A DNA stretch of 64,000 bases, taken from positions 15,739 through 79,738 of the forward strand of contig CAZEKF010000004.1 of assembly GCA_964512765.1 (NCBI GenBank). The letters are read 5' to 3'. Source of the DNA: an uncultured Methanosarcinales archaeon. GTDB lineage: Archaea > Nanobdellota > Nanobdellia > Woesearchaeales > GW2011-AR15. The notes under the pieces were generated by a model, which saw only the letters and a program-made list of their open reading frames with translations, was not told where the DNA came from and did not search any database. The position numbers were made by a program, and so were the translations under genes. Shown piece by piece: positions 1 to 64,000 of the stretch; position 1 is the stretch's first letter; each line of letters opens with the position of its first letter.

Positions 1-3
1 AAG

Positions 4-453
4 ATGGAACAACAAAAACCTGAACCTAAAAAAGAAAAACAGGACAAACATAAACAACCTAAACCTGTTAAACCTTCTAAACAATCAAAACAACAACCTC
101 AAGTCCCTGACAATGTTGTTAAGCAATTAGAAGAGATAACTAGAAGGTTAAGATTGTTAGAAGAACGTTATTCTGGGTTAAGAAAAAAGACACAGTTCAC
201 TGAACAAAATATGTTAAAAGATGCAAAGGATTTGTTTGAAGAAATTTCGAGTTTACAAGAAACTATTTCTGAACTAAAAAACGAAATGTCTGAGTTAATA
301 GAAAAATTAGGCAAGTTAAGTGAAGAAGTTAATAACGCAGTCAGTAAAACTGAGTTTAATGTTCTTGCAAAATATATAGATTATTGGCAGCCAATGAATT
401 TCCTTACTAGGAAGGAAGCTGAAGAGCTTATTTCTGAACTGAAAAAAAATTAG
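4..453 (+). CDS. Hypothetical coiled-coil protein with Q/K/P-rich N-terminus
   Basis: 149-aa ORF with heptad pattern (LEEITRRLRLLEERYSGLRKK); lies upstream of a pilin-like gene. Confidence 0.8.
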   Translation: MEQQKPEPKKEKQDKHKQPKPVKPSKQSKQQPQVPDNVVKQLEEITRRLRLLEERYSGLRKKTQFTEQNMLKDAKDLFEEISSLQETISELKNEMSELIEKLGKLSEEVNNAVSKTEFNVLAKYIDYWQPMNFLTRKEAEELISELKKN

Positions 454-494
454 CGAAAGTTATTTATACTTTGAATATCTTATTTTGATTCAAA

Positions 495-1208
495 ATGCCA
501 CAAGGATCGCCTATTAACGAAATTCTACAAATGAGACAGCAAGGTTTGTCAAATAACCAGATAATTCAAAATTTGCAAAGAGAAGGATATTCAAACACAC
601 AAATTTTTGATTCCATGAACCAGGCAGATACAAAAATGGCTGTGGAAGGAATGCAACCTGTTCCTCAAGATCAGGCAACGCCTGGCAAAGACGTTTCTCA
701 AGATGTTTTTACTACAGCACCCGTTGGAGGGCAACCGGCTGTTGAACAACCACAAATGGAACAACAGGTTGTGTCTAACCAAGTTTCGTTTAATCAATCA
801 TCTGGTGACCAATCTTCTTTTAGTCAACCAGAACCGTCAATGAAAATGCCACAATCATCTTTTCAAAATGAACAAGTAAAAGTTGAAGAACTTGTTGAAG
901 CTATTGTTGAAGAGAAATGGGATGAATTGTTGAAAGATGTAAATAAAGTCGTGCAATGGAAGAACAAAGTTGAAGCACGCGTTTCTGAGATAGAGATTAA
1001 ACTTGACCATTTAAAAGAAAGTTATTCAGAGTTGCAGAAAGCAGTTATGGGTAAAGTTAACGAGTATGATAAACATATTATGGAAGTTGGTTCAGATATA
1101 AAAGCAATGGAAAAAGTATTTTCAAAAGTACTTCCTGTATTTACTGAGAATGTTAATGAATTGTCTAATATTACAAAACGTGTAAAAGAGGATGAAAAAA
1201 ATGATTAA
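495..1208 (+). CDS. Hypothetical protein: N-terminal helical motif, Q/P-rich linker, C-terminal coiled coil
   Basis: 237-aa ORF; TATA-like TTTATA about 25 nt before ATG (leaderless layout); overlaps next gene. Confidence 0.8.
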   Translation: MPQGSPINEILQMRQQGLSNNQIIQNLQREGYSNTQIFDSMNQADTKMAVEGMQPVPQDQATPGKDVSQDVFTTAPVGGQPAVEQPQMEQQVVSNQVSFNQSSGDQSSFSQPEPSMKMPQSSFQNEQVKVEELVEAIVEEKWDELLKDVNKVVQWKNKVEARVSEIEIKLDHLKESYSELQKAVMGKVNEYDKHIMEVGSDIKAMEKVFSKVLPVFTENVNELSNITKRVKEDEKND

Positions 1209-1671
1209 AAGGAAAGCACAGGCAGCTGTTGAAACTTTGTTAATTTACGGAGTAGCAATCTTGATTGTGATGCTTGCTATTGGAGCATTGATTGGGTTCG
1301 GTGTTATTGATTTAGGTAAATTGTTACCAGATACGTGCGGTGAAATAGGGACTGCATTTTCATGTGAGAATTACGCTGTTTCTCCTAGTAGTGTTCAGTT
1401 AGAACTAAAAAACATTCTAGGTAAAAATATTGCAAACTTTAGTGTTACTGTGATTGGTGAAGCAGATAATGAAGGACTATGGGGTTGTACAGAGACAGAA
1501 TATAATTCTATATTAGTAAACGGTGTAATAAGTGAAGTAATAGAAATACCTTGTAATGTTCAAGTTCCATCAGGAAAAAAGATACAAGGCGAGATCCAAA
1601 TTAACTTTTACACTGTTGGAAGTAGTATTCAGAGAACAGGTATTGGTAAGTTTAGAGCAACAGTAAGCTAA
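1201..1671 (+). CDS. Class III signal peptide (archaeal type IV pilin-like) protein
   Basis: N-terminus KRKA/QAAVETLLIYG plus hydrophobic helix with E at +5; GAGGA RBS favours ATG at 1201. Confidence 0.8.
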   Translation: MIKRKAQAAVETLLIYGVAILIVMLAIGALIGFGVIDLGKLLPDTCGEIGTAFSCENYAVSPSSVQLELKNILGKNIANFSVTVIGEADNEGLWGCTETEYNSILVNGVISEVIEIPCNVQVPSGKKIQGEIQINFYTVGSSIQRTGIGKFRATVS

Positions 1672-2372
1672 CAACCAAACCTTCTTTTTCTTTTTGAATA
1701 TTGTTCTATACACTGTACAAAATCTTCTTTCTCAAACTCTGGCCACATTTTATCAACAAAAATATATTCAGAATACGCGCTTTGGAATGCTAAAAAGTTA
1801 GAAGTACGTTTTTCACCGCCTGTTCTAATGATTAAGTCAGGCTCTGAATTTAGGTATAAGTTATTTTCAAAAACAGATTCATTAATGTCATTAATATTTA
1901 ACTCACCAGATTTCACTTTTTCAGCGATTTTTTTAGTTGCGTCAATAACTTCTTCACGCCCACCGTACGCCATTGCAAAGTTAATTATGTAACGATCATG
2001 GTCTTTTGTTAGGTCCATTATTTTTTGCATTTTTTCTTGAATTTTCTTAGGAAACATCCAAATCCTGCCAATTATGTTGATTTTTATTTTATTATCATAA
2101 ATTCGTTTATCACTTTTTATCTGGTCAAAGTTCTGGTCAAACACTTCCATAAGATATTCAAACTCATCTTTTGGCCTGTCAAAATTCTGGATAGAAAACG
2201 TGTATACTGTTAGTTCTTTGATTTTATACTCTTCACACCATTCAAGTACCTTTGCAAGCTTTTTCGCGCCCCATTCATGGCCTTTCCAAGGTTTCACCAT
2301 TAATCTTTTTGCAAACCTTCTATTACCATCCATGATTATTCCTAAATGTTTAGGAACATTTTCATTTGCCAT
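1668..2372 (-). CDS. uppS: cis-prenyltransferase (undecaprenyl/polyprenyl diphosphate synthase)
   Basis: Motifs HLGIIMDGNRRFA, FSIQNFDRP, YGGREE, PDLIIRTGGEKRTSNFL. Confidence 0.95.
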   Translation of the reverse strand: MANENVPKHLGIIMDGNRRFAKRLMVKPWKGHEWGAKKLAKVLEWCEEYKIKELTVYTFSIQNFDRPKDEFEYLMEVFDQNFDQIKSDKRIYDNKIKINIIGRIWMFPKKIQEKMQKIMDLTKDHDRYIINFAMAYGGREEVIDATKKIAEKVKSGELNINDINESVFENNLYLNSEPDLIIRTGGEKRTSNFLAFQSAYSEYIFVDKMWPEFEKEDFVQCIEQYSKRKRRFGC

Positions 2373-2411
2373 ATTTATTTTGAGATAAGAGAGAATGTTT
2401 AAAAATTTTTC

Positions 2412-3719
2412 TTAATAGTAGAACATGTCGTCTGTTAAACGATTGTTCATTTCACCAACTAAGTTTTTAGTTATTAATTCTTTAACTTTATTTTTTGGAT
2501 AGTTTGACAATAACCATGCTAATTTAATAAAAGTTGTCACAGGAGTCATATCATTCATATTACCTAGGACACCGATTGCTTGCGCATTTCTTTGGTCTTC
2601 GTACACATTCATGTTCAATCTGCCAAAAATTGTTTGAGGAGCGTTCACAACAATGCATCCACTGTCAATTATTTTTTTAATAGCTTTTTTTATGTTATCA
2701 GATTCTTTTGTCATATTGTCTATTTGACTAATTGGTAAACAAGCCAACCCTGTAGCTTCAATCACAAGACCATCATAATCTTTGTAAAAAAGAAACTGTT
2801 CAGCAAACATGTTAGTATGTTGTTTCATTATACCCACTTTAATTTTTTCATTAAACAATTTTAGGTTGAGTTTTTGGTTAGATTTTTTTCTATAATTTTT
2901 TCTAATTATTTTTATTTTATCTTTTGCATAATTAACACTCGCTATTGGTTTTGCATTAACAGGTTGGAACGCGTCTCTTCTGGAAGTATGAAACTTTCGC
3001 GATTTAAGACCTGGTAAAATCCAACAATTTTCATCATCAGTGTTTTCATGCATACAAATTCCAACTTCAGCGAAATTATTGTTTACAATAAAATAGACAG
3101 CATTTAACAGATTAAGATATGCGTCACTGCTTCCTCTATCAGAACTACGTTGTGCACCGACTATCAAGACAGGTTTTGGTAGATCTTCCAAGATAAAGGA
3201 TAATGCAGATGCAGTATAATGTAAAGTATCAGTACCATGTGTTATAATAATACCTTCTGAACCTGCTTTAATCTCTTTTTCGATTTCTTTAGCTAATAAA
3301 TTATAGTGGCTAAACCGCATATCTTGAGACCACATGTTTTTAACAAGCCTACTTCGAATATTAACAATTTTTCTTAGCTCAGGAAACATTGACAATATTT
3401 CTTCTGGAGTGAAGTTAGAACCAACACCGCCTGTTACGTAGTCAATTTTACTTGCAATCGTGCCGCCTGTATGTAATATAGAAAGAGTTGGTAAATTTTT
3501 CTTAACAGAAAGTTTCTTTTCTTTTCGATTGGTTTTTTTGTATTTCTTTATTAGATCAATTTTTTTAATTTTTTTCTTGTCAATACCTATATTGTAACCA
3601 TTTTTCAACTTTAAAACTAACATGCCTTGGCCTGTTAATTCTAATGATGGCATTAAAACTCCTTCATAAGAATCATTTTTAGTAATTACTTTGATTGTAT
3701 CTCCAGCATTATGAACCAT
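2412..3719 (-). CDS. gatD: Glu-tRNA(Gln) amidotransferase subunit D
   Basis: N-terminal LKLKNGYNIG domain, asparaginase motifs TGGTIAS and HGTDT, GAQRSSDRGSSD, HTSRRDAF. Confidence 0.95.
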   Translation of the reverse strand: MVHNAGDTIKVITKNDSYEGVLMPSLELTGQGMLVLKLKNGYNIGIDKKKIKKIDLIKKYKKTNRKEKKLSVKKNLPTLSILHTGGTIASKIDYVTGGVGSNFTPEEILSMFPELRKIVNIRSRLVKNMWSQDMRFSHYNLLAKEIEKEIKAGSEGIIITHGTDTLHYTASALSFILEDLPKPVLIVGAQRSSDRGSSDAYLNLLNAVYFIVNNNFAEVGICMHENTDDENCWILPGLKSRKFHTSRRDAFQPVNAKPIASVNYAKDKIKIIRKNYRKKSNQKLNLKLFNEKIKVGIMKQHTNMFAEQFLFYKDYDGLVIEATGLACLPISQIDNMTKESDNIKKAIKKIIDSGCIVVNAPQTIFGRLNMNVYEDQRNAQAIGVLGNMNDMTPVTTFIKLAWLLSNYPKNKVKELITKNLVGEMNNRLTDDMFYY

Positions 3720-3809
3720 ACCAAAAAATAAAGTTGTAGTGGTTTATTAAATTTATTGCTTTGATTTTCCAAAACCTATATAAACCATATTGCCTCTTTT
3801 TTGTAATTA

Positions 3810-4325
3810 ATGAAAAAGAGGTCGCAGATTTCTGTAGAGTTTGTTATGATAATTGCTATTGGTCTTATTATTATTTTGCCAGGAATTTATTTGTTTAGAA
3901 ATTATGTGTTTGAATCAAACGACGCATTATTAAAATCAAGAGTAACAGAAATTTCTACACAAATATTGTCGAAAGCCAGGGTAATGTATTATTACGGCCC
4001 ACCTTCTAAAACAACGTATGAAATAGAAATGCCACCACAAGTTAATAATATGTATCTTTTATCAGTTCCTGATAACAATGAATACTATCTTGTATTCAAT
4101 ATTTTAGCTTCTACAGGACCAGAAGATCTTTATTATGAATCAGAAATACCGTTGAAAGCACAGGAAAACATTACATGTAACATAGCATGTCAAGGGAACT
4201 GTGATTGTTTTCCAGCAAGATATTTTTCAAAAGGCGTTAAAAATTATAAAATTGAAGCAACACAAAATTGTAATTTGGAAGAATATTGTATTATCATTGG
4301 AGAAATATCTCCTGAACTAGTTTAA
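3810..4325 (+). CDS. Class III signal peptide pilin-like protein
   Basis: MKKRS/QISVEFVMIIAIG prepilin motif; C-terminal cysteines. Confidence 0.8.
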   Translation: MKKRSQISVEFVMIIAIGLIIILPGIYLFRNYVFESNDALLKSRVTEISTQILSKARVMYYYGPPSKTTYEIEMPPQVNNMYLLSVPDNNEYYLVFNILASTGPEDLYYESEIPLKAQENITCNIACQGNCDCFPARYFSKGVKNYKIEATQNCNLEEYCIIIGEISPELV

Positions 4326-4336
4326 GGTGTGATTAT

Positions 4337-4888
4337 TTGAAAAAATCTCAGGTTATAAGCATGGATTTTATCATGACTTTTATGGTTTACATGTTTGTTT
4401 TATCAATTTTTTTCATTGGCTTGAAAAGTAATTATTCAGATTCGTCAAATTTAAACATTAACGCAGAATTATTGTTTAACAGACTTAGTAACGTATATGA
4501 CCCAGACTACAGTTTTTTATCAGCATCAAAAGTTAATGTAGCAAGATTCGATGTTTTATTAAATAATTATGATCCAAATAAAGGTTATGAACTTTTTTTT
4601 AAAGATTTTGAAACCACAACGTATAGCAAAATTGATTATTGTGTTTATCTTGAAAATAATACAGAGATAATTAAAAATTTTGCAGCATGGTCTGAGCATA
4701 GAACAATAGAAGAGTATTCAGTTTTTATTAATAGTGCCAAATGTGGATCTAACAAGAATCTTGTATATCCAGAAGCAGTTGTTAGTTGTCAAGATCCAAG
4801 ATCAGATTCATTAATACTATCAAAACCTGTGTTATTTGGTCAGGACATAATAAAACTTAGCGTGGTTATATGCGCAGAAAAAAAATGA
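4337..4888 (+). CDS. Class III signal peptide pilin-like protein
   Basis: TTG start after AGGTG RBS; KKS/QVISMDF plus hydrophobic helix. Confidence 0.75.
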   Translation: MKKSQVISMDFIMTFMVYMFVLSIFFIGLKSNYSDSSNLNINAELLFNRLSNVYDPDYSFLSASKVNVARFDVLLNNYDPNKGYELFFKDFETTTYSKIDYCVYLENNTEIIKNFAAWSEHRTIEEYSVFINSAKCGSNKNLVYPEAVVSCQDPRSDSLILSKPVLFGQDIIKLSVVICAEKK

Positions 4889-5412
4889 AGAAAAAAGCAT
4901 ATATTTTTTTAATGGACGGAATCTTCGCAGTGGTTATTCTTATAATAGGTTTTATTATCATTTCTTCGAATAAACCAGGGATGCAGACAACAGCATCGCT
5001 GGAACAGGTGTCTGAGAACTTAGTGGATATATTTTCAACAGTAAAAATTAATGATTTATGCACAAATTGTCATTGTTCAAATAAAAAGCTTACCGAGTAC
5101 TGTAACCAAGGTCATATAAGAAATAAGGATCAAACAATATTCGATTATATTGGCGAGTTATATTATATTAATAATAAGGAAAAAGCAAGAGACATGTTTC
5201 AAAACATTACAGAAGATTTGTATAGGAAAGATTTGTTTGGTGTAGAACTCAAAATTGATGATGAAATTGTTTTCTCTACAAATAAAGATGGTGTAACGAA
5301 AAACCTCATTTCACGAAAAAAATTAATTTTTGGGTTTTATGAGGTATCAAGTACAGGCATTATAAATTTTTGGGGGCCATTTAAAGTAGAGGTAAATATG
5401 TGGGAAAAATGA
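4885..5412 (+). CDS. Minor pilin-like protein
   Basis: MKKKA/YIFLMDG plus hydrophobic helix; ATGA overlap with upstream stop. Confidence 0.7.
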   Translation: MKKKAYIFLMDGIFAVVILIIGFIIISSNKPGMQTTASLEQVSENLVDIFSTVKINDLCTNCHCSNKKLTEYCNQGHIRNKDQTIFDYIGELYYINNKEKARDMFQNITEDLYRKDLFGVELKIDDEIVFSTNKDGVTKNLISRKKLIFGFYEVSSTGIINFWGPFKVEVNMWEK

Positions 5413-6224
5413 AAAATTTAAAGAAAATGAAGAAAGGCATTTTTTTTTCAGTGATAAGTGTTTTTATAATCATACTTTTCGTTGCAATCACAGAACTTTC
5501 TACAAATTTCCAGCTTGAACAATTCGAACTTGAAACTACACGGACTCGACTTAAACTATTAAACTCATTAGTACGTGATATGGAAGACACATATTTTGAA
5601 AAAATGATTTATATTTCAACAAAAAACGCTTTGATTGGTTTGTCAAAATATTACTCAGAAACAAACTTTGACCAAAATAGGTTACAAAAGAAGTTAGGAT
5701 TTGTGTTAGATGATGTAATTTATAATAATACCTTAATTGATAAGAACGGTAATGAAATAGATCTATCGTTATATGTTGATCCTGATTATACGATCTTTGG
5801 TGTTATTGGAGATATAAAAGAAGTGTTTGATAGCTTAGGTTTGGAAGTTAGTGAGTTCACGGTTAGTATAGACGAAGACGAGATAGTACAAGTAGATCCT
5901 TGGACAATTGAAGTTACTGGTCAGCTTGTTTATAATTTTAAAGATAAGTTTAACACTGTTTCATGGAAAGGTAGAACAACTAAAAAGGTTAATGTTAGTG
6001 TTATAGGTATAACGTCTTTTGATTATGAATTATCAGAAAAGTCTAACACAGGCATAATTACCAGTTCATGGGTCAAGGATGAAGGTCCGTATTATACTGA
6101 ACCATCGGTAGTAGATAAGTTAAGTTTACCGTCACCTTCACCAACTCAAGGTAAAGGTATATGTTCTCCGAACTTTAATGTTAATGGTCGTTCATGTAGT
6201 GACGACCTTGCGAGTGATCATTAA
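5409..6224 (+). CDS. Minor pilin-like protein
   Basis: KKG/IFFSVIS plus hydrophobic helix; overlaps upstream stop; exact start (5409 or 5427) uncertain. Confidence 0.7.
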   Translation: MKNLKKMKKGIFFSVISVFIIILFVAITELSTNFQLEQFELETTRTRLKLLNSLVRDMEDTYFEKMIYISTKNALIGLSKYYSETNFDQNRLQKKLGFVLDDVIYNNTLIDKNGNEIDLSLYVDPDYTIFGVIGDIKEVFDSLGLEVSEFTVSIDEDEIVQVDPWTIEVTGQLVYNFKDKFNTVSWKGRTTKKVNVSVIGITSFDYELSEKSNTGIITSSWVKDEGPYYTEPSVVDKLSLPSPSPTQGKGICSPNFNVNGRSCSDDLASDH

Positions 6225-6225
6225 A

Positions 6226-7143
6226 ATGAAAAAACACGATTTATCAAGAAAAGCGCAAATATCGTTTGAGTTCATTATAATATTTAGTTTAGTATTTACT
6301 GCATTATTAGGGTTTATTTATATTATCAATGAAAGAATGTCTGAACTTTCAGAAAAACAAGAACAGTTAGTAATGAAAAGTCTTGCAAATAATATATTTA
6401 ACGAAGTTGTTTTAGCATCATCGGTTAATAATAATTACATTCGTAACTTTGATGTTCCTGTAAAGTTACTCGGTAGAGATTATAAAATGTTTATTGATAA
6501 CAATGAACTTTCTATTCAAATAATAGACGGTCCAGATTATTTCGCACCGTTTCCTGTTGAAGTTAAAGGAACATTTATTGAAAATATTGATGTTAATACT
6601 ACAAGACATTGTATAACAAAAAATAAAGTTGACGGTATTAGAATTTCAAAAAACCAAGCAAGTTTAGAAACAGAGGTTTTGGAAGTGACCAAAGGTGACG
6701 AGTTTATTGTGTATGTCAGCCTTTTCTGTATAGTTGATTTAAAGAGTATAAGAGTTACAATTAAATATGACCCTGTACAGTTAGAAATAATAAAACAAGA
6801 GTCAAAACCTGTTGTTACTTCTGACCCAGAGTTTGAAAATAGAGTTCCACTTTTTGACCATTATAGCTTAATTTATGACTATTCAAACACTGGCGGAGAA
6901 TATATTAACGACGTTACAGGAAGGTACACGTATGGATTTTTAGGAAGAGAGTGTAAATCTGGCTATGGTGACGTGATTAAACTCGTTTTCAAAGTGAAAG
7001 ATACAGCAGATATTGGAATAACGTCAATCGAATTTGATGATACAATGGATGAAACTATTAGAATGCTAGACTGTGCAACTAACCAGTTCACAAAAGAAGG
7101 ATTGCCAGATTCAAAGAACAACGTTAATATTAATATAGTTTAA
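6226..7143 (+). CDS. Class III signal peptide pilin-like protein with C-terminal cohesin-like domain
   Basis: RKA/QISFEFIII prepilin motif; C-terminal EVTKGDEFIVYVSL...IKYDPVQLEII...GDVIKLVFKVK...SIEF pattern resembles cohesin. Confidence 0.75.
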   Translation: MKKHDLSRKAQISFEFIIIFSLVFTALLGFIYIINERMSELSEKQEQLVMKSLANNIFNEVVLASSVNNNYIRNFDVPVKLLGRDYKMFIDNNELSIQIIDGPDYFAPFPVEVKGTFIENIDVNTTRHCITKNKVDGIRISKNQASLETEVLEVTKGDEFIVYVSLFCIVDLKSIRVTIKYDPVQLEIIKQESKPVVTSDPEFENRVPLFDHYSLIYDYSNTGGEYINDVTGRYTYGFLGRECKSGYGDVIKLVFKVKDTADIGITSIEFDDTMDETIRMLDCATNQFTKEGLPDSKNNVNINIV

Positions 7144-7203
7144 AGACGAAAGGTTTATATAGGTTGAAACAGGTTTGAATTAAATAGTTAAGAGGGTATG
7201 TAA

Positions 7204-10200
7204 ATGAAAAAGATTGATTTTATTGTTCTAATATTAGTTGTTTCAATGTTTATAGTGATCGACCAGGATGTTGATGCAGGTATATGTTGTTGTAGTGCAT
7301 CAGAATGTGATGGGAGTGCTATTGACTATTATGATCCAGGAAGCAGTGTACCAGGGAATAAAATTTATGACGATGCAGGAACTGGAGCAAGATACTATTT
7401 TGAACCATCTGACGAAGAAGAGGATGGAGGTGGAGGCGGTGGTTATGTTTGTTCACCGAGTTGTTCAGGTAATGAATGTGGTGATAATGGTTGTGGTGGA
7501 AGTTGTGGAAGCTGCGATGGTTTAGCATTCACAACCGGTTGTGCAGGTAAAGTATGCGAGTTTCAGGATACTAGCTTAACTGTAGAAGTAGAACCAATAC
7601 CTTGTATTTCAGAATCAAAAAGAGAATTTACAGTTAGAGGTGTTAATAATTACTGTGGTGATCTCGAGATTCTTATTTATTATCCAGAAAGCACTGAATC
7701 TCATCCTATTAGTACAGACACATTTGGTTCATATAATTATGAACACACGTTTGTTATTCCAGACGATGTTGTATTGGCACCTGAGCCAACTATTAAAATT
7801 GAAGTTAAAGGAGACCGTATGTCTAGAAGAGATCCAAAAGATGAAGGTAATTATGATTGTGAAGAAACAATAGACTCATTAAATCTTAACTATAAGAACT
7901 TCTATTACTGTCCAGATTTTAGTGAAGGAGTAACATCTTCTGAATTTGATTATTATGACAAAGAAGAGTATTATAATTTTTATGACAATGATAAGACGTA
8001 TAATTGGGATGAGGACTGTGTAAGTGATGAATCTGTATCATTTTGTTCACCTAACCCAACAGATTGTGTTGATGAAAATGGAGATACGTTTAGTTTTAAA
8101 ACAGCACACGACGCGGATAGTGACGATGAAATTGAAGTATGTCATGCAATAGATAACATTCAAGGAGGTTGGCTTGACCCGGATGTTAATGCAGATGTTT
8201 GTAGTTATGTCTCTGGCGGTGATTGGTTTGATTGCGATCCTTTAATGGGAGGGTGCGATCCTGACAAAGATACGTTTGCACCTGAAGTTGCAGGTTTTTG
8301 TTGCGGTGACGAAAATGATGAAAAAGCTATTTCTACCAAAATTTTGAAAAATTGGGACAATGAGTATGTTAAGAATAACGACGGGTCAGTAAAAGAATAT
8401 ACTGCGTGTTGCGATCCACAAGATAGCTGTGTTGATGAGACAGGCATTTGCAGAGAAGAAAATTATGAATATTGTTTAGCAGTTGGTGGTGTGAAAGGAG
8501 TATGTACTAATACAGGGTCTGGTTATGATTGGGTATTGTACAATGAACCTACTTGTGTAAGCGGTTGTGAAAAATGTGACAATAATCAAGATGCAAAAGT
8601 TGATGACATTGACTTGACAAACATTGAACTTAACTATGAAAGTACAGGTGTATCTTACAACGCAGTTTATGATGTTAACGAAGATAATGTTGTTGATGAA
8701 GCAGACAGAGAATTTTGTCATGATAACTTTTTTGAACAAACCTGTGCATATTGCGGAGATAATTTACTTCAACCAACGTACGAAAGTTGTGACGTTGTAG
8801 ATAGTGTAATTGAATACGCTTGTCCTGAAGATTATTGTTCAGTAGAAAATAATGCGTATTATGAAAGACAAGATACTTGCGATGATTTAATTTGTGAGTG
8901 TTCTTATGAATTTAAAGGATGTGACAAAACTGAATGTCCAGGGACATGTGAAGTAGATGACGATTGTGATTCTGGTTATTTGTGTAATCTTGACACGTGT
9001 AGTTGTTTAATAATAGGTTGTCCTATGGGAACTTCATTGTGCGATGACGGTACATGTAAACCCGACTGTAACTTTGTTGGTTGTGATGGTAGCCCGGATG
9101 ACGTATGTTCACCTGGCGAAGGATGCGCATGTATAGACTGTCTAGGCCAGCAAAGTATTTGTAATGATGGAGGAGTATGCGGCCCAGACGGATTATGCGG
9201 TTGTCCTGAAGGTACTGCATTATGTAACGATGGTACTTGTAGCTCAGATTGTGTTATAACTGATGATGATTTTGCTGCTTGTTTACTTGATGATAATTTA
9301 GTAACTCCTTTTATTAAAAATCCAAGCTTTGAAACAGATGAAGCATGGAATTTCAGAGATTTTGAAAGAATAACGGAAAAATCTAAAACAGGATCTTATT
9401 CAGTAAAATCTGTAGATTACTTGGGAGCTGCAGAACAACAAGAAATAAACGTGCAACCTTTAACAAAATATCAATTAAGTGGTTACATATTTAACGAATT
9501 AGAAAAAGGTAACGCATACCTTGATTTAAAGGACATACCTGAAGAGTGTCAAGCTATATCAACAAAAAAAGACCAATGGGAATTAGTGTCTTGTGAATTT
9601 ACAACATCGTTAAATACAAATAGTGTAGTTATTAGATTGGTAACTGACCATACACAGGAAGAAGACCCAGTAGGTGTAGCATATTTTGATGATATTGAAT
9701 TATTACCTTTTGAAAGTGTTGTTGTTAAGGATTATTCAGGCGAAGGTAATGATGGAACATTGTATGGACCTACTCTTGTGGATGGTAAGTATGGTAAGGC
9801 TTATGAATTTGATGGGGTTAATGATTACATAATAACGCCAAACTCAGCAGTTCTAGAAGATATTTCAGAAGGTTCTTATACTTATGAAGCATGGTATTAT
9901 CCAAAAGAAATCCCTCCGGATATTCAATATAATAATTATCATTTTATCTTATGTAAACAAGGAGAACACAATCCTTTGCTATATCATAGAGAAACACATT
10001 TTAATTTTCATATGTGGAATGATAATCACCAATCTTTTGGAATTAATTCAGGTGCATCTAATCTGGTTAATAACTGGTATCATGTTGTAGGAACATTTGA
10101 TATTAATTCTAAGGAAGTAAATCTTTATGTAAATGGTATTCATCAAGGAACTGAAATCTTTACAGGAACACCAAAAGATCATGGACAAAATCCAATTAAG

Positions 10201-13200
10201 ATTGGTATGTGCAATGGCTTTGGTCAGAACTGGGCAGGCCCTGCAGAAGGTATTATCGACGAAGTAAAAATCTATAGCAGAGCTTTATCGCCTGGTGAAA
10301 TCACAAACAGTTACCAAGGAATTCCTGTTTCTGATGCTGGTTTAGAATTATACTATCCGTTTGAAGAACTTGAATACACGTTAGATTATTCCGGTAATGG
10401 AAATACAGGAGAAGTTAACGGTGCAACACTTATAGATGGTAAATATGGCAAAGGATACAATTTTAATGGAATTAATAATTATATTGAAGTATTCAATTCA
10501 TCCACTTTTGATTTAGGATCATTACAAGGACTTAGAACAGATGCAACATTTAGCATGTGGGTTAAAACAGATTGTAATGAATGCGGAATAATGTCCATCT
10601 TGGCTGGACACGAAGGAAATAGAGGTCATGATAGACACATTTTTACTAACAATGGAAAAATTGACGGTAGAATCTGGCACGGAGACAATGGTGGATTTGA
10701 GATTGGTGACAAGGATATTGGAGACGATTCCTGGCATTTAATTACTATGACAATTGAAGAAGAAATTGGAAGTAAATTTTTTATAGATGGTGTCGAAGAT
10801 ACTACAGTCACCAAAGACCAGTCAGATTTTAACTGGAGTGACAGATTATGGTTAGGTTTTTCAAACGACGCAGATAATAATTATTTCAATGGTATTATGG
10901 ACGAGTTCAGGGTTTATAACAGAGTATTAAATCAGCAAGAAATTTCTAACCTCTACCAAGGAAATTCTGTTTTAGATAATGGATTAGTTCTGTATTATCC
11001 GTTTGACGAATCTTTAGATAACAACACACAACCGAACAGCATTTGTGAATATGGTGAAGGTTGTGCATGCAGTGACTGTGAAGACCAACAAGACGGCTGT
11101 ATATTTGGTTTAGCATGTGATGATGGTTTATGCGCGTGCGTACCTACACAGGAATATGAAACAATAATTGACGACGGTATTGATAATGACTGTGACGGGT
11201 TGATAGACGAACCGTATTTTGACGATCCTGGAGTTTATATCTGGGAAGCTAACTGTGATTATTACATGTGCGTATACTCGCATGATTCAAACGAATATAC
11301 AACAACTGGTGTGTTGTCAGGGTCAGGTTTCTCGCAAATCAGAGAACATGACTGGGAAAATGACGATAGTTACACATACGATAATGTTAACAATCTTATA
11401 TCTTTCACATCTGAACTAAAAAATGATCTGGACTGTTTAATCTTTAAAACAGACAGCATGGTTACATATGATTTGAACTTAAGCAAAGATAATGTTTATT
11501 TAACACAAAGAAAGATTAATCCATTGGAAAATCCGTTTGATTTCTCTAGTCCTGAATGTAACAGTTACTGTGAATATCCAAACTTTTGCGGAACTACATT
11601 ATTATTAATAGGAAGGGTTGACTGTGACTATGAACAGTGTATATTTGACTGTGGCGGGTACTGGGTTGATGTTGAGTCAGGTTATGACTTTTTACCTGAA
11701 GGTGTTGCAAGAAACCCTGGTGATTATTGTTCAGTTTGTTCAAATGACATGGTTTGTTCAAATTATACAAACCTATACTCGTGCCATTTTGATCCTTGTG
11801 AAGCTTCACTAACATATTTCGGATGTAACTGGGACGAAGCATCAGATACCTGTGAAGACGCGTTTAGTCCATGTATGCCAGGAACTACATTATGCAAAGA
11901 CGGAAGTTGCAGTCAGGACTGTGAAGATACAGACACTGCAAACGCAGGTTGTATAGGATATCCCGATAATGTTTGCGAACTAGGCGAAGGATGTGCGTGC
12001 AGTGATTGTGACGACGACCAGGCAAGTTGTACAAACGGCGCTATTTGCGGTGATAATGAACGGTGCGGATGTCCAGAAGATACAACCTTGTGTAATGATA
12101 AAACATGCGATGAAACTTGTGAAGATAATGGCGGTAAAACAGGATGTATTGGTAGTCCAAATAATAAATGCGAGTTTGGCGAAGGTTGTGCGTGTGAAGA
12201 TTGTTTACTTTTACAAGACAGTTGTGTTGAAGGCATAGTTTGTGAAATCGGAGAAGAAGTTTGTAGTAAATTTGGCATTGAAGAAAAATGTCCAGCAGGA
12301 ACAACATTGTGCAACGACGGTACCTGTGACAATGATTGTAATAATAATGGTGGTAAACGGGAATGTTACGGTGACCCGGACGACATTTGTCAGTACGGTG
12401 AAGGATGTGCATGTGAAGATTGTGATGAAAAACGCGATAATTGTGTAGATAGGGTATATTGTAATTATGATACTAAACTGTGTGAAGGAGAAGATTACCC
12501 AGACGATGACGATGATGATGACGACGATGATGAAGAACAGTGTATAGATAAAGACAGTGATAATTATTATAAAATTGATAAAGATTGTATAGGTAGCAAT
12601 GATTGTAATGATAGAGATAGGTCTGTGAACCCTCGTGCCAACGAAATCTGTAATAATAATAAAGATGATAACTGTGATGGTTACATTGATGAAGATTGTG
12701 ATTCGTCTCTTAAGGTTAAACTCGGGTCAATACCTGAAGTACGTGTTTTAGATAAATTTGAACTTGAAATTACTGTTAATAATAATTTAAACAAAGAAAT
12801 TGAACAGGTTGAACTAAACGTGGACGTGCCAACAGGAATTAAACCAAATAAACAAACTCAAAAAATATATAGTATAGATTCAAAAGATTTTGAAAAAGTT
12901 ACATATGAACTGTTTGTAAAAGACTTCAAACAAGATAAGGCAGATATTACTTTAAACATTGAAATTCCTGAAGAAGTTGATATTTCAGAAGAGTTATCAG
13001 TGAACATTGACATTCCTAAATTCCTTGTAGCAGCTGACCCTGAAGATGTTGATGAAAAATGTGTTGATTTGTACTACGTTATTAATGATAACTCATTACA
13101 AAATGAAGTTGATCTTGAACTTAATGTAATAGATCCTAACGCATTGCTCAGTAAAACAGTTGTTCTTGATTATCTAAGATCCATAAAAACTAAAGGAATA

Positions 13201-13380
13201 GTTATTGAAGAACTGATTTCAAACCCGTATTGTTTAGAACAAGGTAATGACTACGAAATATTTGGTTATCTTTACCAGTCAACACCAGGGTTAATTGTTG
13301 ACACTGTTGCTCAAAGCAAAGAATATTTAAAGACTTCGAACAATGTTATTAAAATAACAGTTGATATTAATGATGTTTAA
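7204..13380 (+). CDS. Giant secreted Cys-rich adhesin-like protein (dockerin-like, CBM4/9-like, two LamG domains, MopE-like repeats, C-terminal Ig-like domain)
   Basis: 2058 aa; signal peptide; paired EF-hand-like loops DNNQDAKVDDID and DVNEDNVVDEAD; KNPSFE...YFDDIEL; two LamG units (FDGVNDY...GIIDEVKIYSRALS and FNGINNY...GIMDEFRVYNRVLN); DGIDNDCDGLIDE. Confidence 0.85.
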   Translation: MKKIDFIVLILVVSMFIVIDQDVDAGICCCSASECDGSAIDYYDPGSSVPGNKIYDDAGTGARYYFEPSDEEEDGGGGGGYVCSPSCSGNECGDNGCGGSCGSCDGLAFTTGCAGKVCEFQDTSLTVEVEPIPCISESKREFTVRGVNNYCGDLEILIYYPESTESHPISTDTFGSYNYEHTFVIPDDVVLAPEPTIKIEVKGDRMSRRDPKDEGNYDCEETIDSLNLNYKNFYYCPDFSEGVTSSEFDYYDKEEYYNFYDNDKTYNWDEDCVSDESVSFCSPNPTDCVDENGDTFSFKTAHDADSDDEIEVCHAIDNIQGGWLDPDVNADVCSYVSGGDWFDCDPLMGGCDPDKDTFAPEVAGFCCGDENDEKAISTKILKNWDNEYVKNNDGSVKEYTACCDPQDSCVDETGICREENYEYCLAVGGVKGVCTNTGSGYDWVLYNEPTCVSGCEKCDNNQDAKVDDIDLTNIELNYESTGVSYNAVYDVNEDNVVDEADREFCHDNFFEQTCAYCGDNLLQPTYESCDVVDSVIEYACPEDYCSVENNAYYERQDTCDDLICECSYEFKGCDKTECPGTCEVDDDCDSGYLCNLDTCSCLIIGCPMGTSLCDDGTCKPDCNFVGCDGSPDDVCSPGEGCACIDCLGQQSICNDGGVCGPDGLCGCPEGTALCNDGTCSSDCVITDDDFAACLLDDNLVTPFIKNPSFETDEAWNFRDFERITEKSKTGSYSVKSVDYLGAAEQQEINVQPLTKYQLSGYIFNELEKGNAYLDLKDIPEECQAISTKKDQWELVSCEFTTSLNTNSVVIRLVTDHTQEEDPVGVAYFDDIELLPFESVVVKDYSGEGNDGTLYGPTLVDGKYGKAYEFDGVNDYIITPNSAVLEDISEGSYTYEAWYYPKEIPPDIQYNNYHFILCKQGEHNPLLYHRETHFNFHMWNDNHQSFGINSGASNLVNNWYHVVGTFDINSKEVNLYVNGIHQGTEIFTGTPKDHGQNPIKIGMCNGFGQNWAGPAEGIIDEVKIYSRALSPGEITNSYQGIPVSDAGLELYYPFEELEYTLDYSGNGNTGEVNGATLIDGKYGKGYNFNGINNYIEVFNSSTFDLGSLQGLRTDATFSMWVKTDCNECGIMSILAGHEGNRGHDRHIFTNNGKIDGRIWHGDNGGFEIGDKDIGDDSWHLITMTIEEEIGSKFFIDGVEDTTVTKDQSDFNWSDRLWLGFSNDADNNYFNGIMDEFRVYNRVLNQQEISNLYQGNSVLDNGLVLYYPFDESLDNNTQPNSICEYGEGCACSDCEDQQDGCIFGLACDDGLCACVPTQEYETIIDDGIDNDCDGLIDEPYFDDPGVYIWEANCDYYMCVYSHDSNEYTTTGVLSGSGFSQIREHDWENDDSYTYDNVNNLISFTSELKNDLDCLIFKTDSMVTYDLNLSKDNVYLTQRKINPLENPFDFSSPECNSYCEYPNFCGTTLLLIGRVDCDYEQCIFDCGGYWVDVESGYDFLPEGVARNPGDYCSVCSNDMVCSNYTNLYSCHFDPCEASLTYFGCNWDEASDTCEDAFSPCMPGTTLCKDGSCSQDCEDTDTANAGCIGYPDNVCELGEGCACSDCDDDQASCTNGAICGDNERCGCPEDTTLCNDKTCDETCEDNGGKTGCIGSPNNKCEFGEGCACEDCLLLQDSCVEGIVCEIGEEVCSKFGIEEKCPAGTTLCNDGTCDNDCNNNGGKRECYGDPDDICQYGEGCACEDCDEKRDNCVDRVYCNYDTKLCEGEDYPDDDDDDDDDDEEQCIDKDSDNYYKIDKDCIGSNDCNDRDRSVNPRANEICNNNKDDNCDGYIDEDCDSSLKVKLGSIPEVRVLDKFELEITVNNNLNKEIEQVELNVDVPTGIKPNKQTQKIYSIDSKDFEKVTYELFVKDFKQDKADITLNIEIPEEVDISEELSVNIDIPKFLVAADPEDVDEKCVDLYYVINDNSLQNEVDLELNVIDPNALLSKTVVLDYLRSIKTKGIVIEELISNPYCLEQGNDYEIFGYLYQSTPGLIVDTVAQSKEYLKTSNNVIKITVDINDV
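9019..12483 (+). repeat. Five copies of a Cys-rich protein repeat (CPxGTxLCxDGxCxxDC...PxxxCExGEGCACxDC)
   Basis: Units begin CPMGTSLC, CPEGTALC, CMPGTTLC, CPEDTTLC, CPAGTTLC; each has GEGCAC. Confidence 0.85.
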
Positions 13381-13407
13381 TGTTTATATAAATGAGGTGT
13401 GTGTAAA

Positions 13408-14361
13408 ATGATTATATTTGGTTTAAACTTACCCTTACCAGAATTGTTTCTATTGTTAATAATAGTCTTTTTTGTGTTTTTAGTAATGATTTTAGCCCAG
13501 TTGCAAAAATTGCAAAAAATGACAGCTGAAGAACGTAAAGAAATTGAAGAACTAGAAACACTTGTTCAGGAAGAGAAAAAAGATCTTGAGCAGCTCAAAG
13601 CATTTGAAAAAATGGAATCATACGATTTGGTTAAGTTTGAAAAAGAATTGTTTGAACTTGAAGAAGAAACAGACACAATTTATCTGAGAAAACTCGCACC
13701 TAATCTGTTCAAGCTACAAAATTACGTGCTATGGGCATTGAAAAAAGGTTTAAGTCCTAAACAAATCAAGGAAAATTTGTTGTCAAAAGGTTGGAAAGAT
13801 ACTAAGTTTATAGAGATGGTTATTGATGATACATTGAAATATCAAGGATACTATAAAAATAGGAAAGGTAAAGTTGAATCTCCTTCAATTAAAATTGAAG
13901 AAACCACCAAGATTATACAACCTGTAAAAGTTGTGAAAGTTGAGAAACCTGAAGTTAAAAAAACAGTTGAAAGAGCGCCGCCACATCCTAAGGCAAGAAA
14001 AGTCATAACAGCAAAACCAAGACCAAGTGATGACTTGAGTAAAATAGAGAGTGAACTAACTGCTTTGCAAAAAGATCTTACTAAAGAAAAGAAAGTAACA
14101 ACTAGAAAAACAAAGTCAAAGAAAAAAGCAACAACAAAGAAAAAAACAGGAGTCAAAGCTAAAAAAACTGTTGTAAGAAGTAGTGTAAAGAAAAGAATGG
14201 TTTTAGGTACAAAAGGCGGTAATAAATATCATAAACCAACCTGTATAGTGATGAAAAAAGTGCCAAAAGATAAAGTTGTTACATTCAAAAACAATGAAGA
14301 AGCACTTAAAAAAGGTTACAAGCCTTGTACTGTATGTGCAGTGGAATCAAGTCATAACTAA
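13408..14361 (+). CDS. Membrane-anchored coiled-coil protein with Lys-rich linker and C-terminal Ada-like metal-binding domain
   Basis: N-terminal TM helix; C-terminal GTKGGNKYHKPTC...EALKKGYKPCTVC; GAGGTG RBS before ATG 13408. Confidence 0.75.
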   Translation: MIIFGLNLPLPELFLLLIIVFFVFLVMILAQLQKLQKMTAEERKEIEELETLVQEEKKDLEQLKAFEKMESYDLVKFEKELFELEEETDTIYLRKLAPNLFKLQNYVLWALKKGLSPKQIKENLLSKGWKDTKFIEMVIDDTLKYQGYYKNRKGKVESPSIKIEETTKIIQPVKVVKVEKPEVKKTVERAPPHPKARKVITAKPRPSDDLSKIESELTALQKDLTKEKKVTTRKTKSKKKATTKKKTGVKAKKTVVRSSVKKRMVLGTKGGNKYHKPTCIVMKKVPKDKVVTFKNNEEALKKGYKPCTVCAVESSHN

Positions 14362-14369
14362 TTCTTTTT

Positions 14370-14930
14370 TTATATTATTATTTTTGTTAACAAATTAGTA
14401 AAGCTAAATATTAATACTAGGTTAAACACTAAATGTGATGTGAAAAATAATATTATTTGAGGTAGTGAACTTCCCATTAAATAATAAAATACAACAGTAA
14501 TAATTTCAAATATTAAAGTCAAGAGAATTAATGCAATAACTAAAGGAAAAGTTAAGAAAAACTTTGATAATATTATTACTGAACAAAGTCCAATTAAAGT
14601 AACAAGCGTGTAATGGCTTAGTTTGTTTGCTAAATAATCTGCAATTAGGATGCTGGGTATTCCAACAACAAAACCTAGTATAATGTTATTATATGTTAAA
14701 GAAACTATTAATGTAGGGAACAAAATAAAATCTAGTCCTAGTTTGCTCTTTAAGAATTTGTGATATATTTTAGATAAGCTCCCAATTACTATGAGAACTA
14801 ATATGAAAATTGTTGTTCTTACGTACTGGCTGTATGTCAGGAATAAAAACATTACAATCATAATTAAAAGAATAATTCGTTTTTTGTTTTTCAACAAGTT
14901 ATAAATTTTTTTAAGATAATTGTTTAGCAT
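14370..14930 (-). CDS. Integral membrane protein (ECF S-component-like)
   Basis: About 6 hydrophobic segments; GLDFILFPTLIVSLTY...GFVVG motif. Confidence 0.65.
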   Translation of the reverse strand: MLNNYLKKIYNLLKNKKRIILLIMIVMFLFLTYSQYVRTTIFILVLIVIGSLSKIYHKFLKSKLGLDFILFPTLIVSLTYNNIILGFVVGIPSILIADYLANKLSHYTLVTLIGLCSVIILSKFFLTFPLVIALILLTLIFEIITVVFYYLMGSSLPQIILFFTSHLVFNLVLIFSFTNLLTKIII

Positions 14931-15804
14931 TTTTCATTAACTTTTCTAACGGTAGCTCAGAAAGTATCATTGCAATTACAATAATTAACCCACCCATTGC
15001 TCTGTTCCTAATAAAAACTTCGTTGCCTAATGTCCAGGCAAACACAGCAGCAAACACAGGTTCCATTGAAAAGATTAAAGCTACTTTGACAGGAGTTGTA
15101 TACTTTTGTGCTATTAACTGAATAACAAAAGCAGACACAGTTGGAAATAAGGTTAAGAATAATACAACTCTTAAAGTATTAATTGTCCCAAAACTAGTTG
15201 GTAGTTGAAAAACAATTCCTGTAATAATGCTTAACACACCAATAAAAAAAAACTGTTGGAAGCTTAAGACATATGGATCTGATTTCTTTTTAATATATTT
15301 ATCAGCAAATAAAATGTGGAATGCATAAGTTACTGCTGCAATTAAAGTTAACATATCACCAATATTAATTTCTTTAAGACCACCTGTTAATAACCATAAA
15401 CCTAATAATGCAAGAAAAACAGAAAACAGTTTTGCTATGGATAACTTTGTTCGAAAAAACATCATTGAGAAGATAGGCACAAATAAGATAAACAATCCAG
15501 TTATAAATCCAGAATTTGAGGCTGTTGTATACTTCAATCCAATTGTTTGTGAAATATAAAGTAACCACAGTATAAACCCAAGAACAAAACCGTGTTTCCA
15601 ATTATTGAATAACCTTTTTTTCTGAAAATAAACAATAAAACCAAGTATGATAGCAGCTAACAAAAATCTATATCCTACTAACATTACAGGATCAATGTGC
15701 TTTAAACTCTCCTTAACAATGAAGAACGTAGAACCCCAGATAGCTGCTGCGTATAACAAACCAAGATCAGCTAACAATGTTTTTTTCTTTGTAACCAATT
15801 TCAT
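14911..15804 (-). CDS. DMT/EamA family transporter
   Basis: AAIWGSTF, LQTIG-like TTASNSGFITG, EPVFA; 10 TM duplicated architecture. Confidence 0.9.
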   Translation of the reverse strand: MKLVTKKKTLLADLGLLYAAAIWGSTFFIVKESLKHIDPVMLVGYRFLLAAIILGFIVYFQKKRLFNNWKHGFVLGFILWLLYISQTIGLKYTTASNSGFITGLFILFVPIFSMMFFRTKLSIAKLFSVFLALLGLWLLTGGLKEINIGDMLTLIAAVTYAFHILFADKYIKKKSDPYVLSFQQFFFIGVLSIITGIVFQLPTSFGTINTLRVVLFLTLFPTVSAFVIQLIAQKYTTPVKVALIFSMEPVFAAVFAWTLGNEVFIRNRAMGGLIIVIAMILSELPLEKLMKNAKQLS

Positions 15805-15845
15805 TTAAGAAAAGAAGTAAGATGAAGTTTATATTTGCTTTTATT

Positions 15846-16175
15846 TCAAAGCATGTAATCCATTGCACGTGGAAGTCTAAGAAGTTCGGATATATTAGAT
15901 ACTGCTCTATCAGATTGTGAAAGAGGATCAGGAGTCTTATGCCCTATAGGAGATACTAAATCTTTAATACCTATATCTCTCTTTAGATTTAATGATTTTA
16001 ACATTCTGGCATAAGGAGTATTATCAGCACCAAGTACTTCATGGAACAGAGAATATTCTCTAGCGGTGATTCTAGGATCCATTCCTGAATAAGGCCTCAA
16101 ATTAAGTTCATTATTATGTGTATATAAAGCATTCTGTGCAGCTGCATCTTGTTCTCCAATTGTTGTATATCCCAT
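15846..16175 (-). CDS. Hypothetical protein
   Basis: 109-aa ORF filling the intergenic space, AAGGA RBS; no recognisable motif. Confidence 0.55.
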   Translation of the reverse strand: MGYTTIGEQDAAAQNALYTHNNELNLRPYSGMDPRITAREYSLFHEVLGADNTPYARMLKSLNLKRDIGIKDLVSPIGHKTPDPLSQSDRAVSNISELLRLPRAMDYML

Positions 16176-16241
16176 TTTTTCCTTAATATTCTATTTTTCT
16201 ACTATACTAATACAATTTCTTTTACAAATGTTTCGATTTTG

Positions 16242-16261
16242 TAATCACTGTCAAGTGATTA
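16242..16261. promoter_or_regulatory. Palindrome between divergent promoters, possible operator
   Basis: TAATCACT-gtca-AGTGATTA perfect 8-bp inverted repeat. Confidence 0.4.
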
Positions 16262-16309
16262 TATCATCCAAGCAAAGTTTTAAATATAAAATTAATCTAC
16301 TGTTTTGTT

Positions 16310-16354
16310 ATGTATTCGTTATGGAAAACTTTAGCAGTAGTAGTGGTGCAATAG
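16310..16354 (+). CDS. Putative valS leader peptide MYSLWKTLAVVVVQ
   Basis: ATG about 25 nt after TTTAAATA box; GTA GTA GTG GTG run; hairpin and U-tract follow; valS directly downstream. Confidence 0.65.
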   Translation: MYSLWKTLAVVVVQ

Positions 16355-16420
16355 TTTCCATTGGCTTTTTTCTTCTAATATTTTATTAATTATTAGGAAA
16401 ATTATATAGAAGAGAAAGCA
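16321..16420 (+). promoter_or_regulatory. Putative attenuator in valS leader
   Basis: ATGGAAAACT pairs with AGTTTCCAT, then CTTTTTTCTTC; this U-tract can also pair with TAGAAGAGAAAGC near 16407-16419. Confidence 0.5.
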
Positions 16421-16457
16421 TTATAAATATGAAAACAAAGGTGCATGAATATGGAAA

Positions 16458-16505
16458 AAAAAATTAATAAATTTTTTAACCACCAAAAATCACAAGGTGA
16501 TTTTT
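16458..16505 (+). repeat. Double-hairpin element, copy 1 (covers valS RBS)
   Basis: AAAAAATT-aata-AATTTTTT, 7-nt spacer, AAAAATCAC-aag-GTGATTTTT. Confidence 0.55.
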
Positions 16506-16506
16506 G

Positions 16507-18933
16507 ATGGAATTACCAAAGAAATATGATCCGAAGATATCTGAAAAAAAATGGCAAAAGTATTGGGAAGATAAAGAAATTTACAAGTTTGACCCAAAAG
16601 ATACAGAACGTGAGTTATATGTAATAGACACTCCACCGCCTACTGTATCAGGTGCTATGCATATAGGTCACGCTTCAATGTATTCACAGATGGACATTAT
16701 TGCACGTTATCAAAGATTAAAAGGTAAGAATTTGTTTTATCCGTTCGGCACAGATGATAACGGGTTAGCAACTGAAAGATTAATAGAGAGAACTAAAAAA
16801 GTAAGATCTGTTAACATGAAGAGATCTGAGTTTATTAAACTGTGCTTGAAAACATTGGAAGAAATCAGGCCAGGCTTTGTTCAGGACTGGAAAAATGTTG
16901 GTATTAGTTGCGATTTTACATTGTTTTATTCAACTATTAATGACCATTGTAGAAAAATATCACAGAAATCATTCCTTAAACTGTATAAAAAAGGCAGAGA
17001 ATATAGAAAAGAGTCACCTTCTATATGGTGCCCTGAGTGCCAGACTGCAATTGCGCAAGTCGAGTTAGAAGATAAAGAACTAAAAAGTACATTTAATGAT
17101 ATCATCTTTAAAGTAGATGGTAATGATTTGGTAATTGCAACTACACGGCCAGAAATGTTAAGCAGTTGCGTAGCAGTTTTTGTACATCCAGATGATAAAC
17201 GTTACAAAAAATACATTGGTAAGAAAGCTAAAGTTCCGTTGTTTAACTACGAAGTACCGATTCTAATTGATAAACGAGCAGACCCTGAAAAAGGTACAGG
17301 AGTTGTAATGTGTTGTACGTTTGGTGACCAGACAGACATTGAATGGTATAAAGCGCATAATCTAGATCTAAGAATATCAATTACCAAAGATGGTAAAATG
17401 ACAAAATTAGCTGAAAAATACCATGGATTAAACATTGAAAATGCTCGAAAAGAAATTATTAATGATTTAAAGAAAAACAAATTATTGATTAAACAAGAGC
17501 CGATTAAACATACAGTTAATGTTCATGAACGATGTGGGACAGCTATTGAAATTCTTAACACAAAACAGTGGTTTATTAAGTATCTTGATCTGAAAGATCA
17601 GTTTTTGCAGAACGGTGCAGCCATGAACTGGTATCCTAAACATATGAAGTCTAGATTAGATAACTGGATCAATGGTTTACAATGGGACTGGTGCATTTCA
17701 AGGCAAAGACATTTCGGTGTACCGTTTCCTGTATGGTACTGTAAAAAATGCGATACTGAAATTCTTGCAAATGAAAAAGATCTTCCAGTAGACCCGCTAG
17801 AAGATAAACCACCAGTTAAGAAATGTCCTAAATGTAGTTGTAAAGATTTTGTACCTGAGAAAGATGTTTTTGACACATGGGCAACAAGTTCATTAACACC
17901 TGAACTAGCAGGTGAACTAATCAAAGGTAGTCCTAATTATAAAAACATTTATCCGATGGATTTAAGACCGCAAGCGCATGACATTATAACGTTTTGGTTG
18001 TTTAACACAATGGTTAAATCACAGTTGCATCACAAAAGAAACCCGTGGAAAAACATAACCGTTTCTGGCTGGGCTTTGGATCCACACGGTAAAAAAATGT
18101 CAAAGTCAAAAGGTAATGTTATACATCCACAAGAAATGATTGAAAAGTACAGCGCTGATGCGTTAAGGTTCTGGGCAGCTGGAAGCAAACTTGGAGATGA
18201 TCTGCCTTTCCAAGAAAAAGACCTTGTAACAGGTAAAAAAACCATTACAAAGTTATGGAACGCTAGCAAGTTTGTTTTAATGCATCTTGAAGATTATGAA
18301 TATGAAAAACATGATCTTGAAAATATTGACAAATGGATCTTGTCAAAGTTACAGAACTTAGTTAAAACATGCACAGAACATTTTGATAAATATGAATATT
18401 CAAAAGTTAAGTTGGATGTTGACACATTTTTTTGGCACGTGTTCTGTGACAACTATCTAGAACTAGTTAAAGATAGATTGTACAATCCAGAGAAACATCA
18501 CAAAGGTGCAAGAAATTCTGCACAGTTTACACTTTATGAAATATTGTTAACTATACTTAAGTTATTAGCACCGATATTACCACATATAACTGAAGAAATC
18601 TACCAGTTGTACTTTGCAAAAAAAGAAAACAAGAAAAGTATCCATATTTCTTTGTGGCCAGAGTTTAATATAACTTATGTTGATAAAGAAATTGAACAAA
18701 CGGGAGATTATGTGGTTAGTATAGTATCTGCGGTTAGAAAAGCTAAATCCGAGAAAGCTCTTTCATTAAACACTGAACTAAAAACATTAGTGATTGAGTG
18801 TTCATCTTCAATAAGAAAAAATCTCGAGTTGGTGTTACCTGATATCAGTGCAGTTACAAAAGCTAACAATATAGAATTTGGTAAGGGTAATATTGAACTA
18901 AGTAAAGAAATAAAGATTAAAGTTATTTTTTAA
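16507..18933 (+). CDS. valS: Valine--tRNA ligase (archaeal type)
   Basis: IDTPPPTVSGAMHIGH, ATTRPE, WCISRQR, KMSKS; AGGTGA RBS. Confidence 0.97.
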   Translation: MELPKKYDPKISEKKWQKYWEDKEIYKFDPKDTERELYVIDTPPPTVSGAMHIGHASMYSQMDIIARYQRLKGKNLFYPFGTDDNGLATERLIERTKKVRSVNMKRSEFIKLCLKTLEEIRPGFVQDWKNVGISCDFTLFYSTINDHCRKISQKSFLKLYKKGREYRKESPSIWCPECQTAIAQVELEDKELKSTFNDIIFKVDGNDLVIATTRPEMLSSCVAVFVHPDDKRYKKYIGKKAKVPLFNYEVPILIDKRADPEKGTGVVMCCTFGDQTDIEWYKAHNLDLRISITKDGKMTKLAEKYHGLNIENARKEIINDLKKNKLLIKQEPIKHTVNVHERCGTAIEILNTKQWFIKYLDLKDQFLQNGAAMNWYPKHMKSRLDNWINGLQWDWCISRQRHFGVPFPVWYCKKCDTEILANEKDLPVDPLEDKPPVKKCPKCSCKDFVPEKDVFDTWATSSLTPELAGELIKGSPNYKNIYPMDLRPQAHDIITFWLFNTMVKSQLHHKRNPWKNITVSGWALDPHGKKMSKSKGNVIHPQEMIEKYSADALRFWAAGSKLGDDLPFQEKDLVTGKKTITKLWNASKFVLMHLEDYEYEKHDLENIDKWILSKLQNLVKTCTEHFDKYEYSKVKLDVDTFFWHVFCDNYLELVKDRLYNPEKHHKGARNSAQFTLYEILLTILKLLAPILPHITEEIYQLYFAKKENKKSIHISLWPEFNITYVDKEIEQTGDYVVSIVSAVRKAKSEKALSLNTELKTLVIECSSSIRKNLELVLPDISAVTKANNIEFGKGNIELSKEIKIKVIF

Positions 18934-19487
18934 ATCCAGTATCCGATCAAAAGCACAGCAAACAAACATACAATAAGTACAAGTAACATAGCTAACACTT
19001 TAGGATGGAACATAGTAGCACCAAAATTCTGCGCATAGCTGGTTGAACCAACATCACCACCTTCTCCAACTACAACACTATCATAATCAATTGATTCATT
19101 GCTTAAGAACGGCCCAGCTCCTTGTCCAAGTCGCATTGCAATGTTAATAACAAGTATGATAAGACCAATAACTAAAACCCAAGTTCCCATAGTTTTCATT
19201 AATTCTGGAGTGAATTCTGCACCAATAGATATTGTAACAAAGTATGCCATTGTCAAGGCAACTAACATGATGATATACCAGGGTACAGTGTTTTTAATAA
19301 TTTCAACAGCATCTTTAGAAAAAATGAACATCATGGAAATAGCGAAAGCAAGCATTGCGTTAAGACCTTTGTGGGATCCGAACGGTGCTTTTAAGGTTAA
19401 GATGGCATACACTGCTGTAAACACAAATAAAATTACAAAAATGTCTGAAAAATGTCCAAGCAGTGATATGTCAAGTAATGATGCCAT
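18930..19487 (-). CDS. Membrane protein, paralog 3 of tandem family
   Basis: FVFTAVYAIL...NAMLAFAI motif shared with the two neighbours. Confidence 0.75.
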   Translation of the reverse strand: MASLLDISLLGHFSDIFVILFVFTAVYAILTLKAPFGSHKGLNAMLAFAISMMFIFSKDAVEIIKNTVPWYIIMLVALTMAYFVTISIGAEFTPELMKTMGTWVLVIGLIILVINIAMRLGQGAGPFLSNESIDYDSVVVGEGGDVGSTSYAQNFGATMFHPKVLAMLLVLIVCLFAVLLIGYWI

Positions 19488-19498
19488 TTTATGTTAGT

Positions 19499-20071
19499 TT
19501 AATGACTGTCTCCTTTTCCAAGCCATCCTCCAAAGGCTCTATCAAGTGCTTTGTGCGTTTTTTCTCGTTCAGGTTTATCCTCTTTAGTTATGAACCAAAT
19601 CACTAGCCCGAATACTAAAATTGCAACAAGTAGAGATTTTGTTTCAGGGTCACTTAACCATGCGATTTCTTTTACAAGTCCTGCTGATGCAAGAAATGTC
19701 CAACCAACAGCAATGACAGCAAATAATACTACAATTCCTTCAAGAGGTGATCCTAGTATGTTAACTTCTTCACCAAACACACCAATTAATAGTAAAGCCA
19801 TCATTGAAGCGATCATAAGTAATGATACATTTGGAAGTGCAGCATTAATAATTACAACAACGTCGGGACCTCTTCCTATGACGTGAGGTATAATCGATGC
19901 GAGTGCTAACACAAAACTGATCACTGTGTTAAAATTTTTTGAATCTTTACCAAGTATTTTTGATTTTTGCAACACTGCAAATGCAATTGTAAATATTAAC
20001 ATGAACGGTAGTAACACGTCCAAAAATCCGTAGCTTTCAAGAGTTGCAAGCCAATTTGCGAAATATGACAT
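19499..20071 (-). CDS. Membrane protein, paralog 2 of tandem family
   Basis: LLPFMLIFTIAFAVLQKSKILG...NTVISFV. Confidence 0.8.
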   Translation of the reverse strand: MSYFANWLATLESYGFLDVLLPFMLIFTIAFAVLQKSKILGKDSKNFNTVISFVLALASIIPHVIGRGPDVVVIINAALPNVSLLMIASMMALLLIGVFGEEVNILGSPLEGIVVLFAVIAVGWTFLASAGLVKEIAWLSDPETKSLLVAILVFGLVIWFITKEDKPEREKTHKALDRAFGGWLGKGDSH

Positions 20072-20096
20072 TTTTATTAAACCTCCTTTCTAGTAT

Positions 20097-20729
20097 TTAA
20101 TGATCGTCTTTTTTTTCTTCATCTTTTGTTGATTTAGCAACACCAAACGCACCTTCAGTAGGTTTGGCAGTAACAAAACCCATAATACCAACAATAATTA
20201 ATGTTAAAATTAATGCGCCCATGGCACCTGTGTCAAAGTTTCTTACAACATAATTCCATGCATAGTATAACCATGGTGTGCCATTTTTTGTTTTTATAGC
20301 GTGTAAAAATATTGCTAATATTCCAACCAGCATTAATATCATGAAAATGTTTTTATAACCTTTTTCCATTTCAAACTCATCTTTACCAGTATGGAACACT
20401 CCTGCTAATAGTAAAAAGCAAAATCCTAGCAATAATAATATTGTCATGTTTGCGATTGCTTCATTAACAGCCGCAACCAATCTTGTACTGGCAACAACCA
20501 AAAATGCTGTAACAAAAGCAAACATACTGTTGAGGTTCTTTTTAGACATCTCAACTTCGCCACCTGCACCTGTTGCAGCCACAACGGTTTCTGTGCCGAA
20601 AAGCCTAGTTTTTTCAAGGATAGCAAATACTAAAGTAAATATTAATAAAAAAGGTAAAAGAACTTCATATACTCCAATTCTATCTAGAAACTGGATACCA
20701 GTAGCAAAAGGTGACGTATAATCTGCCAT
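20097..20729 (-). CDS. Membrane protein, paralog 1 of tandem family
   Basis: LLPFLLIFTLVFAILEKTRLFG...NSMFAFV. Confidence 0.8.
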   Translation of the reverse strand: MADYTSPFATGIQFLDRIGVYEVLLPFLLIFTLVFAILEKTRLFGTETVVAATGAGGEVEMSKKNLNSMFAFVTAFLVVASTRLVAAVNEAIANMTILLLLGFCFLLLAGVFHTGKDEFEMEKGYKNIFMILMLVGILAIFLHAIKTKNGTPWLYYAWNYVVRNFDTGAMGALILTLIIVGIMGFVTAKPTEGAFGVAKSTKDEEKKDDH

Positions 20730-20845
20730 ATTAGTATAGAATTAGATGATTCTTCCTATATAAATGTTTTGTTTCCCCATATATAGGTTTTAGACGAAAA
20801 AAAGAGTAAATAATTTTATAAATAATATAGGTTTACCATGGTTTT

Positions 20846-21409
20846 ATGAAAGAAATTTTTTCAAAAATAAAAAAAGAAATTGAAAGTAAGGATAAGGTTA
20901 GAGAAGAGCTAATTGTAAATTCCAGGCCAATTATTAAAAATTCGAAACAAGCAATTTATGCAATGCATAGAAGCGCGTTGAAAGAAGCAAAAAAGTTAAT
21001 TGATATTGCAAACAAAGATTTGGATAAGTTAAGAAACATAACTAATAAACAAGAAATTGGTGCGTTTAACGCAGCACTACAAGAATATGCAGAAGCTGTT
21101 ACTTATTATTATTATTTAACTGAACAAAGATTAGTTAAACCAGGTGAGATTAAAGTAGATGCAGAAAACTATTTATTAGGTGTTTGTGATCTTACGGGAG
21201 AATTATCTAGAAAAGCAGTATTTTCTGTTGTTAATGAAAAATATTCAGAAGTTGAAAAAATTAAAGATTTTGTTTCTGAAATCTACAACGAGTTCCTTAA
21301 ATTTAGTTTTAGAAACAGTGAACTAAGAAAAAAATCAGATTCTATTAAATGGAACTTAAAAAAAATTGAAGAAATAATGTATGATTTGAAAATCCGGGGA
21401 AAGATATAA
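20846..21409 (+). CDS. Translin/TRAX family protein
   Basis: REELI...ALQEYAEA...YLLGVCDLTGELSR...LRKKSD motifs. Confidence 0.85.
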   Translation: MKEIFSKIKKEIESKDKVREELIVNSRPIIKNSKQAIYAMHRSALKEAKKLIDIANKDLDKLRNITNKQEIGAFNAALQEYAEAVTYYYYLTEQRLVKPGEIKVDAENYLLGVCDLTGELSRKAVFSVVNEKYSEVEKIKDFVSEIYNEFLKFSFRNSELRKKSDSIKWNLKKIEEIMYDLKIRGKI

Positions 21410-21895
21410 ATGGGTTTTAAACAGGCATTGGAAAAATTACATAGTTCTAAAGAGTACAATGATTGGAAGAAAAAGAATACATATCTTACTTACTGTTTTA
21501 TTATGATATCTCCTGAAGTTAAACAAGAATGGCAAATAGGTTACTATGATCCTGATGCTGATAAAATAACAGCTTTCAGTGTTTCTGATGATGTTGTTAA
21601 AAACCCTGACTCAGAAGTGTTTAAAAAAGATAAAAAAGTTCTTGAACTAGAGCCGAGTAAGGTTAAAATTACGCTTGATAAAACACTTGAAAAAGCCAAA
21701 AAATTGCAGAAAACAGTGTATAGCCAACACACACCAGTTAAAAAAGTTGTTATTTTACAAAAACTTAGTTTAGGGCAAGTCTGGAATGTAACTTATATTA
21801 CTCAGACTTTTAAAACATTGAACATTAAAATTGACGCAGAATCTGGTGAAGTAATAAAACACGATTTAATAGAATTGTTTAGGTTTGACAAATAG
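21410..21895 (+). CDS. Hypothetical protein with PepSY-like C-terminus
   Basis: WQIGYY and WNVTY...IKIDAESGEVI; abuts the translin stop codon. Confidence 0.7.
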   Translation: MGFKQALEKLHSSKEYNDWKKKNTYLTYCFIMISPEVKQEWQIGYYDPDADKITAFSVSDDVVKNPDSEVFKKDKKVLELEPSKVKITLDKTLEKAKKLQKTVYSQHTPVKKVVILQKLSLGQVWNVTYITQTFKTLNIKIDAESGEVIKHDLIELFRFDK

Positions 21896-22023
21896 TTACT
21901 TCTCAATGAATTTCTTTATAAAATTTATTTAATTAAAACCTATATATTTGATTGTAATAGATTTTATAAAGCGCAAAAAAAATAATAAATTTGTTCTTTG
22001 ATTGAATGAGTTGAATAAAAAAC

Positions 22024-22452
22024 ATGGTAGAAGTAAGAGTCTTAAAAACAGATCCTGAACTAACAACACCCCATTACGCGCATACAGGAGATGCTGCTTT
22101 TGATTTAAGGAGTTGTGAAGAATTAGTTCTTGGACCTAATGAACGTCATACAGTTAAAACTGGACTGAAAATGGATATTCCTGATGGTTATTTTGGCTTA
22201 ATAAAAGATAGAAGCGGTTACGCGCACAAGTTTGGAATACATTGTTTGGCAGGAGTGATAGATTCAGGCTATCGCGGTGAGATAGGTGTTGTCATGATTA
22301 ATTTAGGTGACGATGCATTTGAAATCAAAAAAGATATGAAGATTGCGCAGATGTTAATCCTTCCAGTTCCAGAAGTTACTCTTAATGAAGTAGATTCATT
22401 GGACGATTCTGGGAGAGGAGAAGGGGGTTTTGGTAGCACAGGACATCATTAA
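22024..22452 (+). CDS. dut: Trimeric dUTP diphosphatase
   Basis: GDAAFDL, RSG, GVIDSGYRGEI, IAQ, RGEGGFGSTG. Confidence 0.95.
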   Translation: MVEVRVLKTDPELTTPHYAHTGDAAFDLRSCEELVLGPNERHTVKTGLKMDIPDGYFGLIKDRSGYAHKFGIHCLAGVIDSGYRGEIGVVMINLGDDAFEIKKDMKIAQMLILPVPEVTLNEVDSLDDSGRGEGGFGSTGHH

Positions 22453-22476
22453 TTAAAAGAGAGGTGAAAAAGTAAA

Positions 22477-22584
22477 ATGGTAGACGACAAAGAAATTGTA
22501 AAAAATAAAACAACAGTAAGTTATAAAGCAATGATGTCAAGTAAAAAACTAGATTCTTTTTTTGAAGAAGAGGATGAAGAATAA
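22477..22584 (+). CDS. Unannotated 35-aa acidic microprotein with PIP-box-like motif
   Basis: GAGGTGA RBS at 22461; MVDDKEIVKNKTTVSYKAMMSSKKLDSFFEEEDEE. Confidence 0.6.
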   Translation: MVDDKEIVKNKTTVSYKAMMSSKKLDSFFEEEDEE

Positions 22585-22632
22585 GTTCTTTTTCTATTAT
22601 ATTTAAATATAAGATTAATTCTCCCTGGTTTT

Positions 22633-22857
22633 ATGATACGTGAAATGGACAATACTGAATGTGATATAACTGAGTTTGACAAAGCAAACCAAAAATTAAT
22701 GAAATGTAAACAAAGTGTAAATTTTATAGGTTTGAAATCATGCAATCTTTTTTCACACAGGTTTGACACTAGTTATGATATAATGGCTCATTGTGGTAGT
22801 TGTAAAACTAATAAGAAAAAACCAACTTCAAAAACACTTAATGTAAGATTTTATTAA
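22633..22857 (+). CDS. Small Cys-containing hypothetical protein
   Basis: 74 aa, 5 Cys including HCGSC; TTTAAATA about 25 nt upstream. Confidence 0.5.
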   Translation: MIREMDNTECDITEFDKANQKLMKCKQSVNFIGLKSCNLFSHRFDTSYDIMAHCGSCKTNKKKPTSKTLNVRFY

Positions 22858-23470
22858 TTTCTTGAATAATTCTGTTAAAAACTGTTTCTTGATCTCCGTT
22901 AGCGTCAATGCTAACCCAGTTATCTTTGAACTCTTGCATTTCAGAGAGTTCAATGTAACCTTGTTCTATTTTTTTGAAAAAATCAACATTTTCTTGTTCG
23001 AATTTATCTCCTTCTTTGTCAAAAGATCTGTTTAAACCTATTTGAGGATCTAATTTTAGGAATAATATTAAATCAGGGCTAGTGTTTTCAATTGCTGTTT
23101 TGTTAATCTTTAATACTTTGTTTATCCCTATACCTCGCGTATATCCTTGGTATGCAAGACTACTGATGAAACTTCTATCTGATATTACAATTCCGCCTTG
23201 GTCAAGAACTGGTCTAACAAGGTTTCTTAATAATTGTGCACGTGCAGATGCGTATAAATACGCTTCACAAACAGGATCCATTTTTTCTTCAAATTTGGTT
23301 CCCTGCACTAATTTTCTAATAGCTTCAGCAATCTCTGTACCACCAGGTTCTCTTGTTAGAACAACTTTTTTATTAGGAAATTTATTTTTTAGATATTCGT
23401 AAACATTAGTTGCTTGGGTTGTTTTTCCAGTACCAACTACACCTTCTAGAATGATGTATGTACCTTTCAT
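22838..23470 (-). CDS. tmk: Thymidylate kinase
   Basis: EGVVGTGKTT P-loop, TREPGG, SDRSFISSLAYQG, PDL. Confidence 0.95.
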   Translation of the reverse strand: MKGTYIILEGVVGTGKTTQATNVYEYLKNKFPNKKVVLTREPGGTEIAEAIRKLVQGTKFEEKMDPVCEAYLYASARAQLLRNLVRPVLDQGGIVISDRSFISSLAYQGYTRGIGINKVLKINKTAIENTSPDLILFLKLDPQIGLNRSFDKEGDKFEQENVDFFKKIEQGYIELSEMQEFKDNWVSIDANGDQETVFNRIIQEINKILH

Positions 23471-23547
23471 AGGAATTTAGATAAAAGAATACTTTAAATA
23501 AATATTGAAAACCTATTTAAACCTCTAGTTAATTCTTTTAGCCATAT

Positions 23548-23663
23548 GGCGGTAGTCGTATAATGGTTAGTATTCAGGACTGTGGCAAGTAATTGCAGAC
23601 ATCCTGAGGAGCGAGCTGATGATTGAAATGAGCATCACGCGAATTCGATTCTCGCCTATCGCC
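23548..23663 (+). tRNA. tRNA-His(GTG) with encoded G-1 and two introns (23586-23600 at 37/38; 23616-23643 at 53/54)
   Basis: Acceptor GCGGTAG/CTATCGC, anticodon stem CAGGA/TCCTG, T stem GCGAG/CTCGC with TTCGATT loop after removing both inserts; BHB-like motifs at both. Confidence 0.9.
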
Positions 23664-23758
23664 CTCTCATTTCAATTTTTCCTTATTTTTTTCTATAACA
23701 TTTAAATATAAAGAAAACCTATAATATAATTGATAAAAAGAATGGTTAAGGTGTTTTC

Positions 23759-24310
23759 ATGGTTAAGAACAAAAAACCTTCTTCACTTAAAAACAAATAT
23801 GCATGTCTGATTCAAATAATTCTTTTACTCTTTATTATTCTTATTTTTACACAATATAAACCTTTACTACTTATCTTGGTTTTTGAGATTGTTGAATTAA
23901 TAAAAGTGTTAATAAAACAAAAAACTAAACAATTTCCTATTGATTTTGTGTTTGTTTTTGGAATAACTGCATCTTATTTTTATAGTCCTATAATAGGATT
24001 TGTAATATTTTTTTTAGGCGTTCACAACAGAAAACTGATGAAAACTATTAAATCAAGACATATAACAAAAGGTGTAAGACATTTAACTTTGTTTTTGATT
24101 GTAAGTTTATTAAGATCGTTTCCTTTTTTTAGTGCGGCAGTCTTAATGTTAATGATAAATTATGCTTTTAAATATTTAATAGGAATTCTTTTCTTAAGCG
24201 AGAATGTTTTTGATAAAGCGCTTTACCATATTACAAATTTCATAGGTTCAACTGTATTATTTCAAATTATTTCAATTTTATATCAGAATTTAAGATTTCT
24301 AAGACCATAA
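23759..24310 (+). CDS. Integral membrane protein (ECF S-component-like)
   Basis: About 6 TM segments; PIDFVFVFGITASYFYSPIIG resembles the motif in 14370-14930. Confidence 0.65.
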   Translation: MVKNKKPSSLKNKYACLIQIILLLFIILIFTQYKPLLLILVFEIVELIKVLIKQKTKQFPIDFVFVFGITASYFYSPIIGFVIFFLGVHNRKLMKTIKSRHITKGVRHLTLFLIVSLLRSFPFFSAAVLMLMINYAFKYLIGILFLSENVFDKALYHITNFIGSTVLFQIISILYQNLRFLRP

Positions 24311-24348
24311 CCTTTATATATGACTCATAATTTCTTGGTGTATAATCA

Positions 24349-24394
24349 ACCCGAGTTAACGCGATAGGGTTAATAATTGTGTTAATTCTTGGGT
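24349..24394 (+). promoter_or_regulatory. Structured 5' leader of the rps13 operon
   Basis: ACCCGAG-TTAACGCGAT pairs with ATTGTGTTAA-tt-CTTGGGT using G-U pairs; TTTATATA box at 24313. Confidence 0.5.
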
Positions 24395-24413
24395 AAATTG
24401 AATATAAAACACT

Positions 24414-24463
24414 AAAAAATTGCTAGCAATTTTTTGTGTGCCAAAAATCATATGGTGATTTTT
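24414..24463 (+). repeat. Double-hairpin element, copy 2 (covers rps13 RBS)
   Basis: AAAAAATTGC-ta-GCAATTTTTT, 7-nt spacer, AAAAATCA-tatgg-TGATTTTT. Confidence 0.55.
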
Positions 24464-24467
24464 TAGC

Positions 24468-24950
24468 ATGGCAGATGAACAACAAAAAGTTAAACATATT
24501 GTAAGGATAGCTAATACTGACGTTTCTGGTCAAAAAGCTATAGTTGTAGCTTTAACAAAGATTAGAGGTATTGGATATGTTTTTGCGAACACAGCATGCA
24601 AACTTGCACATGTTGACAAAACTAAAAAAGCAGGTTTGTTAGACGCACGAGAAGTTGAAAAGTTAACAGAAGTTATTCAAAACCCTGCAAAGTATAATGT
24701 TCCGAGCTGGTTATTTAACAGAAGAAAAGATTATGAAACAGGCGATGATAAACATATTATTATGGGAGATTTGATATTTTCAAAACAGCAAGACGTCAGA
24801 AGATTACAAAAAATTAAATCATACCGTGGTTTAAGACACGCAGCAAACTTACCATTAAGAGGCCAACGTACAAAATCCAATTTCAGAAGAAATAAAGGTA
24901 AAGCTGTTGGTGTTAAACGTAAAAAAGGAAGTAAATCAGGTAGAGTCTAA
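24468..24950 (+). CDS. rps13: 30S ribosomal protein S13
   Basis: IRGIG, KIKSYRGLRH, PLRGQRTKSNFR. Confidence 0.97.
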   Translation: MADEQQKVKHIVRIANTDVSGQKAIVVALTKIRGIGYVFANTACKLAHVDKTKKAGLLDAREVEKLTEVIQNPAKYNVPSWLFNRRKDYETGDDKHIIMGDLIFSKQQDVRRLQKIKSYRGLRHAANLPLRGQRTKSNFRRNKGKAVGVKRKKGSKSGRV

Positions 24951-24952
24951 AA

Positions 24953-25699
24953 ATGGGAGACCCAAAGAAACTAAGGAAAAAGTATTCAACACCCAGCCAT
25001 CCTTGGCAAAAGCAAAGGATTGATGAAGAAAGGGTTTTAATGAGAGAGTACGGGTTTAAAAATAAAGCTGAGTTATGGAAATTAAATTCTAAATTAAGAA
25101 AATATAAAACACAGGTTAAAAACCTTATCTCGAAACATGACGAACATGCTGAAAAACAAAAGGTTGAATTAATAAAAAGAGTACAAAAATTAAATTTAAT
25201 TGATGAAAAAGCTGTTCTTGAAGATATTCTTTCATTAACATTAAAAGATATTTGTGAAAGACGTTTACAAACAATTGTTCTGAAGAAAGGATTGGCAAGG
25301 TCTATTAAACAAGCTAGACAGTTTATCACTCATGAACATATTGTTATAGGTGACCAGAAAATTACGTCTCCGTCGTACATTGTTAGTTCAGGTGAAGAAA
25401 TTATTGTTAAGTTTGCAGATAATTCAGAGTTTAGATCTGAAGATCATCCTGAAAGACTGGCTGAAAAACCTAAAGTAACAAAGAAAAAAGAACCTGAACC
25501 AGTTGAAGAAGAAGTTTCTGAAGAACCTATTGCAGAGAAAGAAGCTCCAGTAGAAGAACCAAAAGAAGAGCCAGTTGAAGAAGAAAAACCAGCTGTACCT
25601 GAACCAGCAGAAGAGAAAAAAGAAGAAGAACCAGCTGCTGAAGAAAAGAAAGAAGAAGAAGAACCAAAAGAAGAGAAGAAGGTTGAAGAAGAAAAATGA
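24953..25699 (+). CDS. rps4: 30S ribosomal protein S4 with long acidic C-terminal tail
   Basis: [31 protein letters not shown]. Confidence 0.97.
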
Positions 25700-26145
25700 G
25701 AAATTCTAGAGGAGGTAGAGGACCAAGAAGAGATCATAGAGCAAGAGTACCTAGAGGAGATATTAGATGGGGCATTTGCCACATATATTCTTCATATAAT
25801 AATACAATTGTGCATATTACAGACATAACAGGTAGTGAAACTATTGCGTTATCATCAGGCGGTCAAATTGTTAAAGCAGACAGGTTAGAAAGTTCGCCAA
25901 CAGCTGCAATGGCAGCATCAAAAAAGGTTGGGGAAGCAGCTCTTGAAAAAGGTATTCGAGGGTTACATGTTAAAATAAAAGCACCTGGCGGTCATAACGG
26001 TCCGAATAACCCAGGACCCGGTGCACAGGCAGCAGTAAGAGCGTTATCAAGAATGGGTTTAAGAATTGGTATAATTGAAGATGTTACACCTGTTCCTCAC
26101 GACGGTTGCAGGAAAAAGGGTGGAAAAAGAGGTCGACGTGTATAA
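25696..26145 (+). CDS. rps11: 30S ribosomal protein S11
   Basis: [39 protein letters not shown]. Confidence 0.97.
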
Positions 26146-26147
26146 AA

Positions 26148-26921
26148 ATGGTAAGCTTTGAAAAAATATCAAATAAAGATAATAAAATGACGTTTTTATT
26201 AAAGAAAAGTACACCTGCTTATGCAAATGCATTAAGAAGAATTATGCTTACTGAAGTTCCAGTGATGGCAATTGAAGATATTGAGTTTAGAAAAAACAGT
26301 TCTGCATTGTACGATGAAGTATTAGCTCACAGGCTTGGTTTAATGCCATTAACAACAGACTTGAAATCGTACGAGCTTCCAAAATCTCAAGAAGATGTTG
26401 ACAATAAAAAAGCTAAATGTACGCTACAACTAACACTTAAAGAAAAAGGTCCAAAAACTGTTTATGCGTCAGACATGAAGTCTAAAGATCCCAAAGTTAA
26501 GCCAGTATATCCAAAAACACCAATTGTGAAATTGTTAAAAGATCAAGAATTGGAACTTGTTGCAACTGCAATATTAGGAAAAGGCACTGAGCATGTTAAA
26601 TGGTCGCCAGGACATATATGGTATAATTATAATGCAAAAATTACAGTAAATAAATCAAAAGATGTTGAACAGTTTAAAGAATTATATCCTCCGCAAGTGT
26701 TTAATAAAAAAGGAGAGATTGACGAGAAATTAATTTTGGAAAATAACTTAGTGGATGCAGTCGCTCATGTTAATGAAGACCTTGTTAAAGTTGAATATGA
26801 TGACACAGAATTTATATTTCAAGTAGAATCATGGGGACAGTTGTCTCCTAAAGAAATTGTAGTTACAGGATTAGGAATATTTAATGATAAACTTGACGAG
26901 CTAGGTAAACTCCTCAAATAA
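26148..26921 (+). CDS. rpoD: DNA-directed RNA polymerase subunit D (Rpo3)
   Basis: ANALRRIMLTEVP, NSSALYDEVLAHRLGL, HVKWSP, VESWGQL. Confidence 0.95.
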   Translation: MVSFEKISNKDNKMTFLLKKSTPAYANALRRIMLTEVPVMAIEDIEFRKNSSALYDEVLAHRLGLMPLTTDLKSYELPKSQEDVDNKKAKCTLQLTLKEKGPKTVYASDMKSKDPKVKPVYPKTPIVKLLKDQELELVATAILGKGTEHVKWSPGHIWYNYNAKITVNKSKDVEQFKELYPPQVFNKKGEIDEKLILENNLVDAVAHVNEDLVKVEYDDTEFIFQVESWGQLSPKEIVVTGLGIFNDKLDELGKLLK

Positions 26922-26940
26922 CTCTCGCATAAATTATCAT

Positions 26941-27077
26941 GCGGGGGTGGCAGAGCCTGGTCAATCGAAAATCGAAGATTTTCGAAGCGTCAAAAACCTT
27001 CGGTTTCAGACCAAATGCGCAAGGTTGAGGGCCTTGTCCCAAAAGTGGGTGCGCGTGTTCAAATCACGTCCCCCGCA
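26941..27077 (+). tRNA. tRNA-Leu(GAG) with 50-nt intron in the D-loop (26965-27014)
   Basis: GCGGGGG/CCCCCGC acceptor, CAAGG-TTGAGGG-CCTTG, long variable arm, GCGTG-TTCAAAT-CACGT; GGTC/GACC helix flanked by AA|N bulges. Confidence 0.9.
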
Positions 27078-27094
27078 TTATATAAAATAAAAAA

Positions 27095-27442
27095 ATGAAG
27101 AACCAACAATTAACAACATTGGTAACAGAACTAAAGAAAACATCAATTGAAAATGATGTTAAACTTTGGAAAAGGATCGCGTTAGAGTTAGAAGGACCTA
27201 CAAGCAAAAGACGAGTTGTTAATTTATCAAGAATAAACAGGTATTGTAAAGATAATGATGTTGTTGTCGTTCCCGGAAAAGTATTATCAATGGGTTCACT
27301 GGATAAAAAATTAACAATCGCAGCTTACAACTTTTCAGGCCAAGCACTTGATAAAATTAAAAATGCAGGTAGTAAAGCAATTACAATTTATGATTTAGTT
27401 AAGAAAAATCCAAAAGCAAGTAAAGTGAGGATAATAGGATGA
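27095..27442 (+). CDS. rpl18e: 50S ribosomal protein L18e
   Basis: VNLSRINR, VVVPGKVL, AYNFS. Confidence 0.95.
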   Translation: MKNQQLTTLVTELKKTSIENDVKLWKRIALELEGPTSKRRVVNLSRINRYCKDNDVVVVPGKVLSMGSLDKKLTIAAYNFSGQALDKIKNAGSKAITIYDLVKKNPKASKVRIIG

Positions 27443-27861
27443 TTATTATAGATGCAACAGATTTAATTGTTGGAAGAATTGGTACTTATGCAGCTAAACA
27501 AGCATTATTAGGGGAGGAAATCAGGATCATAAACAGTGAAAAAGCTGTTATTTCAGGTAGAAAAGAAAATACATTTGAAAAATATTTAACAATAAAAGCA
27601 ATGGGTACACCGAGAAAAGGACCTTTTTTGCACAGGATGCCTGAACGATTGTTAAGAAGATCTATCAGAGGCATGTTATCTCATAAAAAGCCAAGAGGCA
27701 AAGAAGCTTACAAAAGAATATTATGTTATCAAGGCATTCCGGATGAGTTTAAAGATAAAAAATCAATTACAATCAAAGATGCTAACAGATCAAAATTGCC
27801 AAATTTAAAATATGTAAATTTAAAAGATGTATCAAAAAGATTAGGTGCTAATGTTGGGTAA
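27439..27861 (+). CDS. rpl13: 50S ribosomal protein L13
   Basis: IDATDLIVGR, NSEKAVISG, GPF...RGML. Confidence 0.95.
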   Translation: MIIIDATDLIVGRIGTYAAKQALLGEEIRIINSEKAVISGRKENTFEKYLTIKAMGTPRKGPFLHRMPERLLRRSIRGMLSHKKPRGKEAYKRILCYQGIPDEFKDKKSITIKDANRSKLPNLKYVNLKDVSKRLGANVG

Positions 27862-28264
27862 GAAAAAATCAAAATCAATTGTTGTGTCAGGAAAAAGAAA
27901 AACTGCTATTGCACGTGCTACATTAAACCAAGGCACTGGAAAAGTTAAAATTAACAATGTTCCTCTGGACTTGTATGTTCCAAAAGTGTATAAAATGAGG
28001 ATTGAAGAACCTTTAATTCTTGCAGGAGATGTAAGAAATAATGTTGACATTTCTGTTAATGTTAACGGCGGCGGGTCAATGAGCCAGAGCGACGCATCCA
28101 GAACTGCAATTGCAAGAGCACTTGCAACACATGATCCTAAACTAAAACCTAGGTTCTTAAATTATGACAGGCATTTACTTGTCGCAGATGTTAGACTAAA
28201 AGAAACTCATAAGCCAAACAGGCATGGTAGTGCTAGGTCAAAGAAGCAAAAATCTTATAGATAG
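27851..28264 (+). CDS. rps9: 30S ribosomal protein S9
   Basis: GKRKTAIARA, GGGSMSQ, YDRHLLVADVR, ARSKKQKSYR. Confidence 0.95.
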   Translation: MLGKKKSKSIVVSGKRKTAIARATLNQGTGKVKINNVPLDLYVPKVYKMRIEEPLILAGDVRNNVDISVNVNGGGSMSQSDASRTAIARALATHDPKLKPRFLNYDRHLLVADVRLKETHKPNRHGSARSKKQKSYR

Positions 28265-28335
28265 TTTTATTTTTTCTTTATATTCTATTCATAGACCGAA
28301 ACAAATTAAAACTCATATTTAATTCTAGATGAGTT

Positions 28336-29259
28336 ATGTATGCTATAGAAGTTAAAAATGTAAACAAAATGTTTAAGCATAAAGATAGAGATATTTATGC
28401 TCTTCAGGATGTTTCGTTCAATGTAAACAAAGGAGAAATATTTGGTTTTTTAGGACCAAATGGAGCAGGTAAAACTACTTTGATAAACATTTTAACTACA
28501 ATTCTAAACCAAGATTCAGGTAGTGTAAAAATTGAAGGATTGGATGTTTCAAAAAATACGTATAAAGTTTTAGAAATAATAAATACATCAAGTGGCAGTG
28601 CAATCTGTCATCATTTACTAAAAGTCAAAGAAATCTTAAAGTTTTATTCAAGGTTATATAGCACATCCGAGAAAAAGCGAATAAAAAGAGTCAAAGAAAT
28701 AATTAAATCATTGGAAATTGAAGATTTGCTTGAAACAAAGTTTGGTGTGTTGTCAAGCGGCCAGAAAATGCGGACAATACTTGCAAAAGCATTATTGAAC
28801 TATCCTAAAGTATTGTTGTTAGATGAACCAACAATTGGTATGGATCCTGACATTGCAATAAAAACCCGAAAGTTAATTAGAAAAATCAATGAAAAAGAAA
28901 AATGCACTATTTTGTTAACAAGCCATTACATGCACGAGGTTGAAGAATTATGTGAAAGAATAGCGTTTATAAACCATGGCAAGATAATTGATATTGGAGA
29001 TATTAAAAAACTAAAAGATAAGAGATTCTTTGGTTTTAAAGTTATAATTAAAGTTAAGGAAATTATCAATAAACAGTTTTTACTTAAAAATAAATTTGAA
29101 GTTAAAGGAAATACCCTACTTAAAAGGGTGCAGACAGACGATGAAGTTAGTAATATAATGGAGCTATTAAGTAAAAACGGTTTTGTTGTGTTATACATTG
29201 AGTCAAAATCACCAACATTAGAAGATTATTTTATAAAAATGAGTAACATGAAAAAATGA
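28336..29259 (+). CDS. ABC-2 exporter ATP-binding protein
   Basis: GPNGAGKTT, LSSGQ, LLLDEPT, TSH. Confidence 0.9.
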   Translation: MYAIEVKNVNKMFKHKDRDIYALQDVSFNVNKGEIFGFLGPNGAGKTTLINILTTILNQDSGSVKIEGLDVSKNTYKVLEIINTSSGSAICHHLLKVKEILKFYSRLYSTSEKKRIKRVKEIIKSLEIEDLLETKFGVLSSGQKMRTILAKALLNYPKVLLLDEPTIGMDPDIAIKTRKLIRKINEKEKCTILLTSHYMHEVEELCERIAFINHGKIIDIGDIKKLKDKRFFGFKVIIKVKEIINKQFLLKNKFEVKGNTLLKRVQTDDEVSNIMELLSKNGFVVLYIESKSPTLEDYFIKMSNMKK

Positions 29260-30038
29260 ACTTAAGAAGAATACTTGCAGTTATTGAACGTGATCTAAGA
29301 TTAACACTAAGATTAAAATGGCGTTTAGTTGAAACATTATATTTCCCAATTACAAACGTTATTTTATGGGGCTTTTTCACGATCTGGACCCAGAATCTAG
29401 CAATTGAAGCAGCATTTACATTACTTGCGATTAACATGTTCTGGACATTTGCATACCAGTCTCAATCAGGTAGTAACCAACAAATGATGGAAGATAGATG
29501 GACACAAAGTTATCCGCAGATATTAACAACACCATTAAGACCTACTGAATATTTGATTGGTAAGACTTTTTTTGGAGTAGTGTTTACAGGTATTAGTTTC
29601 CTAATTACATTAATATTGGCACATACTGTGTTTGATTATACAATTTTTATTGAACATTTTAATTTGTTTTTGATATTGTCAGTAATAACAATTATTGCTT
29701 CAGTTAGCCTTACAATACTTGTTGCTTCAATTATCAATGTACTAGGAGTGCATTATGCGTTTTTATCATGGTCAGCAATGCAGCTTGTTGTACTGTTTTC
29801 AGCTCCATTTTTTCCATTAACAATATACCCACCTGTACTTCAGGCTATTTGTAAATTTGTACCTTACACATGGGTGTTTGAGTCAATAAGAATGGTCGGT
29901 GCACAAGGGTTTATCCATACCTCTTTCTTGTTAAAAGGATTAGGCCTTAGTATTCTTTACCTGGCAATTGCTGTTCCAATATATTATTACACAATGGACA
30001 AAGCAAGAAAGTCTGGGAAGTTAGTTAAGATTTGGTAG
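29256..30038 (+). CDS. ABC-2 exporter permease
   Basis: 6 TM; EDR..S...ILTTP..P.EYLIGK; SAPFFP; ATGA overlap with the ATPase. Confidence 0.85.
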   Translation: MNLRRILAVIERDLRLTLRLKWRLVETLYFPITNVILWGFFTIWTQNLAIEAAFTLLAINMFWTFAYQSQSGSNQQMMEDRWTQSYPQILTTPLRPTEYLIGKTFFGVVFTGISFLITLILAHTVFDYTIFIEHFNLFLILSVITIIASVSLTILVASIINVLGVHYAFLSWSAMQLVVLFSAPFFPLTIYPPVLQAICKFVPYTWVFESIRMVGAQGFIHTSFLLKGLGLSILYLAIAVPIYYYTMDKARKSGKLVKIW

Positions 30039-31199
30039 TTTTTTATTCTCTCTAACCATCAACACTAAAGCAATCGCAATAGTTACTGTCGCAGCTATTC
30101 CTAAACTACCTGGATAGAAATAATTTATCATAGAATTACCTATTACTGGCCCGATAATTTGTGACATGCTTCTCAACGAGTTCCTAACACCGTTAATAGC
30201 GCCTTGTTCTTTTTCATTAACTTGCCGAGATATGTCTCCGGATAATAACGGTATTGCAAGTCCTGCACCTGCAGAAAATAATGTCATTACAATTACAAAC
30301 AACCAAACTTGGTTTAGGAAAGTTAAAAAAATCATGCCAAGAAGTATTGAGTTTACACCAATGAACCTTAGTTTACGTTCACCAAACCAGTCAATTAATT
30401 TATTAAGTAAAAACCCACGCATAATAATACTAATAACACCTACGTAAGTTAACAAATAACCAATATTGTCTGATTGAAACCCAAATGTTCTTTCTGCAAA
30501 AAAAGCTAAACCAGTTACATAAACAGCATGTGTTAATGAAAATGAAAAATATTGCCAAAGCTTTGATGATACTTTTTTATTATGAAAATATTTTTTGAAA
30601 TCATTTAAATGAAACGCTTGTTTTAGATTGAATTTAATTTCCTTTTTTCTTTTAACTGTTTCAGGTAAAAAGAAATAAGTTGTGATTATTGTCATTAAAG
30701 AAACTCCTGCTGCAATGAATGAGGGTATGCTGTAATTAATCTTTGCTAAATAACCTCCAATACCTGGCCCAATAAGAAATCCAATTCCGAACGCAACACC
30801 AATCATCCCAAATGCTTTGCTTCTATTTTTTTTTGAAGAAATATCACTAATATATGCTTGTGCAATTGTCATGTTACTTCCTAACATACCATCAACTATT
30901 CTTGATAATAATACTAACCAGATAGTGTTTGCAAATCCTAAAATAATAAAACTAATAAAAGTTGATAACTGTGAAAATATTAACATTGGTTTTCTACCGT
31001 AATAATCGCTTAACTTGCCCATGATTGGCGCAGATACAAACTGAAACAATGAAAATGTCATTAAAATAAGACCGTATGTTAAAGGTGTTGCACCAAGTGA
31101 TTCAACATAGAAAGGTAAAAATGGAAGTATCAAAGAAAACCCAAGAACTTCTGTTAAAATAATGAAAAAGATTATTGTGTATTCTTTTGAAAACTTCAT
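30021..31199 (-). CDS. MFS transporter (TetA/DHA1-like)
   Basis: GKLSDYYGRKP motif A, RIVDG, GFLIGPGIGG. Confidence 0.9.
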   Translation of the reverse strand: MKFSKEYTIIFFIILTEVLGFSLILPFLPFYVESLGATPLTYGLILMTFSLFQFVSAPIMGKLSDYYGRKPMLIFSQLSTFISFIILGFANTIWLVLLSRIVDGMLGSNMTIAQAYISDISSKKNRSKAFGMIGVAFGIGFLIGPGIGGYLAKINYSIPSFIAAGVSLMTIITTYFFLPETVKRKKEIKFNLKQAFHLNDFKKYFHNKKVSSKLWQYFSFSLTHAVYVTGLAFFAERTFGFQSDNIGYLLTYVGVISIIMRGFLLNKLIDWFGERKLRFIGVNSILLGMIFLTFLNQVWLFVIVMTLFSAGAGLAIPLLSGDISRQVNEKEQGAINGVRNSLRSMSQIIGPVIGNSMINYFYPGSLGIAATVTIAIALVLMVRENKKLPNLN

Positions 31200-31222
31200 T
31201 ATTCCTTGAATTAAGAAGTGGT

Positions 31223-31885
31223 TTATATGTTTTTAGATGCATTTAATTTGAAATAAACTTTTGTTCCTCCAATAACTAAAGTAACAAATAGAAATAACAA
31301 CCAGTTGAATTTTACACCTTCTTTAAGAAGGTTATCGAAGAAGTTACCGAATAGTCCAGCGTAGAAACTATTTACAAAAGTCAATAAGATTCCTCCACCT
31401 ATAATCATAACCATTGCTTGAGGAAAAGGGTATTTAGCATAGAAAAACCTCATAGGAAGCATTACGAGTAATCTAAGTATTGAATACCATATTGTTGTAA
31501 CTATAATATTTCTTCCCACTATTAAATATACATAAGGAATTATAAAACAAACAATGAATTGGGCAACTGCATCTTTCATTATAGTTATCCAGTCTGGGAA
31601 ACTGCCAACAATTCTCGATCCAATATTGATTATTATTGAGAATAGTGCTCCACTCAGTCCGCTAATATTAATAGCTACGATTATACTGAAAATGTCTACC
31701 ACGTCAAACAGCATTAACCATTCTCCTGGGGGAGGAGTTCCTACTCCAGGTAGTCTTGACCAAAAAGCTACTAATGCGAACAAAAAAACCGTACTGGTTA
31801 CGGATTTAAATGGGAGAAATAAAATTATTCCAATGTATAAAACAATTGTTACAAAATTAACTAGCCGCCATTGTACTGAAAACAT
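31223..31885 (-). CDS. Integral membrane protein (ECF S-component-like)
   Basis: Multiple TM segments; DVVDIFSIIVAINISGLSGAL. Confidence 0.65.
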   Translation of the reverse strand: MFSVQWRLVNFVTIVLYIGIILFLPFKSVTSTVFLFALVAFWSRLPGVGTPPPGEWLMLFDVVDIFSIIVAINISGLSGALFSIIINIGSRIVGSFPDWITIMKDAVAQFIVCFIIPYVYLIVGRNIIVTTIWYSILRLLVMLPMRFFYAKYPFPQAMVMIIGGGILLTFVNSFYAGLFGNFFDNLLKEGVKFNWLLFLFVTLVIGGTKVYFKLNASKNI

Positions 31886-31920
31886 TTGAAAAAGTAGTGG
31901 GAAGTTATTAATAAATTTCA

Positions 31921-31940
31921 GTCGTAATATTTGTTACGAC
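31921..31940. promoter_or_regulatory. Putative operator of the TrmB-like regulator
   Basis: GTCGTAA-tatttg-TTACGAC inverted repeat immediately upstream of TTTTAAATA, between divergent genes. Confidence 0.6.
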
Positions 31941-31973
31941 AATTTTAAATATTAGTTTTGTTTTAATTAATTT

Positions 31974-32741
31974 ATGGATATTACTTTGTTTGAAGATCTT
32001 GGATTGACAGAAAATGAGTCTACAATATATTTAACATTATTAAAAGAAGGAGAGTTAACAGCTAACGAAGCAAGTGAAAAAACTGGATTGCATCGTAGTT
32101 ATGTATACGATACTCTTTCTAAAATGGCGAACAAAGGTTTTGTTAGTTACTTGATAAAATTAGGAAAAAAGCATTTCAAAGGAGTGCATCCAAACAAATT
32201 TCTGAAAATGCTTAAGGAAAAAGAAGAAAAAATTCAAGAATTAATTCCTGAACTATTAAAAGTGTATAAAGAGGAAAAAGCGGACTATAATATTGAGATT
32301 CTAGAAGGTAAAGAAGGCCTAAAAACTTTTTATGACACTTTGTTTGATTATCTTTTTTCTGAAGATCCTAAAGAGGTGTTACAATTAGGAAGAAAAGAGC
32401 CCATAGAAGAGCATGTTGTTAAATATTACAGAGTTAAAATGACAAAAGAAGCTGAAAAATTAGGTATTATGAAAAAGTTAAAACAAGGAAAAATGAAAGC
32501 AAGATCATTACTTGACTACTCTGTAAAAAAAGAAAAACGTCTTATTAAAGAACTAATGCCTTATAGATATTTACCAAAAGAATTTGATACAAAAGGAAAG
32601 GATTTGTTGATTGTTGGAGATAAAACAACCATTGAATCAACAGAGGGAAAACCTTTTGTTATAGTAATATCCAATAAAGGAATAACAGATTTTTTTAGAG
32701 AAATGTTTAATGCTTTGTGGAATATCTCTGAAGAAGAGTAA
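31974..32741 (+). CDS. TrmB family transcriptional regulator
   Basis: LGLTENESTIYLTLL...ASEKTGLHRSYVYDTL HTH, EGKEGLK, C-terminal FNALW. Confidence 0.9.
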   Translation: MDITLFEDLGLTENESTIYLTLLKEGELTANEASEKTGLHRSYVYDTLSKMANKGFVSYLIKLGKKHFKGVHPNKFLKMLKEKEEKIQELIPELLKVYKEEKADYNIEILEGKEGLKTFYDTLFDYLFSEDPKEVLQLGRKEPIEEHVVKYYRVKMTKEAEKLGIMKKLKQGKMKARSLLDYSVKKEKRLIKELMPYRYLPKEFDTKGKDLLIVGDKTTIESTEGKPFVIVISNKGITDFFREMFNALWNISEEE

Positions 32742-32755
32742 TTATTACCACATTT

Positions 32756-34534
32756 TTAAGTATCATCAATGATTTCAACACACGCTCCATTTTGACAAAC
32801 TGTACCAGGTATCATATCTGAACAGTTTCTATACCTTTCAACAACCTGTCCATACGCATTACATGCATACTCAGTAATAAATTCATCAGAATTACAATAA
32901 TCTGTTCCTTCCATGGGTTCACCTTGAGCGGTATATCCTGTAGCACTACCTGTTTTATTATAAATCCAACCAGATTCAGTAGTACCATATATTATCCCAA
33001 CGTCTGTGTCTTCACACAACCTTATACATGCACCATCTACACACCCATCTGGACAATCTATTGCTTCATTTACTCTTAGATCATTTTCACAATATTGTTC
33101 AATTACCTGTGTGCCAGAAAAACAAAATTCACTAAATTCATTGTCACAACCAGCGCAAGTATCAGAGTTTCCATTTGCAGATCCTTTTATGAAAGGTTCT
33201 TTACCTTCATCAGAATCAACACATTGTGGAACATCATCACCGCATAGTACCCAGGGGTTGACATATTTCACACCACATTTGCCATCATTGTTACATTTTT
33301 CTTTACAAAACTCATGTGCAAGGCTAGCCCAGTGTGATACTGTTTGGCAGTCATATTCTGAACCACCTTCAGATCTTTCTCCATTATAACACACCCACAT
33401 AGCCCTACGTCTAGTTTCTTTTGAATATATACATGCGCCGTTTAAACAACCTCTTTTAAGCCCGTCGGGTGACGCAAACATTGGACAAGTAAATTCTATA
33501 TTTTTAATTTCACTGTTTTCACAATAATATTCAGTAACTCTTTGTTCAATTCTGTTTGGATGATCCCAGTCACTCTCAACCCAGTCATTGCAATAATCGT
33601 CATTACTATTATCATTCAGAGAGGTTTTACCTTTGACATAAAACTCTTTACCTTCATCCGAATCAACACATCCTATATCACAATCTAAACATATATCTAC
33701 ACAATTATTATTCAAACATTCCTGATTTTCTTCACATTCTAAATCAGTCACACATTCAAATTCATCATCTGTGTCGTCTTCATCAATATCATCATCGTCA
33801 ATAACAATACAAACATTGTTTGCACAGGTTTCATTAATATCACAATCTGCATCAGAAACACAATCTGGCGGTTCAACAGGTTCAGTCTCGTTACATTGGC
33901 CCAGATAATCACCGTGTGCTAAATGAGAATCTATTGCAGATAACGAAATTTCTATGGTATGCGCTGACCCAGTATTTCCTGGAGGGATGTGACAAATCAC
34001 AACTTTTTCGTTTTTTTCTTCCTGCTCTTCTTCATCAGGCTTTTCTTTGTTTTTTTTATTCTCTGAATCTTTATATCCAGATTGTTTTATTGTATTAATC
34101 TCGTTAAGAAAATTACTGGTCTCATCCTTATTAGGATTGTCGTTGTTTATTGTTTGCTTATTAAACCTTTTTTCAACTTCATTATAATGTGCGTCCAGAT
34201 GTGATTGAATAAATTCTTTGTTTTTTGCTTTTGCTTTGTTAGACAGTTTTTCAACATAAGTGATTGTTTTTAAATATTCATCCTGTGCTTTTAGAGTTGC
34301 TTCGTTATTCTCATTTTCAGCCATTTGTTTAGCTTCTTCAAGCCTTTCATTGGCTACCTCAATTGCTTTTTGAGCCTTTTTTTCCTTATTAAATGTTAAT
34401 GTTACTGATATTTTATCAATAAATACATCAAATCCATAAAAAAATGAATCAGGAGTAACTCCTGCATCTGTAGCAGAAACTATTGGCATAAATAGTATTA
34501 ATAAAATTAATAAAACAGTTTTTTTCATTATCAT
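32756..34534 (-). CDS. Secreted surface protein: DUF5667-like helical domain, ICHIPPGN module, Cys-rich CxDSD repeats
   Basis: Signal peptide; AGVTPDSFFY...ANERLEEA; KVVICHIPPGN...HLAHGDYLGQC; CVDSDEG...E.YC...C..GAC units. Confidence 0.8.
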   Translation of the reverse strand: MIMKKTVLLILLILFMPIVSATDAGVTPDSFFYGFDVFIDKISVTLTFNKEKKAQKAIEVANERLEEAKQMAENENNEATLKAQDEYLKTITYVEKLSNKAKAKNKEFIQSHLDAHYNEVEKRFNKQTINNDNPNKDETSNFLNEINTIKQSGYKDSENKKNKEKPDEEEQEEKNEKVVICHIPPGNTGSAHTIEISLSAIDSHLAHGDYLGQCNETEPVEPPDCVSDADCDINETCANNVCIVIDDDDIDEDDTDDEFECVTDLECEENQECLNNNCVDICLDCDIGCVDSDEGKEFYVKGKTSLNDNSNDDYCNDWVESDWDHPNRIEQRVTEYYCENSEIKNIEFTCPMFASPDGLKRGCLNGACIYSKETRRRAMWVCYNGERSEGGSEYDCQTVSHWASLAHEFCKEKCNNDGKCGVKYVNPWVLCGDDVPQCVDSDEGKEPFIKGSANGNSDTCAGCDNEFSEFCFSGTQVIEQYCENDLRVNEAIDCPDGCVDGACIRLCEDTDVGIIYGTTESGWIYNKTGSATGYTAQGEPMEGTDYCNSDEFITEYACNAYGQVVERYRNCSDMIPGTVCQNGACVEIIDDT

Positions 34535-34703
34535 TATAAGATATAATATTTTAGATATTACTATAAATATTTTGCCAAAAAAAATAATTTGAGATAATAT
34601 TTAATCACCCATAACCTTTATATATTTTTAAACTAACCACTACAGAATACAACAATCATTCTTACTCTTGGTTCTTGTATTATTAGCGAGGTGTTTATTA
34701 ACA

Positions 34704-35129
34704 ATGGAAGTAAAAGAAGGTAGTAAAGTAAAATTTCATTACAAAGGAACTTTGAAATCTGGAGATGTTTTTGACAATTCTGAAGGCAGAGAACCGTTAG
34801 AGTTTGAAGTTGGTAAAGGCATGATCATTCCAGGATTGGAAAAAGAAATGATGGGACTAAAGAAGGGCGATAAAAAGTCAATAACAGTAGCAGCAAAAGA
34901 AGCGTACGGTGAACCTAATAAAGAATTAATAAAAGAAGTTCCAAAAGGTCCTGTTCCTGAAGGTATGAAATTAGAGAAAGGTGCAATGTTATACTTGAAA
35001 ACACCTGAAGGCCAACCGTTTCCTGCAAAAGTTGTTGAAGTTAAAGAAGAAACAGTTGTTTTAGATCTTAACCATCCTTTAGCAGGTCAAGACCTTACGT
35101 TTAATGTTGAGATTGTCGAAGTCAGTTAA
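34704..35129 (+). CDS. slyD: FKBP-type peptidyl-prolyl isomerase (SlyD-like, no His-rich tail)
   Basis: VFDNS, IIPGLE, EAYG, LDLNHPLAGQDLTFNVEI; GAGGTG RBS favours ATG 34704. Confidence 0.9.
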   Translation: MEVKEGSKVKFHYKGTLKSGDVFDNSEGREPLEFEVGKGMIIPGLEKEMMGLKKGDKKSITVAAKEAYGEPNKELIKEVPKGPVPEGMKLEKGAMLYLKTPEGQPFPAKVVEVKEETVVLDLNHPLAGQDLTFNVEIVEVS

Positions 35130-35161
35130 TTTTATATATTATTTATGATTTACTTTTTTGT

Positions 35162-35221
35162 ATGATTACTAAATGTAGTAACGATAATAATTTCTGTACA
35201 GATGATTGCGGTAGCAGTTAA
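35162..35221 (+). CDS. Putative leader peptide MITKCSNDNNFCTDDCGSS upstream of ppcA-aspS
   Basis: ATG about 25 nt after TTTATATA (35131); stop lies in GCAGT-taa-ACTGT hairpin followed by TTTCTTTTT. Confidence 0.5.
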   Translation: MITKCSNDNNFCTDDCGSS

Positions 35222-35267
35222 ACTGTCATTGAGTTTCTTTTTATATATAATTAATAGGTGAATTATA

Positions 35268-36728
35268 ATGAAAATCCCAAGAGCAATGTCAACACAACAT
35301 CCGGATAATGTAAAACAACCGTTTTTTGTAGAAAATTCTGTAATCGGCGGTGATGATGAGATTAAAGAAGCGTTTTACGCGTTCTCACATCTTAAAATAA
35401 AAGAACAGTTATGGGACTGTGAAGGTAAAGAAGTTGATAACTTTGTTGTTGAAAAATTATTAAGTAGGTATGAGCATTATTTCAGAGAAAATAAAATTGG
35501 TAAAGATATTTTTATTACTTTGAGAAGTCCAAACCCAAGGATTGAGAAAGGTAAAGGAAAGTTATTACTTGAAACATTAGAAAGCATACCAAGGAATTAT
35601 GACATTGCTAAACAGTTTTACGGTGAAGACATTGCACCTATATTTGAAATAACAATACCCATGGTGTCAAATGCTAACGAGATTCTTAGAGTTAAAGATT
35701 ATTATACTAAATACATTATTGAAAAACAAAACAAAATTGCAAATGATATCAAAGTTAAAGATTGGGTTGGCGAGTTTAAACCTGAACAGATTAAAGTTAT
35801 TCCTTTGATAGAAGACAAGGATAGTATGTTAAATGCTGATAAAATTGTAGAAGAATATCTGTCTAAAGCAAATGAAAAAGAGTATCAAAGAGTGTGGCTG
35901 GCCAGGAGTGATCCTGCTTTGAACTATGGTAATTTAGCAGCTGTTTTAGTTAATAGAATAGCGTTCCAAAGATTGCATAAATTACAGCAAAAGTTATCAA
36001 TTGAATTATTACCTATAATAGGCTGTGGTTCTGTGCCGTTCAGGGGTAACTTTCGTCCTGATAACATGCAGAATATACTAAAAGCATACCCAAGTGTTCA
36101 GACGTTTACATTACAATCTGCGTTTAAATACGATTTTCCTGAAGAAGATGTTAGAAAAGCAGTTGAGTTATTGGATAACACACCAAGAAAAGATCCAAGA
36201 AAAATTAATGAAACAAAAGCACTTGAAATTATAGAAAAAACATCTAAAGAATATCAGAAACAAATTATACAAATAGCTCCATTGATAAACCAGATAGCTA
36301 ATTATGTTCCTCAAAGACGAAAAAGAAAAATGCATATTGGTTTGTTTGGCTATTCAAGAGATGGTTCCGGTGTTAAACTGCCACGTGCAATTAAATTTTG
36401 TGCGTCATTATATTCACTAGGTATACCACCAGAATTGTTTGGACTAAACGCACTAGATGAAAAAGAGTGGGAATTTATTTTTGAAAATACAGGTGTTGAA
36501 AAAGATATTAAAGATGCATTGTTATTTTTGAACAAAGATAATCTATCAATACTACCTAAAGACATTCAGAAAGAATTAATGTCTGTCATTAACAATTTTA
36601 ATGTTGAACCAGATCTTAAACACAAAAAGATTACATCAATCATATTCAATGACTATAAAAAAAATAATCTAATTGCGTTGTCAGAAAATATTGAACGAGC
36701 AGCTAGTATTAGGAATTTTTTAGGATAA
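35268..36728 (+). CDS. ppcA: Archaeal-type phosphoenolpyruvate carboxylase
   Basis: IPRAMSTQHPDN, WDCEGKEVD, LARSDPALNYG, PFRG, GLFGYSR, LPRAI. Confidence 0.95.
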   Translation: MKIPRAMSTQHPDNVKQPFFVENSVIGGDDEIKEAFYAFSHLKIKEQLWDCEGKEVDNFVVEKLLSRYEHYFRENKIGKDIFITLRSPNPRIEKGKGKLLLETLESIPRNYDIAKQFYGEDIAPIFEITIPMVSNANEILRVKDYYTKYIIEKQNKIANDIKVKDWVGEFKPEQIKVIPLIEDKDSMLNADKIVEEYLSKANEKEYQRVWLARSDPALNYGNLAAVLVNRIAFQRLHKLQQKLSIELLPIIGCGSVPFRGNFRPDNMQNILKAYPSVQTFTLQSAFKYDFPEEDVRKAVELLDNTPRKDPRKINETKALEIIEKTSKEYQKQIIQIAPLINQIANYVPQRRKRKMHIGLFGYSRDGSGVKLPRAIKFCASLYSLGIPPELFGLNALDEKEWEFIFENTGVEKDIKDALLFLNKDNLSILPKDIQKELMSVINNFNVEPDLKHKKITSIIFNDYKKNNLIALSENIERAASIRNFLG

Positions 36729-36773
36729 TATAGATAAAATATTTAAAATAAAGATGAGTAAGAGGTTAATACA

Positions 36774-39008
36774 ATGCTAAGAACACATAATTGTGGAGAG
36801 TTAAGAAAAAAACATATTAAGAAAAAAGTTACATTATGCGGGTGGACAAATTCGTATCGCGACCATGGGGGCGTAATATTTATAGATCTGCGTGATCGTT
36901 GGGGTAAGACACAAATAGTTTTTGATCCAAGCCACAACAAAAAATCACATAAAGTGGCAGATTCTTTAAGAAGAGAATGGGTTATCCAGATAGAAGGCAA
37001 AGTCAGAAGCCGTGGTGAACTTGTTAATAAAAAACTAAACACTGGTGAGATTGAAGTTTTAGCAGATTCTATTAAGGTTCTTAGCAAGAGTGAAACACCG
37101 CCTATTGAAGTGGATGATAACAAAATAGCAGGTGAAGAACCTAGGTTAAAGTATCGTTATTTAGATTTAAGAAGACCAGTTATGCAGAAAAATCTATTGA
37201 ATAGACATAAAGCAATGAAATCTGCTATGAATTATTTGGATAGTCAAGATTTTGTGCATTTAGAGACTCCAGTATTAATGAAATCAACTCCTGAAGGTGC
37301 AAGAGATTATGTTGTTCCTTCTCGTGTAAACATGGGCAAATTTTATGCATTGCCACAATCACCGCAGTTGTACAAACAAATTCTAATGGTAAGCGGTTTT
37401 GACAGGTATTTCCAGTTTGCTAGGTGTTTACGAGACGAAGATTTGAGATCAGACAGGCAACCTGAACATACACAGATAGATTTAGAAATGAGTTTTGTTG
37501 AAAGAGAAGATGTTTTTGAAGTTGTTGAAGGATTAATGAAATCTATGTGGAAAGATGTTCTTAAAATAAATGTAAAAATACCTTTCCCTAAATTATCTTG
37601 GCAAGAAGCAATGGAAAAATATGGTAGTGACAAACCAGACTTAAGGTTTGGCCTAGAATTTATTGATGTTACAAACCTGATGAAAAAATCTAGTTTTAAT
37701 GTATACAAAGAAGTTATTAAAAATAACGGAGTTGTAAAATGCTTAAAAGTTCCTAAAGCCAGTAAACTCTCAAGAAAAGAAATTGATGAATTTATTGAGT
37801 TGGCAAAGACACACCATGCAAAAGGATTATCATGGATGAAGATTGTTAATGGTAAAGCAGAAAGTTCAATAACCAAATATTTTAATAATAAATTATTAGC
37901 TGAATTAGTTAAGAAAACCAAAGCTAAAACTGATGATTTATTGTTATTTGTTGCTGATAAGTTTGAAGTTGCTTGCAATGCTCTTGGTCAGGTTAGATTA
38001 GCAGTAGGTGAGAAGCTTAATTTAATTAAAGATGACTGGAAATTTGCCTGGATAATTGATTTTCCATTGTTTGAATGGAATGAAGATGAACAGAAATGGG
38101 ACACTATGCACCATATGTTTTGTTCTCCTAAAAAAGAAGATATTCCTAAACTTGAAAAAGATCCAGGTTCTGTACTATGCAATCAGTATGATTTAACTCT
38201 TAATGGTGTAGAATTATGTTCAGGAAGTATTAGAATAACGGATCCTAAATTACAGGAAAAAGTTATGAAAATTGTTGGTTTTTCAAAAAAAGAAGCTTAC
38301 AAACGATTTGGATTTTTATTGGATGCATTCAAATACGGCGTACCTCCACACGGCGGTGTTGGTCTAGGCTTTGACAGGATAGTTGCTTTAATGAACGGTT
38401 ATAATGATATTCGAGAAGTTATTGCATTTCCAAAAAATAAACAAGCGCAATGTCCAATGGACGGTTCTCCAGGTGATATTGACGACAGGCAAATGAAAGA
38501 ATTGCATATTAAACTTGATTTTGTTAAGAAAAAAGATACAGAGGACAAATCTGTGTTTAAGGATATTAAGAAATTGCTTGAGAAAAACAAGGTTAAATAC
38601 GAAGAAATGCATCACAAAGCAGTTTTTACAAGTGAAGAAGCTGCTAAAATCAGAGGAACTAAATTAAGGCAAGGTGCAAAAGCATTGATATTTAAAGCTG
38701 ATGATAAACCAGTCATGGCAGTGGTTTCTGCTGCTAAACAAGTTGATACAAACAAGTTTAGAAAATTATTGAAAGTTAAAAAACTAAGATTAACAACAGC
38801 TGATGAAGTTAAAGATTTAACAGGGTTAAAAATTGGATCCATACCTCCTTTCGGCAATTTGTTTGGTATGGATACGTATGTTGATGAATCTTTAACAAAG
38901 ATACAAGTCATAGCTTTTAATGCAGGATCTCATACAGATTCATTAAAAATGAAATTCGGTGATTGGAGAAAAGTAGTTGAACCAAAAGTAGGTGAGTTTG
39001 GAAAATGA
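36774..39008 (+). CDS. aspS: Bacterial-type aspartate--tRNA ligase (likely non-discriminating) with C-terminal YbaK/ProX-like domain
   Basis: RTHNCGEL, RDHGG, STPEGARDY, LPQSPQLYKQ, GAD insert, PPHGG; extra C-terminal ~155 aa with AKALIFK and GSIPPFG. Confidence 0.95.
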   Translation: MLRTHNCGELRKKHIKKKVTLCGWTNSYRDHGGVIFIDLRDRWGKTQIVFDPSHNKKSHKVADSLRREWVIQIEGKVRSRGELVNKKLNTGEIEVLADSIKVLSKSETPPIEVDDNKIAGEEPRLKYRYLDLRRPVMQKNLLNRHKAMKSAMNYLDSQDFVHLETPVLMKSTPEGARDYVVPSRVNMGKFYALPQSPQLYKQILMVSGFDRYFQFARCLRDEDLRSDRQPEHTQIDLEMSFVEREDVFEVVEGLMKSMWKDVLKINVKIPFPKLSWQEAMEKYGSDKPDLRFGLEFIDVTNLMKKSSFNVYKEVIKNNGVVKCLKVPKASKLSRKEIDEFIELAKTHHAKGLSWMKIVNGKAESSITKYFNNKLLAELVKKTKAKTDDLLLFVADKFEVACNALGQVRLAVGEKLNLIKDDWKFAWIIDFPLFEWNEDEQKWDTMHHMFCSPKKEDIPKLEKDPGSVLCNQYDLTLNGVELCSGSIRITDPKLQEKVMKIVGFSKKEAYKRFGFLLDAFKYGVPPHGGVGLGFDRIVALMNGYNDIREVIAFPKNKQAQCPMDGSPGDIDDRQMKELHIKLDFVKKKDTEDKSVFKDIKKLLEKNKVKYEEMHHKAVFTSEEAAKIRGTKLRQGAKALIFKADDKPVMAVVSAAKQVDTNKFRKLLKVKKLRLTTADEVKDLTGLKIGSIPPFGNLFGMDTYVDESLTKIQVIAFNAGSHTDSLKMKFGDWRKVVEPKVGEFGK

Positions 39009-39223
39009 AAACAAGATTTGTACCAAATATATTTGGAGTTGTTTTAGTTACAGCATTTTTTATTTTTGTTAGTGCATTACTTTATGCATTACCATTATGG
39101 TTAATATGGAATTTCACTATTCCTAGACTGTTTAATGGTCCTGTATTATCTTTATTAGATGCGTTCTTGCTTAACTTGTTAGCAGGAATATTGTTTAAGA
39201 GTAAGGATAATAGTAAGAATTAG
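39005..39223 (+). CDS. Small membrane protein
   Basis: 72 aa, two hydrophobic helices, LWLIWN...P.LF; ATGA overlap with aspS. Confidence 0.7.
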   Translation: MKTRFVPNIFGVVLVTAFFIFVSALLYALPLWLIWNFTIPRLFNGPVLSLLDAFLLNLLAGILFKSKDNSKN

Positions 39224-39259
39224 TTACTTTTTTATATTCTCTAATCCAACCATTATGTT

Positions 39260-40204
39260 ATGATAGAAGTATTCTCACATGACAAGACAAAGGACAGGAT
39301 AAAGAAGATTAAGTTAACTCAGTTATCCAGAAAACAGACATGGATAAGACTAGTAAACCCTAACCTGGATAGTTTGTCCCAATTATCAAAACATACAAAG
39401 ATTCCAATTGAAGAGTTAAAAGAATCTTTAGAAGAAGAAGAACGGCCAAAAGTATCTGCAAAGTCTTATTTAGAAATTATTTACAGAGCACCATCTATAA
39501 TAGATCAGGAATTAGAAACACAACCTATTTACTTTTACTTGTTAGAAAACATGCTTGTTACTATAGAAAAAAAACCTTTGAAAATATTTGAAAATATTTC
39601 TGAAAATTTGTCTAAAAATAAAAACAAATTTTTGTTTAAAAAAGGTTTTTCATACTTTATTTATTATGTTATTGATAGGATTAATGATGACTTTTTAATG
39701 CGAATTGATAAGATTGCAGATCGAATAGATATTTATGAAAATTTTTCTAAAAAACAGATGAATGTTAAAGATATAGAAAAGATCTATGACCAGTCTGTTA
39801 CATTAAGTTTTTTCAACCAAGCATTGATAGCAAACGTTGAAGTTCTTAATTTACTAAAAAAAGGGTATTTTAAACTAATACCAAGGAAAGATAATGGGTT
39901 GTTTGAAGAACTGTACTATGACGTTCTCCAGATATTAGACACTGAAAAGATTCAAAGAGAAGTCATAACTAATTTAATCAGTGTTAATTCTGTTTTAACA
40001 ACCACAAGACTAAACGAGTATATGAAACAATTAACCTTGATAGCTTTAATAATAGCCATACCAACATTGCTTTCAGGCATCTATGGCATGAACTTTGTTA
40101 ACATTCCATTAGCAGATCATAAATACGGTTTTCACATTACTTCTGCTATAATATTATTCATTACCTTTGCAACATATTACTTGTTTACTAAGAAATTCCG
40201 ATGA
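39260..40204 (+). CDS. corA: CorA family Mg2+/Co2+ transporter
   Basis: LNEYMKQLT...PTLLSGIYGMNF signature, two C-terminal TM. Confidence 0.92.
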   Translation: MIEVFSHDKTKDRIKKIKLTQLSRKQTWIRLVNPNLDSLSQLSKHTKIPIEELKESLEEEERPKVSAKSYLEIIYRAPSIIDQELETQPIYFYLLENMLVTIEKKPLKIFENISENLSKNKNKFLFKKGFSYFIYYVIDRINDDFLMRIDKIADRIDIYENFSKKQMNVKDIEKIYDQSVTLSFFNQALIANVEVLNLLKKGYFKLIPRKDNGLFEELYYDVLQILDTEKIQREVITNLISVNSVLTTTRLNEYMKQLTLIALIIAIPTLLSGIYGMNFVNIPLADHKYGFHITSAIILFITFATYYLFTKKFR

Positions 40205-40770
40205 TTGATTGCTATATTTTTGACCTGGATGATACACTTATAGACAGTTCCATCTATAAAAGAATGTATAATGAAGTTATTAGTAATTTAATATCACATC
40301 TTAAAATAACAGAGATTGAATTGCAAGAAGTAATTAGTAAACTTAAACAAGAAACTGGGAAATTAGATACGTATGATTTGTGTAAAAAACTTAATTCAAC
40401 TGAATTATATTATAAACTTCTTGAAAAATACATTAAACACACATACTCGTTAAAAACTAAAAACATACCCAAACTGTTCAGAAAGGTTAAAGATAATAAG
40501 AAAAAAATTGGAATAGTAAGTAATTCACAGGAAAGAACCATTAACTTGTTCTTGAAACGTTTTAATTTATTGGAATATGTTGATTTCACTGAATCAGGTA
40601 AAAAAGATACAATCTTATTCTGGATATCTCTTGAAAAAAAGCATAATATAAAAAAAGAACATACAATGGTGATAGATGATTCTGATAATATTCTTAAAAT
40701 TGCAGAACAATGTGGATATAAAGTATTGAATGTGAAAGAAATCGACGAGCTAGAAATGTTTCATTTATAG
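40201..40770 (+). CDS. HAD superfamily hydrolase
   Basis: IFDLDDTLIDS motif I, VSNS, VIDD. Confidence 0.85.
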   Translation: MIDCYIFDLDDTLIDSSIYKRMYNEVISNLISHLKITEIELQEVISKLKQETGKLDTYDLCKKLNSTELYYKLLEKYIKHTYSLKTKNIPKLFRKVKDNKKKIGIVSNSQERTINLFLKRFNLLEYVDFTESGKKDTILFWISLEKKHNIKKEHTMVIDDSDNILKIAEQCGYKVLNVKEIDELEMFHL

Positions 40771-40896
40771 TCAAAGAAAAAAATTGTTAGACAATTTTTT
40801 CTTTTCTTAATAAGCAAACGACATACTGCTTGTAAGAATAGCCATGTCGTTTACTATATAATAACTTTTAAATATCATATACATATGCTTTTACCT

Positions 40897-41181
40897 ATGA
40901 AAGTTGACAAAGAATTAATAGAGCATGTGGCAAACGTTGCTAGATTAAAATTGACTAATGAAGAAATTAAAGAATTCTTACCTCAATTAAAAGAGATACT
41001 TAAAGCGTTTGAAGAATTACAGCAGGTTAACACAAATAAAACAAAACCAAGTTATCATTCTATTGAGTTAAAGAACACAATGCGTGAAGATATTCCCAAA
41101 TCTTGTTTAACAAATGAACAAGCATTAAAAAACACTCAACATAAAGCTAAAGGTTATTTTAAAGGTCCAAAGGTGGTATAA
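40897..41181 (+). CDS. gatC: Asp-tRNA(Asn)/Glu-tRNA(Gln) amidotransferase subunit C
   Basis: HVANVARLKL, MRED, YFKGPKV. Confidence 0.92.
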   Translation: MKVDKELIEHVANVARLKLTNEEIKEFLPQLKEILKAFEELQQVNTNKTKPSYHSIELKNTMREDIPKSCLTNEQALKNTQHKAKGYFKGPKVV

Positions 41182-41185
41182 AAAA

Positions 41186-41284
41186 ATGGCAAAAAAACCG
41201 TTTATATCTAAACAAAAAATGTGGTTGTTCACAGGATTTGTAGTGCTAATGTATGCATTAATGAAACTGTTCGGGTTGGTATGA
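41186..41284 (+). CDS. Unannotated 32-aa single-TM peptide
   Basis: MAKKPFISKQKMWLFTGFVVLMYALMKLFGLV fills the gatC-cyclophilin gap exactly; stop abuts the next ATG. Confidence 0.55.
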   Translation: MAKKPFISKQKMWLFTGFVVLMYALMKLFGLV

Positions 41285-41836
41285 ATGAAAAAGATAGTTT
41301 TCTTGTTATTGTTGTTAACAATTATAAGTTGTACAAAGGAGGGTTCTAACATGATAGTTGTATTTGAAACTAACCAAGGTAATTTTGAAGTTGAACTAAA
41401 CAAAGAAAAAGCACCAATATCTGTGGAGAATTTTCTTAGTTATGTTAATGAAGGTTATTATGACGGATTAATATTTCATAGAGTAATAAATAATTTCATG
41501 GTCCAAGGCGGTGGTTTTGACCAGGACATGAACCAAAAACAAACCAAAGAATCTATTAAAAATGAAGCAGATAATGGCTTGAAGAATGAAAAATATACAG
41601 TTGCAATGGCAAGAACAAGTGAAATTGATAGTGCAACTTCGCAGTTTTTTATTAACACTGCAGACAATGCGTTTTTAGACAACGGAGCAAGAGATTTTGG
41701 ATATGCAGTTTTTGGTAAAGTTGTTTCTGGTCAAGAAACAATTGATAAAATAAATTCTGTTAAAACAACTACTAAAGGGTTTTATTCAGATGTGCCAGTT
41801 GAGCCAGTAATAATAAACAAAGCATACGTTAAATGA
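41285..41836 (+). CDS. Cyclophilin-type peptidyl-prolyl isomerase with lipoprotein-like signal
   Basis: [35 protein letters not shown]; LLTIISC. Confidence 0.9.
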
Positions 41837-43206
41837 ACTCATTAGAATTCATAAAAAAAGCTAAAAAAGGAGAAATTGATATTGTTAAAAATACTAAAAA
41901 AACATTAGATGAATGTAAAAAAATTAACAAGGAATACAACTATTTTTTAGCTTTTAATGATAATGCAGTTGAAGAATCTAAAAAACTGAAAAAAGGTAGG
42001 TTGTACGGGCTACCAGTTTCTATTAAAGATAACATTGTTGTTAAAGATGTTGAGAGTAAAGCAGGTAGTAAAATATTAGAGGGATATCAGCCAGTGTTTG
42101 ACGCAACTGTTGTTGAAAAAATCAAGAATGAAGGTGGCATTATAATAGGAAAAACACAAATGGATGTATTTGGTTTCGGCTCTTTTAGTGTTAATGTTGG
42201 AAAAGGATACAAAATTCCATTAAATCCGTTTGACAAAACAAGATGTACAGGCGGATCGTCAGGTGGTGGTTCTGCAATATTGCAAAAATTAGAGTTGCCA
42301 ACAATCTCAATAACTGAAAGTACTGGAGGTAGCATTGCATCACCGGCATGTTATTGCGGTGTTTATGGATTATGCCCCACATATGGAAGAGTTTCTAGGT
42401 ATGGATTAATAACTTTCTCAAACAGTATGGATAAAATAGGCATCACAGCAAAAGATATTGAAGAAATTGCTCTAATGCTAGAACTAATTTCTGGTTATGA
42501 TAAAAACGATTCAACTTCAAAAAATCTTCCAGTACCTAAATACACAGAAAAAAAACATTCAAAGTTTAAGATAGCAGTAATAAAAGAATCATTAGGTAAA
42601 GGTGTCCAAGAAGGAGTAAAAACTAATTTGTTGCAATCCTTAAAAAACATAAAATTTGATTATGTGTCAATGCCAATTAATTTCAAGTATAGTGTCCAGA
42701 ATTATTATCTGTTGAACATGTCAGAAACATCTACAAACTTAGCAAAACTCTGTGGAATGAGATACGGTCAACATGATGAATTAAAAGGCAGTTTTAATGA
42801 ATATTTTTCTAAAGTAAGGAGCAAGAATTTTAATAAAGAAGCCAAACGAAGAATAATACTTGGAACTTTTGCACGTATGTCAGGGTTCAGAGACGCATAT
42901 TACCTCAAAGCATTAAAAGTCAGAACAAAAATCATAGAAGAATACAAAAACTTGTTTAAAAAATATGATGTAATAATAACTCCATCTATGCCAAACATTG
43001 CACCGAAATTCTCAGAAATAGATAAAATGACACCTTTAGAAAATTACATGACTGATATTATGACTGCAGGACCTAACTTAGCAGGATTTCCACATCTTAG
43101 TATTCCAAATGGATTATCTGAAAAAATGCCAACAGGGTTATTAGCAACAGCAGATCATTTTAATGAACATAAATTAATAGATTTTGCAAGAAGGTGGTTA
43201 CAATAA
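41833..43206 (+). CDS. gatA: Amidotransferase subunit A (amidase signature)
   Basis: [38 protein letters not shown]. Confidence 0.95.
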
Positions 43207-43991
43207 AAAAAGTTGGATTAGCTTTAGGCAGCGGTGGTGCACGTGGGTTTGCGCATGTTGGTGTAATAAAAGAATTGCAGAAAAATAACATTCCTATTGA
43301 TTACATTTCTGGCACGAGTATGGGAGGTATGGTAGCTGCATATTATGCATTATATGGACATGTAACAGGCATTGAAAACGTAGTTAATACATTTAGAAAA
43401 AGAGATTATTTAAGATTAGTTGATCTTAATAATCCAAAAAAATCATTAATTAAAGGAGATAGAGTAAAAAAGCTTTTAAAAAAGTTTTTTGGTGATAGAA
43501 CTTTCAAAGATACTAAAATACCATTAACACTTGCAGCTACTGATTTGAATAAAGCAACACAGATTGTTATTAAAAAAGGTAGAATACTTGACGCTTTAAT
43601 GGCATCTGGCGCTTTTCCTGGTGTGTTCCCTGTTGTTAAGTATAAAGGTAAATACGTTGTTGATGGTGGTTTATTAGACGCTACTCCTGTTAATCTTGTT
43701 AGTAAAATGGGTGCAGAAGTTATTATTGCAGTTGACCTTTTTTATTTAAGTCCTGTTAAAAGCAAAGAATATAACAGACTATTAGAAGTTATACAAAGAG
43801 TTTACGATATTCTTTTATCAAACTTGTCAACGTATAGTGCAAAAGAATATGGAGATAATATTATAGTAATAACACCTGATGCAGGTTATCGAACAGCAAC
43901 TTTTGCGTTTCACAAAGCTAAAACATACATTAAAGCAGGTGAAGAAGGAGCTCAGAAAAATATTAAAAAAATAAAAAGATTATTGAAATGA
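43194..43991 (+). CDS. Patatin-like phospholipase
   Basis: LGSGGARG, GTSMG nucleophile elbow, DGG. Confidence 0.92.
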   Translation: MVTIKKVGLALGSGGARGFAHVGVIKELQKNNIPIDYISGTSMGGMVAAYYALYGHVTGIENVVNTFRKRDYLRLVDLNNPKKSLIKGDRVKKLLKKFFGDRTFKDTKIPLTLAATDLNKATQIVIKKGRILDALMASGAFPGVFPVVKYKGKYVVDGGLLDATPVNLVSKMGAEVIIAVDLFYLSPVKSKEYNRLLEVIQRVYDILLSNLSTYSAKEYGDNIIVITPDAGYRTATFAFHKAKTYIKAGEEGAQKNIKKIKRLLK

Positions 43992-45385
43992 AATATAATA
44001 AGGAAATTGTAATTGGAATTGAATGTCATATTGAACTTAATACTAAATCAAAATTATTCTGTAGTTGTCCAACTCAAGGTTCTGAGAAACCTAATACTAG
44101 AGTTTGTAATGTGTGTTTAGGTCATCCAGGCAGTAAACCAGTTGCGAATAAAAAAGCAGTTGAATATGCAATCAAATTAGCAATGGCATTAAAATGTAAA
44201 TTAGCTAAACAAGTTATTTTTTCAAGAAAAAGTTATTTTTATCCAGACATGAGCAAGAATTACCAAATAACACAGTATGAAATACCAATAGGTGAAAACG
44301 GTTCAATGGAACTTGCTAGTAAAAAGATTGGTATAACTAAGGTACATCTTGAAGAAGACCCTGCTGCATTGACACATCCTGGCGGGCTAGGTAAAGCACA
44401 GTATGTTTTAGTTGATTATAACAGGTCTGGAAACCCGTTATGCGAGATAGTTACTGAACCAGAACTTAACAGTCCTGAAGAAGCTCGTGATTTCATGAAA
44501 ACATTAGTTACAATACTCCAGTATCTTAAGATATTTGATCCTGAAAAAAATATTATTAAAGCTGATGCAAACGTTTCTCTTAAATCAAATAATTATGTTA
44601 GGGCAGAAATAAAAAACATTACAGGATTTAAAGAAATTGAACGTGCATTGAAATACGAAATTGAAAGACAAAAAGCAGAAGGTGTAAAAAAACAAGAAAC
44701 AAGAGCGTGGAACTCAGACAAAGGTGTAACAACATTGCTTAGAACAAAAGAAACTGAAGAAGATTATGGTTATATTTTTGACCCAGATTTAGTGCCCATT
44801 GATATTACAAAAGATTGGTTATCTAAAATAAAATTACCTGAATTACCAAATGAAAAAGCTAAAAATTATGTTAGTAAATACAAGCTTAAAAAAGAAGATG
44901 CAATTGTGTTAACAAACGATTATTCTTTAACACAAATCTTTGAAAAAGCTGTTAAAAAAGTTGATCCTGTACTTGCTGCTAAATGGATCAGAAGAGAGCT
45001 TGTAAGAGTATTGAATTATAACAAGATAGATGCTTCAGATATGAAACTTAATATAGATGAGTTTGTAGTATTATTAGATTTACTTGATAAAAGGAAAATA
45101 ACTGATAATGTTGCGCAGAAAATATTAGACAAATTAGTTGTTGAGAACATTGATGTTAGGAAATATGTCAGTAAACAAGGATTAGAGGCGGTCTCTGATT
45201 CTAATCTTTTAGAAAGATATTGCAAACAAGCAATTAAAGAAAGTAAAAAAGCTGTTGATGATTATAAATCAGGTAATGAAAATTCTTTGAACTTTGTAGT
45301 TGGTAAAGTAATGCGATTAAGTAAAGGTAAAGCTGATGCTAAGGAAGTTAAAGAGTTGTTGAAAAAAATAATTTCATTGTTGTGA
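43988..45385 (+). CDS. gatB: Amidotransferase subunit B
   Basis: IGIECHIEL, RKSYFYPD, HLEED, DYNRSG.PL.EIVTEP, C-terminal Yqey-like domain. Confidence 0.95.
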   Translation: MKYNKEIVIGIECHIELNTKSKLFCSCPTQGSEKPNTRVCNVCLGHPGSKPVANKKAVEYAIKLAMALKCKLAKQVIFSRKSYFYPDMSKNYQITQYEIPIGENGSMELASKKIGITKVHLEEDPAALTHPGGLGKAQYVLVDYNRSGNPLCEIVTEPELNSPEEARDFMKTLVTILQYLKIFDPEKNIIKADANVSLKSNNYVRAEIKNITGFKEIERALKYEIERQKAEGVKKQETRAWNSDKGVTTLLRTKETEEDYGYIFDPDLVPIDITKDWLSKIKLPELPNEKAKNYVSKYKLKKEDAIVLTNDYSLTQIFEKAVKKVDPVLAAKWIRRELVRVLNYNKIDASDMKLNIDEFVVLLDLLDKRKITDNVAQKILDKLVVENIDVRKYVSKQGLEAVSDSNLLERYCKQAIKESKKAVDDYKSGNENSLNFVVGKVMRLSKGKADAKEVKELLKKIISLL

Positions 45386-46189
45386 TGGGTCTGCCAAATG
45401 ATCTAATCCTTCTTTTTCTCTCCCTAACCTTCCGATCAGTTCTCCATTTTCTTTTGCATTCGTTGTGGCTTGTTTAAAAAGTAGATACAAGAAATCAAAA
45501 TCAATTTTGCTAGCAAGTACCTGTGAATAGGATATCTCATGCCATTCTGTAGTAATTTTAATTCTTCCGTTTGTTAGTTTTTTCTTATCATTAGAAGGAA
45601 CAGAAATATATGTTACTTTCCCATACAATTCTTCAAATTCAGATACTGATAAACCAAACTCATCAACAGTAAAACTTTTTTGATAGTTACTTCTTTCTAT
45701 AGAAACTTCAATTGATTGATCTCCTCCGTTGTTACCATGAATTGTATAATGATTTTCTTCATGAACAGTTGTTGATTCATCAAAAAAATCTAATGGATCA
45801 CCTTCCAACCACCAAGTATATTTTGATTCAAGATGATTACCAAATATATAACTGTTAGAGGTTAATCCAACCATTAATTCTGCTATTAGATTATGCAAAT
45901 ATTCGTTATCTTCTGGTGCTTCTGATGGGTCTAATTCATGAATATTTGAAACTGCAATGGGCAGGTTAGGAAAACTAAGAATATGATATGTTGTATCCCA
46001 ATATTTATGACCTAGTTCTTTTCCTAAACAATACACAACATTTTCTAAAGTTTGTGATTGTAGTTCTTGATGTTGATTAGTACTTCTTCCTATTAGAACA
46101 ATATGATCTGGCTTGGCTAAAAAAGTTTGTTGGTATGTTTCTCCAGCATATTTCACATTTATTCTTAACATGTATTCAGGATCTGGCAT
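45374..46189 (-). CDS. Hypothetical protein
   Basis: 271-aa ORF with AGGTGAG RBS; no confident domain. Confidence 0.7.
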   Translation of the reverse strand: MPDPEYMLRINVKYAGETYQQTFLAKPDHIVLIGRSTNQHQELQSQTLENVVYCLGKELGHKYWDTTYHILSFPNLPIAVSNIHELDPSEAPEDNEYLHNLIAELMVGLTSNSYIFGNHLESKYTWWLEGDPLDFFDESTTVHEENHYTIHGNNGGDQSIEVSIERSNYQKSFTVDEFGLSVSEFEELYGKVTYISVPSNDKKKLTNGRIKITTEWHEISYSQVLASKIDFDFLYLLFKQATTNAKENGELIGRLGREKEGLDHLADPSQQ

Positions 46190-46277
46190 ATTGTCTCACC
46201 TTGCTTCATATTCCTGACTCTACAACGTTATTATACAGAAAAGAAACCATTCATGAAAGAATGAACTTTTCTGTTCA

Positions 46278-46358
46278 TTAAATAATAAGTAGCAGAACCA
46301 AGATAATAGATACCAAGCTAATTAAACAGTTTATTTTGTTTCCTTTGCTAGGTATCAT
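46278..46358 (-). CDS. Putative Ile/Leu/Val-rich leader or small membrane peptide MIPSKGNKINCLISLVSIILVLLLII
   Basis: TATA-like box about 27 nt upstream; followed by competing hairpins and a U-rich tract. Confidence 0.5.
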   Translation of the reverse strand: MIPSKGNKINCLISLVSIILVLLLII

Positions 46359-46436
46359 TGTTTGTAAATGAATATTTAAATCATTTATATAATTATTTGT
46401 TATTTCATTAATTATAATTTTAGTAGATATAAAAAA

Positions 46437-47468
46437 TTAAATGTTTTCTCTATTATATTCAACAATCCATTCTACATCTTTATAAGGAACATCTGATAGG
46501 AATAATGATAGTATTTCTTGGCCAAGAGCAATATCTTCTTTTTTTACAGGTCCTTGTTCATATATTCGGTCACCTACTTGAAAATGTAAGAAACCTGTTG
46601 GAATATAATCTAAAGGAAAATCAATGGGTACAGGATGAGAAACTGATGATGTATTAAATGTAAATCTATAGCCTTGGTCCTTAATATTAATACTTACATT
46701 ATACGGTGGAAGATTGCATGTGATCATAACAGGATGGGGTGTTTCCTGTAAATTAACAGGAATTCTTGTCCAATTACAGTGTCCAGGAACACTTATGTCA
46801 AGGAGAAATCTTAAATAATCACTATGCATTTTTTCAGTCTCAAATAACCTAAAATTAAGGTTTGACCAATGTCTTTTTTTAAGCATTTTATAAACACTAT
46901 CCATACCTGGTCTTGAAGGTTGATCTGTAATATCTTTAGCTTTGTCTAATCCAAGTAATTGTAATATTTCTATTACGTGTTGGTCTGCTTCATCAGAATA
47001 ATATATTTCTATTTCTGTTTTAGGTGAATATCCATCTGAAAAACTTACACTATATTCATATTCGTCAAATCCATCTTGACCGTCTTTTCTAAAAGAAATG
47101 GTAACATATTTACTTTCTTTTAATTTTGGATTGTGAAAACTAAATAGCTTACTGTAATCAATCAATCCACCTATAGAAGGATAGCTTCTTCCATTTACCA
47201 AACAATAATTAATTACAAAGTCAATTTGAGAGATTTTATGGTTATTAACGTTGACATCAATTTCAAAACCATTGAAACCATCGTCTTGATCTAGACACAT
47301 ACACCAAAACTCATCCATTGAAATTGCACCAGAGAGAAAATAATCTTCTAATCTTTGAAAACAAGTATTTCTTTTAATTGTTATGACACCATTCTTAATT
47401 GAACTTAAATCTACCTGATTAACTAAAGAAATAATATCTTCACCTTGTCTTGTTGTTATAATATGCAT
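46437..47468 (-). CDS. Hypothetical protein
   Basis: 343-aa ORF, TTTAAATA upstream; no recognisable motif. Confidence 0.7.
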   Translation of the reverse strand: MHIITTRQGEDIISLVNQVDLSSIKNGVITIKRNTCFQRLEDYFLSGAISMDEFWCMCLDQDDGFNGFEIDVNVNNHKISQIDFVINYCLVNGRSYPSIGGLIDYSKLFSFHNPKLKESKYVTISFRKDGQDGFDEYEYSVSFSDGYSPKTEIEIYYSDEADQHVIEILQLLGLDKAKDITDQPSRPGMDSVYKMLKKRHWSNLNFRLFETEKMHSDYLRFLLDISVPGHCNWTRIPVNLQETPHPVMITCNLPPYNVSINIKDQGYRFTFNTSSVSHPVPIDFPLDYIPTGFLHFQVGDRIYEQGPVKKEDIALGQEILSLFLSDVPYKDVEWIVEYNRENI

Positions 47469-47551
47469 AAAAGGAAGTTGTTGATTGTTATATTTAAATT
47501 TACCTCTAAATAGTAGTAATATTTATAAATAAACTATTGTTTTTGTTTATT

Positions 47552-50128
47552 ATGACTCCTTCAGAAATTATTGAGGAAGAAATAAGTGTAGCTTCTCTTT
47601 TCTTTAGTAGTGTTTATCCGGAAAATTCAGATCAGTCACACCTTCGAGAACAAAGACATGAAATGCTTCACAAAATTTTTTAATACCACTTAATGAGACA
47701 AGAATTTGGCAAACTACATAATGAAAATGTTTTTTATCATCCTTTTTTACCTTCTGAACAAGAAGAAAGAATAAGAGCTTGTCTAGATAAAAAAATTCAA
47801 GAACTATGGATTTGTTTCTCTGGAGAGGAAGAATTTCATGAAGAGGGATTGTTTTCGCAGATGATGGCTATTGTTGATTTTGGAAAATTAAAAAATGATT
47901 TTATTCAACAATTAATGGGCGGAGAAATTAATGAATATCCTATTTCTCATCCTTCTGTCCTAGTTCTAGGAAATGCTTCAACTTTCAATGGAAGAAGATT
48001 CCATAGGACAATAAATTTAGAGGGAATGTCAGATTCTGCACTTGGAGATTTTCTAGATGTAAATTGGGAGAGATATATTCCAAGATTTTATGAATCTAGA
48101 ACAAAACTCGATTCACTCATTCATACAGTTCTTCCTGAAAACTCAATTCATTATAGAGATAGTGGAAAACTTGAACGTGTTGTATATTATAGATTAATAC
48201 TGTCAGAATTTGAAAAATCATCTCAAAATAACTTTTTTTGGCATTCTTCTTTAAGTATTGAACAAGGAACAAGACTGGAAGAAATATTAACTACGAAAGC
48301 AGACGAATTGTGGACAGAAATTGTTCAAAACAATGATTTGGATCCAAATTTTATTGATTCATTATTTGAGGAAATAAATTTTGATACAATAAAACAAATG
48401 ATGATAGATCAAATATTAAAAGAAGGACGATATCAGGAAAGAAAATTACACCCAGCAGTGTTATATTTGGGAAGAACTGCAGAACCAGTTAGAAGAATTT
48501 TTTCATTTAGAGGAATAATAGATATGGATAATTTATCTGATCATGCTTTAAGTGACTCTTTTGATGTCCATTGGGAAAGATATAAATCTTTCTTTATTGA
48601 TGCAATGCCTGAAATATCCTATATTTATTATAATATGATGTATAAGAGATCAGAAAATGCATGGAGAATTGATCAACGAGCAGCACGGAAAAGAGATTCT
48701 TATAAGTTAGCTAATGGAATAGAATTAAACGAAGCATCTAAGATGTTTTATTGTTTAGATGTTGATCTGTTAAGAAGTATGTCAGATTTGTATGCGAATA
48801 CAAATAAACCTGTAAGAAACTTTAATCCTTATTTGCAGATTGAAATCGAATGTGATGAAAGTTATGTGGCTAATTTGCTGAAGCAATTACCTGACAGATA
48901 TTCTTATAGTCAAGCATATTTATTACTACCTCATAAAGCAGTAAATATTGGTTTTAGTTATGAAATTAATATAAATAAAATAATGGAAGTTTTATTTGAA
49001 GAATTAGTAATACCTTTTGGAGAACAATTTAATTTAATAAATAGACCATTAGATCAAATATTTGATAAATATTGTGCATTAGCATTATTACCCAGATTTG
49101 AACCAACAGATGGAGCATTTGAATATACAAGGGATCCAATTGAGGAGCTTACAGACTGGGACCCTGAAAAGCATTTTGAAACAGTTTGTGAATCAGGATT
49201 ATGGATAATACCAAACAATTTACGTTGGCAGCATACTAAAAAAGGAGATTATTTCATTGTTGGCAGAATTGAAAGCAATAGTGAGCATGGTGTTACTCAT
49301 ATAATTGAAGATCTGACTAAGATATTGGAAATTGATGTAGATGAAGAAGAAAGATTTTTTTTAAATTTGTCAAAGTTTAAATCTGATGCAAAACCAGAAG
49401 TTTTTACTATCTACTCTGGGAGATTGGAACGAATGTTTAAACCAGTTGAACCAAGTGATAATGGAAATGACTTTTCTCAGATTTCCAATTGGCTAAGATT
49501 TCTAGGGCAATTTAGAGGTGCATCAGGTTATATTATTAACAATCCTAATTTTATTAAAATGTTTGGCGGACCAGTGGTAGTGACAGCAGCTCATTGTTTG
49601 AATAAAGATGACCGTAGAGCAATAATGAGAAACACTGAAAAATATCATTTTTCTATTGATGTTTCAAATGGTGAAAGAAAAATTCATAGTCTTAAACTTA
49701 AAAGTAACAGAATTTTGTATGTTGATAAAGAAAAGGATCAAGCATTGGTTGTTTTTGATAATGATACAAGATTACCTAATTTAGATCAAATCTGTTTCTT
49801 GCCTTATGAAGAAATTGTAATTGGAAGTCAAGTATATTTTGCAGGATTTCCACAAAGTGCAGACGTACCAGTGATTGTACCAGCTATAGTTGATAATAAG
49901 AATCATGATACTAATGTGAATGATTATGGACAAGTATTAGATTCAATTCATTTTAATACTCATACACCAATAGAATTAGCTGGGGGGTCAGGAGGAATAT
50001 TGTGTGATAGCAATGGTTTAATAGCAGTTCATAGCTATGGTGGTCGTGATAATATTGGACATGGAGGAACACCTTATTATAATGTTCCAGATATTCTTGA
50101 GAAAGCTTTAGAAATTATGTTTGCATAG
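47552..50128 (+). CDS. Large protein with duplicated N-terminal domain and C-terminal trypsin-like serine protease; in-frame TAA at 47681-47683 (open from ATG 47693)
   Basis: TAAHC, DQALV, GGSGG triad motifs; repeats HPSVLVLG...SDSALGDFLDVNWERY and HPAVLYLG...SDHALSDSFDVHWERY. Confidence 0.75.
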
Positions 50129-50187
50129 ATTCAAAGCGTTTTTATTCTTAAAAAAACTTATAAAATAATCTTCTCTTCTTATTCAAA

Positions 50188-51345
50188 ATGAAATACACAT
50201 CTGAACAAATAATAAAAGAAGTTACAAAATCAAATGATTATCTCTTGATTGAACTAGACAACACAATCTTTTACCCTGGAGGCGGAGGTCAGCCTTGTGA
50301 CACAGGAACTATTGAATCAGATTCATTCAAAGGAGATGTTGTTGAAGTTTACATAGAACAAGATAAAATAATACAAAGAGTTAAACCAAAAAAAGGTAAT
50401 ATTAAACAAGGAGATAAAATTGTTATAAAAATCAACAAAGAAAGAAGAACTAAATTAATTCAAATGCACACAGGCGAACATATTTTTTACAAAGCAATTG
50501 AAATGGCATTAAAAGATTCAAAATTAGATAAAATACATTTAGGTGTTGAAGAAAGTTCAATTTTTATTAAAACAGATAAATTAACCTGGGAAGATTTGTT
50601 CAAAGCTGAAGAATTAGCCAATAAAATCATTGAAGAAGACCGTTCATTAATTGAAAAACAATATACTAAACAAGAAGCAATTGATTTAGGTAAATTGAGG
50701 ATTAAACCAGATAGAATAAAGTCTGATAAAGTTAGGGTTGTTGAAGTAAAAGATTTTGACTATTCAGCATGTACTGGATTACACTGTGAATCATCTGGAC
50801 AAGTTGGTAATATATTGATAACAAAGTTTAGTTTTAACAAAGGCAGCTGGGAAATACGGTTTAAAGTTAATGTAAAAAAAGAATTGTTTGAACTAGCTAG
50901 AATAACAAGGCAATCTGCATCATTATTAGAAACTGATGTTGATAATGTACTAGGTTCAATTAATAAAATACAAAAAGAAACAGATAACTATAAACAAAAG
51001 TTCAGACAAGTATCAAGTAAGTTTTTAGATTATTACAAAGAAGAGAAAATTAAGGAAATTACTTTAATCTATAACACAGTTGAAAATTTAGAAAAAAAAC
51101 AGTTAATTGACAAAGCAGCGTTATTAATTAAAAACAAAACAATAGTGTGTTTTGTTAATAAACTAGAAGGTAAAGCAATGGTTTTAATGAACACATCTAA
51201 AGAGTTTAATGCTCCTAAATTACTAAAAAAAGCTATTTCTAAGTTCAATGGTAAAGGTGGTGGCAGAGATAACTTTGCAATGGGTTCAGTTGAATTGAAA
51301 TATAGTAATAATATAATTGATGAATTGAAGCAAATTCTAAATTAA
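50188..51345 (+). CDS. Alanyl-tRNA editing protein with C-Ala/DHHA1 domain (AlaX-L or beta half of a split AlaRS)
   Basis: FYPGGGGQPCDTG, HTGEH, CTGLH, GKGGGR..FAMG; no aminoacylation domain. Confidence 0.88.
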   Translation: MKYTSEQIIKEVTKSNDYLLIELDNTIFYPGGGGQPCDTGTIESDSFKGDVVEVYIEQDKIIQRVKPKKGNIKQGDKIVIKINKERRTKLIQMHTGEHIFYKAIEMALKDSKLDKIHLGVEESSIFIKTDKLTWEDLFKAEELANKIIEEDRSLIEKQYTKQEAIDLGKLRIKPDRIKSDKVRVVEVKDFDYSACTGLHCESSGQVGNILITKFSFNKGSWEIRFKVNVKKELFELARITRQSASLLETDVDNVLGSINKIQKETDNYKQKFRQVSSKFLDYYKEEKIKEITLIYNTVENLEKKQLIDKAALLIKNKTIVCFVNKLEGKAMVLMNTSKEFNAPKLLKKAISKFNGKGGGRDNFAMGSVELKYSNNIIDELKQILN

Positions 51346-51348
51346 TTT

Positions 51349-52716
51349 TTGTTATTGGTTTGGTGTTACATAAGTTTAAATATTAATAGAAAAAAGAATA
51401 AATTACAGTGGGGGAGAGTTATTATTAGCAACATTAAAGATATAGTTGAACCAATATTTGTCGCTGTAATAGGAGGAACATCTTCTGGAAAATCTACTAT
51501 TGCAGAATTGATAGCCATGATAATAGGTCAGGAACAATCTTCAAAGATTCTTGTTACTAGACACTTCCCTGATGTTGATCTAACGCTTACTTCTAACTAT
51601 GATCCAACTATGGAATATGTAACAATAGTTGAAGCAGATAGGTTTTACAGGGACATAACTGCTGTTGAAGCAATTCAAGGTGCAATAAGAAATTGGGATG
51701 ATCCTAATTTAATTGATTTTATTGCATTATACAATTCGCTTATAAGATTGTCTCTGGGTGAAACTGTACCTATGCCCTATTATAGAAAAAATCCAGGGGA
51801 CCTTATTTGGGATCATGAAAAAGCTACTCCCTTAGAACCTGCACCAGTAATAATTGTAGAAAGTTTTTTACTTCATGCTGTGGAAAAAGGATTAGAAAAT
51901 TCATACTTTTTTAGAGAAGATGTTAATGTTGTAACTCATGATGGTCCTGAGCCTAAAAAATTTAGAACAGGAGACCCAGTTATCCCACCAACATTACTGA
52001 ATAAAGATGGAACATTAAGTTTAGCTGGAGATGAAGATTCAAGTTCTAGTAATTACATTAGTGATACTAGAAAATTCATACAAGAGAGTTTATTTGGAGA
52101 AAACGGTCTTTTTAAAGGCCATAAATACTTTGTGCATTGTGATGAAAGTGAAGCTTTAATCAGAAGATTATTGAGAGATTATGTTAAACAAGGAAGAGAA
52201 TTTGGAGAAACATTTGGATATCTTCCAGATATACAAAAAACATTTCAAGATATTATTTTAAGAGAATATCAAGATAATCGTGCAGAGTGGCAACTGATAA
52301 ATAATACTATCTTTACAGCAGATACTGCAGCTCAAATTGGTGATATAGCAAAATCCCTAACAGAAGAAGCAGGAATACAAACCTTTCGACGTTTTGATGA
52401 TTTTCGACAAAGAGCTGGAGATGTTTTAGCAACATATAGTTTGTATATGGAATTCTTAGTTAAGTCTTATATTGAAGCAAACCCTGTTAAATTATCTAAG
52501 TTTATTGGTGGATACACAGAGTTTAGAGAAGGATTCAATCTATGTATTCCCAATCTTCCAGCGGGCGCTTCAATTGAACAATATCAAACTCACCTTGAAA
52601 ACTTTGAAGAATATATTCAAAAACAATTAATTTTTCAAACTTTACCTCCATTTCTTCCTGAATGGTTAGTTCAGGATAAAAATACAGTTAAGTTAATGCA
52701 AGATTACAGAGGTTAA
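51349..52716 (+). CDS. Uridine kinase-like P-loop protein with insertions
   Basis: GGTSSGKST, DRFYR, NWDDP, IRRLLRD; start uncertain. Confidence 0.75.
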   Translation: MLLVWCYISLNINRKKNKLQWGRVIISNIKDIVEPIFVAVIGGTSSGKSTIAELIAMIIGQEQSSKILVTRHFPDVDLTLTSNYDPTMEYVTIVEADRFYRDITAVEAIQGAIRNWDDPNLIDFIALYNSLIRLSLGETVPMPYYRKNPGDLIWDHEKATPLEPAPVIIVESFLLHAVEKGLENSYFFREDVNVVTHDGPEPKKFRTGDPVIPPTLLNKDGTLSLAGDEDSSSSNYISDTRKFIQESLFGENGLFKGHKYFVHCDESEALIRRLLRDYVKQGREFGETFGYLPDIQKTFQDIILREYQDNRAEWQLINNTIFTADTAAQIGDIAKSLTEEAGIQTFRRFDDFRQRAGDVLATYSLYMEFLVKSYIEANPVKLSKFIGGYTEFREGFNLCIPNLPAGASIEQYQTHLENFEEYIQKQLIFQTLPPFLPEWLVQDKNTVKLMQDYRG

Positions 52717-52726
52717 TGCGTTATAT

Positions 52727-53932
52727 TTAAATTTCCAATATCCTCATCAACTCTTCCTTAACTCTATCTTCATACTCGTAAACTTTTTCACCTTCTTTTT
52801 TTTCAGAACTCAGTAATGTCATGAAACTTTTTACCATGGACTTTTCTTTGTTCATGTCCCAACCATTTATTTCAACCTGTCCAACATGTTCATTAATCAA
52901 TTGATCTTCAATTTCCTCAGCAGTTGTTGTTTCAATTTTAATCTCTTCAAAATCTTTAGTTGTTAATCCACTTGTGTTTCTCATAACAAAATAAGCTTTT
53001 TTTTCATGTAATAACTCAGTTATTTTCTTATAATCTATCTCACTTATTTTACCAGAGTCTAAAACACCAGACACTCTGATTAGAACAATTTTATCTTTAA
53101 CATCTTTAATCTGGTCAATTATTTCACTTGTTATAGTTTCTGGAATTTTATTATTTGCATCTACTTTGATTTTAACAACATCTTTAATCTTAATATCGTG
53201 CCTTTTAACATCTCCTTTGTCATATATGTAAAAACCACCGTTAGTTAACTCTTCAAGTTCGTAAAATGTGTTGGGAAAAGTTGGACCAGGATAAACAACG
53301 TTTTTGTAACCAGGAAGATCTTGTTTTTCTATTATATGAACATGACCACCTGCATAATAATCAAAACCTTTTGGTAAAAAAGATATTGGCGCAGATTCCA
53401 TTCTTTCTAATGCTTTAGGTTTTAACTCAGTTAAAGCAGTATGGAACATGAATATTTTGAAACCTGATTCTTTTTCTAACGAATCTCTGTCAAGTTCTTC
53501 ATAATAAGATTTTTCTAACATGCCTCGTCTTCCTAACATGCCAGTTATTTTAGCACCTGTTTTCTTATCAACAGTAAATTTTAGTTTTAACTTATTATCT
53601 TCAACTGAACCTTTTACAACATTAGTGCACAATCCAGCTTCTTCAAGTACATCTAACATTGTTTTTCCAGAAGGTGAAAAGTCATGGCTGCCCGCAATTA
53701 AATAAACAGGAATATAGTTATCTTTCAACTCTTTGAATTTCTTAACAACTTCTTTTAACTTATCAATACCTGGCAATGCAGTGTTAAACAAATCACCTGC
53801 TATAAGAATAAAATCAACTTTTTCAAGAATAGAAATATCTATAGCTTTGAAAAACGCTTGAGTGTTAATATCTTTCAACTTCGGATCACGCCAACCGCCA
53901 ATGTGACAGTCTGCTAGATGTGAGAATTTCAT
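52727..53932 (-). CDS. mre11: DNA double-strand break repair nuclease Mre11
   Basis: HLADCHIG, AGDLF, AGSHD, MFH, GGHVH, YPG. Confidence 0.9.
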   Translation of the reverse strand: MKFSHLADCHIGGWRDPKLKDINTQAFFKAIDISILEKVDFILIAGDLFNTALPGIDKLKEVVKKFKELKDNYIPVYLIAGSHDFSPSGKTMLDVLEEAGLCTNVVKGSVEDNKLKLKFTVDKKTGAKITGMLGRRGMLEKSYYEELDRDSLEKESGFKIFMFHTALTELKPKALERMESAPISFLPKGFDYYAGGHVHIIEKQDLPGYKNVVYPGPTFPNTFYELEELTNGGFYIYDKGDVKRHDIKIKDVVKIKVDANNKIPETITSEIIDQIKDVKDKIVLIRVSGVLDSGKISEIDYKKITELLHEKKAYFVMRNTSGLTTKDFEEIKIETTTAEEIEDQLINEHVGQVEINGWDMNKEKSMVKSFMTLLSSEKKEGEKVYEYEDRVKEELMRILEI

Positions 53933-54052
53933 TATTAATTAAAGATGTTGAACATATTTAAAGATATGCAGTAGTTTTAAATATAAAAGAATAAATTATT
54001 GAGATAAAAAGGGGAATTCTTTCAAAAATTATTAAATAGTGAGGAAGGAATA

Positions 54053-54928
54053 GTGGCAGGATTAGAACATTTAATTGCAGTTGCATATGGTACAGGCATG
54101 CACGTTGGGTTTGGACTCGCGGTTAACCAAGTCATGGACCAGATTAGAAAATCAATTATTACATATTACCAAAGAAAAATACAACCTGAAGAAAAACTTG
54201 ATCCAGGTGAAGATTGTTTACTAGCCTCAGTTCTATCTTTTTCTCCTGATATTGATGCAGCAACGCAAATTAAAAGAATAGATGACGTCGCAAACAGAAC
54301 ATATGGCTTTTCTGAATACTTAGCAGAACATTTTCCAAAAGAAGAGTATGGTTCTATTTCAAGTAAAATATTGGGTTTGTTAAGAAAAGTTAGAAAGCAC
54401 CAAATAACAAACAATGCTGAGAAAGTAATACCAGAAGAATTAATTGAAGAATGTCGAAAATGGTGTCACAGAGGCGAAGAATTACATTTTCCCGGAGGAT
54501 TATATAAATCTTTACTGGTTGGATTAGCAATTGCTGTTCAAAGGAACAGGAAAGAAATTATTGAATTTTGTCGTGATGGAATCCAAGAAATGACAAAAGC
54601 GTATCATAATAAAAATTTACTTGACACGTTAACATCAAAATTCTCTAATTTTGTTAGTTCAGTAGAACTGAAAAAATTACCTTTGTATATAGTTAAGTCA
54701 GATTTTACTTTCTTACCTTTAAAATCATTAGCAGTGGTTGGAAGCCATATGTTTTTAGATTATTTTGTACAATCCGGAGATGCTGCAGCATTTACTGATC
54801 CAAAATGGTACATAGCTCAATATGCTACTGTTTTAGGGATGTGGGCATTAGCAGTCGCAGATGTACCTCAAAGAGTACAAAATTATGTAATGAATAGAAA
54901 ATATAAACCTCAAGAAATGCTAATCTAA
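54053..54928 (+). CDS. Putative membrane-associated metal-dependent hydrolase (YdjM/DUF457-like)
   Basis: Ordered motifs EH, PDID, HRG...H, SHMFLD; GTG start with GAGGA RBS. Confidence 0.6.
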
Positions 54929-56443
54929 CTTAACCCCGTCATACCCTAACTTTTCCTGCTTTTCTTTAACTTTATCTTTCACGTATTCTTCGAATAAAGG
55001 TATTTTAACTGGTATAGCAAACTTAGTAAAGTTAGAAGTAATAATTGCTTCACCTTTGTCTAGGGCAGCAATTGCTCTTGAATCACTGCTTAAATCTTGT
55101 GAAGAACTTTCAATAATTGCTTGTCTCTCTGGTGCCATTTCTATGCCTAGAATTATCTTAGTGTTCATGTTAGCTAGTATTTGCCTAGGTATTAATGAGG
55201 GTAATTGTGTGATAGCAGTTAACCCTATTTTGAACTTCCGACCTTCTCTAGCAATTGTTGAGAATATGTTAGATCCTTTTTCCAAAACATCTTTGCCTAA
55301 CACCCTAGGCGCTTCTTCTAATAATATGGAAATAACTGGCTTCTGGTTCAATTCACCTGTTGTTTTATAATATTTGTACCTGCTTAAAATTTCAGTTGAA
55401 ATTAAACTACCTATCAAAATCTCAACACTGCCAGAAAAACTTGACGTGTCAACAATAACTATTTTATTTTTTTCAAGGTCATTACAAATATCACCTACTG
55501 TTGTTTCACCAGAGTTAAAGTCAAATATACCTTTTGCATTAATCCTGTTATCATACTGGCTTAAATTAAGCAGAGACATTAACCTTCTTTTCACAACTCC
55601 AATAGTACCTTCATGAAACTTGAACCCTGTTTCTTGCTCTGTTATTATTGCCTGGATCCAGTTATGTTTAAACACTTTAAAATACGCTACTAAAGCTTCT
55701 TTTTGCGCAGTGCTCCAATCCATGACACCGTTGAAATGGGTTGGCCGTATTTGTCTAATATTAATCTTTAAAGTTCTCTGACCTGCAGGTGGGTTAGGTG
55801 AATAATAAACACAATTAGCACTAGGATGGTCTTTTAACCCGATTTTGTTGCGACCATAATATTCATCGTGTGGATCCAAGACTAAAATTCCAGTATACTT
55901 TTCATCTAACAACGACCATAACATTGTAGAAGCTAGGTTAGATTTTCCTTTACCAGTACTAGCACCTATTAAAACATGGTGCTGGAACACTTTCTGGCCA
56001 GGTAAAAAAATCTCAACATCTAACACTTTATTACCAGATCGTAAATTACCTACATACAACGGATTAATAGGTCGTGTGATAAAAGATAAATCTTGTTTTT
56101 TAACACTTCTAACATTTGAGAAAAAGTCAGGTAATGACTTTGAAGAGTGTGCAAATTTATCTTTGATAGTTATTAAATTTTTTAACAATGCAAGGTTATA
56201 ATTTCTTATTTTTTCGTCCATGAACATTAACTCTGAGTCTTCCTCCAATTTCATACCAGACACTAACTCCAGATTACTTGAAGATAACTGTGAACCATAC
56301 ACTAAATCATAGACTTGTAACAATATCGTTGAATCTTTATTCTCAGCAATTAACAACTCGCCTAATTCAATTTCTTCACCGTGTTTCTGCCTAGCTACTA
56401 TCTCAGAAAACTTGCCAGAAATAATAATGCCTTTCTCGCTCAT
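54920..56443 (-). CDS. herA: HerA helicase/translocase
   Basis: [37 protein letters not shown]. Confidence 0.9.
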
Positions 56444-56500
56444 TGCAATGTTCTAAAAAAGAAATATATTTATAATGTTAATTGTATGATTTAATAAATA

Positions 56501-57313
56501 ATGAAGAAGGGGCAGATTACTGTTTTTGTTATTATTGGGGTTGTTATTGTTATTTTAATTGGAGCGTTTCTATATAACGTAAACAAAAGAAATAAAGTAC
56601 AATTTGAACGGGAAATTGGGGATGTGTCGCTTGAATTATATGCAGAACAAATACAAGAGTATGTTGAACAATGTTTATATGATGAATTACGGAATTTACT
56701 TTTCCACAGATTAAGTTTACAAGGAGGGTACATTGATCCGGAATCGGAAAACATCAAATGGAGTCGTTCAGGTTTTATTAAAATTCCTTATTGGTTTCAT
56801 AATGGAGAAGACATATCTCCAGAGTTAGATTATATTGAAAAACAAGTTTCACAGCATGTTCAGACGAATATTGATAATTGCACAGATTTCTCAGCCATGG
56901 AATCCTTGAGAAAAGTTTCTATTACTGTGTTTGATGAAATTAATGTTAACACCACAATTAATAACCACTCAGTTCTTGTTCAAATTAACTATCCTGTCTC
57001 ATTGGAAATCGAAGACAATAAGAATACTATTGAATCTTTTAATGTAAATATTAAAACACCGCTCGGAAGAAATTTTAATATTGCAAAACAGCTCTTGCAA
57101 CAAGCTATTGATTCAAACGTAAACATAGGAGAATTCAATGTGGCTGGTGTTTGTAATACCACCAGGACCACGTCTCAAATTAACATTGTACCAGTTAATA
57201 AGATGATAGTATTATTTGATTATAGCACATTTTCTGATCCAAAATATGATCGGACATTTGTGTTTCAGTATAAATATGATGAGTTAAACATATATGGGTA
57301 TTGTATAGGATGA
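56501..57313 (+). CDS. Class III signal peptide pilin-like protein
   Basis: MKKG/QITVFVIIG; YVEQCL, QGGY, IPYW, IDNC. Confidence 0.8.
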   Translation: MKKGQITVFVIIGVVIVILIGAFLYNVNKRNKVQFEREIGDVSLELYAEQIQEYVEQCLYDELRNLLFHRLSLQGGYIDPESENIKWSRSGFIKIPYWFHNGEDISPELDYIEKQVSQHVQTNIDNCTDFSAMESLRKVSITVFDEINVNTTINNHSVLVQINYPVSLEIEDNKNTIESFNVNIKTPLGRNFNIAKQLLQQAIDSNVNIGEFNVAGVCNTTRTTSQINIVPVNKMIVLFDYSTFSDPKYDRTFVFQYKYDELNIYGYCIG

Positions 57314-59175
57314 TGCAAAAAAAAATAATTTTATTTACTGTATTTTTTTTATGTGTATATCTCTCGTTCGGTGAAATAGGGGAATTCTGTCTACGAACAG
57401 ATGATTGTGGAGAGGAAGAGTTTTGTTTTGAGTGGAATTGTGTACTTCCGGAAACCATCCCCTGTAAGGCATTTGACACGAAAGGTGATGAATTACTTGA
57501 TAATGGAAAAAATTTTCATCAAAAAGGATATGTGGAGTACTACCGCGATGGTAAACTAAGACAATTGCCAGATAAGTGTTGTTCTAGCTGTGATAAACCA
57601 GATATGTTATATGAGGAGTATTGTGATGGGACAGAACCGAAACTTGAAATTATTTCGTGTTCAGAAGTATTCAACGAACAATGCTTTAAAGACAGATGCT
57701 ACCCTTTAGGTTCAGGCGAAGAGGGAGACCCATGTGAGTTTCAAGAAGATTGTAAATCTGATTTAATTTGTTACAACGGTCAATGTATGGATTCTGTAGA
57801 TGTTCCTTGTCTTGAATCTGAGGAAATAAGCAGGAATGTTTTTATTAAAGGATACACAAAAGGTGTTTTGAATGGAAAATTTCAACAACTTGAAGACACT
57901 TGTTGCGATAATTGCGAGACTCCAGAAACAATTTATGAATGGTATTGTGAAGACAATAAACCAAAAGTTGATAAAATACCTTGTGAAAATTTTGGAGCTT
58001 ACTGTGCCAATGATAAATGTGCTTATCTTGATTTTGATTCTGACGGAATTCCGGATTCAATTGAACCAGAAACCTGTCAAGATAGTAAGCCGCTTAGTAA
58101 AGTAGATAAAAGAAACGTAATCCAAGGTAACAGCAACCCTTTTTATGGTTGTTCCTGTGAACAAAGTGCGGAAAAAGTCGAGGTTTTAATGTACAATTAT
58201 GAGCCCGAATATATTAGTTGTAGTAATTTCGATTTAATTAGATTTCCTGATTGTCCAGATGGATTACCTTCAAGTTGTTGTAACGGAGTTTATGATGATT
58301 TTGAATTCTTAATTGATTGTGGTTACTCTTATGGTTCAACATGTGGAAGATGCGAAGGTTATTGTACGAAGGTGCATGATGGTGGAGATTTAGATATCCT
58401 TTTTGTACCAGTTGGATATAGCGGATCACCTTCTGAACACCTTGAGAATAATTTTAATGATTGGGTTGAAAGAATTGATACAGAGATGTTTAAAGTTCTA
58501 TCAACTCCTCCTTTTGACCAAGGACATATAACTTTTTGGACATTTAATGTTTTTGGAATTAATAAAGAACTAAGACAGGCTATCCTAACAGGAGAAGATA
58601 TTAGTACTTTTTATTTACCAGATGAATATGATAGAATGTGTCCAGTTTATATTGATAAGGTTGTGTTTACAACAGTTAATTCAGGTAAGAGTTATGCATT
58701 AGATAAGCTCGGTGGTAAATACATGTTGGTTCGTGATAGGCCAATTGATGTGAATACAATAACACATGAACTTGGACATGCAGTGTGTGGATTAGCAGAT
58801 GAATATATTGATGGGGATTTGGAAGATAAAGTTTATGATGTGGAGCCCAATTGTGATTCGAATCCTGTGCCTGTTTTGGATGATGAAGGAGATCCAGTAA
58901 TTCTTTCTAATGTACCTATTAAGAAAGACATGTTAGGAAATATTCTTTATCAAGATATACCTAAATTGAAATGTAAATGGGAAGATGAATTCCCAGATGC
59001 AGGATGCATTCCAGGATGCGGATACAGAGAAGATAAGTACAGACCCGCAAACCCTCCTTTTTCTATGATGTACAGTAACTATATAGTTGGACCAGGAGAC
59101 AACGGTATGAGTTCATGGAACATAGTAAGCTTTACAACATGTCAAGAAGAACTTGATAAATATGATAAGGGATAA
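57310..59175 (+). CDS. Secreted Cys-rich zinc metalloprotease (M64-like)
   Basis: Signal peptide, duplicated Cys module, DILFVPVGY, HELGH..CGLADEY, SMM Met-turn-like. Confidence 0.8.
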   Translation: MMQKKIILFTVFFLCVYLSFGEIGEFCLRTDDCGEEEFCFEWNCVLPETIPCKAFDTKGDELLDNGKNFHQKGYVEYYRDGKLRQLPDKCCSSCDKPDMLYEEYCDGTEPKLEIISCSEVFNEQCFKDRCYPLGSGEEGDPCEFQEDCKSDLICYNGQCMDSVDVPCLESEEISRNVFIKGYTKGVLNGKFQQLEDTCCDNCETPETIYEWYCEDNKPKVDKIPCENFGAYCANDKCAYLDFDSDGIPDSIEPETCQDSKPLSKVDKRNVIQGNSNPFYGCSCEQSAEKVEVLMYNYEPEYISCSNFDLIRFPDCPDGLPSSCCNGVYDDFEFLIDCGYSYGSTCGRCEGYCTKVHDGGDLDILFVPVGYSGSPSEHLENNFNDWVERIDTEMFKVLSTPPFDQGHITFWTFNVFGINKELRQAILTGEDISTFYLPDEYDRMCPVYIDKVVFTTVNSGKSYALDKLGGKYMLVRDRPIDVNTITHELGHAVCGLADEYIDGDLEDKVYDVEPNCDSNPVPVLDDEGDPVILSNVPIKKDMLGNILYQDIPKLKCKWEDEFPDAGCIPGCGYREDKYRPANPPFSMMYSNYIVGPGDNGMSSWNIVSFTTCQEELDKYDKG

Positions 59176-59197
59176 AGAAAAAGATAAAAAAATTAAA

Positions 59198-59431
59198 TTA
59201 TCTTCGTCCTCGAGCCATTTTAGCTCTTGAAACGTCGCCTTGTTTATCTACAAAGTATAGAAATCCGGATTCTTTTCTAACTCCTACCCGAGCTACTTTT
59301 TCAGTTTTAACTGAACCTTTTTTACGTCCGCCTCTGCTCATTGGAGCTCTTGAGACATCTCCTTGTTTATCTACAAAGTAAAGGTACCCACCTTCTTTTC
59401 TAACGCCTGCTTTAGATACTTTTTCTGCCAT
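59198..59431 (-). CDS. Small basic CC1-like chromatin/nucleic-acid-binding protein with internal duplication
   Basis: Two copies of KV...GVRKE.G.LYFVDKQGDVSRA.M.RG; GAGGAGGT RBS. Confidence 0.75.
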   Translation of the reverse strand: MAEKVSKAGVRKEGGYLYFVDKQGDVSRAPMSRGGRKKGSVKTEKVARVGVRKESGFLYFVDKQGDVSRAKMARGRR

Positions 59432-59593
59432 TTTATTTTACCTCCTCAATAATATAATAGGGAAAACTATTTGATGAAAAACGTATAAATTTCCCCCTCC
59501 GTCTATAAATAGAGGAGATTAAATATTTAAATCTTACTGTTTTTAGCGTCTAAAATAAGAGGAAAACACTAGAATCCTTCAATTTTCTTTACA

Positions 59594-59654
59594 CGAAAAA
59601 ATCTCTCAAAGAGAGATTTTTGATGTCCCGAAAATCTACCTAATGTAGATTTTC
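59594..59654. repeat. Double-hairpin element at 3' end of PIN gene (possible terminator)
   Basis: AAAAATCTCTC-aaa-GAGAGATTTTT, 8-nt spacer, GAAAATCTAC-ctaat-GTAGATTTTC. Confidence 0.6.
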
Positions 59655-60325
59655 ATGACTTCTCTGATTTCATGTTCAGTCACTGAACAGCCGTTTAATT
59701 TCACGCCCCAGAGCAGTCCATCAAGCAAAGTTTTCTTTGGATCGGGTAATTTTAGGTAATAATTTTCAAACATGCCAAGTTCGTATGCAATTGTAACTAA
59801 CTCAAACGATCTGATAACTTTAACACCTTTAACTTCTTTTTTGAACAGTTTAAGATTGTTATCATCAATCATGACGTTAGTATGCAACTTTTTTTTCATA
59901 CGTTTTTTAACTGATAACGGATCTTCTATCAATGACCTTGTTATAAACTCGTCAATAACAACAGCTTCAGCACCTAGTAACTTTAATGCCATTATAGCTT
60001 CAATCTCTGCATATTGTACATTTTTAATATAATTATCGTGTGCTTTGAACAAACTATTTGCAAGGTTTAATAATGTAAGAGATTTATGTTTTAATTCTGG
60101 ATTTTTATAAATCTTAATAATCCCGTCTTGGATTAACTTAAAAACCTGTATTGCTTCATACTTATATTTCTTGCTTGTCAATGGCCTATCAACACATTCA
60201 CGTTTAACAGATTCTGTGATGTAAAACTCGCCGTTAAACTTATCTTTCATTTCCTTGACAAGCCATAATAGATTGTTCATTGCAAGTGTAATAATTGGTC
60301 CTGTATCAAAAACCAGAGCTTTCAT
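59636..60325 (-). CDS. PIN-like domain protein
   Basis: LVFDTGPII, ITESVKRE, AEIEAI, VVIDE acidic pattern. Confidence 0.75.
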   Translation of the reverse strand: MKALVFDTGPIITLAMNNLLWLVKEMKDKFNGEFYITESVKRECVDRPLTSKKYKYEAIQVFKLIQDGIIKIYKNPELKHKSLTLLNLANSLFKAHDNYIKNVQYAEIEAIMALKLLGAEAVVIDEFITRSLIEDPLSVKKRMKKKLHTNVMIDDNNLKLFKKEVKGVKVIRSFELVTIAYELGMFENYYLKLPDPKKTLLDGLLWGVKLNGCSVTEHEIREVMKIYIR

Positions 60326-60861
60326 TTAAACAACCCTCTTGTAAACTTTAACTTATCATGAACATTTGTTTTATGTTCAAACTTGTCAACAATCCGTGTT
60401 TTACCAACATAGTCCATTAATTCCCATAATGATATTCCTAACGCATCAGCAACTTGGCCAAGAGAAATACCATGTTCAAACATTTTAGACGCTTTTTTAA
60501 TTTGTGCACGTTCCAAAACTTCGTTAATGTAAAACTTAGTCTTAGCATCTTTTTCAGTAATATCTTTAACCATATTTTTAATTTCTTTTTCATACTGGTT
60601 AAAACTACCTTTGCTAAGAAACTCTTTAGCATTTGACAAATGTGAAACAATCACATGATCAAGATCTTTCACAGTTTTGTATATTTTTGACATTGAATAT
60701 ATTGTTACTGCAATTGTAATAGAATCTTTATCCTGGAATACTGCAGCGTTATGTATAACATGATCACTAAGTTCTCTTAACTTGAACAAATTACCACTCT
60801 TTATAATAGAGAGAGTTTGTTCAATAACATTTAGAATATCTTTTTTAACAATAGGGTTCAT
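60322..60861 (-). CDS. Hypothetical protein with C-terminal HTH (UPF0175-like)
   Basis: GISLGQVADALGISLWEL; ATGA overlap with the PIN gene. Confidence 0.75.
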   Translation of the reverse strand: MNPIVKKDILNVIEQTLSIIKSGNLFKLRELSDHVIHNAAVFQDKDSITIAVTIYSMSKIYKTVKDLDHVIVSHLSNAKEFLSKGSFNQYEKEIKNMVKDITEKDAKTKFYINEVLERAQIKKASKMFEHGISLGQVADALGISLWELMDYVGKTRIVDKFEHKTNVHDKLKFTRGLFK

Positions 60862-60892
60862 ATAAAATATCAAAAGCATGATTTTATATAAA

Positions 60893-61449
60893 TTATTCGA
60901 ATTTGTATACTTTTATTCCACCGTCAAAATAACGTGTTAGATTAAGTTGTTTTGTATTGTTAAAATAACCAAACAAAGTAAGGTCTTTATCATTACTTTC
61001 TTCATACACACTAACTAGCCATATAGGTTTACTGATAAAATCACTTATTGTTTCACCACCAATCGGACTGTATACTTTACTATTATTTTCGCAACATACC
61101 ACGCTATGGTTTAAGGATAACAGATTATGGTTCTTAAACCCGCACTCGTAAATTTCCCATTCAGTGAAACAATGATCTGAATAATAGTATATGAAAGGGT
61201 CCTGATGATAAAACGGGAAAATAAAGATCATATCATTTTCTTTATTTACATTTTCACCTAAAAACTTTGTAACAGTTTTCCAATCATTTTTTTGTATAGT
61301 GTTTACTTGTGATAACAAAACAAGAAATAACATAATTACTATTGAAATTAAAGCTAAATGTTTAGACTTTGAGTCTAAATATGAAATAAAATAAGAAACA
61401 CAAACAAGATTAGATTATTTTTTGAAACTTTGCCAAAAAGTTTTTTCAT
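60893..61449 (-). pseudogene. Probable remnant of a GT-C (ArnT/PMT-like) glycosyltransferase gene
   Basis: ATG 61449 gives MKKLFGKVSKNNLILFVFLILFHI* out of frame with the 146-aa C-terminal-type ORF (KNDWK...DPFIYYY...IWLV...IKVYKF). Confidence 0.5.
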
Positions 61450-61531
61450 GTTCTGGATTATATGACGAATATTATATAAATTATACTGTTTAAGGTAGAT
61501 TTAAATAAATAGTTTCTTTTAAATTATAATT

Positions 61532-62926
61532 ATGAAAAAACAATCAATTGTTTTTTTTATTTTTTTTATTTTTGTGCTTCAATCTGTACAATTAATTTAT
61601 TTTGTTCATAAAGATAATTCTAACCCAGAATGGGACCAGTCATGGCATTTAATGATAAGTCTTCACAAATACTATAAGTTTAAAGGTATTGACACAACCA
61701 AGTTTGAAAGTGCGTATCCCATATTCAATTGGGCATTAAATTATTACCCACCTTTTTTTCATTATACGACAGTTCCATTTTTCATGATGTTTGGACCTAG
61801 TTATGACAGTGGAATGTTAACAAACTTATTTTATTTAGGAGTTCTAGTACTAAGCTGTTTTTTCATTGGTAAAAAACTTAGTAATAACAAAACAGGATTA
61901 ATCCTAGCGTTTATTGTTTCAACAATTCCGTTATATAATGAGTTAATGCGAGATTATTTGTTAGATTATCCTTTAGTCTCAATGATAGCTTTAGGATATA
62001 TGTTTTTATTATATTCTGATAATTTTAACAATAAGAAATTTTCCATTTTGTTTGGGCTAACTTTTGGATGTGGTTTACTTATTAAATGGTCATATTTTGT
62101 TTATTTTATAATTCCGTTGTTAAAAATAAAAAACCCAAAAAACTACATCTTACCTTTTTCTATTGCTTTTTTAGTTGCTTTACCATTTTACATTAAATTT
62201 AATTTTCTTCAATTATTGGCTAATCTAAGTTCGCAAGGTAACCCTGAATTTTACACTTTTTCAGGTATAACTTATTACTTGTTTGCAATCATTAATGGAT
62301 TTTCATTTGTATATTTTGTCTTATTCTTGTACAGTCTTAAAAACAAAAAAACTAAACCTGTTCTTGGTAATGTTTTTTTCATCTGCGGACTTTTCACACT
62401 GATTTCTAACAAAGACCCAAGATATATTGCACCAGTCTTTATTTTCATGTCAATGGTTATTGCGTGTAACAAATTTATTAGAAAACATTTACTGGTTTTT
62501 ATTATGTTATTTGCTGCTTTTAACCTTGCATATAATTCAAGTATGATTGATTATACGTTTAGTATTGGTAAGACAGAACTAATTAACACACAAAGTAATT
62601 ATCCTTTCATGTCATCAGTAAACCTTAATTCTATTTTTCCATATATGACTAAAACCAATTATACAGTATGTGTGGTTGCTGAACATAATGACATTAATGA
62701 TGTTAGTATCCCATATTATGCAATGAAAGGGAATTACCCAGTAACGTACATGATGGGCAATGGATGCAATCCATTGTATTTTGATTATACAGTACTAGGA
62801 CCTATAAAAAACACGTGGAGACAAAATAATTTCCTTAAATCTAAACAAATATTGCAACAGAATCTTAACAAGTTTAAAATGGTTTATTCAACTGACACTG
62901 TTCAGGTTTATGAAAAAATAGAATGA
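61532..62926 (+). CDS. GT-C fold glycosyltransferase (ArnT/PMT family)
   Basis: WDQSWH, YPPFF, LLDYP, GLLIKW, KDPRYIAP; many TM segments. Confidence 0.85.
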   Translation: MKKQSIVFFIFFIFVLQSVQLIYFVHKDNSNPEWDQSWHLMISLHKYYKFKGIDTTKFESAYPIFNWALNYYPPFFHYTTVPFFMMFGPSYDSGMLTNLFYLGVLVLSCFFIGKKLSNNKTGLILAFIVSTIPLYNELMRDYLLDYPLVSMIALGYMFLLYSDNFNNKKFSILFGLTFGCGLLIKWSYFVYFIIPLLKIKNPKNYILPFSIAFLVALPFYIKFNFLQLLANLSSQGNPEFYTFSGITYYLFAIINGFSFVYFVLFLYSLKNKKTKPVLGNVFFICGLFTLISNKDPRYIAPVFIFMSMVIACNKFIRKHLLVFIMLFAAFNLAYNSSMIDYTFSIGKTELINTQSNYPFMSSVNLNSIFPYMTKTNYTVCVVAEHNDINDVSIPYYAMKGNYPVTYMMGNGCNPLYFDYTVLGPIKNTWRQNNFLKSKQILQQNLNKFKMVYSTDTVQVYEKIE

Positions 62927-64000
62927 AATTAAAAATTATTAGTTCAGTGTTTTTAATATTAATAACTTACTCTGCCAAGTACGTACAAAGACAATCTAAC
63001 ATCATAAATTTTTTTAAAATTTTATTTCCTTTTTTTCTAATATTGCCTGTTGGTTTTTATTTGTTCAAACTGTTTTTTAAACAAGAAAAATCATTGTTGC
63101 GTACATTATTGGGAGGTTTTGCTATATCTGTTTTTTTAAACTATTTTTTAGTTTTAATCCTTGGATTGTTTAATGCTGTTACTTACTCTGCTCTACTAAT
63201 TTTTTATGGAATTTTATTACTTGGTTTAACTATAAAAACCAAACTTGATTTCAAAATAAAAATTAATGTTTATTGCCTTGTTATTTTATTATTAATCCTG
63301 TTCCCTATTGCGTATTACCAAATAACACAAACCAAATATCTTTTGATAGATACCTTGCCATATGTGGGATCTGTTCAACAAGTCTCTTCTTTTAATGATT
63401 ACAATGCATTTTCAAATAACCCTTCTCCGCTTTACTCAGACCATCAAGTGTTACCAATAATTTCAACATATTTTGGAACATTAAGCATTTTTTCAGGTCT
63501 AAAAGCAATTTATGCAATCTCTGGGTTTTTAATTATTCAGAATATATTATTAATACTGAGTTTTTACTTATTATCAGAAACGCTTTTTGGTAAAAAAAGT
63601 GGCAAATGGTCATTATTATTTTTAATAATGTCTTTTGTATGGGCAAGAACATTAGATGTTCGTGGAACAACAATCAGCTTTATTTTTTTATCGGGTGCAT
63701 TAGCGTTTTTAAAAAGAAATAAGATAATGACTTCAATCTTTCTATCATTATGTTTAATGACTAACCCAGCAATAGGTTTGATTGTTTATTTAATAGTAAC
63801 ATTATATGGATTGTTTAATCTCTTGCTTGGAGAACATAAAGAAACTGTTGGTTCAGTAAGGTCAATAATAATTTCAATACTTTTTTCATCTGTTTATCTA
63901 TATTCAAATGTTAAGGAACTTGTTTCTCCTTTAATTTTTCTCATTGGTTTAATTTTGTTAATAATATTGTACTTCCTTACTTATATAAAATTCAAGTTTA
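62923..64000 (+). CDS. Polytopic membrane protein, partial (runs off the window)
   Basis: ATGA overlap with the upstream stop; hydrophobic frame MKLKIISSVFLIL... that appears open to the window end. Confidence 0.75.
   Translation, partial: MKLKIISSVFLILITYSAKYVQRQSNIINFFKILFPFFLILPVGFYLFKLFFKQEKSLLRTLLGGFAISVFLNYFLVLILGLFNAVTYSALLIFYGILLLGLTIKTKLDFKIKINVYCLVILLLILFPIAYYQITQTKYLLIDTLPYVGSVQQVSSFNDYNAFSNNPSPLYSDHQVLPIISTYFGTLSIFSGLKAIYAISGFLIIQNILLILSFYLLSETLFGKKSGKWSLLFLIMSFVWARTLDVRGTTISFIFLSGALAFLKRNKIMTSIFLSLCLMTNPAIGLIVYLIVTLYGLFNLLLGEHKETVGSVRSIIISILFSSVYLYSNVKELVSPLIFLIGLILLIILYFLTYIKFKF

Follow-up and report, generated by a model that had tools for sequence, protein, structure and literature searches.

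Genes and signals between the FKBP gene and aspS

The DNA analyzed here, a 64-kb stretch (64,000 nucleotides; hereafter the window) with a GC content of 31% from a Woesearchaeota-like DPANN archaeon, carries a small open reading frame (ORF) between an FKBP gene and ppcA, with aspS following downstream. All features described between positions 35131 and 39223 lie on the + strand. The ppcA gene (35268..36728) encodes an archaeal-type PEP carboxylase of 486 aa, a full-length family member that exceeded the curated cut-offs of both PF14010 (607.8 bits, cut-off 25; E=1.7e-182) and TIGR02751 (593.6 bits, cut-off 146). A 45-nt gap that contains no T5 run separates ppcA from aspS (36774..39008), which encodes a bacterial-type AspRS of 744 aa (NF001750, 841.5 bits; TIGR00459) with a GAD domain and a C-terminal fusion to a YbaK-like tRNA_edit domain (PF04073). 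The aspS stop is overlapped by a 72-aa ORF (39005..39223) that matched no family and is conserved behind aspS in two related loci, L004 and L005 (~70% identity). The genes for GatC, GatA, and GatB lie 2-6 kb downstream, and this bacterial-type AspRS, with GatCAB alongside in the same 64 kb, is putatively non-discriminating. An AsnRS gene is present in another Woesearchaeote (L050), where it has no mini-ORF upstream. No tRNA genes were found in the window. The connection of ppcA to Asp/Asn metabolism, which had been drawn in an earlier, sequence-only reading of this DNA, recurred in many DPANN loci, in which ppcA adjoins a gene for Asp aminotransferase, Asp kinase, GatA/GatB, or an Asn synthase-like protein.

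The small ORF (35162..35221) consists of 19 codons and a stop, starts at the ATG at 35162, and would be translated as MITKCSNDNNFCTDDCGSS*. Its stop lies inside gcagt-taa-actgt (35214-35226), and re-inspection of the sequence located this and the other features of the earlier reading where they had been placed. Upstream, a TATA box (TTTATATA, 35131..35138) starts at -31 from the ATG and matches the TTTWWATA consensus at 8/8 positions, the match to these eight positions being the score used for TATA boxes throughout. In 19 leaderless genes of the window, from which Shine-Dalgarno (SD) sequences are absent, the TATA box starts at -32.1 +/- 2.3. The small ORF shares this geometry of the genome's leaderless genes, and we predict that it is itself leaderless, with transcription starting at or adjoining its ATG. 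A T6 run (TTTACTTTTTT, 35154..35159) lies downstream of the TATA box and ahead of the predicted start site; its columns are invariant among the window, L004, and a further relative, L002, and it may act as the FKBP terminator as well.

A second TATA-like box (35238..35249), with TTTTTATA at -30 and TTTATATA at -28 from the ppcA ATG, overlaps a U-run behind the small ORF. The earlier reading had cautioned that this box could drive ppcA directly, and the caution was justified, as its 8/8 match at -30 falls within the range of real leaderless promoters. Because ppcA thus has its own 8/8 TATA and aspS a 7/8 TATA (at -31), the small ORF and its U-run could be a separate unit. Such an independent micro-gene, with its own promoter at 35131 and its own U-run terminator, would supply in trans a 19-residue Cys/Asp/Asn-rich peptide, which might, for example, bind metal as a partner of the neighboring SlyD-like FKBP, while ppcA would be leaderless from the TATA at 35238-35247. 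The placement of the U-run directly before the second TATA would suit this arrangement, whereas the 8 nt upstream of that TATA are purine-poor (3 purines, one A, against a mean of 5.3 in the 19 training promoters). The micro-gene would also leave unexplained an SD-like AGGTGA (35256..35261) located 6 nt before the ppcA ATG, given that leaderless genes here lack an SD. Among 33 genes inspected, ppcA alone combines an 8/8 TATA near -30 with an SD-like motif, and AGGTG is retained in L002-L005.

Codon composition and conservation of the small ORF

Compared with the window's own proteome, and without the initiator Met, the small ORF is enriched in Asn and Asp (N+D = 6/18, expected 11.9%, p=0.015) and in Cys (3/18, expected 1.9%, p=0.004). 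The sequence-only reading had assigned 11 of the 19 residues to the aspartate family (M, I, T, K, N, and D); this count was correct, but the six-member family as a whole reached 10/18 without the initiator Met against an expected 36.5% (binomial p=0.08), and it was Asn/Asp and Cys, not the family, that emerged as enriched. The three Cys that it had left unexplained still have no obvious link to ppcA-aspS. The window contains 33 ATG ORFs of 10-40 codons in intergenic DNA, and none but the small ORF reached 6/18 for N+D, three Cys, or 10/18 aspartate-family residues. The AspRS-dependent codons form a cluster, S-N-D-N-N (35177..35191), of which 35180-35191 are four consecutive Asn/Asp codons; codons for amino acids that the downstream operon is predicted to make or charge are grouped within the ORF, but the cluster is mixed and weaker than the pure Val4 and Cys4 runs described below.

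Of 80 ppcA loci fetched, 79 had a readable upstream region, and an Asn/Asp-rich upstream ORF preceded ppcA in L004 only (1/79), the other 78 being without one. The L004 homologue, a 19-codon ORF at L004:3884 (MITKCNNDGNCSVIDCDNN*), occupies the same site after the FKBP gene, is preceded by an 8/8 TATA at -28, and belongs to a locus whose PpcA and AspRS are 66% and 80% identical to those of the window; the nearest PpcA relatives are 83% and about 72% identical. The FKBP-ppcA-aspS neighborhood is common to three relatives, and the order of ppcA and aspS is retained in L002, L004, and L005, but the leader is found in L004 and in neither of the other two. In L002 the same promoter, homologous to the 35131 TATA and likewise retained in L004, is joined straight to ppcA, and in L005 a divergent gene abuts ppcA. 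Searches of the window and the fetched loci with a peptide pattern and a 16-nt DNA pattern found no paralogue beyond L004. Codon content was kept in the L004 copy, with N+D at 8/18 (p=0.0006), Cys at 3/18 as in the window, and N-N-D-G-N in place of the Asn/Asp cluster, so that four of the five codons 6-10 are N/D in both copies. The comparison with orthologs thus bore out the frame, the length, and the Asn/Asp content in one relative, but not a general conservation of the leader.

The two copies align without indels and are 74% identical over the whole ORF, whereas the spacer from the stop to ppcA is unalignable; the best-conserved part comprises the first 16 nt and the preceding T-rich stretch. 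Identity reaches 84% at third codon positions, compared with 51-59% in three flanking genes, and is lowest at second positions (53%), which is the reverse of the pattern in the flanking protein genes. Amino-acid identity is 53%. G/A changes turning AGY into AAY account for many of the differences; they affect second positions and agree with the lower GC of L004 (0.29). An F11C/C12S swap keeps the number of Cys and changes their spacing. For an independent micro-gene, the three Cys maintained through this swap and the location of both copies directly behind the FKBP gene would be expected, yet the low peptide identity, the inverted codon-position pattern, and the altered Cys spacing count against it, and we consider this explanation rather unlikely.

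A functionless chance ORF, shared by descent between two related genomes in an AT-rich spacer, would need little to arise, as a 19-codon open frame is fairly frequent at 31% GC, where ~8% of random codons are stops by an estimate from base composition. Only two copies exist among the loci, with L002 lacking one, and when 15 random substitutions were applied to the ORF in a drift simulation, the start, stop, and open frame survived in 10% of trials. With at least 6 N+D and at least 3 Cys required in addition, ~0.13% of trials survived, although in L004 this composition was retained or strengthened. The identity of the ORF, well above that of flanking third positions and adjoining a spacer that no longer aligns, and the perfect TATA geometry also speak against chance, which we regard as improbable.

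A 5' leader that senses nothing would be another explanation. What is conserved would then be signals near the promoter or of the initiator type, an RNA- or protein-binding site, or a uORF of generic kind that sets basal ppcA translation, and the Asn/Asp/Cys content would be a by-product of an RRY-type pattern in AT-rich DNA. Conservation centered on the start of the ORF and the T-rich stretch before it, nucleotide rather than protein conservation, and AGY to AAY differences matching the lower GC of L004 all fit such a leader. Set against it are the ATG, whose position in both genomes is precisely that of a leaderless start, the rarity (0.13%) with which chance kept the ORF and its composition in the simulations, and the first rank that the small ORF takes in N+D and in Cys among the 33 intergenic ORFs. 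In view also of the structural evidence given below, we consider a non-sensing leader unlikely.

RNA structure, candidate termination signals, and proposed regulation

The GCAGT/ACTGT stem, noted as weak in the earlier reading, is marginal, and its 3' arm segment is shared with a larger predicted hairpin (35198..35226), which has a 5' arm formed by codons 13-16, a loop at codon 17, and a 3' arm formed by codons 18-19, the stop, and 5 nt. In the homologous hairpin of L004, one pair is changed on both sides (C-G to U-A) and another on one side (U.G to U-A; n=2), a compensatory pattern that would be consistent with a conserved RNA element in a non-sensing leader. Nevertheless, the leader folds were no more stable than shuffled sequences (window: fraction 0.22, z-score -0.21; L004: fraction 0.07, z-score -1.34), and no Rfam family matched anywhere in the window at gathering thresholds, or within 35050-35350 at E up to 1; both results count against that alternative. 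Sequestration of the ppcA SD was not seen in the predicted fold of the window, in which AGGTGA lies in the loop of an AU-only stem and is not paired with the ORF region. In L004, AAGGUG may pair with a UCUCCU that directly follows the U-run, a pairing that is not conserved.

A U-run, U3CU5 (tttcttttt, 35234..35242), is a candidate archaeal terminator signal located 13 nt after the stop of the small ORF. In L004 a U6 run begins 7 nt past the stop, so that both copies have a U5/U6 run 7-16 nt after the stop; among 62 candidate mini-ORFs scanned, 13 have a run of T5 or longer no more than 20 nt after the stop. Tracts of U4 or longer serve as archaeal terminator and aCPSF1-binding signals, aCPSF1/FttA binds U-tracts, and a hairpin is not strictly required for archaeal termination (PMC8716108). 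The runs of the window and of L004 have this length.

Taken together, these features lead us to favor, tentatively and with somewhat less than even confidence, the reading that the small ORF is a leaderless sensory uORF that regulates ppcA-aspS in cis. In the scheme we infer, translation of the ORF, its co-transcription with ppcA, the direction of control, the amino acid sensed, and the role of a termination factor are all putative. The TATA box at 35131 would drive a transcript starting at the ATG of the small ORF, which would be its leaderless first cistron. A ribosome on this ORF would have to read the Asn/Asp codon cluster and the three Cys codons; a non-discriminating AspRS, if that is what the downstream gene encodes, would serve all of the Asn/Asp codons. 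When charged tRNA runs short, the ribosome would pause on the 60-nt ORF, where it could occupy or melt the hairpin at 35198-35226 and cover most of the short nascent RNA. Such a pause would reduce termination at the U-run (35234-35242), whether intrinsic or aided by aCPSF1/FttA, and more polymerases would enter ppcA-aspS. With good charging, the ribosome would finish and leave, the leader RNA would be bare, and more transcripts would end at the U-run. The attenuation leader proposed in the sequence-only reading was partly supported: the ORF, its predicted leaderless position, the L004 copy, the Asn/Asp codons, and the U-run agree with it, but the predicted RNA folds are no better than those of shuffles.

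Parallel mini-ORFs and known leader-peptide systems

The earlier reading had described the layout as that of a valS leader in the same window, and this likeness was confirmed. A Val4 mini-ORF (ATG 16310, MYSLWKTLAVVVVQ*) precedes valS (NF009687). Its 8/8 TATA is at -31, and a U6 run follows 11 nt behind its stop. The valS leader (16279-16371) is a cleaner case than the ppcA leader. In another locus, L011, cysE (TIGR01172) and cysS are preceded, at a distance of 1.2 kb, by a Cys4 mini-ORF (CDCCCC) whose 8/8 TATA is at -31; a LAGLIDADG ORF, a T-run hairpin, and a TATA-like box at -26 are situated between the Cys ORF and cysE. An independent micro-gene before ppcA would leave both of these parallels unexplained. 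Tiny genes composed of a promoter, a short ORF, and a T-run do exist in DPANN genomes, as exemplified by tandem CCCC-ending and Lys-rich mini-ORFs in L045, of which the CCCC-ending one does not adjoin Cys genes. We rejected these as support for a sensory role because they resemble independent genes for small basic proteins, and they stand instead as a counter-example that lends weight to the micro-gene. A Phe-rich mini-ORF in L072 (TATA at -31) was also rejected as a cognate case, since it precedes a gene for a Yip1 membrane protein.

A broader proposal can be drawn from the Val4/valS, Asn/Asp/ppcA-aspS, and Cys4/cysE-cysS arrangements, namely that Woesearchaeales control aminoacyl-tRNA synthetases and matching biosynthesis genes by leaderless cognate-codon sensors, in which ribosome occupancy sets the passage of polymerase past a U-tract terminator. 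We put this forward as a conjecture that is possible rather than probable, and such attenuation would possibly depend on the ribosome protecting the RNA from aCPSF1/FttA and do without alternative hairpins. If true, Archaea would use translation-transcription coupling for gene control, the leaders would offer a natural substrate for studying the ribosome versus U-tract/aCPSF1 termination, and they would show by what means genome-reduced DPANN archaea, which have few transcription factors, adjust their charging enzymes and the supply of precursors. ORFs of 14-19 codons, which gene callers miss, are flagged here as an unannotated class.

Amino-acid-sensing leader peptides are a textbook bacterial device, and classical leader-peptide attenuators precede synthetase or biosynthetic operons, as in E. 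coli pheM-pheST, trpL, and hisL. In the full-text literature searched, we found no report of archaeal leader-peptide attenuation, and the words attenuation, leader peptide, and polarity are absent from a 2021 review of archaeal transcription-translation coupling. The ppcA leader resembles the E. coli cases in having a short cognate-codon ORF upstream of a synthetase or biosynthesis operon, a hairpin (here predicted) that extends over the last codons of the ORF, with a U-run behind it, and a segment, codons 18-19, that can pair upstream or downstream. Stable, mutually exclusive hairpins containing GC pairs, together with an intrinsic terminator that needs a hairpin, are the basis of the bacterial attenuators, whereas the stems here are short, AU-rich, and no more stable than shuffles, and the start is leaderless rather than SD-led. 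In the tna operon of E. coli, a ribosome held on the leader ORF tnaC blocks access of Rho to the nascent RNA; the mechanism that we propose is similar, in that a held ribosome would shield the U-tract region, here from aCPSF1/FttA. The tnaC stall involves a ligand-bound nascent peptide at the stop codon, while the present one would involve tRNA shortage at sense codons. We know of no archaeal example of tnaC-type control, and none was found in the full-text literature searched.

Another close likeness is to mycobacteria, in which, according to Canestrari et al. (bioRxiv 10.1101/834739), leaderless short ORFs act as amino-acid sensors, including a polycysteine "Cys ribulon", and a stalled ribosome opens an RNA duplex that hides a downstream ribosome-binding site. 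That system is bacterial and was demonstrated by experiment, and a duplex of this kind was not predicted in the window; the case described here concerns Archaea, a mixed Asn/Asp (possibly Cys) cluster, and a U-run behind the ORF. The likenesses are that the short ORF lies at the 5' end of a leaderless transcript and is the first cistron of an operon of the matching pathway (both predicted here), that it is enriched in cognate codons, that the organism uses leaderless translation widely, and that the Cys4 run before cysE-cysS in L011 recalls the mycobacterial Cys ribulon itself.

Promoter and gene context of the small ORF

All of the sequence features that a sequence-only reading had described between the FKBP-type isomerase gene (PF00254) and ppcA were found in the window. 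On the plus strand, a TATA box, TTTATATA (35131-35138), lies immediately 3' of the FKBP gene stop and is followed by a 19-codon small ORF (MITKCSNDNNFCTDDCGSS; ATG at 35162, end at 35221) whose stop is enclosed by gcagt-taa-actgt. Then come a U-run, tttcttttt (35234-35242), a second TATA-like stretch (35238-35249), a Shine-Dalgarno (SD)-like AGGTGA (35256-35261), and the ATG (35268) of ppcA, which encodes a full-length archaeal-type PEP carboxylase (PF14010, TIGR02751). Located 45 nt 3' of ppcA, aspS (36774-39008; NF001750, TIGR00459) encodes a bacterial-type AspRS with a GAD domain and a C-terminal fusion to a YbaK-like tRNA_edit domain (PF04073), and the order after it is a 72-aa ORF, CorA, HAD hydrolase, GatC, cyclophilin, GatA, a patatin-like protein, and GatB. 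The GC content of the window is 30-36%, rRNA, tRNA, and Rfam searches of its whole length returned no match, and the top PpcA relatives carry the labels Woesearchaeota or Nanoarchaeota, which places the source among the DPANN archaea. Elsewhere, a 2058-aa ORF with two Laminin_G_3 (concanavalin-like) stretches (7204-13380) is probably a giant surface protein of the type common in DPANN genomes.

In the window, the first gene of most transcription units lacks an SD-like motif and carries a TATA box approximately 30 nt before the ATG; starts of this kind, with the TATA beginning 28-38 nt upstream, include those at 495, 3810, 20729, 31974, 47468, 53932, and 61532. Leaderless mRNAs therefore seem to be the rule here, and SD-like GGTG/GAGG motifs occur chiefly on internal or long-leader genes. 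The TATA 8-mer of 19 such leaderless-type genes started at -32.1 +/- 2.3. With a full consensus match (8/8) at -31, and a TATA, also 8/8, at -28 in its homolog at locus L004, the small ORF thus resembles a leaderless first cistron. We tentatively read it as a leaderless sensory uORF acting in cis on ppcA-aspS, an interpretation to which we give slightly less than even confidence.

Among 33 inspected genes, ppcA alone combined an 8/8 TATA near -30 with an SD-like motif. The SD favours a leadered transcript originating at 35131, and the second TATA favours a separate leaderless ppcA transcript, in line with the earlier caveat that this box might drive ppcA directly. Such a transcript would suit an alternative in which the small ORF and its terminator form a separate gene for a Cys/Asp-rich micropeptide and ppcA uses its own promoter; given the SD, we regard this as unlikely but worth keeping in view. 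The 8 nt upstream of the second TATA are purine-poor (3 purines, one of them A, versus a mean of 5.3), although two real promoters are equally poor. The aspS gene has its own 7/8 TATA box at -31.

Conservation and codon composition of the small ORF

A scan of genome contigs based on an alignment of 25 PpcA proteins returned 80 loci, three of which (L002, L004, and L005) have the FKBP...ppcA...aspS neighbourhood in common with the window. In L004, whose PpcA, AspRS, and FKBP are 66%, 80%, and 69% identical to those of the window, a homologous 19-codon ORF (MITKCNNDGNCSVIDCDNN) occupies the same position; Asn and Asp make up 8/18 of its residues after the initiator (p=0.0006), and it too has three Cys, one displaced by one position via two adjacent changes. 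L002 shows the same promoter immediately after FKBP (TTTATATATTATTT...TTTACTTTTTT, invariant alignment columns), but it leads directly into ppcA, the ~95-nt segment that begins at the ATG and stops short of AGGTG being absent. A divergent gene adjoins ppcA in L005, and no Asn/Asp-rich upstream ORF precedes ppcA in the remaining loci with a readable upstream region. The comparison of ppcA upstream regions proposed by the sequence-only reading thus found the ORF kept in L004 and absent from L002, L005, and the other readable loci; seen only in the window and L004, it is therefore a lineage-restricted element and no general ppcA feature.

These neighbourhoods differ in further respects. The ppcA start in L002, L004, and L005 (position 3992 in each) is most likely the GTG inside a conserved AGGTG, so that the protein would begin M-x-K-x-K/N-I-P-R; the window has this GTG out of frame and uses the ATG 9 nt downstream instead, so AGGTG serves as the start codon in some genomes and as the SD in others. 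The fusion of a YbaK-like domain to a bacterial-type, GAD-containing AspRS in an archaeon recurs at L005:5463-7703, and the AspRS of L004 and L002 (598 and 588 aa) are without it. An ORF of 71-72 aa overlapping the aspS stop in three genomes (window 39005-39223, L004:8515-8730, L005:7681-7926; ~70% identity), for which a family search gave no match, probably encodes a small co-translated protein.

Between the window and L004, identities at codon positions 1/2/3 were 0.76/0.90/0.52 for FKBP, 0.73/0.86/0.51 for PpcA, and 0.80/0.92/0.59 for AspRS, versus 0.84/0.53/0.84 for the 19 codons of the small ORF. The ORF is not conserved like a folded protein; beyond MITKC, constancy is limited to a few N, D, and C positions. 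Its overall identity of 74%, with zero indels, is far above that of near-neutral sites, and the spacer 3' of it is unalignable. When drift was simulated with 15 random composition-weighted substitutions (100,000 trials), start, stop, and open frame survived in 10% of trials, and an open frame with at least 6 Asn+Asp and at least 3 Cys survived in 0.13%. A chance ORF, for which the restriction to two loci and the former figure might speak, is quite improbable beside the latter. Retention of frame, length, and codon classes while the peptide varies is the expectation for a sensory leader ORF, although two sequences are only suggestive.

Measured against the window's own proteome (19,993 residues), the claimed enrichment in the six-member aspartate family was weak (10/18 without the initiator, expected 36.5%, p=0.08), because I, K, and N are common anyway in an AT-rich genome; the part that stood was Asn+Asp alone (6/18 versus 11.9%, p=0.015). 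Cys was also enriched (3/18 versus 1.9%, p=0.004). As for the comparison with intergenic ORFs that had been suggested, only the small ORF, out of 33 such ATG ORFs (10-40 codons) in the window, reached any of the family, Asn+Asp, and Cys marks, and it reached all three.

The gene neighbours of ppcA bear on what such codons might report. Aspartate aminotransferase adjoins ppcA in L006, L007, L009, L027, L065, and L068, and L027 and L068 additionally have aspartate kinase and semialdehyde dehydrogenase beside ppcA. In L012 ppcA sits between GatA and GatB, in L072 it precedes an Asn-synthase-like gene, and in the window it precedes aspS with GatCAB close by. A role in oxaloacetate-to-aspartate supply is therefore plausible, and the recurrence of these neighbours in DPANN points to a dedicated oxaloacetate-to-Asp/Asn role. 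Archaeal GatCAB converts Asp-tRNA-Asn into Asn-tRNA-Asn; if this route holds here, Asn and Asp codons would both report on the downstream AspRS.

Mini-ORFs near other aminoacyl-tRNA synthetase genes

The valS leader to which the ppcA-aspS leader had been likened was confirmed. Its 14-codon mini-ORF (MYSLWKTLAVVVVQ*, 16310-16354) has four consecutive Val codons and looks leaderless, with an 8/8 TATA at -31 (16279-16286; leader stretch 16279-16371). A hairpin with one arm in codons 4-6 and the other directly 3' of the stop precedes a U6 run from ~16366, 11 nt after the stop, and the SD-led ValRS gene (16504-18933; NF009687, 1106 bits) begins ~130 nt beyond the run. The 210-nt leader folds with z=-3.4. 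No other candidate leader peptide of the window is as clean. A 19-nt palindrome that includes the SD, AAAATCAYAWGGTGATTTT, occurs in exactly two copies (0.53 matches expected at up to 3 mismatches), one directly preceding valS (16486-16504) and one directly preceding the ribosomal protein S13-S4 operon (24444-24462); possible roles are an SD-hiding hairpin and an operator common to translation genes.

In 380 kb, comprising the window and the low-GC loci, 62 intergenic ORFs starting with ATG and 6-40 codons long were preceded by a TATA-like box between -36 and -27, and 9 of these candidates contained an amino-acid run. One, MIRQDYYRCDCCCCEFSLV, in the Woesearchaeota-like genome of L011 (TATA and ORF at L011:7157-7247, 8/8 TATA at -31), is followed by a LAGLIDADG-type ORF (7327-8091), cysE (8370-9005; serine O-acetyltransferase, TIGR01172, 211.1 bits versus a cut-off of 210.65), and cysS (8996-9455; CysRS). 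As a caution, the mini-ORF is separated from cysE by this LAGLIDADG ORF, by a hairpin with a T-run, and by a TATA-like box at -26. This cysS is apparently broken after ...YTCGP by ~73 nt (L011:9089-9161) with a frame shift and a 13-bp inverted repeat, and continues with AVYDFAHIGNFR in a different frame; a small intervening element, a MITE, and misassembly are all possible explanations.

Among synthetase units with a readable upstream region, leaderless mini-ORFs enriched in cognate codons were found for three, valS, aspS (2/4 genomes, the window and L004), and cysS; in this data set, asnS had none. The Phe-rich candidate of L072, which has an unrelated Yip1 gene after it, was rejected as a cognate case. 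A broader search of 684 kb (1,481 small ORFs) returned a CCCC-ending Lys-rich mini-ORF in L045, also set aside: it is not beside Cys genes and resembles an independent small basic protein gene. It is the first of two tandem Lys-rich mini-genes on the minus strand (L045:3845-3932 and 3678-3746) with a repeated promoter and start in common (CCGTTTATAAT...GTGGTAAAAATGGCAAC) and a T-run after each. By analogy, the valS and L011 parallels raise the prior for the sensory reading of the small ORF. A leader element without a sensing role is a further alternative, which we regard as unlikely.

RNA structure, proposed mechanism, and known systems

The 5-bp stem proposed around the stop can form but is marginal. 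Minimum-energy folds of the window and L004 leaders contain a larger homologous hairpin (window 35198-35226), its 5' arm in codons 13-16, its loop at codon 17, and its 3' arm in codons 18-19 and the stop; a segment of the 3' arm has an alternative pairing partner immediately 3' of the stop, and this pairing yields the smaller stem. The two hairpins differ by one two-sided pair change (C-G to U-A) and one one-sided change (U.G to U-A), and lie 8 nt (window) and 1-3 nt (L004) from the U-run. No leader folded better than its shuffles, the fractions at least as stable being 0.22 for the window (z=-0.21), 0.07 for L004 (z=-1.34), 0.15 for valS, and 0.67 for L011; structure is therefore treated as a lead and not as evidence. 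The ppcA SD did not pair with the small ORF region in the window's predicted fold.

According to PMC8716108, archaeal terminators are U-tracts of at least 4 U, bound by aCPSF1/FttA, for which a hairpin is not strictly needed. A single U5-U6 tract would give only partial termination, suited to regulation. Only ~80 nt of nascent RNA would exist at the U-run, so that a ribosome pausing at the Asn/Asp (or Cys) codons would cover most of it, preventing the hairpin and favouring read-through, and a ribosome that finished and left would expose the RNA. We infer each of these steps, and the reverse polarity, with coupled ribosomes suppressing termination under good charging, is likewise conceivable.

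Full-text literature searches, which covered literature outside subscription, found no leader-peptide attenuation in Archaea, and the words attenuation, leader peptide, and polarity are all absent from a review of archaeal transcription-translation coupling. With pheM/trpL-type attenuators the small ORF has the ORF-hairpin-U-run layout in common, but stable alternative hairpins are not predicted here. In the E. coli tna leader, the ribosome shields the RNA from Rho, and the proposed mechanism would be closer to such shielding than to a trp-type hairpin switch. The closest described system is that of the mycobacterial leaderless polycysteine sORF attenuators (10.1101/834739). These are said there to act via RBS sequestration, none of which was seen at the small ORF, yet a predicted leaderless first cistron and cognate codons are found here too. 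By several independent hints, the small ORF is a possible, though unproven, variant of known leader-peptide control.
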